Shown: piece after piece, positions 1 to 16,519 of the stretch
Layout: every line of letters starts with the position of its first letter
Position numbering within the stretch: position 1 is the first letter of the stretch
IMG/VR virus record: IMGVR_UViG_3300028298_000002
From: a virus
Lineage: Duplodnaviria; Heunggongvirae; Uroviricota; Caudoviricetes
Direction: 5' to 3' (one strand)
Length of the DNA stretch: 16,519 bases
Position numbers and translations under genes: made by a program
Notes under the pieces: model-generated
The model's input: the letters and a program-made list of their open reading frames with translations, nothing else
Database searches by the model: none
Told to the model about the DNA's origin: nothing

Positions 1-1
1 C

Positions 2-82
2 TTGCAGCAATATAACAACGCTGAAATTAGCTTCGGAAAAATGACTGAATTGTTAAACGAAAAAGCGAATGGAGCTTTCTAA
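2..82 (+). CDS. 3' end of a hypothetical protein (partial)
   Basis: Open frame LQQYNNAEISFGKMTELLNEKANGAF* ending at TAA 80-82, 11 nt before the next ATG. Confidence 0.55.
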   Translation: MQQYNNAEISFGKMTELLNEKANGAF

Positions 83-93
83 AATTAAAAAAA

Positions 94-1218
94 ATGAATG
101 AAGTAAAAATTAAAGACATAGACTTTAAATTAATGCCAAACGATCAAGAATTTTATTTTTGTATCGACCTATCTGGCGGAAAAAGAGTTCATCGCGGAGG
201 GCATATAAAAGCTCATCCCAATAATTTCATATCAGTATTGCTTTGCGATGCTCAAACGCCAAAAGGCAAAGTTATATCCATTGACGAAGTAGAAACTTGT
301 GAATCTTGCGAAAAAGTCTTTCCAGCTGAAGTGATGGAACTAGCACATCCAGACGATACCGCTTTGTTTTGTCCGAATTGTAAAAAGGAAGGACTGATAG
401 AAATGTATAAATTTTTCTGTTCTCTTTTTGCTACACAATTTGCCCGATATCAGAATTTGATTGAAGAGGGAATGACTGAAGAAGAAATTTCGAAAGTGTT
501 TGCAGCTAATAAGTCGGAAATCGGAATTGAAGAATTTAAGCTTTTTGTGAAAAATACTTACGCGGGGATGACTGTTTTTACTATAAATACTGTACTTGAT
601 AATTTTTTAAAGACCGAACCTACTGAAAACGTAACCCCAAATCCAGAAATAGAAATCAAATTTGGCACTCCCGAAAAGGAATTAGAACCAAACACGCTTA
701 CATTCAGTAATGCAAAACAGCCAGTATTAAAATTTTGTCCCAATGGTGATATTTTTGTTAATGGAAAATTAACCGAAAATGATAAGGAAGTTGTTGAAGG
801 AATACGAAAAATTCTAGGTAACGAAAAGTCTGAAGAAGAAAATCGTCCTATGCCTGGCACAAGATGGCTTCTAAGAACCTTATTCGCTGAACTGATAACT
901 GGACACGAAGATTTTCCTATTGATAAGTGGATTGAAGAAAATTGCGTTCCATTGCAACCGAACGATGTAAAATTAGTGCAGCCAGTAGCATACGTTTTTG
1001 AAGGTATAATTTATTCTAAAAAAGGTTTGGATGGAAAGACTTTTTCAGAAGAAAATAAACCACAGGCTATTTATCCATCACCTTTTCTTGATGTAATGTT
1101 GAAGCTGTGGAAAGAGCTGCGCCAACGAATGCATAGGTATCCTAATCCTCACGATATGATTCCTTACAACCGAATTGATAATCTTATAAAAATCCTTGAA
1201 AATGCCGACAGTAATTAG
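94..1218 (+). CDS. Hypothetical phage protein (374 aa) with two CxxC motifs
   Basis: Long ORF with A-rich upstream sequence; CESC and CPNC motifs; no family recognised. Confidence 0.8.
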   Translation: MNEVKIKDIDFKLMPNDQEFYFCIDLSGGKRVHRGGHIKAHPNNFISVLLCDAQTPKGKVISIDEVETCESCEKVFPAEVMELAHPDDTALFCPNCKKEGLIEMYKFFCSLFATQFARYQNLIEEGMTEEEISKVFAANKSEIGIEEFKLFVKNTYAGMTVFTINTVLDNFLKTEPTENVTPNPEIEIKFGTPEKELEPNTLTFSNAKQPVLKFCPNGDIFVNGKLTENDKEVVEGIRKILGNEKSEEENRPMPGTRWLLRTLFAELITGHEDFPIDKWIEENCVPLQPNDVKLVQPVAYVFEGIIYSKKGLDGKTFSEENKPQAIYPSPFLDVMLKLWKELRQRMHRYPNPHDMIPYNRIDNLIKILENADSN

Positions 1219-1954
1219 AAACAAAAAATTATTCTGCATAAATTGTGGTGGCGAACATCCGCTTCCATTACCAATGCCGATTACCGAAATGACGGGAAAA
1301 ATGGACTCCTTCAGTAAGCTCCATAAAAATTGCCCACAGACCTGGACCGAACCAAAAGCCGATATGACTAAATCGGTTGAAGAACGTGCTAATTGGTGGC
1401 TTGAAAAAGGAGAACAAGGTCGTAGTTCAGTGGCTATGTGGCGTTGTTTTATGGGACTCCCGAATGACCAAAAAAACCACCCTTGCGATCCCGATGACTT
1501 CAGCCGTTGCTACAAACTTCTTGAAGCTATCCCGGAATGGAAAGAAGAATTGAACAAGCTAAGAACATTGTCGCCACAATGGAACAAGCTTGTGTGCAAC
1601 TGGGATATCCTGACAGAAATGTTCGAAAAAGAATCTTATGTATCAATTTATGCAAGAATTAACGAAATAATTATGACAGACTTCCCTACAAAAAACACAA
1701 TCGTAGCAGAAGAAGATATTATCAATGCTGGATATGTAACAGATGAACTAAAGCCTTGCCCTTTTTGTGGCGGCAAAAAAATACTAACTTGTGCATCAAA
1801 GAATCCAAATGGAAATGTTGGATATCGCGTTTGGTGTGCGACTTCTTTAAACCCTTACGACTGCACCGCTTCTATGACGCTATGTTTAGGGAAAGAAGAC
1901 ACAATGAAACAATGCAGAAAAGAACTAGTTGAAAAATGGAACACACGAAAATGA
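1196..1954 (+). CDS. Phage protein with a C-terminal Lar (restriction alleviation)-like Zn ribbon
   Basis: C-terminus ELKPCPFCGG...YRVWC...DC...ELVEKWNTR matches the Lar family pattern; N-terminal CINCGGEH Zn knuckle and a HPCDPDDFSRCYKLLE block. Confidence 0.7.
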   Translation: MKMPTVIRNKKLFCINCGGEHPLPLPMPITEMTGKMDSFSKLHKNCPQTWTEPKADMTKSVEERANWWLEKGEQGRSSVAMWRCFMGLPNDQKNHPCDPDDFSRCYKLLEAIPEWKEELNKLRTLSPQWNKLVCNWDILTEMFEKESYVSIYARINEIIMTDFPTKNTIVAEEDIINAGYVTDELKPCPFCGGKKILTCASKNPNGNVGYRVWCATSLNPYDCTASMTLCLGKEDTMKQCRKELVEKWNTRK

Positions 1955-2556
1955 AATACGGAATCGCACCAGAAGTGATCAGCTTATTCAAAGTTGATTT
2001 GAATGAATTTATGTTTTTTATGTACCTCCCAATCAAAATGCCTGGTAGCAAAACAAGAATGGAGGATAGGCTTAGTCCATTGTACGCAATGGTAAAAGAA
2101 GTTTTAGAAAACGAAAAAGAACACCTCCACGACAAGTACATTTATCTTACTATCAAGCATATGTTCCACCCAGAAGGGTATTCGCACAACCGACCAAACT
2201 GGCATTCAGACGGCTTTGGAAGTGATGACATTAACTACATTTTTTATTCAAACACACCAACCGAATTTTGTGTTCAAGAATATAAAAACATTTCGGCTGA
2301 TGACAAATTATCAATGATTCAGTTTGAAGAACAGAGTGATGAAAAAAATATTATCACATATCCGAGCAACACACTTTTAAAGTTAAGCCCATACAACATT
2401 CACAGAATAGGCTACAAAGCTGTGCCTGGTCCGCGTATCTTCATTAAAATCTCTATTTCGAAAAATCAATACCGACTTAAAGGAAATTCGCATAATTATT
2501 TGTTTGATTACAATTGGGATTTACAAGAAAGACAAATTGAAAGGAATGTGCCATAA
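1951..2556 (+). CDS. Putative Fe(II)/2-oxoglutarate dioxygenase-fold protein
   Basis: WHSDG (HxD) plus distal IHR gives a facial-triad pattern. The start is placed at ATG 1951 because of the ATGA overlap with the upstream stop (the ORF track starts at 1936). Confidence 0.55.
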   Translation: MKYGIAPEVISLFKVDLNEFMFFMYLPIKMPGSKTRMEDRLSPLYAMVKEVLENEKEHLHDKYIYLTIKHMFHPEGYSHNRPNWHSDGFGSDDINYIFYSNTPTEFCVQEYKNISADDKLSMIQFEEQSDEKNIITYPSNTLLKLSPYNIHRIGYKAVPGPRIFIKISISKNQYRLKGNSHNYLFDYNWDLQERQIERNVP

Positions 2557-2819
2557 TGATTATCACAGGGACGATTGAAAGTATAGATGAAATTAGATTT
2601 AAAAGGTTAAAGTTTGCAATTGTAACTAATGATGAATACCCCGAATACTATTCAATACAACTAAGCGAGGGGTATCACAACTTAATTAATGATTATAAAA
2701 TAGGTGATGAAATTACTGTTTATGTAAAACTGGTTGGCGTGAAATGGGCAGATAAAAGAAGAGGTAGAACGCTTTATTTTAATAACCTTGAATGCACAGC
2801 TGTTGAAGATCCAAATTAA
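2556..2819 (+). CDS. DUF3127-family OB-fold protein (putative SSB-like)
   Basis: MIITGTI...DEYPEYYSIQL...KIGDEITV.VKL.G.KW...YFNNL matches the Bacteroidota DUF3127 pattern. Confidence 0.7.
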   Translation: MIITGTIESIDEIRFKRLKFAIVTNDEYPEYYSIQLSEGYHNLINDYKIGDEITVYVKLVGVKWADKRRGRTLYFNNLECTAVEDPN

Positions 2820-2831
2820 AAAAAAAGAATT

Positions 2832-3200
2832 ATGAAAACCTGGGAAAAAATAATGTTAGTGTTTATGTGCATCGCATCGATTTTTGCATATCAGATTGTA
2901 ACAGACGCTAACACCGAAAGAATTGATAGGATTTGTAACGATACAATTCACAAAAAAATTGTTGTTTACGACACCACCAGATCATATCCAATTTCACAAA
3001 GTCAAACAAGTAAAAGGATCTACACCAAAATATCTACCACTAAAGTTTTAGAAGAAGATGCCATCACATTTGACTACCTCTACGATTGCCACAAAACACC
3101 TGGCTGTGCCGAAATAAGTAGCAAAATTCCATACGACACAACAATCAAGTGGCTATCAAGAAATAAGGATACTGTATTTTATTTAACACTAAGAAAATGA
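2832..3200 (+). CDS. Hypothetical protein with an N-terminal membrane anchor or signal peptide
   Basis: Hydrophobic IMLVFMCIASIFAY after MKTWEK; A-rich upstream sequence. Confidence 0.75.
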   Translation: MKTWEKIMLVFMCIASIFAYQIVTDANTERIDRICNDTIHKKIVVYDTTRSYPISQSQTSKRIYTKISTTKVLEEDAITFDYLYDCHKTPGCAEISSKIPYDTTIKWLSRNKDTVFYLTLRK

Positions 3201-3475
3201 AACAGCAGAAAAAAAAGAAAAAACCAAGAACGCCACGCAAGGATTTCGCACAACGATTAGCGGAAAAGCTATCTCACTTAGGAACGATTGATGCTGGTCG
3301 GCTGACTGATGAATCGTGTCGATGGGTTGATTTAGAAGTTAAGGGAGTGCATCTAAGCTTTCAGTTCGACCTAAAGGGAGAAAAAATAACCGAAATTGGC
3401 ATCTATCAAGATGTGGTAGAAGTTACAGGACAAAAAAGAATTTGGAAAACAAACGATGAACGAAATCAGAAATAA
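3197..3475 (+). CDS. Hypothetical protein
   Basis: ATGA overlap with the previous gene; basic N-terminus. Confidence 0.7.
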   Translation: MKQQKKKKKPRTPRKDFAQRLAEKLSHLGTIDAGRLTDESCRWVDLEVKGVHLSFQFDLKGEKITEIGIYQDVVEVTGQKRIWKTNDERNQK

Positions 3476-3827
3476 TATGAAAGGAATGAAATCAACTGAA
3501 TTTGTTGAAATGGTGAACTTTATTCAGAAGTACCACAAGTTCGCATTGTGCCTTAGTGATACCGATAAAATCGAAAGACTTGCACTTTATCCTAATATAA
3601 GCGAATATAGTTTCAACATCAAATATATCGACAGCTGTTACGATTCCAGATTTGCTGATGTATGGTCGGTTTCCTTTCGCGGTCTTGGAAGAAAGGTTTG
3701 CTTCCACACAAATACTAATTTACCATTACTATACACAACCTTATTTGAATGGGTTATGGCGTACTTAAAAGGCGATTGGAAGCCAACGGATGTAGAATTT
3801 AAAGCTATACAAATAAATGAAAAATAA
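3456..3827 (+). CDS. Hypothetical protein
   Basis: In-operon ORF; the true start may be a downstream ATG. Confidence 0.7.
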   Translation: MNEIRNNMKGMKSTEFVEMVNFIQKYHKFALCLSDTDKIERLALYPNISEYSFNIKYIDSCYDSRFADVWSVSFRGLGRKVCFHTNTNLPLLYTTLFEWVMAYLKGDWKPTDVEFKAIQINEK

Positions 3828-3842
3828 CGTCATTCTATCAAT

Positions 3843-4169
3843 ATGAAATACCAACTATGCCCAAAATGTAATGGCGATGGACACTTAGGAAGATTTAATT
3901 CTCCTAACACTTCTAGCAACGCTTGTCCACAATGTGATGTTTGCTTTGGAGCAAAAACATTGCTTGTTCGCGATGATCAGCCAATCGTTACTGACGAACA
4001 AATATTACGTGTGCTGCAAAATCATCAACGTCCTGGATCCGAAGGAATGTTTATCGTAGCTGAAGATTTTTCAAGCATCATTCCGCGAATGAGAAAATTG
4101 TTTCAAGAACAAGATAACACAAAAGCCGAACTGGAAAAATTCTTCAACTGGTACAAAAAATCGCCATAG
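3843..4169 (+). CDS. Hypothetical protein with an N-terminal CxxCxGxG Zn finger
   Basis: CPKCNGDG...CDVCFGAK motifs. Confidence 0.75.
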   Translation: MKYQLCPKCNGDGHLGRFNSPNTSSNACPQCDVCFGAKTLLVRDDQPIVTDEQILRVLQNHQRPGSEGMFIVAEDFSSIIPRMRKLFQEQDNTKAELEKFFNWYKKSP

Positions 4170-4177
4170 CCACGAAT

Positions 4178-4333
4178 ATGGCGATTAACCTGGCTTGTGA
4201 TAAAGAAAAGGAAAACAAATACATTGAATTTCTTCAAAAGCACAATCTAAAATCTGGTCCATCACCCGAATTTCTTGCATCACTCAACAAAGAACAACGG
4301 GTTGAACTTGCTAAGATTTTTCAACGGAAATAG
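4178..4333 (+). CDS. Small hypothetical protein (51 aa), absent from the ORF track
   Basis: MAINLACDKEKENKYIEFLQKHNLKSGPSPEFLASLNKEQRVELAKIFQRK*; its TAG abuts the 3' end of the convergent tRNA-Leu. Confidence 0.6.
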   Translation: MAINLACDKEKENKYIEFLQKHNLKSGPSPEFLASLNKEQRVELAKIFQRK

Positions 4334-4415
4334 TACAAATGGAGAGACTTGAACTCTCACGCCTTTCGGCACCAGATCCTAAGTCTGGCGTGTCTGCCAA
4401 TTCCACCACATTCGC
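4334..4415 (-). tRNA. tRNA-Leu(UAG), cassette 1
   Basis: GCGAATG/CATTTGT acceptor, CCAGA-CTTAGGA-TCTGG anticodon arm, long variable arm, TTCAAGT T loop; CCA not encoded. Confidence 0.95.
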
Positions 4416-4420
4416 ATAAG

Positions 4421-4506
4421 TGTCGGTAGCAGGAATCGAACCTGCACGGGCATTACTGCCCATAGCATTTTAAGTGCTACGTGTCTTCCAATTCCACCAT
4501 ACCGGC
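4421..4506 (-). tRNA. tRNA-Leu(UAA), cassette 1
   Basis: TAGCA-CTTAAAA-TGCTA anticodon arm, long variable arm; C2.A71 mismatch. Confidence 0.93.
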
Positions 4507-4511
4507 ATTTG

Positions 4512-4584
4512 TGGGACTACAAGGACTTGAACCTCGATTAGCGGTGTTACAGACCGAATACTTACCAATTAGTATGATAATCCC
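4512..4584 (-). tRNA. tRNA-Tyr(GUA) with a short variable loop, cassette 1
   Basis: GGGATTA/TAGTCCC acceptor, loop CTGTAAC, 4-nt variable loop, CGAGG-TTCAAGT-CCTTG T arm. Confidence 0.88.
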
Positions 4585-4589
4585 ATTAG

Positions 4590-4676
4590 AGGAAGATGAG
4601 CGATTCGAACGCTCGGATCCTTGTGAGATCGATAGTTTTCAAGACTATTCCAATAATCCATCTCTGGCAATCTTCC
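4590..4676 (-). tRNA. tRNA-Ser(UGA), cassette 1
   Basis: GGAAGAT/ATCTTCC acceptor, ATAGT-CTTGAAA-ACTAT anticodon arm, long variable arm. Confidence 0.93.
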
Positions 4677-4688
4677 TTATTTATTCAG

Positions 4689-4775
4689 CGGAAACGGCAG
4701 GATTCAAACCTGCGAAACCTTTTACAGTTTGGCTCGTTAGCAGTGAGCTGATATAATTCTCTCATCCACGTTTCC
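4689..4775 (-). tRNA. tRNA-Ser(GCU), cassette 1
   Basis: GGAAACG/CGTTTCC acceptor, loop CTGCTAA, long variable arm; T loop TTTGAAT (U56) with D-loop A19. Confidence 0.92.
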
Positions 4776-4785
4776 ATATTTAACG

Positions 4786-4861
4786 TGTGAAGTGTGGGCT
4801 ACGATCCCACGATCTCCTGTACCACAAACAGGCGCTTTCGACCAACTAAGCTAACTTCACC
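4786..4861 (-). tRNA. tRNA-His(GUG) including G-1, cassette 1
   Basis: CCTGT-TTGTGGT-ACAGG anticodon arm; encoded G-1 opposite A73; atypical T loop ATCGTAG. Confidence 0.88.
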
Positions 4862-4875
4862 ATGTAATAAAAAAC

Positions 4876-4908
4876 AAAAAACCCCGAACTTTTTATGGTT
4901 GAGGGCTT
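4876..4908 (-). terminator. Intrinsic terminator (attenuator) ahead of tRNA cassette 1
   Basis: AAGCCCTCAAC-cataaaaa-GTTCGGGGTT followed by TTTTGTTTTTT, about 15 nt before tRNA-His. Confidence 0.8.
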
Positions 4909-4933
4909 CTTGCGTGAGTAGTATCTTAATACA

Positions 4934-5002
4934 CTACAATAGAAATTTCCCCGAACCCAAAGGATACAGCGACAAATAACTATGTAATGATAAATTTTTC
5001 AT
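4934..5002 (-). CDS. Leader peptide 1 (22 aa) MKNLSLHSYLSLYPLGSGKFLL
   Basis: ATG lies 4 nt after the -7 promoter element; codons 4-13 are all Leu/Ser/His/Tyr, the amino acids of the downstream cassette. Confidence 0.85.
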   Translation of the reverse strand: MKNLSLHSYLSLYPLGSGKFLL

Positions 5003-5006
5003 AAGG

Positions 5007-5036
5007 CAAATGTAATTATTATTTTTGATTTAGCAA
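5007..5036 (-). promoter_or_regulatory. Bacteroidota sigma70 promoter P1
   Basis: TTG-N19-TACATTTG matches the -33/-7 (TAnnTTTG) consensus. Confidence 0.85.
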
Positions 5037-5263
5037 GTTTTTGTTATACGTAATGTAAAAAAAGGCACATATTATTTTAACATTTCTTTATTTATAGGCG
5101 TTTCGGTCATGTTACATAGAAAAACGATTTGTCCATTGGTCTATGAAAATATTATGCAATATTTATGAAATGAAAAAGAGGTTGTCAAGCATTGCGATGT
5201 TTTTGATCACAATTATTATTCAATATTTTGTGTTTTATTTTATTTACTATTTGTGTTTTTGAG

Positions 5264-5335
5264 TGTTTTCAACCCGAATCGAACGAGTATCTTCGAGTCC
5301 GTAGCCCGAAATTTTATCCTTTAAACTATGAAAAC
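5264..5335 (-). tRNA. tRNA-Arg(ACG), cassette 2
   Basis: GTTTTCA/TGAAAAC acceptor, TCGGG-CTACGGA-CTCGA anticodon arm, A20 identity base. Confidence 0.88.
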
Positions 5336-5341
5336 ATTGTG

Positions 5342-5413
5342 ATGGATAGAGCAGAGTCGAACTGCTATCTAGGGGTTAGAAAACCCTTGTTCTGTCCATT
5401 GAACTACAATCCA
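5342..5413 (-). tRNA. tRNA-Arg(UCU), cassette 2
   Basis: AGGG-TTTTCTAAC-CCCT centres on TCT; D loop GGA gives A20; U1-A72. Confidence 0.85.
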
Positions 5414-5417
5414 GTAG

Positions 5418-5491
5418 TGCAACCGCTGGAATTCGAATCCAGATAGCCCATATTAAAAGTATGGTGTATTACCAATTGATACTACGGTTGC
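5418..5491 (-). tRNA. tRNA-Lys(UUU), cassette 2
   Basis: GCAACCG/CGGTTGC acceptor, CCATA-CTTTTAA-TATGG anticodon arm. Confidence 0.92.
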
Positions 5492-5580
5492 ATAAATAAT
5501 TCATCTGCTTCTTCGCTTTCGCAAAAAAGAAAATGATTTTTTTATGTACCTAGTAACTGACATTTAATTTATTTTTTTAG

Positions 5581-5652
5581 TAACCCAAGCTTGAATCGGA
5601 CAAGCGACATCAACTATGTAAAAGTTGCGTTCTACCACTGAACTATTGGGTT
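5581..5652 (-). tRNA. tRNA-Val(UAC), cassette 2
   Basis: AACCCAA/TTGGGTT acceptor, CAACT-TTTACAT-AGTTG anticodon arm; T loop TCCGATT (C55). Confidence 0.88.
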
Positions 5653-5657
5653 ATATG

Positions 5658-5729
5658 TGGAGCGTAAGAATTTCGAAATCTTATAATCTTCGATGCAAAC
5701 GAAGTGCCTTGCCTTTCAGCCAACGCCCC
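5658..5729 (-). tRNA. tRNA-Ala(UGC), cassette 2
   Basis: GGGGCGT/ACGCTCC acceptor with the G3.U70 Ala determinant; CTTCG-TTTGCAT-CGAAG anticodon arm; U53.U61 mismatch. Confidence 0.88.
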
Positions 5730-5741
5730 AGTTTTTTCTAG

Positions 5742-5814
5742 TTGGTCCTAACCGAATCGAACGGATATATCCTATGTTATGAGCATAGTTCTTTACCAAT
5801 TAAGATAAGGACCA
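5742..5814 (-). tRNA. tRNA with CAU anticodon, probably Ile2 (lysidine) or elongator Met, cassette 2
   Basis: TGGTCCT/AGGACCA acceptor, CTATG-CTCATAA-CATAG anticodon arm; no initiator features. The Ile2 call is an inference. Confidence 0.8.
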
Positions 5815-5817
5815 GTG

Positions 5818-5879
5818 AGACCAGAAACATATTCCAGCTTTTGCAGAGCTGTGCCAAAGCCAATATTAGCTATCTGATC
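5818..5879 (-). tRNA. tRNA-Cys(GCA) lacking the T arm (62 nt; functional or pseudo)
   Basis: GATCAGA/TCTGGTC 7-bp acceptor, U73, intact D arm, CAGCT-CTGCAAA-AGCTG anticodon arm; only 9 nt (GAATATGTT) replace the variable loop plus T arm. Confidence 0.7.
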
Positions 5880-5887
5880 GATCATTG

Positions 5888-5959
5888 AGCAAAATATCGG
5901 TCTCGAACCGCATCCTCAGATTGGAAATCTGACGCTTTACCAATTAAGCTATATCTTGC
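5888..5959 (-). tRNA. tRNA-Gly(UCC) with an apparent 8/4 acceptor/T-stem fold, cassette 2
   Basis: GCAAGATA/TATTTTGC 8 bp, TCAGA-TTTCCAA-TCTGA anticodon arm, GCGG-TTCGAGA-CCGA T arm, U73. Confidence 0.85.
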
Positions 5960-5966
5960 AAACTTG

Positions 5967-6039
5967 TACTCCGTAGGGGATTCAAACCCCTGTTCTTCTC
6001 AGTGAAAGTGAGACGACTTAATCGCTTGTCCAACGGAGC
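5967..6039 (-). tRNA. tRNA-Glu(UUC), cassette 2
   Basis: GCTCCGT/ACGGAGT acceptor, TCTCA-CTTTCAC-TGAGA anticodon arm; D loop CGA (A19) with T loop TTTGAAT (U56). Confidence 0.9.
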
Positions 6040-6130
6040 ATTGTTCCGCTGGTTCGTCTGATTTTGTGTTTAATGTTTTCATCACTTGTTTTTTGTTTCT
6101 TTTTTGTATAAATTGCTTGTTTTTTTTCGC

Positions 6131-6195
6131 TTAGTGGCGGGAGTGCAACTCATTTCGCCTAACGGCTAATCTACTCTGCACTTTGCCACCACTAA
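6131..6195 (-). ncRNA. Unidentified tRNA-sized hairpin RNA within cassette 2
   Basis: TTAGTGGTGG/CCGCCACTAA (10 bp, with a G.U that pairs only on the minus strand), AGTGCA/TGCACT, and apical GCC-GTTA-GGC. Confidence 0.4.
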
Positions 6196-6264
6196 TATTT
6201 TAAGCAACAACGGACTTTTCCTACATTTTTACAAACAAGGCTTTGACCTATTGTTGTTGCTTTG

Positions 6265-6337
6265 CACACCGACCTCGATTTGAACGAAGATTATCAGGGT
6301 TGGAATCTGATCGCATTGCCATTTAACTCATCGGTGC
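6265..6337 (-). tRNA. tRNA-Trp(CCA), cassette 2
   Basis: GCACCGA/TCGGTGT acceptor, loop TTCCAAC, CTTCG-TTCAAAT-CGAGG T arm; weak D stem. Confidence 0.82.
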
Positions 6338-6347
6338 GTATTTTAAG

Positions 6348-6424
6348 CGGTTTATTTCGGATTCGAACCGAACGAATATCTCGCGTGACAGGCGAGCGAA
6401 CACAGCCAAGCATTCCCATAAACC
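6348..6424 (-). tRNA. tRNA-Asp(GUC), cassette 2
   Basis: GGTTTAT/ATAAACC acceptor, G73, CTCGC-CTGTCAC-GCGAG anticodon arm; G at position 8 and a 7-nt variable region. Confidence 0.87.
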
Positions 6425-6513
6425 AAAATAGAGGAAAGCCTTAAACCTCATTTTTGCAAGTTGGATCTTGCCAATCTAACGCCCTTGTTTCAGGGCCGAA
6501 CTTTTTATTGCTG

Positions 6514-6588
6514 CTCCCATTGCTAGACTTGAACTAGCGACCTTCAGATTAACAATCTGCTGCTACTAACCAGCTGAGCTAAACGGGA
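6514..6588 (-). tRNA. tRNA-Asn(GUU), cassette 2
   Basis: TCCCGTT/AATGGGA acceptor, G73, loop TTGTTAA, canonical D and T arms. Confidence 0.93.
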
Positions 6589-6598
6589 TTGTTGATTG

Positions 6599-6671
6599 TT
6601 GTTTCGGGGTGAATCGAACACCCGACATTTATCTTATCAGGATACTATTCTGCCAACTGAATTACGAAACA
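6599..6671 (-). tRNA. tRNA-Ile(GAU), cassette 2
   Basis: TGTTTCG/CGAAACA acceptor, TATC-CTGATAA-GATA anticodon arm, GGGTG-TTCGATT-CACCC T arm. Confidence 0.9.
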
Positions 6672-6885
6672 ATAAAAAAAGAGTCAGCTATTTTGCCTTC
6701 ATAAGCTGATTTCCCCAGTGGCTGCCAGGTATTCTAAAAGTGCATTTACGGGTTAATTAAACCTTCATTCCTAAAAATTTCGTTATGTTTTCTTTCGTAC
6801 TAAAATCAACATTTAACTAATTTTTTTCTAACGCTGTTGTCGTTTCAAACAGGACTTTCAGTAACTCTTTATTCAAAGAACGTAA

Positions 6886-6960
6886 TGGTTGCGAGGACCG
6901 GAATCGAACCGGTGTGGGCAACAGCTTATGAGACTGGCGGGAACCAACATCCTCCTCGCA
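6886..6960 (-). tRNA. tRNA-Met(CAU) with an atypical D arm and encoded CCA, cassette 2
   Basis: TGCGAGG/CCTCGCA-A-CCA, loop CTCATAA, ACCGG-TTCGATT-CCGGT T arm; G2-C71/C3-G70 are Met-like; no U8. It is the only tRNA in the array with encoded CCA. Confidence 0.8.
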
Positions 6961-6973
6961 ATATTTTTTTTTG

Positions 6974-7056
6974 AGCCTAAAGAGAGATTTGAACTCCCGT
7001 GTGGTTTCCCATCCAGATTACAAATCTGGCGCAATCGGCCGCTATGCGATTTAGGC
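6974..7056 (-). tRNA. tRNA-Thr(UGU) with a long variable arm, cassette 2
   Basis: GCCTAAA/TTTAGGC acceptor (C2-G71), CCAGA-TTTGTAA-TCTGG anticodon arm, 14-nt variable arm with TGG-GAAA-CCA. Confidence 0.88.
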
Positions 7057-7061
7057 AATGT

Positions 7062-7150
7062 TTCGAGAAATGGCTGGGCTATTTTGTTTCATTGTCCCAA
7101 CCAATCATTCGCCACCAGGATTTTCCTACCCGATAGCAACCTATCTCAAA
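7062..7150 (-). ncRNA. Unidentified structured RNA of about 90 nt at the head of cassette 2
   Basis: Closing stem TTTGAGA/TCTCGAA encloses two hairpins (TTGCTATCGGG/CCTGGTGGCGA and TGGTTGGG/CCCAGCCA). Confidence 0.4.
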
Positions 7151-7185
7151 GTGTTAAATAAAAAAAAGAACTTAATTTTAGTCAT

Positions 7186-7216
7186 AAAAAAACCCCGACT
7201 TATTTGGTCGAGGCTT
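7186..7216 (-). terminator. Intrinsic terminator (attenuator) ahead of tRNA cassette 2
   Basis: AAGCCTCGAC-caaataa-GTCGGGGTT followed by TTTT. Confidence 0.85.
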
Positions 7217-7238
7217 CGTAGGTTTAATGTAGATGTTT

Positions 7239-7358
7239 TTAACATCGAACACAATCGTCCAAAGCCTCATTAGTCTTGTCTCCGCCCTCAATACGTACAG
7301 CGACAGACCAATTGGTTCTCGTTGCACACGCCATTATAATATTTTTTACTTGTTTCAT
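7239..7358 (-). CDS. Leader peptide 2 (39 aa) MKQVKNIIMACATRTNWSVAVRIEGGDKTNEALDDCVRC
   Basis: A-rich context before the ATG; contains all 13 amino acids of cassette 2 and only three residues outside that set (Q3, S18, L33). Confidence 0.85.
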   Translation of the reverse strand: MKQVKNIIMACATRTNWSVAVRIEGGDKTNEALDDCVRC

Positions 7359-7452
7359 TGAATGCGTTAATTTTTTTTAGTTAAAAAAGGCTGTCCAAAT
7401 TTTTATCCTACGTTTCCGCTGTCCAGAATATTATTCTGCCTTTTTGACTTTG

Positions 7453-7485
7453 CAAATATAGAATGGTTTTTTTTATATTTCCAAA
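7453..7485 (-). promoter_or_regulatory. Bacteroidota sigma70 promoter P2
   Basis: TTTG-N21-TATATTTG. Confidence 0.8.
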
Positions 7486-7597
7486 TTTATTTTTTGTTTT
7501 TCATTTAACTAATTTAAAATCAGTTAAATAAAATTCGGCACTTTCGTAAAATATACAACAAAATGGGAATTTTATTACAATAAAAATCTAAAAATAG

Positions 7598-7668
7598 TTT
7601 CAGGAGAAAGATTCGAACTTCCGTTTGAGAGACCAAAACTCCCCGTCCTGCCGCTAGACGATCCTGAA
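7598..7668 (-). tRNA. tRNA-Gln(UUG), cassette 3
   Basis: TTCAGGA/TCCTGAA acceptor (U1-A72), GGGAG-TTTTGGT-CTCTC anticodon arm. Confidence 0.9.
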
Positions 7669-7679
7669 TTGTGTGTGTG

Positions 7680-7751
7680 TGTGATCGACAAGATTTGAAC
7701 TTGTGTCCCCGCCTCTTCAGGGCGATGCTAGGCCAACTCAGCTACGACCAC
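7680..7751 (-). tRNA. tRNA-Phe(GAA), cassette 3
   Basis: GTGGTCG/CGATCAC acceptor, TCGCC-CTGAAGA-GGCGG anticodon arm. Confidence 0.9.
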
Positions 7752-7761
7752 ATTAATTTTG

Positions 7762-7837
7762 TAGCGATGGCCAGATTTCAACTGGCGCTTCCCTGGTCCC
7801 AAACCAGGTCGGAAAAAGCAGACTTCCGTACATCGCT
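7762..7837 (-). tRNA. tRNA-Pro(UGG), cassette 3
   Basis: AGCGATG/CATCGCT acceptor, CCTGG-TTTGGGA-CCAGG anticodon arm; D loop TGCT (C19) with T loop TTGAAAT (G56). Confidence 0.88.
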
Positions 7838-7846
7838 ATGTAAAAC

Positions 7847-7877
7847 AAAAAACCCCAACATTTCTGCTGAGGTTTTT
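7847..7877 (-). terminator. Intrinsic terminator (attenuator) ahead of tRNA cassette 3
   Basis: AAAAACCTCAGC-agaaat-GTTGGGGTTTTT followed by TGTTTT, about 10 nt before tRNA-Pro. Confidence 0.85.
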
Positions 7878-7897
7878 CGTAGTAGTGTTTTAAATTT

Positions 7898-7966
7898 TTA
7901 ACATAACGATTCCAGAGCAAGAAGTTGCTTAAAAAACTGCGGCTGAAATTGTGTTTTGTTTTTCAT
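7898..7966 (-). CDS. Leader peptide 3 (22 aa) MKNKTQFQPQFFKQLLALESLC
   Basis: ATG lies 8 nt after the -7 element; codons 6-12 CAA TTT CAG CCG CAG TTT TTT are all Gln/Phe/Pro, the amino acids of the downstream cassette. Confidence 0.85.
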   Translation of the reverse strand: MKNKTQFQPQFFKQLLALESLC

Positions 7967-7974
7967 TTGGACTG

Positions 7975-8005
7975 CAATGATAGTGCAATTTTTTGAATCT
8001 GCAAA
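7975..8005 (-). promoter_or_regulatory. Bacteroidota sigma70 promoter P3
   Basis: TTTG-N19-TATCATTG (one mismatch to TAnnTTTG). Confidence 0.72.
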
Positions 8006-8014
8006 TTTATTTTG

Positions 8015-8049
8015 AAAAAAAAAGCAAAAGCCCAATAAAAATTGGGCTT
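8015..8049 (-). terminator. Intrinsic terminator after the VRR-NUC gene, insulating the tRNA array
   Basis: AAGCCCAAT-tttt-ATTGGGCTT followed by TTGCTTTTTTT. Confidence 0.75.
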
Positions 8050-8109
8050 CGCAAGTGAAATTAATTTTAGATTGGTCTCCTACGTTTATTTCGGTGCTAA
8101 GATATGAAT

Positions 8110-8475
8110 TTATTTTCCAATATCAAATCCTGAATGGATCTCGTTAATAATTTCTTGGAATTGTTCGAAGGACCGGCAGATATAAACTTTAATTCCATTT
8201 GCTTCCCAGATTGCGTGGATCTTTTTTTGTTCAGGTGAAACTACACCTGTTTCTGTTTTCATTTCTATGCCGATAGGAATAACTGAACAAACACCTGGCT
8301 TGTATAAATACAGAATGTCGCAGATTCCTGAAACGCAGCCCGTTGCTTTGAGCTTAGTCGCTTCAATCTTATTTCGGTATCCACCATTCGGAACGGAAAA
8401 TAAAAGTCCCCTACGTTCCGGAAAGGTATTGTGAAACCATTGATAGCATTTTGCCTGAATCTGATCTTCGCTCAT
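8110..8475 (-). CDS. VRR-NUC domain (PD-(D/E)xK) nuclease
   Basis: SEDQIQ...LLFSVPNGG.R...G..SGICD...IEMKT..G..SPEQ pattern. Confidence 0.88.
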   Translation of the reverse strand: MSEDQIQAKCYQWFHNTFPERRGLLFSVPNGGYRNKIEATKLKATGCVSGICDILYLYKPGVCSVIPIGIEMKTETGVVSPEQKKIHAIWEANGIKVYICRSFEQFQEIINEIHSGFDIGK

Positions 8476-8559
8476 TCCTCAAAAGTAGGGAAAATTATCC
8501 GAAGCAAAACTCTAAAGTTTAAAGATTAATCAAAGCCTTTATTTTCAATACTTTTAGAA

Positions 8560-9230
8560 CTTTGATACTATGCTTACTTAGTGTATTGGGTAATTCATTG
8601 GATTGGAAAATTCAGTACAAGACTTCAAAAAGGAGTTTGATACCGTACAGTCTTACTTAGACTAGGTTAGTACCAATTTCACACGGTTTTTTAATGGTTT
8701 CTATTATTAAGCCCTATAAACCTTTTTATTTTTTTTACAAAAAAGTTCAATTATTCAATATGATACTATGTATTGTATGTTACTACTCATAATCAGATGT
8801 TTAACTACTATGTATTGTATAGTACTATGTCAATTTAGAATAAATAAATATTTATAATTAAAATAAAATATACGCGTTAATATGTTTTTCTATATTCTTT
8901 TAGGCAGAATCTTTAAATCCTTAGTCTAAGTAATGATGTATAGTATTAAACTCAAAAAGGTGGTTTTTTTAATAAAAATCAATCAATCAATAAATCATTA
9001 CTTAGACTAGTGTTTCCATAGTACTGCCTTTTTAATTTGAGTTTGATACTCAATTTTTTAAATTGCTAAATACTTAGTTGCACTAAGCTAGTATAGTACA
9101 GGAATCAATATAGTCTATGTTAATATTGATATATATAATATTTTGTACTACTAAAATGTTTGTACGATAGAGTTTTAAATGTTTAGTACTATTTTTTTTA
9201 GTACAATATTTTTTTGTACATTTTTAAATC
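8560..9230. repeat. AT-rich non-coding region with dispersed direct and inverted repeats (origin-like)
   Basis: TTACTTAGACTAG at 8653 and 8998; 15-bp perfect inverted repeat at 8922-8936/8995-9009; TACTATGTATTGTAT at 8764 and 8806; many AGTAC/GTACT motifs; no ORF of 60 aa or more in the track. Confidence 0.6.
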
Positions 9231-9273
9231 GTACATTTGCACTAAACTAAAAATTAAACTAAAAATTAATATT

Positions 9274-10011
9274 ATGAAAGATCATTTTAAAAGAGTGTTA
9301 AAACTAAAAACCTTAAATTTATTTAATGAAGATTGGTATGAAGAAACGGTTGGGGACTTACTCTCATCATCTGATAAGTTACTATCATCCCCATCATTTA
9401 GTGGCGGCTACGTTTATTTTGTGAAGCCAAAAAGAGGGGATAATGTTAAAGTCGGTTTTTCTTCTGATATAATAAACAGGTTAAGGTCATTTAAAACAGT
9501 ATTCGATTCTCCAATAATTTTAATAGGTTACATCTATTCGGATGATTATAAAAATATTGAAAAAGAAATGCATTCTTTTTTTGAAAAAAAAAGAATATCA
9601 GGGGAGTGGTTTAATATATCAAGAATTGAAATAAATGAAGTATTGAAAAAATACGATGGACGCTATGTTAATTCTGAATTTTTAAAAAGTTCATTCGTTG
9701 ATAAAGATTATTTTGGCGGATTTAGAAGTCTTGATGATGTTAAAAAAATTATAATTGATATTGATTTTAAAAAATTACCCAAAGATGGATTTAGATTTTA
9801 TAATTATGAAATAAGAGAAATATTAGGTATAAAGAATAATTCTTCTTCTTCTTTAAGAGCTATTATTAAGGCAATTAAGCATAATTGTGTTGTTAATAAT
9901 TGCAATTTAAAAATGGGAAATAGTGGTAGTAAAAGGTGGTTAGAAATAACTGAAATGACTAGTAAAGAAATTGCCCAGCTGAAGCAAATGAGTGATGATT
10001 TGCCGGATTAA
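9274..10011 (+). CDS. T5orf172/MUG113-type GIY-YIG domain protein
   Basis: GYVYFV...VKVGFS..I.NRL..F......LIG...IEKEMH..F.K.RI.GEWF. Start moved to ATG 9274, downstream of a TACATTTG -7 element at 9232. Confidence 0.85.
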   Translation: MKDHFKRVLKLKTLNLFNEDWYEETVGDLLSSSDKLLSSPSFSGGYVYFVKPKRGDNVKVGFSSDIINRLRSFKTVFDSPIILIGYIYSDDYKNIEKEMHSFFEKKRISGEWFNISRIEINEVLKKYDGRYVNSEFLKSSFVDKDYFGGFRSLDDVKKIIIDIDFKKLPKDGFRFYNYEIREILGIKNNSSSSLRAIIKAIKHNCVVNNCNLKMGNSGSKRWLEITEMTSKEIAQLKQMSDDLPD

Positions 10012-10091
10012 AGCCCAGCAATTTCCGATTTGTGGCTCAAAAAGTGGCATTTTTGAGCCACAAACGACTTTGTGTTGAGCTTAATGGTTAT

Positions 10092-10134
10092 AAACCACCA
10101 AAACCACCAAAACCACCAAAACCACCAAAACCAC
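10092..10134 (+). repeat. Tandem 9-mer (AAACCACCA) x4.8
   Basis: Read directly from the sequence; preceded by a 12-bp-arm palindrome at 10032-10061. Confidence 0.95.
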
Positions 10135-10209
10135 TTATTTCGCAATTCGCGAATTGCGAAATTTGGACAAATTGGGAATCAGATTCCCAATTTTGCTTAC
10201 CTTTGCAAA

Positions 10210-10773
10210 ATGAAAAAAATATTATTTATCGTGATAGCAGTTGTTCTGACTGCGTTTCTTCCAGGTGATAACTGCGGAAAAGAAAGACGCGAAGTGAAAG
10301 CTTTGCTGGATAAAGAAGCAGCAAAAATAAAATGGACTTCAAAACGTACTTCGGTAAAAGCGATGTCGAAGCTGGTCCAGGTATTTCCAAAAGACAAAAA
10401 ATTTGATAAGAAGATCCGCTATGGCTTTGAATATAATGTTTACGAGCTGAAATGTCGGATCCGAGAATTTCGAAAAGAAGACGATGGCGATTATCATTTA
10501 GTTTTGGTGGACCTAAATGACACCACGATTACAATTGTTGGTGAAATTATAAATCCTGAATGTCCGGACTTAGCTAATAGTCAATATTTGGGAGCTTTTA
10601 AAAATACCCGCGAAGAATTTGAATTGTTTAAGTTACCAAAAAATAAAGTGATGCAAGGCGTTTACACAATCACGGGCGTTTGCTTTTTCGACTTTGTGCA
10701 TGGACAATTAGGAATTTCCGCAAATGGCGTAGAGGTTCATCCGATAATGGATATTGAGGGGGACTTTAAATAG
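10210..10773 (+). CDS. Secreted or membrane-anchored OB-fold-like protein (187 aa)
   Basis: Signal peptide MKKILFIVIAVVLTAFL; CG.ER..VK, EDDGDYHLVL and FFD..HGQ.G...NGVEVHP motifs; -7 element TACCTTTG at 10198. Confidence 0.75.
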   Translation: MKKILFIVIAVVLTAFLPGDNCGKERREVKALLDKEAAKIKWTSKRTSVKAMSKLVQVFPKDKKFDKKIRYGFEYNVYELKCRIREFRKEDDGDYHLVLVDLNDTTITIVGEIINPECPDLANSQYLGAFKNTREEFELFKLPKNKVMQGVYTITGVCFFDFVHGQLGISANGVEVHPIMDIEGDFK

Positions 10774-10811
10774 TTGCTTGGTGGCATATATGCTTCCAAG
10801 CAAAGGTAGTG

Positions 10812-10852
10812 AAAAAAAAAACAAACCCGACACGTTGGGCATATCGGGTTTT
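10812..10852. terminator. Intrinsic terminator, probably bidirectional (stronger U tract on the minus strand)
   Basis: A10 run followed by AAACCCGA...TCGGGTTT. Confidence 0.65.
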
Positions 10853-11136
10853 GAATGCACTCTGAATCCTTTAGACATAGCTTATCACAGCCTTACGTTT
10901 TAAATCCGCATAACGAATTTTTTTAGGATCTGATTAGAATCCACAGCCTCACTTACTTCTAAAGGTAGCTGTTTACATTTTGTGCGTTGCAAAGATAATT
11001 TTTTCTGCAAACAAAAAAAAATAAAAAATAATCTCATTGATTTACAGATAGTTATATAAAAAATAACTAAGCGATGTCGAGCGTGTGCAAATTTGTACAT
11101 ATATTTGTACATCTTATTGTAAATAAATAACCAACT

Positions 11137-11307
11137 ATGAATAAACACATTTCAACAAGACTAGCCAAAGCAATTGCACTAAGCGATATGAAGAAAGAAG
11201 GAGAAAAAATTCATCATCCTTTTTTGTATAATAAAGTTGCATTAGCTCCAATTAAAGCAGATGTTTTTTTATCATTAAGCCAACCAGGCAAACTTGTAAA
11301 TTTCTAA
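11137..11307 (+). CDS. Small hypothetical protein (56 aa), absent from the ORF track
   Basis: MNKHISTRLAKAIALSDMKKEGEK...LVNF*, ending 3 nt before the next ATG; TATATTTG at 11100. Confidence 0.55.
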   Translation: MNKHISTRLAKAIALSDMKKEGEKIHHPFLYNKVALAPIKADVFLSLSQPGKLVNF

Positions 11308-11310
11308 ACC

Positions 11311-12171
11311 ATGAAAACACCAGGAACAATAGTTATGCTATCCACAAGTGGAGTTAGTCAAATTAGTCTTCAGCAAGGTAAATTGTATTTTGAAGAATAT
11401 CCAGATAAAAATGTTTGTGTTGGTAATCAGGTTCTATGCCTTGCCCGTAAAAGAATAACTAGTTATTATGAAATTAAAAAAGGCGAATTATATTTCACAG
11501 AAATAGGTCAATTAGCAAAATGTATTGAAGTTTTAAAAAGAGAATACAGAGGTGTTGTCGAAGATGGACATACAATTAGAACTAACAAAAACGAATGCTA
11601 CAAAATAATAGCTACAACAAGTTATATTAATGATTTAAACTCCATTCCCGTTAATTTAATCACCAATTCACAATGGATTCTTGATTTCTACAATAAAAAT
11701 AAAAGATTTCCAGAAGTTGTTTTTGATGAAATGGAAAGCCCTATTTCTATTTTCAATGATGAAGATTCTTCGTCCAACAAAAAGGCGATGACAATAAAAG
11801 CAGCCCCAATGACAAAATCTGATATCATTCAATGGATGAAAGATGCGTATGTTATGATTGGCGAAAACAATGATCAAGGAACGGACGAAGGAAAATGTTT
11901 GCTTGGTGCGTTGATTGAAATTTTGAAAAAGGAAGCCACTTCAACCGAGCCAACCAAAGAAGAAGTAAAATCTATTTGGCGAAACTACACTAGATTAATG
12001 AAGCAGAATGAATTTTCCTTAGCTTCTGGTTTTGTTAATGATTTGATTAGAGAAGGCAACATATCGGCTATGCGGATGTGCATAGAGGCTATTAAAGGTT
12101 ATAAAGAAATGGCTGAATCTAAAAAGCTTTTAAAGGAAAAGATAGAATCAATAATTGGAAAAATAAACTAA
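11311..12171 (+). CDS. Hypothetical phage protein (286 aa)
   Basis: Long in-operon ORF; no family recognised. Confidence 0.8.
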   Translation: MKTPGTIVMLSTSGVSQISLQQGKLYFEEYPDKNVCVGNQVLCLARKRITSYYEIKKGELYFTEIGQLAKCIEVLKREYRGVVEDGHTIRTNKNECYKIIATTSYINDLNSIPVNLITNSQWILDFYNKNKRFPEVVFDEMESPISIFNDEDSSSNKKAMTIKAAPMTKSDIIQWMKDAYVMIGENNDQGTDEGKCLLGALIEILKKEATSTEPTKEEVKSIWRNYTRLMKQNEFSLASGFVNDLIREGNISAMRMCIEAIKGYKEMAESKKLLKEKIESIIGKIN

Positions 12172-12172
12172 A

Positions 12173-12556
12173 ATGAACCAGCAAGAAATCTTAGAAGGGC
12201 TTTGTTACTACGACAAAAGAAATCCAATGTGTACTGACGATGAAGCCATTGAAATCCACAATAAATCGCTTTTGAGAAGCGGTGCAACTTGTTCTTGCGA
12301 CAATTGTTTTTATGGTCGCACAAAGATGGCGGAACACATTTTAGCTATTCAAGGAACACAAGCTTCCGAAACAGAAAAAGAAGAAACGGACGCAGCGATA
12401 ATGATTACGATGCGTAACGCAACTATCCAGGTGATAAGCGTTGGTCCAGACAAGGAATTGTTGCACGAAGTATTGAATGCACCAAAAGGAGCTTGGGACA
12501 GAATTTGGGATGGGATTAAAAGCGTTAAATCGTTAAAACGCCAACCGGCTCCGTGA
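12173..12556 (+). CDS. Hypothetical protein with a Cys cluster; its stop codon is supplied by the IS right end
   Basis: CYYD.RNP.C...CSCDNC; TGA 12554-12556 lies inside the IS terminal GTGA. Confidence 0.75.
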   Translation: MNQQEILEGLCYYDKRNPMCTDDEAIEIHNKSLLRSGATCSCDNCFYGRTKMAEHILAIQGTQASETEKEETDAAIMITMRNATIQVISVGPDKELLHEVLNAPKGAWDRIWDGIKSVKSLKRQPAP

Positions 12557-12567
12557 GCTACCACAGC

Positions 12568-13722
12568 CTAAAGGCAAGTGGCTTCGGAAGTCATCACTCC
12601 AACTAATGTTGGCAGTTCGTTCCGATTTTTAAGTCTGCGTTCCACAGACAAATAGTTTTTTAAAGCAAAATTTTTAATATTTATGGCAGCATTTTTATCA
12701 CGATTAAGTACAGAACCACAACCACAAGTCCATTCACGGTCTTTGAGTGCTAGTTCTTTATTTATCGTTCCACAATCAGAACAAGTTTTTGAAGAGGGTT
12801 CAAATCGACCTATCTTCAAAATGTTCTTGCCATACCATTCTGCTTTGTATTCTAACATTGTAACAAAGGAAGCCCAGCTGACATCACCGATTGCTCCAGC
12901 GAGTTTATGGTTAGCCATCATTCCTTTGATATTTAAGTCTTCAATCGCGATACTATCGTGGTTCTTGATTAGTATGGTTGAAGTTTTATTTAAAAAATCT
13001 TTACGTTGGTTTGCTACCTTTTCGTGTAGTGTAGCCAACCTATGTTTTGTTCGCTTACCTTTGTTCTTTGAATATTTACGTTACACGTATTTTAATTTGC
13101 TTTGTGCTTTACGTAAAAATTTAGGGTTGTCAAACTCGGCACCATCAGACGTTACAAGAAATGTTTTAATTCCGAGATCAATGCCAATGGTTGTTTTTTC
13201 TTTGACTGGTTTTTTAGTTGGTATGGCAACATTGGTTTCACAAAGTATAGAAACAAAATACTTTCCAGTTGGTGTTCTGCTAATGGTAGCTTGTCTTATG
13301 TCGCCTTTGATTGGACGATGTAAGTTGATTGAAATTCCTTTTTTAAATTTTGGAATGATTAGTTTTCCGTTTTCAATTTCAATACTTTGTGGAACACTGA
13401 AAGATTGCCTTGCGGATTTCTTCTTGAAATTAGGAAAATCATTTTGGCCTTTAAAAAATGCTGTAAAGGATTTATCTAAATTGACGATCGCTTGTTGCAA
13501 AGATTGGCTATTAACTTCTTTCAACCAATCGCATTCGGTTTTAAGTGCTGGAAGTTGTTTAATTAAATCGAAACAACTTAGATTAACTTTATTACCAGCA
13601 TACGCCATTTGCTTTGTTTCTAATGCAAGATTATACACAAAGCGACACGAACCAATATGTTTATTGATTAGCACCTTTTGTGCCTTTGTTGGCGATATCC
13701 GATATTTAAAAGCCTTTAACAT
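12568..13722 (-). pseudogene. tnpB: TnpB RNA-guided nuclease interrupted by one in-frame TAA
   Basis: MLKAFKYRI HTH, GIDLG (RuvC-I), IAIEDL (RuvC-II), CSDCG..CGCG Zn finger, NRDKNAAINI (RuvC-III). The two track ORFs share a frame (1155 nt) and are separated by KYV*RKYSK at 13081-13083. Confidence 0.9.
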
Positions 13723-13727
13723 TAATA

Positions 13728-13757
13728 CAAATATACAAAATTATACAAAAAAACAAA
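13728..13757 (-). promoter_or_regulatory. Bacteroidota-type promoter for tnpB
   Basis: TTTG-N18-TATATTTG, 5 nt before the ATG. Confidence 0.65.
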
Positions 13758-13780
13758 TTTATTTAAAATATTAAACTAAT

Positions 13781-14830
13781 ATGCAAAAAGACTTATTTTT
13801 TAAAGAAGGTTCGAGCAACAAGGAATATCATGTCCAAATAGTTCCAGCTGAAGACCACAGATTTTACGTGAATTTTCAATATGGCCGCGTGGGCTCTACG
13901 CTTCAAACTGGCACTAAAACGCCAACATCTGTTTTACAAGCAGAAGCTGAAAAAATCTTCATCAAGTTGTGTAACGAAAAAATCCGTAAAGGATATGTTG
14001 AAGGACCAAGTAGTGGCGGTTCTATCCCAAGTGGAAGTTTTGCTAAGTCGGTGGAAGTTGTTTTCGCACCTCAGCTGTTAAATGAAATCGAAGATCCGCA
14101 ATTTTATATTGATAGCGATGAATGGGTTCTAGAAGAGAAAATGGATGGAGAGCGCAGACCGGTAATTTCTGGGCAAGTAACACATGTCGGCATTAATAAA
14201 AAAGGACAAGCAGTTAGTATCTCAAATGCTATTGTTGATTCACTTCCAGAAGATACAACCATCACCATTGATGGGGAAATCATTGGCGAAACGCTGTATG
14301 CTTTTGATGTTGTTGAATTAGGTGGCGATGACTTGTCTAAACTCCCTTTGGTTGATCGCCTTACTATTCTCGAAAGAATCCTTTTTGGAAAACAGATTGT
14401 GGTTGTTCCAACAGCTTATACCCGCGAAGAAAAACAAGCGATGTTTGACCGCATCAAAGCGGAAAATGGCGAAGGTGTTGTTTTCAAAAAGTGGAACGCA
14501 CCATATACGCCAGGGCGACCAAATAGTGGTGGCAATGCATTGAAATTTAAGTTCCACAAGACAGCTACTTTCATCGTAGTTGGATCCACGCCAGGCAAAA
14601 GAAGTGTTGGGTTAGAAATGATTGATTCATCGGGTGGTCGTCAATTTATGGGCAAAGTAACCATTCCAGCGAACAAAGAAATTCCAGTAACTGGCGATTT
14701 AGTTGAGGTGCGTTATCTGTATGCCTTTAAAGGAGATGGTAAAATTTTCCAACCGGTTTACTTGGACAAAAGAACGGATGCGGATTTAAGCGATTGCGGA
14801 ACGAAACAATTAATTTTTAAAAAGGATTAA
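13781..14830 (+). CDS. ATP-dependent DNA ligase with an N-terminal WGR domain
   Basis: N-terminal SSNKEY...QYGRVG...KL.NEK.RKGY (WGR); EEKMDGER (motif I KxDG), IDGE, YAFDV and EGVVFK motifs; C-terminal OB fold with EVRY. Confidence 0.88.
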   Translation: MQKDLFFKEGSSNKEYHVQIVPAEDHRFYVNFQYGRVGSTLQTGTKTPTSVLQAEAEKIFIKLCNEKIRKGYVEGPSSGGSIPSGSFAKSVEVVFAPQLLNEIEDPQFYIDSDEWVLEEKMDGERRPVISGQVTHVGINKKGQAVSISNAIVDSLPEDTTITIDGEIIGETLYAFDVVELGGDDLSKLPLVDRLTILERILFGKQIVVVPTAYTREEKQAMFDRIKAENGEGVVFKKWNAPYTPGRPNSGGNALKFKFHKTATFIVVGSTPGKRSVGLEMIDSSGGRQFMGKVTIPANKEIPVTGDLVEVRYLYAFKGDGKIFQPVYLDKRTDADLSDCGTKQLIFKKD

Positions 14831-14831
14831 A

Positions 14832-15266
14832 ATGGGAACTAAAAAAAACAAAGTAAAACTAACCGATGTAATTCATTTATATGTCGGACAAAGAATTATT
14901 TCTTACATAGGAAAGTTTTCTGAAAGCGATGTGATAAAAGGTACTGTTGGTTCGATAGTAGTACTAAAAATCAATAATAACGGGGAAATACAAGATAGCT
15001 TAGACCTTTCTTATAAATTCACAAAAGGGTGTGAACCCAAATTAATGTTGCGCCCTATGTCAGATTTGACAAAAGAAGAATTAATTAAACAAGGCTTTTC
15101 TTCTCACATTGATTGGCTAACACACGAAAAAGGAGATCCTATGAGAGCGCCATATAAAATGGTATCATACTGCATCAAGCAGGGGTTCGATGTTTTTGGA
15201 TTGATCAAGTCTGGTCAGGCATTGGATGTAAAAAAAACGGGTAATTTTAATTCACTATCACTATGA
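14832..15266 (+). CDS. Hypothetical phage protein
   Basis: KLMLRPMSDLTKEE...FDVFGLI pattern, which I recall from Bacteroidota phage proteins (not database-checked). Confidence 0.75.
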   Translation: MGTKKNKVKLTDVIHLYVGQRIISYIGKFSESDVIKGTVGSIVVLKINNNGEIQDSLDLSYKFTKGCEPKLMLRPMSDLTKEELIKQGFSSHIDWLTHEKGDPMRAPYKMVSYCIKQGFDVFGLIKSGQALDVKKTGNFNSLSL

Positions 15267-15640
15267 GTTGCCCTAATTGTAAAGACTTCCACCACTTGTG
15301 CAAAGGCGGTTGTTGTGGACCGGTTCCAATCGACAAAGATATTTGGGAAAGGAATCAGGATAAAATTCAGACCACGCCAATTGAAGTGATGGAATTTGAT
15401 GGTGCTGTTTTACCGCTGACCGATAGCCAGAAGTGTCCGTTTTTGAATGCAGAATTAGGTTGTTCAATTTACGCTGAAAGACCAGAAGTTTGTAGGTTAT
15501 TTGGAAATGAAACGCATATCAATTTGACATGTTCTTATCAAAAGGCGGATGGTTCAGCAAGAAGTTTTCACGAAAGAAAAAAGTTACAAAAAAAGCAAGA
15601 CGAAGCATTAGAAAAATTTAGAAAACAACACAGAAAATGA
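15263..15640 (+). CDS. YkgJ-family (CxxCxxCC) putative Fe-S/Zn cysteine-cluster protein
   Basis: C..C...CKGGCCG...CPFL....CSIY.ERPEVCRLFG. Confidence 0.82.
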   Translation: MSCPNCKDFHHLCKGGCCGPVPIDKDIWERNQDKIQTTPIEVMEFDGAVLPLTDSQKCPFLNAELGCSIYAERPEVCRLFGNETHINLTCSYQKADGSARSFHERKKLQKKQDEALEKFRKQHRK

Positions 15641-15858
15641 AAAAAATATTCTTAATAAAACACACAAGTTGCTATGCAATTTGTACGCAGATTGAACAAT
15701 ATCGCTTTGACGAAAATCCATTATTCCGCTACCATAACCACATAATGGTGAATCGTGCAGTAACGCGAAAAGAAGCAGAAACGCTACTTGAATTAGTTCG
15801 TCCGAATGGCAATGGGGATTTATGTGGCGGTGCAACATTAGAAACAATTGAATTATGA
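15637..15858 (+). CDS. Hypothetical protein
   Basis: ATGA overlaps on both sides. Confidence 0.65.
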   Translation: MKKIFLIKHTSCYAICTQIEQYRFDENPLFRYHNHIMVNRAVTRKEAETLLELVRPNGNGDLCGGATLETIEL

Positions 15859-15950
15859 AAAACGACAACAAAGAAACTTTTTTGATAGTAACAATCTGCT
15901 TGTTATTCGCAGCAATACTATGGACGATTGATATTTTAATGAGCCTATGA
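15855..15950 (+). CDS. Small membrane peptide (31 aa)
   Basis: [31 protein letters not shown]; ATGA-coupled. Confidence 0.55.
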   Translation: MKNDNKETFLIVTICLLFAAILWTIDILMSL

Positions 15951-16117
15951 AAAAGGAAAAAACACTTGTATTTATTGGAGCTGTATTGGTTCTAGTATCT
16001 ATTGCTTTAGGGGCTGGATTGCTTATCCCTGCTTTGAAGCCAATTTATATTTGGCCTTACAATCTTCCACTAGCAGGATTGGGCGGATTTATCATTGGAA
16101 AAAATAAATTTTGGTAA
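15947..16117 (+). CDS. Small two-TM membrane protein (56 aa)
   Basis: [28 protein letters not shown]...[17 protein letters not shown]; coupled overlaps. Confidence 0.6.
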
Positions 16118-16519
16118 TGAACTACGAAATCATCAAAAACAAAGAAATCTTCATTGATTTCATTCAAAACTGGCTTCCAGAAACAACAATGGAAGAAACG
16201 TATTATTGCTGTTTATTTGCAAGATCTAAATATTCTGGGGACGTTGTTCACATTGCATCAGATAAACAACAGCTGAAGCGATTTACGGCTAACAAAAGCA
16301 ATCTTTACGATAAAGTGAAACAGCTGGAATGTGAAACTGGTTCTTACAAGCAAAAAGCTGGTGGACCTATTCCGCAAGAAGCATTGGCACTTTATATTAA
16401 TCCGAATCCACGAAGTTTGGTGAAGGCAGCAAAAGCTAGTTTGATTAGGTTCGCACATTTGATTACCGAACAATACAGTTCTAATCAGTATAATCCGCAC
16501 CAGGAGGTTATGTCTGAAA
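16117..16519 (+). CDS. Hypothetical protein (partial, runs off the window)
   Basis: TAATG overlap; open frame [12 protein letters not shown]...[11 protein letters not shown]...LYINPNPRS... to the window end. Confidence 0.7.

Follow-up and report, generated by a model that had tools for sequence, protein, structure and literature searches.

The window analyzed here, a 16,519-nt stretch of DNA from an uncultured lake-water phage of ~80 kb, carries tRNA genes in three blocks on the minus strand (Table 1). ARAGORN called 22 minus-strand tRNA genes between positions 4333 and 7837, and a tRNA-Tyr(GUA) gene (4511-4584) was added by Rfam and a relaxed ARAGORN search. ARAGORN, Rfam, ORF, hairpin, and motif scans bear out the first-pass annotation in that each block belongs to a unit in which promoter, short ORF, intrinsic terminator, and tRNA cassette follow one another in this order on the minus strand. 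The same annotation had the 20 amino acids split among the cassettes; this holds for the 19 that have an intact tRNA, whereas cysteine is represented only by a copy lacking the T arm, and no canonical tRNA-Cys was called in the window by ARAGORN or Rfam. Cassette 2 further contains conserved structured spacers (6672-6885 and 6040-6263) and an additional terminator-like hairpin before tRNA-Ile. Given this hairpin and the long spacers, control by the leader may not extend to all 15 genes, and the cassette may be more than a single simple unit. The conserved structured spacer ahead of tRNA-Thr is possibly a second checkpoint.

Table 1 Features of the three tRNA modules, with positions in the window
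Feature	Position	Strand	Sequence or content	Basis
Promoter P3	7975..8004	-	TTG, 19 nt, TATCATTG; Bacteroidota sigma-A type	motif scan; conserved in L027, L028, L030, L059
Leader 3 ORF	7966..7898	-	22 codons + stop: MKNKTQFQPQFFKQLLALESLC	conserved in 7 genomes; in-frame indels
Module 3 region 2	7911..7924	-	able to pair with terminator 5′ arm	duplex dG -7.9, shuffle p = 0.086
Module 3 intrinsic terminator	7847..7873	-	9-bp hairpin (dG -11.5) + T6; ~9 nt to tRNA-Pro	predicted fold
Cassette 3	7597..7837	-	tRNA-Pro(UGG), Phe(GAA), Gln(UUG)	ARAGORN, Rfam
Promoter P2	7453..7485	-	TTTG, 21 nt, TATATTTG; strict match	motif scan
Leader 2 ORF	7358..7239	-	39 codons + stop: MKQVKNIIMACATRTNWSVAVRIEGGDKTNEALDDCVRC	
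Module 2 antiterminator 5′ strand	7259..7269	-	GAGGCUUUG (codons 31-33)	pairs with CGAAGCCUC, 7210-7218
Module 2 intrinsic terminator	7186..7214	-	8-bp hairpin (dG -10.9) + T7	predicted fold
Structured spacer, conserved	7062..7150	-	terminator 2 to tRNA-Thr; mini-ORF MIGWDNETK at 7079-7108	
Cassette 2	5263..7056	-	Thr, CAU, Ile, Asn, Asp, Trp, Glu, Gly, (Cys remnant), CAU, Ala, Val, Lys, Arg(UCU), Arg(ACG)	
tRNA-Cys(GCA) remnant	5818..5879	-	T arm deleted; acceptor, D, and anticodon arms kept	homologous to intact tRNA-Cys of L027
Promoter P1	5007..5036	-	TTG, 19 nt, TACATTTG	motif scan
Leader 1 ORF	5002..4934	-	22 codons + stop: MKNLSLHSYLSLYPLGSGKFLL	
Module 1 region 2	4948..4958	-	GGGUUCGGGGA, near copy of terminator 3′ arm; pairs with 5′ arm	dG -11.8, p = 0.03
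Module 1 intrinsic terminator	4876..4906	-	hairpin with one C-C mismatch (dG -7.4) + T6	predicted fold
Cassette 1	4333..4860	-	His(GUG), Ser(GCU), Ser(UGA), Tyr(GUA), Leu(UAA), Leu(UAG)	ARAGORN, Rfam

A Bacteroidota-type promoter motif (TTG, 17-22 nt, TAnnTTTG) was detected by motif scan upstream of every leader and is kept in the relatives. P2 lies ~94 nt from the leader 2 ATG in the window versus 28 nt in the relatives, and the -7 box of P3 ends 8 nt from the leader 3 ATG. The Bacteroidota -7 box is located at -12 to -5 (PMC9723704). Since the -7 box of P1 ends 4 nt from the ATG, the leader 1 mRNA is predicted to be leaderless; the same 4-nt spacing is seen at the VRR-NUC protein gene (promoter 8480-8508, ATG 8475). 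In modules 1 and 3, no promoter motif was found between the terminator and the first tRNA gene, a gap of 9 to 15 nt.

Each leader is enriched in amino acids served by its own cassette, in line with the original proposal. Leader 1 contains the sensor run LSLHSYLSLY (4964-4993) ahead of His/Ser/Ser/Tyr/Leu/Leu, and all codons of the run are readable by the six cassette 1 tRNAs under standard wobble rules; leader 3 contains QFQPQFF (7931-7951) ahead of Pro/Phe/Gln; and in leader 2, 35 of 38 residues belong to the 13-amino-acid set of cassette 2, with all 13 members represented. With background frequencies of 0.203, 0.667, and 0.130 for the three amino-acid sets, the chance of an H/S/Y/L run of at least 10 residues is p < 1.4e-6 and that of a P/F/Q run of at least 7 residues is p < 9.4e-6, whereas p = 2.6e-4 for the composition of leader 2 (3e-5 if all 13 members are also required). 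The true assignment of leaders to cassettes yields a sum of -log10 p of 11.3, versus at most 5.3 for any of the five alternative assignments. In the examined loci, which contain 4,405 small ORFs, P/F/Q runs of at least 6 residues are exclusive to the leader 3 copies. For comparison, 15 cassettes from two unrelated phages (LR756502.1 and crAss001) gave best-uORF p values of at least 0.02 and included no convincing leader-terminator unit, and none of 75 chance matches to the pattern MK...FQPQF in IMG/VR had tRNAs downstream. The codon match would carry little functional weight if what the modules sensed were not the supply of particular tRNAs but the overall speed of ribosomes or the coupling of transcription and translation, for instance following host shut-off. 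Leader 2, which samples 13 amino acids, could indeed act as an almost general probe; in leaders 1 and 3, however, the sensor runs consist purely of own-cassette amino acids (p ~1e-6 and 1e-5), which a speed sensor would not need.

Downstream of each leader lies a hairpin (dG -7.4 to -11.5 kcal/mol) and then a T6-7 tract. The stems of terminator 1 are mismatch-free in the relatives and include, in L030, a compensatory C-G to U-A change. Folding and duplex calculations recovered, near the 3′ end of all three leaders, the previously noted segment complementary to the terminator 5′ arm (region 2 in modules 1 and 3). When the pairing of region 2 with the arm was compared with 1,000 shuffles, p was at most 0.03 for all module 1 and module 3 copies except module 3 of the window (0.086), where the modeled antiterminator is weak; in the relatives, the duplex reaches dG -15.4 to -16.3 (p <= 0.001) in module 1 and -10.9 to -14.6 (p 0.000-0.019) in module 3. 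In module 2, the downstream strand CGAAGCCUC overlaps the 5′ arm of the terminator, and a second contact joins UUGGUC (7305-7313) to GACCAA; the duplex test on the arm alone gave no significance in this module (p 0.05 to 0.29), the antiterminator lying mostly just 5′ of the arm. Co-transcriptional snapshots were folded with ribosome masks. With a stalled ribosome, the 5′ arm is paired with region 2 (in module 2, with the two antiterminator strands) over 5 to 12 arm bases, and with the ribosome at the stop codon, the arm is free and the terminator state is adopted. Ribosome-free RNAs of modules 1 and 3 fold into the terminator state in most contigs, via a hairpin within the leader, but not in the window. 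For the full-length RNA of modules 1 and 3, the most stable fold is the terminator, and the antiterminator wins only co-transcriptionally. That this three-state folding depends solely on ribosome position would suit a sensor of general ribosome speed as well.

The three units recur beside syntenic tRNA arrays in six related contigs from metagenomes (L027, L028/L029, L030/L031, L130, L132, and L059/L127), although this small group of close relatives offers few independent substitutions. All indels within the leaders (12, 3, 3, and 3 nt) are multiples of three, and the changes in leader 2 are distributed 4/3/14 over the codon positions, with 10 synonymous versus 8 nonsynonymous. These patterns bear on the idea that the modules contain an untranslated RNA element, such as a 5′ leader RNA or small RNA serving as a tRNA precursor processing or stability signal, in which the ORFs are incidental. 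Local nucleotide conservation is very high, as expected of such an element, with 23 nt of leader 2 identical across six genomes, and since Shine-Dalgarno sites are missing from most Bacteroidota genes, the sequence is uninformative about ribosome binding. Nevertheless, the in-frame indels, the third-position bias, and the frequent synonymous changes argue for coding sequences, as do the very low odds of the leader-cassette match arising by chance and the preservation of the amino-acid set in L059, the leader of which reads FFSFQPQFPQ with different synonymous codons; an untranslated element thus appears very improbable.

Coding capacity would also be expected if the ORFs were independent micro-genes, with peptides having their own functions and their own terminators, and if the tRNAs were expressed through constitutive leak-through or unrecognized promoters. 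The ORFs are conserved, start with MK, and are preceded by promoters like ordinary genes, and leader 2 is most highly conserved at CATRTNWS, which even L059 retains. Yet the N-terminal length varies by 4 codons among the relatives, and in L132, the C-terminal, post-sensor half of leader 3 is frameshifted while the region 2 nucleotides are retained, as expected if RNA rather than peptide matters there. Furthermore, modules 1 and 3 leave no room for a promoter between terminator and tRNA, and peptide functions would explain neither a composition drawn from the neighboring cassette nor the complementarity and co-variation between the 3′ part of the ORF and the terminator arm. The co-variation is seen in the diverged relative L059: the sequence of its terminator 3 is unrelated (AGCCCAUAAG...CUUGUGGGUU), yet the altered 5′ arm is perfectly matched by the 3′ end of the leader, UUAUGGGCU (dG -14.6; 0/1,000 shuffles). 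The module 2 antiterminator of L059 contains one compensated pair (G-C to U-A). We therefore regard micro-genes as a most unlikely explanation.

The expectation that leader composition would follow cassette content proved correct in part. Most replacements exchange one set member for another (in L030, Q to P in leader 3; in leader 2, V to I, D to N, A to G, and T to I), and the composition survives both these and the synonymous recoding in L059. By contrast, L027 and L028 have lost six tRNAs (the second copy of Met-type CAU, Ala, Val, Lys, Arg, and Arg) but retain the leader 2 codons for them, indicating that composition tracks the cassette non-strictly; in L059, 7 residues of leader 2 are outside the 13-amino-acid set or, in the case of Glu, have no tRNA in the covered part of the cassette. 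Codons that outlive their tRNAs are compatible with a general sensor of ribosome speed, whereas survival of the composition through the nucleotide divergence of L059 and within-set replacements is not readily explained by it, and we consider such a sensor unlikely.

The modules resemble the enterobacterial ilvGMEDA, ilvBN, trpL, hisL, leuL, thrL, and pheL leaders, which likewise combine a promoter-proximal short ORF containing a run of regulatory codons with an intrinsic terminator and a mutually exclusive antiterminator, the ribosome position deciding between the two; ilv and thr leaders sense several amino acids at once, as those of the phage would. However, the enterobacterial targets are biosynthetic enzymes rather than tRNA genes, the phage sensors match the full amino-acid set of a cassette (3, 4, or 13 members), and the carrier is a phage of a Bacteroidota-type host with mRNAs predicted to be leaderless or near-leaderless. 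The leaders show no sequence similarity to known ones, in that Rfam leader families gave no correct-strand match in the window. The pheST attenuator of E. coli (pheM leader) similarly places a gene of the translation apparatus under leader-peptide control by charged tRNA supply, but its target is an aminoacyl-tRNA synthetase, one amino acid is sensed, and, tRNA not being transcribed, there is no direct loop from tRNA supply to tRNA synthesis, whereas the phage modules would transcribe tRNA. In T-box riboswitches (RF00230), tRNA charging also selects between terminator and antiterminator ahead of genes for the same amino acid. However, the T-box, which Rfam did not detect in the window, binds uncharged tRNA directly, with neither ORF nor ribosome, where the phage modules would use a leader ORF, and it controls synthetase, transporter, and biosynthesis genes rather than tRNA genes. 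Closer to the presumed host, amino-acid operons of Flavobacterium psychrophilum have been reported to carry, in their upstream regions, strong clues to leader-peptide attenuation (PMC9723704); these signals share the presumed host phylum and promoter type with the phage modules, but their targets are host biosynthetic operons. We found no published leader-peptide (trp-operon-style) attenuation of tRNA genes in the literature.

Collectively, the coding signatures, codon match, lack of promoter room, position-dependent pairing, and co-variation agree at the sequence level with the ribosome-mediated attenuation suggested in the first-pass annotation, and we consider it likely (probability roughly 0.8) that each tRNA cassette of the phage is preceded by a leader-peptide transcription attenuator. 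Host RNA polymerase would start at the Bacteroidota-type promoter, the motif of which is present and the use of which we infer, and a ribosome would translate the short leader, as its coding signatures suggest. The following scheme, including termination efficiency and the response in vivo, is deduced from anatomy, codon match, conservation, and the alternative, co-varying pairings. With plentiful charged tRNAs for all sensor codons, the ribosome would reach the stop codon and cover region 2, the terminator hairpin would form, and transcription would stop a few bases short of the first tRNA gene. Should the tRNA for any sensor codon be scarce, the ribosome would stall on the sensor run, leaving region 2 free to form the antiterminator with the terminator 5′ arm, and the polymerase would enter the cassette. 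In the absence of a ribosome, the hairpin within the leader would hide region 2 in most relatives, such that termination would again be the default. Because the newly made tRNAs would relieve the stall, each module would constitute a negative-feedback switch, opened by scarcity of any one of its own tRNAs. We speculate that its purpose is to offset tRNA-cleaving defenses. Each module would supply its own subset of tRNAs on demand, and the three modules would jointly cover the whole genetic code, the tRNA for Cys being defective in the window.

The three tRNA cassettes of the window are each preceded by what is probably a ribosome-mediated (leader-peptide) transcription attenuator, a reading of the sequence to which we assign a probability of roughly 80%. 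The tRNA array comprises 23 canonical genes between positions 4333 and 7837 of the minus strand, 22 of which were called by ARAGORN; the gene for tRNA-Tyr was added by Rfam and a relaxed ARAGORN search. Each four-codon box is served by a single U34 tRNA, except that Arg CGN is served by an A34 tRNA. The first-pass annotation had partitioned all 20 amino acids among the cassettes (4+13+3), which holds for the 19 amino acids with intact tRNA genes and fails for Cys. The tRNA-Cys(GCA) gene is a remnant in which ~9 nt stand in place of the T arm, its acceptor, D, and anticodon arms being intact, and none of the tools used calls it as a tRNA. Its intact homologue is the tRNA-Cys gene of L027, one of several related metagenome contigs with syntenic arrays; in two others (L028 and L030), the site is occupied by a tRNA-Cys of unrelated sequence. 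Cys excepted, the tRNA set of this uncultured ~80-kb phage is a minimal full decoder.

The proposal that three minus-strand units each consist of a promoter, a short ORF, a terminator, and tRNA genes was confirmed in the window. Each module is compact and self-contained, at about 150 to 300 nt, and in all three the leader ORF sits between a conserved promoter motif and the tRNA genes to be regulated. The predicted intrinsic terminators are G+C-rich hairpins with folding energies (dG) of -7.4 to -11.5, followed by T6-7. A simple terminator scanner detected none of the three, owing to the G-U pairs or mismatch in their stems, and folding recovered all of them. The first tRNA gene of modules 1 and 3 begins just 9 to 15 nt beyond the T run, so that the tRNAs would be reachable only by read-through of the hairpin.

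Coordinates of the features of the tRNA array and its putative control elements in the window
Feature	Position	Strand	Description
Cassette 1	4333-4860	minus	His/Ser/Ser/Tyr/Leu/Leu; tRNA calls
tRNA-Tyr	4511-4584	minus	Rfam, relaxed ARAGORN
Terminator 1	4876-4906	minus	hairpin and T run
Leader 1 ORF	5002..4934	minus	MKNLSLHSYLSLYPLGSGKFLL; 22 codons
Module 1 region 2	4948-4958	minus	GGGUUCGGGGA; near copy of terminator 3′ arm
Promoter P1 motif	5007-5036	minus	TTG, 17-22 nt, TAnnTTTG (Bacteroidota-type)
Cassette 2	5263-7056	minus	Thr to Arg(ACG), long block; tRNA calls
tRNA-Cys(GCA) remnant	5818-5879	minus	copy of relative's gene, T arm lost
Long spacer Trp-Glu	6040-6263	minus	conserved stem-loops
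Long spacer Met-Ile	6672-6885	minus	conserved stem-loops
Internal hairpin	6674-6709	minus	small hairpin, then CTCTTTTTTT; directly 5′ of tRNA-Ile; terminator-like
Conserved spacer	7062-7150	minus	terminator 2 to tRNA-Thr; ~90 nt
Mini-ORF MIGWDNETK	7079-7108	minus	9 codons; within spacer 7062-7150
Terminator 2	7186-7214	minus	hairpin and T run
Leader 2 ORF	7358..7239	minus	MKQVKNIIMACATRTNWSVAVRIEGGDKTNEALDDCVRC; 39 codons
Promoter P2 motif	7453-7485	minus	TTG, 17-22 nt, TAnnTTTG (Bacteroidota-type)
Cassette 3	7597-7837	minus	Pro/Phe/Gln; tRNA calls
Terminator 3	7847-7873	minus	hairpin and T run
Leader 3 ORF	7966..7898	minus	MKNKTQFQPQFFKQLLALESLC; 22 codons
Promoter P3 motif	7975-8004	minus	TTG, 17-22 nt, TAnnTTTG (Bacteroidota-type)
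VRR-NUC protein	8110-8475		neighbouring gene; ATG at 8475
VRR-NUC promoter	8480-8508	minus	strict Bacteroidota promoter

Over the whole window, strict promoter motifs show no enrichment (3 observed vs 1.3 expected), and the promoter assignment thus rests on position and conservation rather than on count. Only one other match, a non-strict one, lies on the tRNA strand of the array region (5861-5892, within the Gly and Cys genes). The -7 box of P1 ends 4 nt from the ATG of leader 1 and, given that the Flavobacterium -7 box spans -12 to -5 (PMC9723704), the P1 mRNA is predicted to be leaderless. The same 4-nt gap separates the promoter box of the VRR-NUC gene from its ATG, with identical spacing in the orthologues of L027 and L028, which indicates that this arrangement is used by real genes of the phage; the VRR-NUC mRNA is likewise predicted from promoter spacing to be leaderless.

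The match between leaders and cassettes was evaluated against the amino-acid usage of 17 long ORFs of the window, in which H/S/Y/L, the 13-amino-acid set of cassette 2, and P/F/Q have frequencies of 0.203, 0.667, and 0.130, respectively. Leader 1 contains a 10-residue H/S/Y/L run within 21 residues (p < 1.4e-6) and leader 3 a 7-residue P/F/Q run (p < 9.4e-6); 35 of the 38 residues of leader 2 belong to the 13-amino-acid set (p = 2.6e-4, falling to 3e-5 with the requirement that all 13 occur). Among the six possible permutations of leaders and cassettes, the true assignment scored 11.3 (sum of -log10 p) against 5.3 for the runner-up, bearing out the claim that each leader is built from the codons of its own cassette. 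Furthermore, among 4,405 small ORFs of the examined loci, P/F/Q runs of at least 6 residues are confined to these leaders; of the four H/S/Y/L runs of at least 10 residues, three lie in them. Under standard wobble rules, all ten codons of the leader 1 sensor, that is, its run of cassette-matched codons, are readable by the six cassette 1 tRNAs, which include both Leu and both Ser isoacceptors. As a separate observation, the array contains two CAU tRNAs, and the codons ATT, ATA, and ATG occur consecutively in the leader.

A leader segment complementary to the 5′ arm of the terminator, which had also been proposed, lies 3′ of the sensor in all three modules (region 2), the pairing of module 3 being weak in the window. 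For module 1, the duplex has a dG of -11.8 in the window (p = 0.03 vs shuffles) and of -15.4 to -16.3 in the relatives (p ≤ 0.001); the corresponding values for module 3 are -7.9 (p = 0.086) and -10.9 to -14.6 (p 0.000-0.019). In module 2, codons 31-33 (GAGGCUUUG) pair with CGAAGCCUC, a segment overlapping the arm, and a second pairing joins UUGGUC with GACCAA. Co-transcriptional folds were computed on RNA lacking the terminator 3′ arm, with ribosome-covered bases masked. When the ribosome is placed in the sensor, the 5′ arm is predicted to be paired as an antiterminator; with the ribosome at the stop codon, it is free; and without a ribosome, a leader-internal hairpin forms in most relatives and the 5′ arm is again free. 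This predicted three-state logic is the same as that of the trp attenuator. In the full-length RNA of modules 1 and 3 the terminator is the most stable fold, so that the model, like the classical attenuators, relies on co-transcriptional kinetics.

Relatives were located through the neighbouring VRR-NUC protein, which has close matches on Logan and ENA contigs. Five contigs found in this way and one groundwater contig retrieved with a leader 2 pattern carry syntenic arrays (L027, L028/L029, L030/L031, L130, L132, and L059/L127); for the 121-kb L059 contig, module 1 and the rest of cassette 2 lie outside the sequence examined. Near-identical DNA is present in lake-water metagenomes, the runs listed as containing it include no RNA run, and four DNA runs yielded only identical low-depth fragments of the window's phage, with zero new variants. 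The leaders are kept in all six related contigs, with the cores QFQPQF (PFQPQF in L030), MKNLSLHSYLSLY, and CATRTNWS...R...G retained. All leader indels are multiples of three (12, 3, 3, and 3 nt), unlike those of the flanks, and the changes in leader 2 are distributed 4/3/14 over the codon positions, 10 codon changes being synonymous. Most replacements exchange one member of the cassette set for another (leader 3: Q to P; leader 2: V to I, D to N, A to G, and T to I), and the diverged L059 leader encodes FFSFQPQFPQ by different synonymous codons. This substitution pattern indicates that the leader ORFs are likely translated, and the spacing of -7 box and ATG shared with the VRR-NUC gene lends indirect support. 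Leader 3 of L132 is frameshifted past the sensor with the nucleotides of that part retained, which argues against a peptide function and fits an attenuator in which the sensor would act through its codons and the post-sensor part through its RNA.

The terminator 3 sequence of L059 is unrelated to that of the window, and the 3′ end of its leader, UUAUGGGCU, exactly complements the new 5′ arm. This apparent co-variation of region 2 with the 5′ arm is the strongest single result. In addition, terminator 1 of L030 shows a compensatory C-G to U-A change, and the module 2 antiterminator of L059 contains one compensated pair. The expectation that leader composition co-varies with cassette content was borne out only in part. 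The examined sequence of L059 has no tRNA-Asp or tRNA-Glu; Asp codons are likewise missing from its leader 2, which nevertheless retains one Glu codon together with several foreign residues, and L027 and L028 have lost the Met/Ala/Val/Lys/Arg/Arg tRNAs and kept the matching leader 2 codons.

Across the genomes, cassette content varies and the promoter-leader-terminator units remain joined to their own cassettes. Inserts with endonuclease-like and other ORFs occur between cassettes (L059 1379-2374 on the plus strand; L132 1506-2063; L027 6541-7657), and a 175-aa HTH-domain gene is inserted at L030 7209-7801, with tRNA-Lys on one side and the two tRNA-Arg genes on the other. These arrays are apparently hot spots of recombination, assembled from intact modules. 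Past the HTH-domain gene of L030, the Arg-rich mini-ORF MKKTRNIKYSSAIRRSRRSR stops 6 nt 5′ of tRNA-Arg(UCU); it lacks a terminator and could be a chance occurrence or a makeshift sensor.

Cassette 2 and the spacer in front of it contain further conserved elements. The spacer between terminator 2 and tRNA-Thr is predicted to fold into a closing stem with two hairpins and harbours the mini-ORF MIGWDNETK, the first eight residues of which correspond exactly, as a set, to the amino acids carried by the first eight cassette 2 tRNAs. Among 45,256 8-mers starting with ATG in 1.86 Mb of the DNA examined, no other shows such a permutation. The last residue is Q in L027, whose array lacks tRNA-Lys, and in L132, a contig without cassette 2; in L028 the stop codon is lost. 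The hairpin directly 5′ of tRNA-Ile is kept in the window, L027, L028, and L030, and may act as an additional terminator within the cassette or as a signal for processing. The two long spacers contain stem-loops such as AGCAACAAC...GUUGUUGCU and AGUGGUGG...CCCGCCACU and match no Rfam family; the Met-to-Ile spacer of L027, L028, and L030 includes an extra ~130-nt tRNA-like stretch that is missing from the window.

Each module thus combines a short ORF rich in cognate codons with a predicted terminator and an antiterminator selected by the ribosome, the pairing being predicted by folding, and every available sequence-level test supports leader-peptide attenuation. The nearest known systems are, in mechanism, the multivalent ilv and thr leaders and, in purpose, the pheST attenuator and T-boxes. 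In the window, Trp_leader, His_leader, Leu_leader, Thr_leader, and Phe_leader of Rfam gave zero matches at the gathering score, and the sole match at E ≤ 5 was Phe_leader on the opposite strand (7942-8056; 28.6 bits, gathering score 55). A covariance-model search of the window for the T-box riboswitch (RF00230) gave no match, and no other Rfam cis-regulatory family matched on the right strand. An upstream-ORF scan of two unrelated arrays, LR756502.1 (8 cassettes) and crAss001 (7), found no convincing leader (best p at least 0.02), so that the leader statistic does not hold for just any array, and phage tRNA arrays do not all share the arrangement. In IMG/VR, the pattern MK...FQPQF had 75 chance matches, none adjoining tRNAs, and three DNA patterns for leader or terminator retrieved nothing related. 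VRR-NUC relatives there, at 52% identity or less, are without tRNA arrays, no useful relatives were found for the gene on the opposite flank, and the more distant VRR-NUC genes of Logan and ENA are not adjoined by arrays. At the DNA level, GenBank phages match single tRNAs of the window and nothing larger. For Flavobacterium amino-acid operons, strong clues for upstream leader-peptide attenuation have been reported (PMC9723704). Full-text literature searches turned up no description of tRNA genes controlled by a leader peptide, and the application of this known mechanism to such genes would be new.

Phage tRNA genes are usually seen as constitutive codon-usage helpers or as spares against tRNA-cleaving defences, and we know of little on how their expression is controlled. 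A wider scheme, which we regard as rather doubtful, is that the three modules form a code-wide, demand-driven tRNA supply circuit that doubles as a counter-defence sensor. A host anticodon nuclease or other tRNA-depleting system would remove particular tRNAs, stalling of ribosomes on the corresponding leader would switch on the cassette with the replacement tRNAs and no other, and that cassette would be turned off again once decoding recovers; MIGWDNETK would act as a second checkpoint of the same kind as the leaders. Such modules would provide compact natural sensors that register, for each amino-acid group, how far tRNAs are available, and could possibly serve as reporters of translational stress or anticodon nuclease activity. 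If the predicted units work, the phage would directly gauge decoding speed for defined codon sets and transcribe the matching tRNAs only when needed, with negative feedback built in, and the textbook trp-type attenuation would reach beyond metabolism to govern how the decoding machinery itself is supplied.

Follow-up and report, generated by a model that had tools for sequence, protein, structure and literature searches.

Introduction

Some enterobacterial attenuators are multivalent: the leader of ilvGMEDA contains Ile, Leu and Val codons, and the leader of the thr operon contains Thr and Ile codons. In these leaders, as in those of the trp, his, leu and pheA genes, a short promoter-proximal ORF carries a run of regulatory codons, and the position of the ribosome on it decides which of three helices will form, the protector (1:2), the antiterminator (2:3) or the terminator (3:4). 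The phage element described here has the same plan and, like the multivalent ilv and thr leaders, a single leader that would sense several amino acids. It differs from the leaders of amino-acid operons in that it would control tRNAs and not biosynthetic enzymes; since the controlled genes are tRNA genes, the output would act directly on the quantity that is sensed. It also differs from the enterobacterial leaders in being phage-borne, in having a Bacteroidota-type promoter and a predicted leaderless AUG, in showing no Rfam leader similarity, and in sampling each of six isoacceptors individually.

Attenuation of a gene of the translation apparatus, with decoding of the cognate codon as the sensed event, is known from the pheM leader of the E. 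coli pheST operon. However, pheM controls an aminoacyl-tRNA synthetase and concerns one amino acid, while the phage element would control a set of tRNA genes. In T-box riboswitches, too, the supply or charging of a specific tRNA sets terminator read-through via a competing antiterminator, but there the RNA itself binds the uncharged tRNA, without any need for translation, whereas the phage element has a conserved ORF with a start codon. Leaderless short ORFs with consecutive regulatory codons and control of a downstream operon have been described in mycobacteria, where the codons are those of cysteine (bioRxiv 10.1101/834739). As far as the accessible part of that preprint describes them, these Cys-responsive attenuators belong to another phylum, respond to one amino acid, and have targets in cysteine metabolism.

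A full-text search of a limited literature collection returned no description of leader-peptide attenuation of tRNA genes. The prevailing view of phage tRNA genes is that they supplement the host pool in a fixed manner or replace tRNAs that host defences have destroyed. To our knowledge, little is known about how their expression is controlled.

Below, the phage locus is compared with a leader-peptide attenuator of the trp/his/ilv type by the following criteria: an ORF with a start codon near a promoter and upstream of the regulated genes, enrichment of this ORF in cognate codons, a 1:2 protector hairpin, an intrinsic terminator, an antiterminator that excludes the terminator, and a geometry in which ribosome position selects between them.

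Results

A phage tRNA cluster organized in three blocks

The window, by which we mean the whole 16,519-nucleotide stretch of DNA that was analysed (IMG/VR record IMGVR_UViG_3300028298_000002), looks like part of a large phage. The phage is uncultured, and the same DNA is contained in lake-water metagenome runs. When contigs from four such runs were compared with the window, only the same strain was found, with zero differences across the putative attenuator. Domains encoded in the window are Lar, T5orf172, VRR-NUC and an ATP-dependent ligase. No deposited phage matches the window closely. Near and distant DNA searches of deposited phage genomes revealed no relative of the tRNA cluster or of the leader, and gave only generic tRNA-Leu matches.

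There are 23 tRNA genes in the window, all on the minus strand, between positions 4333 and 7837. ARAGORN with default settings called 22 of them and missed tRNA-Tyr(GTA) at 4512-4584, a gene that scores 48.4 bits with Rfam model RF00005 and is also called by relaxed ARAGORN. The cluster consists of three blocks, and each has in front of it a short ORF whose product begins with MK, and a terminator that follows the pattern CCTC...GGGGTTTTT. This terminator motif occurs at three sites in the window, exactly those before the three tRNA blocks.

The last block, module 1, is the cassette that the element is proposed to control (4333..4860, minus strand; ARAGORN and Rfam). It is headed by tRNA-His(GTG) (4860-4785), which is followed, on the same strand, by tRNA-Ser(GCT) (4775-4688), tRNA-Ser(TGA) (4676-4589), tRNA-Tyr(GTA) (4584-4512; Rfam RF00005 and relaxed ARAGORN), tRNA-Leu(TAA) (4506-4420) and tRNA-Leu(TAG) (4415-4333), i.e., by genes for Ser(GCU), Ser(UGA), Tyr, Leu(UAA) and Leu(UAG). 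A T-tract, TTTTTTGTTTTTT (4869..4881, minus strand), ends 8 nt before tRNA-His, so the cassette can be reached by read-through only. A separate promoter between the terminator and tRNA-His was considered and ruled out, the gap being only 8 nt.

The leader ORF and its codon run

The ORF in front of module 1 (4934..5002, minus strand) has 22 codons and a TAG stop; its ATG is at 5002-5000, its stop codon at 4936-4934, and its product is the peptide MKNLSLHSYLSLYPLGSGKFLL. An earlier note on this DNA had drawn attention to codons 4-13, and we confirmed both their letters (TTA TCA TTA CAT AGT TAT TTG TCG CTG TAT) and their coordinates (4993-4964, minus strand). All ten specify Leu, Ser, His or Tyr. 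The same note had proposed that the ten codons sample all six cassette tRNAs. By standard wobble rules, this inference holds and can be made narrower, as codons 7-12 (CAT AGT TAT TTG TCG CTG; 4967..4984, minus strand) would each be read by a different cassette tRNA and thereby sample each once. These six codons are also the core of the predicted stall window (see below).

As a null for the codon run, a uniform-codon estimate was replaced by a six-frame scan of the window, which comprises ca. 33,000 codon positions. Codons of the {H,S,Y,L} set occupy a fraction of 0.243 of these positions. With 10 codons, the stretch of codons 4-13 of the leader (4964..4993) exceeds every other {H,S,Y,L} run in the six frames, the next longest having 6 codons, and runs of at least 10 codons are expected, by our arithmetic, 0.02 times in the whole window. 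Six consecutive codons that between them use all six cassette tRNAs, one codon per tRNA, occur only once among 33,002 positions, at codons 7-12 of the leader, versus 0.077 expected. The criterion of cognate-codon enrichment is therefore met.

The putative promoter and the predicted transcription start

A Bacteroidota sigma-A -7 box, TACATTTG (TAnnTTTG), was read from the sequence at 5007..5014 on the minus strand. The box (5014-5007) is followed by CCTT and then by the ATG. The -33-like TTG at 5034..5036, 19 nt upstream of the -7 box on the same strand, is inferred from the Bacteroidota promoter consensus (PMC7366714), a source that also gives the -7 box consensus. In Flavobacterium psychrophilum, the sigma-A box TAnnTTTG spans positions -12 to -5 (PMC9723704), so transcription of the leader is predicted to start on A5002, the A of the ATG. 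The earlier description of the mRNA as nearly leaderless, made on the grounds that the ATG lies 4 nt after TACATTTG, is borne out and sharpened to a single position, although as a prediction only. In two Bacteroidota transcriptomes, leaderless mRNAs are a minority of about 4-6% (PMC9723704, PMC7366714). The spacing of 4 nt between box and ATG is identical in four of eight homologous sequences (the window, L030, L033 and L043); the remaining homologues have leaders of about 4 to 45 nt upstream of the ATG. With the reservation that the transcription start is predicted only, the criterion of an ORF with a start codon near a promoter and upstream of the regulated genes is met.

Predicted mutually exclusive RNA structures

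All coordinates in this section are on the minus strand. In free RNA, two elements are predicted, a long hairpin, in which the codon run is paired with the rest of the ORF, and a terminator. The outer stem of the long (1:2) hairpin has its 5' strand at 4980..4989 and pairs with 4942-4932 (RNAalifold columns 14-23 with 64-74); changes in this stem are one-sided, and the pairs are kept in the RNAalifold consensus. Region 1 (4961..4973), the inner stem of the protector hairpin, pairs with region 2 (duplex -10.5 kcal/mol; RNAalifold columns 31-42 with 47-57). Region 2 is the antiterminator arm GGGTTCGGGG (4949..4958, codons 15-18), which can pair with 4905-4897 at -11.8 kcal/mol. Region 3, the terminator 5' arm GCCCTCAACC (4897..4906), is common to terminator and antiterminator, and region 4 is the terminator 3' arm GTTCGGGGT (4881..4889); both are supported by folds and covariation. 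In MFE folds, a small hairpin spanning the stop codon (4918..4937) is seen inside the antiterminator helix; it is not obviously conserved beyond the window and L030.

The terminator consists of the 5' arm (4906-4897), the loop AUAAAAA and the 3' arm (4889-4881), followed by the T-tract. Its stem in the window is modest, since the hairpin alone amounts to -7.7 kcal/mol and has a C.C mismatch; the competing antiterminator helix carries a C.C mismatch likewise. A simple terminator scan of the window did not flag the module 1 terminator. With the A/U extension, the terminator and T-tract (4906-4869) reach -16.9 kcal/mol, and the intrinsic-terminator criterion is met.

It had been claimed that GTTCGGGG at 4956-4949 is identical to the terminator 3' arm at 4889-4882. 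The copy is exact, and no third copy exists on either strand of the 16.5-kb window. The antiterminator-arm motif GGUUCGGGG would be the pairing partner of the terminator 5' arm. The antiterminator duplex of GGGUUCGGGG and CCCUCAACC has an energy of -11.8 kcal/mol, versus -9.7 kcal/mol for the terminator arms, which meets the criterion of mutual exclusion. The protector-hairpin criterion is met by the RNAalifold consensus and by duplex energies of -6 to -12 kcal/mol, but a role of this hairpin in pausing is not shown. The region as a whole folds better than its shuffles (z = -2.55).

A cmscan search of positions 4200-8200 with E <= 0.1 gave no match to an Rfam leader or T-box at 4869-5036. With no covariance-model match, we ruled out that the element is a T-box or belongs to a known Rfam leader family (Leu, His, Thr, Trp or Phe leaders). 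Elsewhere in the searched interval, on the opposite strand, a sub-threshold Phe_leader match is located at 7942-8056.

Homologous leaders and their linkage to the cassette

Homologues were sought by two routes, through the neighbouring VRR-NUC gene and with a back-translated leader pattern. The VRR-NUC gene lies just upstream of the cluster, and its Logan homologues with 72-77% identity led to contigs with syntenic tRNA clusters. VRR-NUC relatives in IMG/VR, at <=52% identity, had no tRNA cluster, and homologues at <=65% identity, where DNA was obtainable, belonged to other phages without the cluster. The neighbours at 3843-4169 and 94-1218, when used as search queries, gave no useful loci. 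A 363-aa neighbour was dropped as a synteny marker because it is a transposase-like mobile gene.

The back-translated pattern for MKNLSLHSYLSLY had four matches in 241 million metagenome records, and all four were directly upstream of a tRNA-His-led cassette. In IMG/VR, neither an exact tRNA-His pattern nor the strict leader pattern had any match. A looser leader pattern matched in frame in a 169-kb IMG/VR contig and in a contig binned with a Bacteroidia MAG, both times before the cassette, and gave six out-of-frame chance matches, none of which had tRNAs downstream. Altogether, seven further homologous leader ORFs on metagenomic phage contigs are available (L030, L033, L043, L044/L053, L045, L046 and L048).

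When tRNAs were called with relaxed settings, every in-frame leader turned out to be followed by His, Ser(GCU), Ser(UGA), Tyr, Leu, Leu, provided that the contig is long enough; the exception is L044, where Ser(GCU) was not detected in this way. Upstream neighbours of the leader vary among contigs and may be Arg tRNAs, tRNA-Cys or protein genes. Module 1 occurs alone or in different orders with other modules, the order in L045 being 2-1-3. In L031, the cluster ends at tRNA-Cys, and both the cassette and the leader are missing. The varied upstream context and the joint absence in L031 indicate that leader, terminator and cassette travel as one unit. Since the leader run and the cassette content of module 1 are invariant across homologues, there is no natural case in this module that pairs loss of a tRNA with loss of its codon.

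Conservation and covariation

Leader codons 1-13 have 92-100% DNA identity among homologues (97% on average), versus 54-91% (about 67%) for the tRNA genes behind the leader and 48-96% for the flanks. At the protein level, codons 1-13 are invariant in eight genomes, except for Thr in place of Leu at codon 4 of L048. Codons 5-13 differ at a few places only, each time by a synonymous change to a codon that the same tRNA can decode (TCA/TCG/TCT, TAT/TAC, CTG/CTT). The peptide beyond codon 13 varies among homologues. L048 retains the RNA motif GGTTCAGGAAAAT.TCTATTGTAG, but there a different frame runs through it, and ...PKQSVQENLYCS replaces ...GSGKFLL. Among the remaining genomes, covariation with the terminator 5' arm is seen at the third base of the Gly codon. 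Together, the frame shift in L048 and the third-base covariation imply that the 3' half of the ORF is conserved as RNA and not as protein, which argues against an ordinary small-protein gene.

In all eight distinct sequences (the window and seven others), 1:2, 2:3 and 3:4 helices are possible and similarly strong, and the RNAalifold consensus consists of the protector (1:2) hairpin and the terminator. The arm sequences vary between genomes yet remain complementary. In the window, the antiterminator arm, 5' arm and 3' arm are GGTTCGGGG, CCCTCAACC and GTTCGGGG; in L033, they are GGTTCGGGA, TCCTGAACC and GTTCGGGA; in L046, GGTTCAGGT, ACCTGAGCC and GTTCAGGT; in L044, GGTCAGGG, CCCTGAC and GTCGGGG; and in L045, GTTCGGGG, CCTCGAAC and GTTTGGGG. 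Pairs were counted from duplex folds anchored on the conserved CCU because the MAFFT alignment is out of register in the terminator 5' arm. Positions -3, +1, +2, +3 and +4 of the 5' arm covary with both the antiterminator arm and the 3' arm; in the case of position -3, the pairs C-G, U-A and A-U are found in both helices. When arms were reassigned among sequences, 32 of 5040 assignments matched or beat the cognate one for the 2:3 helix (p = 0.006), as did 10 of 5040 for the 3:4 helix (p = 0.002). These p-values are rough, since the assignment test ignores the relatedness of the sequences.

Folding in the presence of a ribosome footprint

To model the ribosome, a footprint of bases barred from pairing was moved along the leader codon by codon. 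In the window, the predicted probability of the terminator was 0.76-0.77 without a ribosome or with a ribosome at the stop codon. With the A site on codons 7-11, it fell to 0.01-0.08, and the 5' arm paired with GGGUUCGGGG. For downstream footprints of 10-16 nt, the sensitive window spanned five codons, within codons 6-12. Among 300 dinucleotide shuffles of the leader, nine gave any switch, and two gave a switch spanning five codons.

These in silico folds of the alternative conformers agree with the earlier proposal that the copy of the 3' arm competes for the 5' arm, which in the model it does when the ribosome is at codons 7-11. The description of the attenuator in that note needs some correction: its elements are present, but both competing stems carry the C.C mismatch, the simple scan did not flag the terminator, and the stall window predicted to flip the fold covers approximately codons 6-12 and not all of codons 4-13.

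In modelled transcripts cut before the 3' arm, the antiterminator had a probability of 0.77-1.0 with the ribosome at or before codon 11 and of 0.00 with the ribosome at codons 15-21, in all eight sequences in both cases. The antiterminator thus forms up to codon 11 and is lost at codons 15-21, i.e., the switching boundary coincides with the end of the codon run. The geometry criterion is met in the window and in all eight homologous sequences, but the effect is weak at equilibrium in L044 and L045. There, strong terminators with GAAA tetraloops win at equilibrium even when the ribosome is stalled, and the switch therefore rests on a kinetic, co-transcriptional argument. In several homologues, truncated transcripts favour the antiterminator without any ribosome; thus, the statement that absence of translation gives termination is not robust.

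Modules 2 and 3

The two other leaders in the window use different codon sets, each of which matches its own cassette. The longest {P,F,Q} run found in the window by the six-frame scan, QFQPQFF, lies in the leader before the Pro/Phe/Gln block. In footprint folding, module 2 switched in the same manner as module 1: the terminator probability was 0.05-0.36 as long as the ribosome stood on codons 2-24, and 0.94-0.95 when it stood on codons 28-38. In the case of module 3, only a weak alternative pairing was obtained, in the truncated transcript. In module 2 of L030, the Met/Ala/Val/Lys/Arg tRNAs are lost, and the leader still holds Ala/Val/Lys/Arg codons, a finding that counts against the attenuator reading given below.

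Discussion

The anatomy of the element, the statistical improbability of its codon run, its alternative pairings, the covariation of these pairings and the fixed linkage to the cassette are observations. In the absence of expression data, we consider it likely that the element attenuates transcription through a ribosome on a leader-peptide ORF, as in the trp/his/ilv type, but in front of tRNA genes. On comparative and structural grounds, though not by experiment, it satisfies all sequence-level criteria of this class. Its nearest known counterparts are the multivalent ilv and thr leaders and the pheM leader of pheST. The earlier note had arrived at the same reading, and the reading gains support from sequence and modelling, in which a promoter-proximal ORF, a run of cognate codons, a putative terminator and a competing copy of its 3' arm are all found and conserved.

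The following mechanism can be proposed. Transcription would begin at or beside the AUG of the 22-codon leader. A ribosome that passes codons 4-13 without delay would already be covering the antiterminator arm (codons 15-18) when the polymerase completes the 5' arm, the terminator hairpin would form, and transcription would end just before tRNA-His. Were matching aminoacyl-tRNAs scarce, decoding would be slow, and the ribosome would sit on codons about 6-12, where it would melt the 1:2 protector hairpin and leave GGGUUCGGGG free to pair with the 5' arm. The terminator would then be blocked, and the six tRNA genes (His, two Ser, Tyr and two Leu) would be transcribed. The phage would thus probably withhold its His, Ser, Tyr and Leu tRNAs unless ribosomes are slow on these codons, a conclusion that is computational only. 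The new tRNAs would restore decoding, and the circuit would thus feed back negatively on the supply of precisely the six tRNAs that it tests. What is inferred is where transcription starts, that translation and transcription are coupled, that the element responds to tRNA supply, and what triggers it physiologically. Heavy codon demand of the phage, decay of host tRNA, or cleavage by an anticodon nuclease may serve as the trigger. The ribosome senses tRNA only in its aminoacylated form. Read-through would therefore be induced by amino-acid starvation too, a condition in which extra tRNA would not help.

Other readings of the locus have to be weighed against this one. The first 13 residues are near-invariant in eight genomes, as would be the case for a functional peptide, and short peptides rich in Leu, Ser and Tyr are common; the leader might on these grounds simply encode an ordinary small phage protein, from a gene that has a promoter and a terminator of its own; the tRNAs would then come from constitutive leak-through, and the resemblance of the peptide to the cassette would be a low-complexity coincidence. 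We find this hardly tenable. The peptide is not conserved beyond codon 13, where L048 uses another frame and keeps the RNA, and synonymous third positions covary with the terminator 5' arm. In addition, the run is unique in the window and stands exactly before its cognate cassette, and each of the other two leaders likewise reflects the cassette behind it, as with QFQPQFF before Pro/Phe/Gln. That the ORF is incidental to a translation-independent RNA element, such as a signal for processing or stability of the tRNA precursor, a protein-binding site, or an sRNA with a terminator, is very unlikely, given that the ATG, the frame through codon 13 and the in-frame stop are kept in all eight homologues, that four of them have the same 4-nt distance between -7 box and ATG, that the footprint switching boundary falls at the end of the codon run in 8/8, and that no Rfam family matches at the site. 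Such an element would nevertheless account for a 39-nt segment that is more conserved than coding constraint alone needs, and the z-score of -2.55 against shuffles speaks in its favour.

A translation-coupled attenuator could also sense general translation capacity and respond to any slowdown of the ribosome, its codons reflecting phage usage or RNA pairing. The modelled switch does depend only on ribosome position, the codon run is partly constrained by the 1:2 hairpin, and TTA, TCA, AGT and TAT are common codons in the genes of the window. However, ten of the ten codons of the sensitive stretch fit the four amino acids of the cassette, six consecutive codons sample six tRNAs, and the codon sets of the two other modules match their own cassettes, a partition that general usage would not give. 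We therefore regard a sensor of general capacity as unlikely and retain the leader-peptide attenuator, responsive to its own codons, as the preferred interpretation.

More broadly, we lean slightly towards the view that phages of several uncultured lineages carry a modular tRNA-supply homeostat, in which each cassette lies behind an attenuator that tests the cassette's own codons and each block is transcribed only when the host pool fails, with module 1 being a self-contained and mobile unit. Failure of the host pool may occur, for example, under anticodon-nuclease defence or upon decay of host tRNA.

If the attenuator reading is true, a phage gauges decoding speed at the level of single codons and produces the tRNAs for them when they are needed. 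A textbook circuit, known for genes of amino-acid biosynthesis and for synthetase genes, would then extend to tRNA genes, and attenuation would also extend to the SD-less, probably leaderless setting of the Bacteroidota. A short, self-contained element of this kind would be a natural sensor for the supply of individual tRNA isoacceptors.

Leaders and Their tRNA Cassettes

The module 2 leader (window 7239-7358, minus strand) showed a clear terminator/antiterminator switch that depended on the modelled position of the ribosome footprint. At the module 3 leader (7898-7966, minus strand), folding revealed a weak alternative pairing and nothing stronger. The QFQPQF motif of the leader that precedes the Pro/Phe/Gln block is conserved in five relatives.

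In L030, one of the metagenomic phage contigs with a module 1 leader homologue, the module 2 leader (7370-7486) retains Ala, Val, Lys, and Arg codons, while its cassette (7658-9073) is without the Met, Ala, Val, Lys, and two Arg tRNAs, all of which are present in the window and in the related contig L033. The match between leader and cassette is thus not exact in every case, since the L030 leader codons have outlasted tRNAs lost from the cassette. In the window, no tRNA-Cys could be detected at 5815-5886 (minus strand), even when very relaxed thresholds were used; the module 2 leader of the window contains three Cys codons. In relatives, tRNA-Cys(GCA) is located between the Gly and Met tRNAs; at this place in the window, a hairpin with a CUGCAAA loop is all that remains.

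The tRNA-Tyr(GTA) of module 1 (4512-4584, minus strand) was not called by ARAGORN with default settings. It is only 73-74 nt long and has a short variable arm, whereas its counterparts in relatives are 81-84 nt long and have the long arm, the usual form of bacterial tRNA-Tyr.

Additional Short ORFs

Arg-rich mini-ORFs were observed immediately upstream of tRNA-Arg(TCT)/Arg(ACG) in two relatives, L033 (MKKTRNIKYSSAIRRSRRSR; 7733-7795, plus strand) and L043 (MKKLRNIKYSSAIRIRVRRSR; 582-647 as numbered on the reverse complement, on the minus strand at this locus). They look like a possible fourth leader, specific for Arg. No Arg-rich mini-ORF precedes the Arg tRNA in the window, where the gap between the Lys and Arg tRNAs is 3 nt. 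Another short ORF, MKT..(S/T)DEP(A/F)E.. (window 6082-5999, minus strand), overruns into the tRNA-Glu gene, and is conserved at the same position in five genomes.

Mobility

A 363-aa ORF (window 12683-13774, plus strand), with ca. 36% identity to transposase-annotated proteins of many unrelated phages, is a transposase-like mobile gene within the phage. A ligase gene adjoins it.

The order of modules in the related contig L045 (3290-8264) is 2, 1, 3, and in another, L046 (2393-3125), module 1 occurs by itself, with protein genes adjoining. The modules behave as movable units.

Follow-up and report, generated by a model that had tools for sequence, protein, structure and literature searches.

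In a 16,519-nt stretch of DNA from a lake-water phage (hereafter the window), a 39-codon leader ORF and an intrinsic terminator separate a Bacteroidota-type promoter from a 15-tRNA cassette. This arrangement suggests a ribosome-mediated transcription attenuator in front of a tRNA operon, a reading that comparative sequence analysis and RNA fold modeling make reasonably probable. The whole unit (promoter, mini-ORF, antiterminator/terminator and tRNA cassette) is kept in five related uncultured phages, even though ligase identity of these relatives is only 75-79%. A first-pass annotation of the DNA had proposed the same reading. It gains support from the conserved architecture, the coding constraint on the leader, a modeled ribosome-position switch and the match of two sister leaders to their own tRNAs; tight tuning of the leader to its cassette is not supported.

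The leader ORF and its genomic setting

The promoter P2 (7453..7485, minus strand) is of the Bacteroidota -33/-7 type, with TTTG (7485-7482), a 21-nt spacer and TATATTTG (7460-7453). It is one of only three full matches to TTTG-N18-22-TAnnTTTG in the window, is kept in all relatives, and is the sole Bacteroidota-type promoter motif upstream of the cassette on the minus strand; between 7453 and 5014 on that strand, there is no TAnnTTTG besides P2. Judging from this motif, transcription would start at P2 and produce a leader 5′ UTR (7359..7446, minus strand) that holds a window-specific insertion of ~70 nt. The corresponding 5′ UTR in the relatives is ~27 nt.

The leader ORF (7239..7358, minus strand; 39 codons plus TAA) encodes the peptide MKQVKNIIMACATRTNWSVAVRIEGGDKTNEALDDCVRC. 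As first annotated, and as read here from the ORF translation, this peptide contains no H, Y, F or P and a single Q, S and L; the ORF also carries ATT-ATA-ATG in a row at codons 7-9 and uses AGA, CGT and CGA as its Arg codons. Homologs of 38-39 codons are found in L068, L075, L076/L077, L078 and L083. The dN/dS (pN/pS) of the ORF is ~0.17-0.30 in 9 of 10 genome pairs, third positions account for 9 of the 14 variable columns from codon 11 onward, both indels among the homologs are whole codons, and GTG replaces ATG as the start codon in two relatives. The central 28 residues are nearly invariant, the off-cassette residues S18 and L33 included. By these comparisons, the leader ORF is under coding-type constraint and evolves like a translated gene, and from this constraint we infer that it is translated. 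No Shine-Dalgarno sequence is present, which fits a host of the Bacteroidota type.

Between the terminator and tRNA-Thr lies a conserved, structured spacer RNA (7062..7150, minus strand), in which 26 of 26 predicted pairs are kept in five genomes, many through one-sided G.U/G-C/U-A changes. We rejected the idea of a promoter concealed in the 130-nt spacer: no TAnnTTTG is present there, and the conservation pattern is that of RNA structure. The cassette itself (5263..7056, minus strand) runs Thr, CAU, Ile, Asn, Asp, Trp, Glu, Gly, Cys-like, CAU, Ala, Val, Lys, Arg(UCU) and Arg(ACG). It is the largest tRNA block of this phage, and its first tRNA starts at 7056. One of the CAU tRNAs could plausibly be Ile2: the cassette has two CAU tRNAs that are not initiators, and the ATA-ATG of the leader is conserved.

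The cassette had been described as 15 tRNAs covering all 13 amino-acid types of the leader. Fourteen canonical tRNAs are indeed identified by ARAGORN and Rfam, but Cys is represented only by a T-arm-less element: neither ARAGORN (relaxed settings too) nor Rfam finds a canonical tRNA-Cys in the cassette, and a 63-nt tRNA-Cys(GCA)-like element (5817..5879, minus strand) is recovered solely in ARAGORN's mitochondrial mode (aragorn -mt). This element is homologous to the canonical tRNA-Cys at the same slot in the relatives, and its alignment with the tRNA-Cys of L068 shows a deletion of ~21 nt and two compensatory anticodon-stem pairs. The Cys tRNA of this genome may be dead, a T-arm-less relic. 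In L083, the full 15-tRNA order is present with a canonical Cys; the cassettes of L068 and L078 are truncated after Cys and lack the Ala, Val, Lys and Arg tRNAs.

The five relatives come from a broader set of searches. Four further ligase contigs (L066, L069, L071 and L073) stop short of a tRNA cluster, and P0136 and P0142 are different phages from which the cluster is absent. A DNA search of the INPHARED phages returned no relative. In IMG/VR, the VRR-NUC neighbour led to 25 loci, none with tRNA clusters, and the 206-aa neighbour to one short contig with no tRNAs; neither the ligase nor the invariant leader 20-mer had a match there, and the 39 matches to a pattern encoding QFQPQFF, a motif of one sister leader, were discarded as chance, with no tRNAs nearby. 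The exact leader 20-mer and a degenerate peptide pattern gave no matches in the JGI metagenome collection. Four lake-water metagenome DNA runs contained the same strain only, with no new variants of the leader.

Mutually exclusive RNA structures and a modeled switch

The 5′ arm of the putative antiterminator, GAGGCTTTG (7260..7268, minus strand), spans leader codons 31-33 (Glu-Ala-Leu), and its 3′ arm, CGAAGCCTC (7210..7218, minus strand), ends in the 4 nt that begin the 5′ arm of the terminator. The previously reported 9/9 pairing of 7268-7260 with 7218-7210 was reproduced: it comprises eight Watson-Crick pairs and one U.G, appears in the minimum-energy fold and is recovered in the RNAalifold consensus. 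Likewise, the TTG codon of Leu33 does lie inside the 5′ arm. The predicted intrinsic terminator (7186..7213, minus strand) consists of CCTCGAC (7213-7207), a loop (7206-7200), GTCGGGG (7199-7193) and T7 (7192-7186), giving a 7-bp G+C-rich stem followed by U7, with a hairpin energy of -8.9 kcal/mol when folded alone. CCTC is common to the antiterminator helix and the terminator arm, making the two structures mutually exclusive.

Both the terminator and the 5′ arm are invariant in six genomes, the latter with zero synonymous change. The sole arm change is in the 3′ arm, which in the relatives is CAAAGCCTC; here the U.G pair becomes U-A and pairing is kept. Unlike the invariant arms and terminator, the loop from the stop codon to the 3′ arm is variable and carries indels. 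Taken alone, the 9-bp helix does not exceed chance (2000 dinucleotide shuffles, P=0.06), and the compared genomes offer no double compensatory change within it. The RNAalifold consensus contains another hairpin within the ORF (7269..7312, minus strand; codons 16-30), adjoining the antiterminator, in which most pairs are kept, several via G.U/G-C changes, and a few are broken. We found no conserved upstream partner for 7268-7260 that would form an anti-antiterminator (1:2) helix, so the default without translation is probably read-through.

We modeled the effect of ribosome position in silico by folding the leader RNAs of five genomes with a masking ribosome. The modeled probability of the terminator is <=0.02 for nearly all A-site codons 1-27, with a lone outlier (0.90, Ser17 of L068); once the A site is at codon 28, it is 0.94 through to the stop. 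A laxer mask agrees with the stricter one. This switch point coincides with the start of the antiterminator arm. In the model, then, ribosome position decides which structure forms. Ribosome-free, untranslated RNA with a short UTR folds into the antiterminator (terminator probability <=0.02), and with the window's long 5′ UTR the equilibrium probability of the terminator is 0.005-0.9, depending on the assumed 5′ end.

These elements suggest the following scheme. Transcription would start at P2 and the 39-codon leader would be translated, while the 9-bp antiterminator could form before the 3′ arm of the terminator is made. Because the antiterminator ties up four bases at the start of the terminator 5′ arm, its formation would lead to read-through into the structured spacer and the 15-tRNA cassette. 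A leading ribosome at about codon 28 or beyond would cover, or have passed, the antiterminator 5′ arm; with the antiterminator blocked, the terminator hairpin and U7 would form and transcription would stop. Since a ribosome past about codon 28 permits the terminator, fast decoding would shut the cassette off, and a stall anywhere in codons 1-27 would turn it on. The analysis shows the sequence anatomy, its conservation and the switch in silico; the transcription start, the translation of the leader, the coupling kinetics and the tRNA specificity are what we infer.

Leader composition, sister units and competing explanations

Of 38 leader residues counted, 35 belong to types carried in the cassette (P=2.4e-4 against the phage's own amino-acid frequencies), or 32 of 38 when Cys is left out (P=5e-3), and the chance of all 13 types being present is ~0.02. 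Measured against the phage's own frequencies, which place P between 2e-4 and 5e-3, the original chance estimate of 1e-5 was too optimistic. The description of the leader as a ‘pangram’ thus stands in so far as all 13 types are present and the leader ranks first by composition among 70 small ATG-ORFs in the window; the strength of the statistic had been overstated. In each of the six genomes compared, the full set of cassette types (13/13) is found ahead of codon 28. Neither the window nor four relatives have H, Y, F or P in the leader, yet a lone His occupies position 3 in two relatives.

The composition of the relatives' leaders speaks against a leader tightly tuned to its cassette. Their in-cassette counts are 30-32 of 37-38 (P=0.017-0.04, with L083 counted by hand), leaving 5-7 off-cassette residues in each, and off-cassette residues (L, Q, S, H) are involved in roughly every second amino-acid difference between genomes. 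The leaders of L068 and L078 keep Ala, Val, Lys and Arg codons despite the missing tRNAs, which indicates that leader and cassette do not co-evolve tightly. The leader also has no codon runs: each amino acid is represented by 1-4 scattered codons, so its sensitivity to partial depletion should be low compared to the runs of trpL or hisL.

Two paralogous units lie on the same strand, one before Pro/Phe/Gln (7847..8009, minus strand), with TAAATTTG (8009-8002), an ORF at 7966-7898 (MKNKTQFQPQFFKQLLALESLC) and a terminator at 7872-7847, and one before His/Ser/Ser/Tyr/Leu/Leu (4871..5014, minus strand), with TACATTTG (5014-5007), an ORF at 5002-4934 (MKNLSLHSYLSLYPLGSGKFLL) and a terminator at 4905-4871. 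All three units share the promoter type, an MK start, a terminator (..AAGCCYTC..GGGGTTTTTT) and a tRNA block that follows next. Across the window and four relatives, a search for an ATGAAA mini-ORF followed by GGGGTTTTTT recovers precisely these units and no other site. The sister peptides match their own tRNAs, with QFQPQFF before Pro/Phe/Gln and LSLHSYLSLY before His/Ser/Tyr/Leu. Own-cassette enrichment across the three units is 2.95x, 1.32x and 3.25x (P=0.003, 0.005 and 6e-6, respectively), against off-diagonal values of 0.2-1.2x; each peptide matches its own cassette only. Whereas the sister leaders have 22 codons and tight runs of 3-4 amino-acid types, the 39-codon leader has 13 types, no runs and the clearest antiterminator.

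Both sister U-tracts end ~10 nt before the first tRNA, which implies that those tRNAs would be reached only by terminator read-through. In the His/Ser/Tyr/Leu unit, the modeled switch falls at codons 7-11, and the terminator stem carries compensatory changes in L068 and L083. The Pro/Phe/Gln unit is conserved in the relatives; we rejected the same simple switch for it, as its terminator faces no competing antiterminator in any of the genomes.

Taken together, the three units point to a broader scheme that we put forward tentatively, as possible rather than probable: a partitioned surveillance of the tRNA pool, in which the 20 amino acids are distributed over three cassettes (3 + 13 + 4), each behind a leader of its own amino acids, and the 39-codon leader acts as a 13-way OR gate. 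If this is correct, loss of any one of 13 host tRNA types, for instance to an anticodon nuclease or another tRNA-cleaving defence system, would stall the ribosome before codon 28 and turn on the whole 15-tRNA replacement cassette.

The coding constraint on the leader would also fit a small functional phage protein (38-39 aa) encoded by the ORF and served by a promoter and terminator of its own, with the cassette expressed by constitutive leakage past that terminator or from an unrecognised promoter and the composition match being coincidental. A dN/dS of ~0.2-0.3 and indels of whole codons would be typical of a genuine small protein. Also in its favour are the near-invariance of the central 28 residues down to the off-cassette S18 and L33, the A/V/K/R codons kept where the tRNAs are missing, and a composition enrichment in the relatives of only P ~0.02-0.04. 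We nevertheless consider this unlikely: searches of Pfam, PHROG and the ESM Atlas with the leader peptide found zero relatives, the stretch from the terminator to the cassette contains no promoter motif, and the unit is paralogous to two 22-codon units whose codon-matched peptides are too short and variable for proteins. Moreover, the antiterminator arm inside the ORF, with its lack of synonymous change, sits exactly at the model switch.

A different question is what an attenuator would sense. It could be a general gauge of translation speed or of ribosome-polymerase coupling rather than a sensor of 13 types, and its composition could be ordinary: cassette types already make up 67% of this phage's residues overall, the leader is without codon runs, substitutions do not avoid off-cassette residues, and the modeled switch depends on ribosome position alone. 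Against such a gauge, which we regard as quite improbable, stand the clear specificity of the two sister leaders, the presence of every cassette type ahead of the switch point in six genomes and the absence of H, Y, F and P, the single His at position 3 of two relatives aside. A third account, in which the hairpin and U-tract merely terminate or insulate the transcript of the upstream Pro/Phe/Gln module and the ORF is open by chance, draws on the position of the terminator downstream of that module on the same strand and on the weak helix statistic. It is very improbable given a conserved promoter between tRNA-Gln and the ORF, a frame that stays open with coding-type substitutions in six genomes, and relatives in which protein genes have been inserted between tRNA-Gln and P2 with the unit left undisturbed.

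Relation to known attenuators

An attenuator of this kind would have counterparts in the multivalent leaders of enterobacteria. The ilvGMEDA leader (Leu/Val/Ile codons) and the thr leader (Thr/Ile codons) are likewise short translated leaders between a promoter and the first gene (PMC1183508), in which codons for several amino acids work jointly. There, as proposed here, an intrinsic terminator and an upstream helix exclude each other, and the position of the ribosome decides which of the two forms. The enterobacterial leaders control biosynthetic enzymes and use codon runs, whereas here tRNA genes follow a leader with 13 types in 1-4 scattered codons each; since the controlled genes are tRNAs, the variable fed back would be decoding capacity. 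Two further differences are that no 1:2 helix was found here and that the phage has Bacteroidota-type promoters. In trpL (RF00513), the choice of terminator or antiterminator is similarly set by a ribosome stalled in, or finishing, the leader ORF, but trpL carries a pair of neighbouring Trp codons as well as a 1:2 pause/protector hairpin, and our unit has no sequence or covariance-model similarity to it. None of the amino-acid leader families of Rfam (Trp, His, Leu, Thr, Phe) has a match in 7186-7485; the sole Rfam leader match, a Phe_leader at 7942-8056, is on the wrong strand and sub-threshold (28.6 bits; gathering score 55).

T-box riboswitches, which control genes for aminoacyl-tRNA synthetases and amino acids, likewise attenuate transcription in response to the state of the tRNA pool, but a T-box binds uncharged tRNA directly, without translation, whereas the unit described here conserves a probably translated ORF. 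The T-box covariance model (RF00230) has no match in 4000-8600 at E up to 0.1.

To our knowledge, the control of tRNA-array expression by phages is essentially undescribed, and a full-text search of the published literature found no description of leader-peptide attenuation of tRNA genes. The current view is that phage tRNAs stand in for host tRNAs that defence systems, or the phage itself, have destroyed (PMC10264068, PMC11555353, PMC12409363). An attenuator before tRNA genes, if confirmed, would let decoding speed feed back directly on tRNA supply, and would put the oldest known RNA switch logic to a new purpose in Bacteroidota-type hosts with unusual translation signals. It would also be a natural, compact sensor of codon-specific translation speed. 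This locus contributes a 13-amino-acid leader and five natural variants.

A probably translated leader and its terminator ahead of the large tRNA cassette

The source of the window is an uncultured lake-water phage, represented by an 80.5 kb contig, whose DNA is present in lake-water metagenomes. Its tRNA cluster occupies 7837-4333 on the minus strand, with protein genes on the plus strand at both sides. ARAGORN identified 22 tRNAs in the window, to which Rfam and relaxed ARAGORN added tRNA-Tyr (4584-4511). With ARAGORN and Rfam, we delineated three minus-strand blocks: Pro-Phe-Gln (7837-7597), a large block running from Thr to Arg(ACG) (7056-5263), and His-Ser-Ser-Tyr-Leu-Leu (4860-4333).

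Ahead of the large block lies a leader ORF (7358-7239, minus strand) that encodes MKQVKNIIMACATRTNWSVAVRIEGGDKTNEALDDCVRC. Reading this ORF confirms the codon content described in the first-pass annotation: codons 7-9 are ATT-ATA-ATG, and both classes of Arg codon occur, as AGA and as CGT and CGA. The ORF is preceded by the predicted promoter P2 (7485-7453; TTTG-N21-TATATTTG), a full match to the Bacteroidota -33/-7 pattern, of which the window has just three, and followed by an intrinsic terminator (7213-7186) comprising CCTCGAC, a 7-nt loop, GTCGGGG, and T7. Immediately upstream of the terminator is the 3' arm of an alternative helix, in which GAGGCTTTG (7268-7260) pairs with CGAAGCCTC (7218-7210) at 9/9 positions, including one U.G; the first four bases of the terminator are shared with this helix. 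The pairing had been proposed earlier; it is present and belongs to the minimum-energy fold (z = -2.35), but the helix by itself does not stand out from chance (P=0.06 versus dinucleotide shuffles). A window-specific insertion of ~70 nt, bearing a CAGAAT/ATTCTG hairpin and a direct repeat (GGACAGC), sets the 5' UTR (7359-7446, minus strand) apart from that of relatives, which is ~27 nt.

Public phage and IMG/VR searches returned no useful relative. Five distinct related genomes in which the tRNA cluster is syntenic (L068, L075, L076/L077, L078/L079, and L083/L084) were recovered by exact-protein matching, using the ligase, the VRR-NUC neighbour, and a 72-aa protein from one of the relatives. 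Their ligases are 75-79% identical to that of the window. P2, the terminator, and the two arms of the alternative helix are retained in all five, as is a leader of 38-39 codons. Their leader peptides are MKRLQNIMLCATRTNWSVAVRIEGGDKTSEALNDCVRW (L068), MKHLQNIMLCATRTNWSVAIRIEGGDKTNEALNDSVRW (L075), MKRLQNIMLCATRTNWSVAVRIEGGDKINEALNDSVRW (L076/L077), (GTG)KHLQNIMLCATRTNWSVAIRIEGGEDKTSEALNDCVRW (L078), and (GTG)KSITNIMLCATRTNWSVGIRIEGSDKINEALDDCVRW (L083). Leader pN/pS is 0.17-0.30 in 9/10 genome pairs, and 9/14 variable columns from codon 11 onward are third positions. The two indels each span one whole codon, ATT in the window and GAG in L078, and the start codon is swapped from ATG to GTG, never to a non-start. 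Judged by these substitution patterns, the leader is probably translated. Synonymous changes are concentrated in codons 20-29 and absent from codons 31-33, in the helix arm, a silence that fits an added RNA-level constraint there. Codons 11-19 (7304-7330, minus strand) are likewise free of synonymous change across six genomes and include a perfect palindrome, CCAATTGG; this suggests that more than the coding function is constrained, possibly through a protein-binding site or an RNA element.

A modelled switch at codon 28 and two sister units

RNAalifold on a five-genome alignment recovered the alternative helix and two hairpins, one within codons 16-30 and a small one around the stop codon. 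The loop from the stop codon to the 3' arm is variable, with indels; the helix arms and terminator are invariant bar one G/A difference (U.G to U-A), and with this near-invariance the alignment offers no double compensatory change by which the helix could be proved. We then calculated how probable the terminator hairpin is at equilibrium, with the ribosome footprint masked for each A-site codon and only RNA 3' of the ribosome allowed to fold. Across five genomes, this probability is ≤0.02 for nearly all of codons 1-27, with Ser17 of L068 as an outlier, and 0.94 for codon 28 and all later positions up to the stop. A laxer model, in which RNA behind the ribosome may also pair, jumps at the same codon. 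All 13 amino-acid types served by the large cassette are present before codon 28. In the window, whose 5' UTR has the ~70 nt insertion that relatives lack, the equilibrium terminator probability without a ribosome ranges from 0.005 to 0.9 according to the assumed 5' end; we infer that co-transcriptional order favours the local helix.

In the model that we find most likely, RNA polymerase would begin at P2 with a ribosome coupled behind it. Were the first ribosome delayed in codons 1-27, the 9-bp helix would form once 7210 exits the polymerase and would block the terminator, and transcription would run via a conserved structured spacer into the tRNA cassette. A ribosome keeping pace, at codon 28 or beyond, would prevent the helix, so that the terminator forms and transcription ends. 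Anatomy, conservation, and the modelled switch come from the sequence analysis; we infer where transcription starts, that the leader is translated, that ribosome and polymerase are coupled, and that particular tRNAs are sensed. The same logic operates in trpL and in the multivalent ilv and thr leader-peptide attenuators; here the regulated genes would be tRNAs. Unlike trpL, the window leader has no protector helix that we could find, so an untranslated leader should by default read through. The element matches no Rfam leader family or T-box, and in full-text literature searches and phage-tRNA papers we found tRNA genes nowhere described as controlled by leader-peptide attenuation. In current work, phage tRNAs are taken to stand in for tRNAs that defence systems destroy (PMC10264068, PMC11555353, PMC12409363), a role that would give a tRNA-cassette switch an obvious use.

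Both smaller blocks are preceded by a sister unit on the minus strand. The Pro-Phe-Gln unit comprises a promoter motif (TAAATTTG), an ORF (MKNKTQFQPQFFKQLLALESLC, 7966-7898), and a terminator with its U-tract ending ~10 nt ahead of tRNA-Pro; the His-Ser-Ser-Tyr-Leu-Leu unit comprises a promoter motif (TACATTTG), an ORF (MKNLSLHSYLSLYPLGSGKFLL, 5002-4934), and a terminator ending ~10 nt ahead of tRNA-His. By eye, the stretches after the three stop codons are paralogous (..CTAC..ACG.AA..CC.TC..GGGGTTTTTT). Each ORF is enriched only for its own cassette's amino acids (2.95x, 1.32x, and 3.25x on the diagonal versus 0.2-1.2x off it; P=0.003, 0.005, and 6e-6). Minus-strand TAnnTTTG motifs in the tRNA region lie solely ahead of the three leader ORFs, so the tRNAs behind the two short units would be transcribable only through their terminators. 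Modelling placed a switch in the His/Ser/Tyr/Leu unit at its sensor codons 7-11, and none in the Pro/Phe/Gln unit of any genome tested. The latter (7853-7966, minus strand, and relatives) has a segment that might pair with the terminator and that comes in two versions: the window and L077 have CTTGCTCTGG, and L068, L075, and L078 have CTGTTGATGG. The fold model gives no switch with either.

Cassette content, leader composition, and competing readings

Fourteen of the 15 tRNAs attributed to the large cassette by the first-pass annotation are canonical, but ARAGORN, relaxed ARAGORN, and Rfam found no canonical tRNA-Cys there. In its place, the Gly-Met spacer holds a 63-nt Cys(GCA)-like element (5879-5817, minus strand) with a perfect Cys anticodon stem-loop and no T arm, detected only in ARAGORN's mitochondrial mode, which gave just 4 other extra matches in the window, all on the opposite strand. 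The same slot in relatives holds a canonical tRNA-Cys, and alignment with these reveals a ~21 nt deletion that takes in the T arm, along with two compensatory pairs of the anticodon stem, identifying the element as a real tRNA-Cys derivative, either a fresh pseudogene or a minimal tRNA. L083 has a complete 15-tRNA cassette including canonical Cys, supporting 15 tRNAs as the ancestral state.

In the phage's own proteins, whose amino-acid frequencies served as background, 67% of residues belong to the 13 cassette types; by comparison, 35/38 leader residues are of cassette type (P=2.4e-4), or 32/38 without Cys (P=5e-3). The bias noted earlier is real, but its chance estimate of ~1e-5 was too optimistic. 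All 13 types occur together in ~2% of random protein segments of this size, and among the window's 70 small ATG-ORFs the leader is the most extreme (in-cassette share 0.92 versus a mean of 0.57, sd 0.10). Enrichment is weaker in relatives (5-7 off-cassette residues; P=0.017-0.04 in the four tested), and of the amino-acid differences that separate the genomes, about half involve off-cassette residues. The cassettes of L068 and L078 are cut short after Cys, where truncated tRNA-Met remnants remain (L068 ~2720-2760; L078 ~8010-8060), and their leaders still contain codons for Ala, Val, Lys, and Arg; the cuts may have happened recently.

Taken with the conserved anatomy and the modelled switch, we consider a leader-peptide attenuator the best explanation, and a reasonably probable one. 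That it would sense tRNAs of all 13 types is possible but a more tentative proposition: a leader with single scattered codons is of low sensitivity until a tRNA is lost almost completely, and the relatives' off-cassette residues and the A/V/K/R codons retained beside cut cassettes speak against such specificity. A general gauge of translation speed would account for the conservation equally well, and we judge it improbable. A small functional protein would explain the conservation just as well, and we regard it as unlikely, if somewhat less so than the gauge.

Other elements of the tRNA cluster

Between the terminator and tRNA-Thr lies a conserved structured RNA of ~90 nt (7062-7150, minus strand) with a closing helix and two hairpins. 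It keeps 26/26 pairs across 5 genomes, with many one-sided G.U/G-C changes, and has no Rfam match. The adjacent tRNA-Thr(UGU) (6973-7056, minus strand) is 84 nt with a long variable arm; its orthologues in relatives are 74 nt. Within the large cassette, a 6-bp hairpin followed by T7 (6674-6709, minus strand) immediately precedes tRNA-Ile, downstream of a 9-codon ORF (6783-6812, minus strand; MLILVRKKT). The hairpin is kept in L068 and L077 and may be a further internal attenuator or processing site. The Trp-Glu gap (6129-6195, minus strand) encodes a long hairpin RNA (-30 kcal/mol) that resembles stable non-tRNA species of other phage tRNA clusters; L068 and L077 share its 9-bp basal stem but differ in the interior. 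HNH- or HTH-type genes are inserted between tRNAs of relatives (L068 4861-5253; L075 1506-2063; L083 7209-7736), and the cluster is a hot spot for mobile-gene insertion and deletion.

Follow-up and report, generated by a model that had tools for sequence, protein, structure and literature searches.

Leader attenuators of amino-acid biosynthetic operons, such as trpL, pheL, hisL, leuL, and thrL of Escherichia coli (Rfam Trp_leader, Phe_leader), consist of a short open reading frame (ORF) near the promoter, with regulatory codons in region 1 of an RNA whose 1:2, 2:3, and 3:4 pairings are mutually exclusive, and of an intrinsic terminator ahead of the controlled genes. Some of these leaders are multivalent; that of ilvGMEDA senses Ile, Leu, and Val, and the thr leader senses Thr and Ile. 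Such leaders mix the codons of several amino acids, so that a shortage of any one of them results in read-through. In the attenuator of E. coli pheST, a cellular gene, the leader (pheM) has Phe codons, reads charged tRNA-Phe, and controls a synthetase. T-box riboswitches also choose between terminator and antiterminator according to the state of a specific tRNA, but translation plays no part in them, as the uncharged tRNA itself is bound.

The presence of tRNA genes in phages is an old matter of debate, with codon compensation, replacement after host shut-off, and escape from tRNA-cleaving defences as the proposed reasons. Two studies (van den Berg et al., 2023, PMC10264068; Burman et al., 2024, PMC11464382) treat phage tRNAs as a countermeasure to defences that cleave tRNA. 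They provide a rationale for replacement tRNAs that are needed only under some conditions; apparently, they concern the tRNAs themselves and not a sensor of their transcription. A full-text literature search yielded no description of leader-peptide attenuation of tRNA genes. As far as we found, the mechanism of attenuation is already known, while tRNA genes as its output are apparently unpublished.

Here, we analyzed a 16,519-nt stretch of viral DNA (Caudoviricetes; IMG/VR record IMGVR_UViG_3300028298_000002), hereafter the window, whose tRNA array includes three modules of leader, terminator, and tRNA cassette. A preliminary description of module 3 had read it as an attenuator ahead of tRNA-Pro, -Phe, and -Gln. 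Supported by a conserved sensor and terminator, by pairing of region 2 in relatives, and by modules 1 and 2, we likewise interpret module 3 as a ribosome-mediated (leader-peptide) transcription attenuator gating these three tRNA genes, and we put the probability of this reading at roughly two in three. The regulatory response is inferred, and there are no expression data.

Module 3 shares with the classical leaders a promoter-near short ORF, regulatory codons in region 1, an intrinsic terminator ahead of the genes under control, and a layout of three alternative pairings, of which 2:3 is weak in the window. Unlike the attenuators of amino-acid operons, however, it controls tRNA genes instead of biosynthetic enzymes, resides in a phage of a Bacteroidota-type host, and has a nearly leaderless mRNA. 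In the classical operons, synthesis or charging of the sensed amino acid is encoded after the leader; module 3 does not fulfill this criterion, as the genes that follow it are those for tRNA-Pro, -Phe, and -Gln. The mixture of codons for several amino acids resembles the ilvGMEDA and thr leaders, but Gln, Phe, and Pro are without metabolic logic and instead equal the set of tRNA genes that follows. Nearest in logic is the pheST leader, which also places a component of translation under leader-peptide control; its output is an aminoacyl-tRNA synthetase and one amino acid is sensed, whereas the output of module 3 would be tRNAs and three amino acids would be sensed. The proposed dependence of the terminator/antiterminator choice on the state of specific tRNAs is a likeness to T-boxes, from which module 3 differs in having a conserved ORF, and no T-box or specifier structure was found in it with Rfam. 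Neither the Rfam leader families nor the T-box gave a minus-strand match at the gathering score, and the sole match to Phe_leader (RF01859) scored 28.6 bits against a threshold of 55 bits and was on the plus (wrong) strand.

Organization of the tRNA array and of the module 3 leader

The identical window sequence recurs in several lake-water metagenome runs, including contigs from four other lake-water runs, which being identical supply no extra sequence variants; none of the runs found to carry it was an RNA run. Among GenBank phages, nothing beyond short tRNA matches to the window was found. ARAGORN identified 22 tRNA genes, all on the minus strand, in an array spanning 7837 to 4333. The flanking genes are phage-like, encoding a VRR-NUC nuclease (8475-8110), a T5orf172-type protein, a DNA ligase homologue, and a Lar-like protein. 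For the additional tRNA detected by Rfam (Table 1), we read the anticodon loop as having GTA (Tyr), and with this gene the module 1 cassette is complete. ARAGORN also located the tRNA-Pro/Phe/Gln cassette directly 3' of the module 3 leader unit, in agreement with its previous placement; all three of its genes exceed the Rfam tRNA threshold, and the array contains no second Pro, Phe, or Gln tRNA outside this cassette.

Table 1. Features of module 3 and associated elements in the window, and leader peptides of the related contigs.
Feature	Position	Strand	Remarks
Intrinsic terminator of upstream VRR-NUC gene	8050-8014	-	10-bp stem + T-run
Bacteroidota-type promoter	8005-7975	-	-33 TTTG 8005-8002, 19-nt spacer, -7 box TATCATTG 7982-7975; function inferred
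Leader ORF	7966-7898	-	22 codons + TAA, MKNKTQFQPQFFKQLLALESLC; ATG 7966, TAA 7900-7898
Sensor	7951-7931	-	seven consecutive Gln/Phe/Pro codons (codons 6-12); also region 1 (codons 6-11)
Region 2, antiterminator 5' strand	7923-7909	-	TTCTTGCTCTGG (7923-7912) + AAT; pairs with sensor (1:2) or terminator 5' arm (2:3)
Intrinsic terminator	7877-7842	-	A-tract, stem CCTCAGCA/TGTTGGGG, GNRA loop GAAA, then T6GT4
tRNA-Pro (TGG)	7837-7761	-	ARAGORN; Rfam 47.6 bits; begins 4 nt past U-run
tRNA-Phe (GAA)	7751-7679	-	ARAGORN, Rfam
tRNA-Gln (TTG)	7668-7597	-	ARAGORN, Rfam
Module 2 leader	ATG 7358	-	39 residues; then terminator, then Thr through Arg
Module 1 leader	ATG 5002	-	MKNLSLHSYLSLY...; then terminator, then His, Ser, Ser, Tyr, Leu, Leu
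Extra tRNA	4584-4512	-	Rfam only, 48.4 bits; not called by ARAGORN
Leader peptide, L027			MKNILNITTQFQPQFSKQLLLMESYC
Leader peptide, L028			MKKILNITAQFQPQFSKQLLLMESYC
Leader peptide, L030			MKNTLNIATPFQPQFTEHLLLLE
Leader peptide, L033			MKNITTQFQPQFFKQLLAVESYC
Leader peptide, L085			MKNILNITAQFQPQFSVRATSVDGIVL

The terminator of the nuclease gene sets the module 3 leader apart as a separate transcription unit. In alignment A1 this terminator is an 87-nt insertion missing from L027-L031 (relatives described below), in which the promoter is found directly after the nuclease stop codon. Since the leader ATG is only 8 nt past the -7 box, the 5' UTR is very short or absent, and translation from a near-leaderless start is assumed. 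The ORF at 7966-7898 fulfills the criterion of a short ORF close to the promoter.

The preliminary description had reported a run of Gln, Phe, and Pro codons at codons 6-12 of this ORF, plus CAA at codon 14, and had naively estimated its chance occurrence as (8/61)^7, about 1e-6. The run was confirmed at its minus-strand coordinates, with codons 6-12 being CAA TTT CAG CCG CAG TTT TTT and codon 14 being CAA. Runs in which 7/7 codons belong to {CCN, TTY, CAR} occur a single time among the ~33,000 six-frame codon windows of the window, at the sensor itself, and shuffled versions of the window (n = 200) contained a mean of 0.01 such runs per window. Considering that Pro, Phe, and Gln together make up 0.129 of the codons in 17 long ORFs of the phage, the sensor run has a probability of 6e-7 per position, or about 1e-5 per ORF; the per-position value is close to the naive estimate, whose arithmetic was therefore sound. 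Counted over the whole leader ORF, codons of the cassette set number just 8/21 (binomial p = 3e-3). Module 3 fulfills the criterion that the regulatory codons of a leader attenuator be clustered beyond chance.

Alternative pairings of the leader RNA

A simple terminator scanner did not report the hairpins of the three modules (M1-M3), and RNAfold and RNAalifold were used instead. The module 3 terminator has a fold energy of -15.2 kcal/mol, its 5' arm corresponding to region 3 and its 3' arm to region 4. Neither a TAnnTTTG box nor any other promoter box was seen from the terminator to tRNA-Pro, which means that the cassette can be expressed only via terminator read-through. The terminator thus stands where a leader attenuator requires it, after the ORF and ahead of the genes under control.

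RNAalifold analysis of the six available leaders returned a 16-bp terminator and, in 6/6 variants, a helix in which AAUUUCA (CAA-UUU-CAG) of the sensor plus GCAG pair with UGGAAU plus CU.. of region 2. The criterion of a 1:2 helix containing the regulatory codons is fulfilled, though its pairs are mostly invariant. Indeed, because most pairs of the 1:2 helix and of the terminator do not vary, there is little true covariation; in L033, where CCTC of the arm is replaced by CCCC, one U-G pair in the terminator becomes C-G. When the terminator 3' arm was left out of the folding and the sensor was masked, region 2 paired with the terminator 5' arm (2:3). Folding thereby recovered the pairing of TTCTTGCTCTGG (7923-7912) with this arm that had been suggested from inspection, and the MFE fold contains the AGCAA/TTGCT hairpin that had been suggested as well. 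Sensor codons, region 2, and the two terminator arms together form the four-region trp layout.

The antiterminator had also been called weaker than those of the other modules, and in the window it is indeed poor: the duplex between region 2 and the terminator arm has an energy of -7.9 kcal/mol and does not surpass shuffled controls (p = 0.11). Among the relatives, the corresponding values are -10.9 to -13.6 kcal/mol (p = 0.004-0.06 versus shuffles), reached by three different versions of region 2 pairing with an arm that hardly varies. The antiterminator was scored by per-sequence duplex energies and not by column-wise pair counts, since the pairing register differs by one base among variants.

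The inferred geometry of a stalled ribosome is compatible with this layout. With its A site on codons 6-11 and a footprint of ~12 nt downstream, the ribosome would end at or before 7924. A stall at these codons would be inferred to leave region 2 (7923-7912) free, and from codon 12 onward region 2 would be covered. The core conserved among variants coincides exactly with codons 6-11.

Conservation of the leader in related phages

Five distinct metagenome phage contigs (L027, L028, L030, L033, and L085) are related to the window; L029 is a copy of L028 and L031 a copy of L030, so that six variants were counted with the window included. The nuclease of these relatives is 74-77% identical to that of the window, and all five have the order nuclease, leader, Pro, Phe, Gln, and further cassettes. 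The ATG, the core (Q/P)FQPQF (codons 6-11), and the terminator are kept in 6/6 variants, as are the promoter elements TTTG and TAnnATTG. Conservation of the QFQP run in homologous arrays had been named beforehand as a check, and homologues keeping the terminator without the Q/F/P bias as a refutation; the run was present in the form given above and every variant retained both elements.

The start codon of the leader is conserved in all relatives, and so are the reading frame and stop position, apart from the frameshifted tail of L085 and the earlier stop of L030. Changes within the core are limited to CAG to CAA, which is synonymous, and CAA to CCA, which replaces Gln by Pro, and both of these amino acids belong to the cassette set. 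The indels found 5' of the sensor measure 12 and 9 nt, and the reading frame is consequently preserved up to the sensor. As judged from these comparisons, the in-frame indels and the synonymous or Gln/Pro changes of the sensor constitute evidence that the leader may be translated, although translation itself is inferred. The peptide 3' of the sensor is unconserved among the relatives. L085 carries a +4 nt insertion there that places the tail in another frame, and the L030 leader ends four codons early; despite their altered tails, both retain the nucleotide strand CTTCTG..TGGAAT. This pattern would be expected if the first half of the leader is constrained by its codons and the second half by its role as RNA.

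Conservation of the ORF, of its ATG, and of part of its sequence could also mean that the 22-residue peptide is the product itself, perhaps acting in regulation or at a membrane, and that it precedes the tRNAs only incidentally. We regard this as very improbable, since the C-terminal half is not conserved as protein (another frame in L085, truncation in L030), the N-terminal part tolerates indels of 3-4 codons, and only the six sensor residues are fixed. The fact that helices 1:2 and 3:4 are conserved as RNA would agree with an RNA switch that is not translated, or with an element for processing or pausing, which senses a protein, tRNA, or metabolite and contains the ORF by accident. Such an element finds little support, however, in the ATG and open frame maintained through the sensor in 6/6 variants, in the in-frame character of the pre-sensor indels, and in Gln-to-Pro and CAG-to-CAA changes that occur at unpaired positions and stay within the codon set; in addition, Rfam gave no riboswitch or T-box match. 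We therefore consider it improbable and retain the reading as a translated leader.

Mean identity is 84% for the leader and 83% for the promoter, compared with 69-71% for the three cassette tRNA genes, tRNA-Pro being as low as 48% among variants. Since the leader and promoter are more conserved than the tRNAs, their conservation does not merely reflect recent common ancestry. The six variants represent one phage lineage, however, always with the same Pro/Phe/Gln cassette, which leaves no scope for co-variation of sensor and cassette within this family; part of the conservation of the sensor could stem from RNA pairing instead of codon identity. VRR-NUC relatives at <=65% identity for which DNA or gene lists were readable had no tRNA array beside the gene. 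In IMG/VR, no related array was found with two protein queries and four DNA patterns, and a fifth DNA pattern gave just unrelated coding matches.

In two relatives, protein genes are inserted between tRNA-Phe and tRNA-Gln, namely a 130-aa ORF in L027 (6594-6986) and a GatB_Yqey-like ORF in L033 (3044-3229), and these insertions interrupt the cassette with the leader unchanged. L030 has a 175-aa HTH gene between the Lys and two Arg tRNAs and, directly 5' of the Arg tRNAs, an ORF, MKKTRNIKYSSAIRRSRRSR (7733-7796, plus strand), with six Arg codons of both classes; a canonical terminator was not seen for this ORF.

Occurrence of the terminator hairpin in Chitinophagales

Exact copies of the 24-nt core of the module 3 terminator are present in 16 metagenome contigs and 24 genome contigs (L035-L074). 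As judged from reading of the flanking sequence, the core is located directly behind a chromosomal tRNA-Phe gene of Chitinophagales, including Ferruginibacter and Segetibacter, in 13/16 of the metagenome contigs and about 17/24 of the genome contigs. One Ferruginibacter MAG matches the terminator at 36/36 nt, again behind tRNA-Phe. The loop varies among matches (GAAA, GCAA, and GUAA), and the tRNA-Phe genes ended by the matching hairpin in Chitinophagales are monocistronic. Isolated matches were also found in Vibrio, Photobacterium, and Maribacter, indicating that short terminators can coincide. These results show that the module 3 hairpin is of a gene-end terminator type used in a plausible host clade, the Chitinophagales; the shared terminator may be a clue to the host, or the hairpin may have been captured from it.

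A leader derived by decay from a host tRNA-Phe gene was considered and rejected, as the flanks are unrelated: between the leader flanks and the tRNA-Phe locus no similarity was detected past the hairpin and its A and T tracts. The same observation bears on the possibility that the 36-nt hairpin serves the phage for attachment or recombination, or was captured from a host tRNA-Phe locus, and is without regulatory function. The full identity to the Ferruginibacter MAG and the position of the 24-nt core behind tRNA-Phe in most Chitinophagales matches would be consistent with such an origin. However, a phage attP should show identity extending into the tRNA 3' end together with an integrase, and this criterion is not fulfilled; identity is limited to the hairpin, and no integrase was present among the scanned ORFs of the window (the rest of the roughly 80-kb genome being outside the search). 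Moreover, the hairpin's presence in Vibrio, Photobacterium, and Maribacter makes coincidence possible, and modules 1 and 2 use sister hairpins in an identical role. The attP reading was considered unlikely, and we hold a non-regulatory attachment site or captured piece to be very improbable; a host origin of the hairpin is in any case compatible with its use in an attenuator.

Recurrence of the design in modules 1 and 2 and in an unrelated phage

In the module 1 leader, 14/21 codons are those of its own cassette (p = 6e-6), and in the module 2 leader the count is 32/38. A 3x3 table of leaders against cassettes gave a chi-square p of 1e-8, in line with the earlier suggestion that module 3 replicates the design of module 1 with a different amino-acid set. 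The leaders of modules 1 and 2 are conserved in the relatives, and their sister hairpins (CCTC..GGGG + T-run) occupy the matching role.

A comparable arrangement was found in an unrelated public huge phage, LR756502.1 (L099; minus strand, 8792-8649). Its leader ORF, MNLNTLTVVNNTL..., has at codons 2-13 only Asn, Leu, Thr, or Val, and is followed by a hairpin and U-run; the array 3' of the leader contains Asn, Asn, Leu, Val, Ile, Thr, Val, Thr, and Leu tRNAs. Within the ORF, GAGGGUUUUGAU pairs perfectly with the terminator 5' arm, forming a 12-bp antiterminator. A 67-aa ORF is situated between this terminator and the tRNAs.

Another account of module 3 would be a constitutive small ORF with a leaky terminator, which would provide fixed, low read-through into the tRNAs or mark the end of a small-peptide gene, the Q/F/P run sensing nothing. 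Terminators 5' of tRNAs could merely tune dosage, the antiterminator of the window is no better than chance, and no expression data exist. It leaves unexplained, however, the match between codon run and cassette in module 3, in modules 1 and 2, and in LR756502.1. Likewise, the sensor core is the best-conserved coding part of a leader whose peptide tail is free to frameshift, and region 2 remained complementary to the terminator arm through three sequence versions. On this evidence we judge a leaky terminator unlikely and favor attenuation.

Proposed mechanism and its meaning

In the proposed attenuator, transcription would begin at the promoter at 8005-7975 and a ribosome would initiate at the ATG almost at the 5' end of the RNA. 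If Gln, Phe, and Pro codons were decoded rapidly, the ribosome would move across region 2 (7923-7912) and reach the stop codon. Formation of the terminator (7877-7842) would follow, and RNA polymerase would halt 4 nt before tRNA-Pro. If decoding of codons 6-11 were slow, the ribosome would occupy region 1 and region 2 would be free to pair with the emerging 5' arm of the terminator; the terminator would then not form, and the three tRNAs would be transcribed. The newly made tRNAs would relieve the stall, amounting to negative feedback. The component parts, their conservation, and the alternative pairings come from the analyses above, while translation of the ORF, the start site, and the response are inferred. 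The weakest points of the attenuator reading are the poor antiterminator of the window (-7.9 versus -15.2 kcal/mol for the terminator) and the absence of expression data.

We infer that the signal during infection is a shortage of tRNA, through loss or cleavage of host tRNAs or through high demand, and not amino-acid starvation. Since additional tRNA would be of no use under amino-acid starvation, what the leader senses physiologically is conjectural. A broader and more speculative possibility, which we consider doubtful at present, is that the attenuators serve as phage surveillance of the host tRNA pool, detecting and repairing tRNA loss by isoacceptor group. Each cassette of replacement tRNAs would then stay silent until ribosomes stalled on its test codons, and the stall might be caused by a host anticodon nuclease, by another tRNA-depleting defence, or by phage-induced host shut-off.

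Should slow decoding of its own codons be what turns a cassette on, the phage would itself reveal when its tRNAs are needed, and the debate over phage tRNAs would become experimentally testable with a simple reporter. Leader-peptide attenuation would also be extended from amino-acid and synthetase genes to tRNA genes, and the modules would supply natural sensors, modular in design, that report how available specific tRNAs are and that function in Bacteroidota-type hosts.

Additional features of the array

Past tRNA-Gly, a 73-nt spacer (5887-5814, minus strand) contains a stem-loop with CTGCAAA. The relatives have a tRNA-Cys in the matching place, and three of the codons in the module 2 leader are for Cys. 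The spacer may be a degenerate tRNA-Cys, but this lacks confirmation by both ARAGORN and Rfam. Three long spacers of module 2 (7185-7057, 6885-6672, and 6263-6040, minus strand) are kept in the relatives and have strong helices, e.g., TTAGTGGTGGC...GCCACTAAGCG, without a match to an Rfam family; they may be unknown structured RNAs or processing elements. Finally, a mini-ORF, MKNKK* (7508-7491, minus strand), overlaps the -33 region of the module 2 promoter (7485-7453). Its first 13 nt are identical to the start of the module 3 leader, and it may be the remnant of a duplicated leader.
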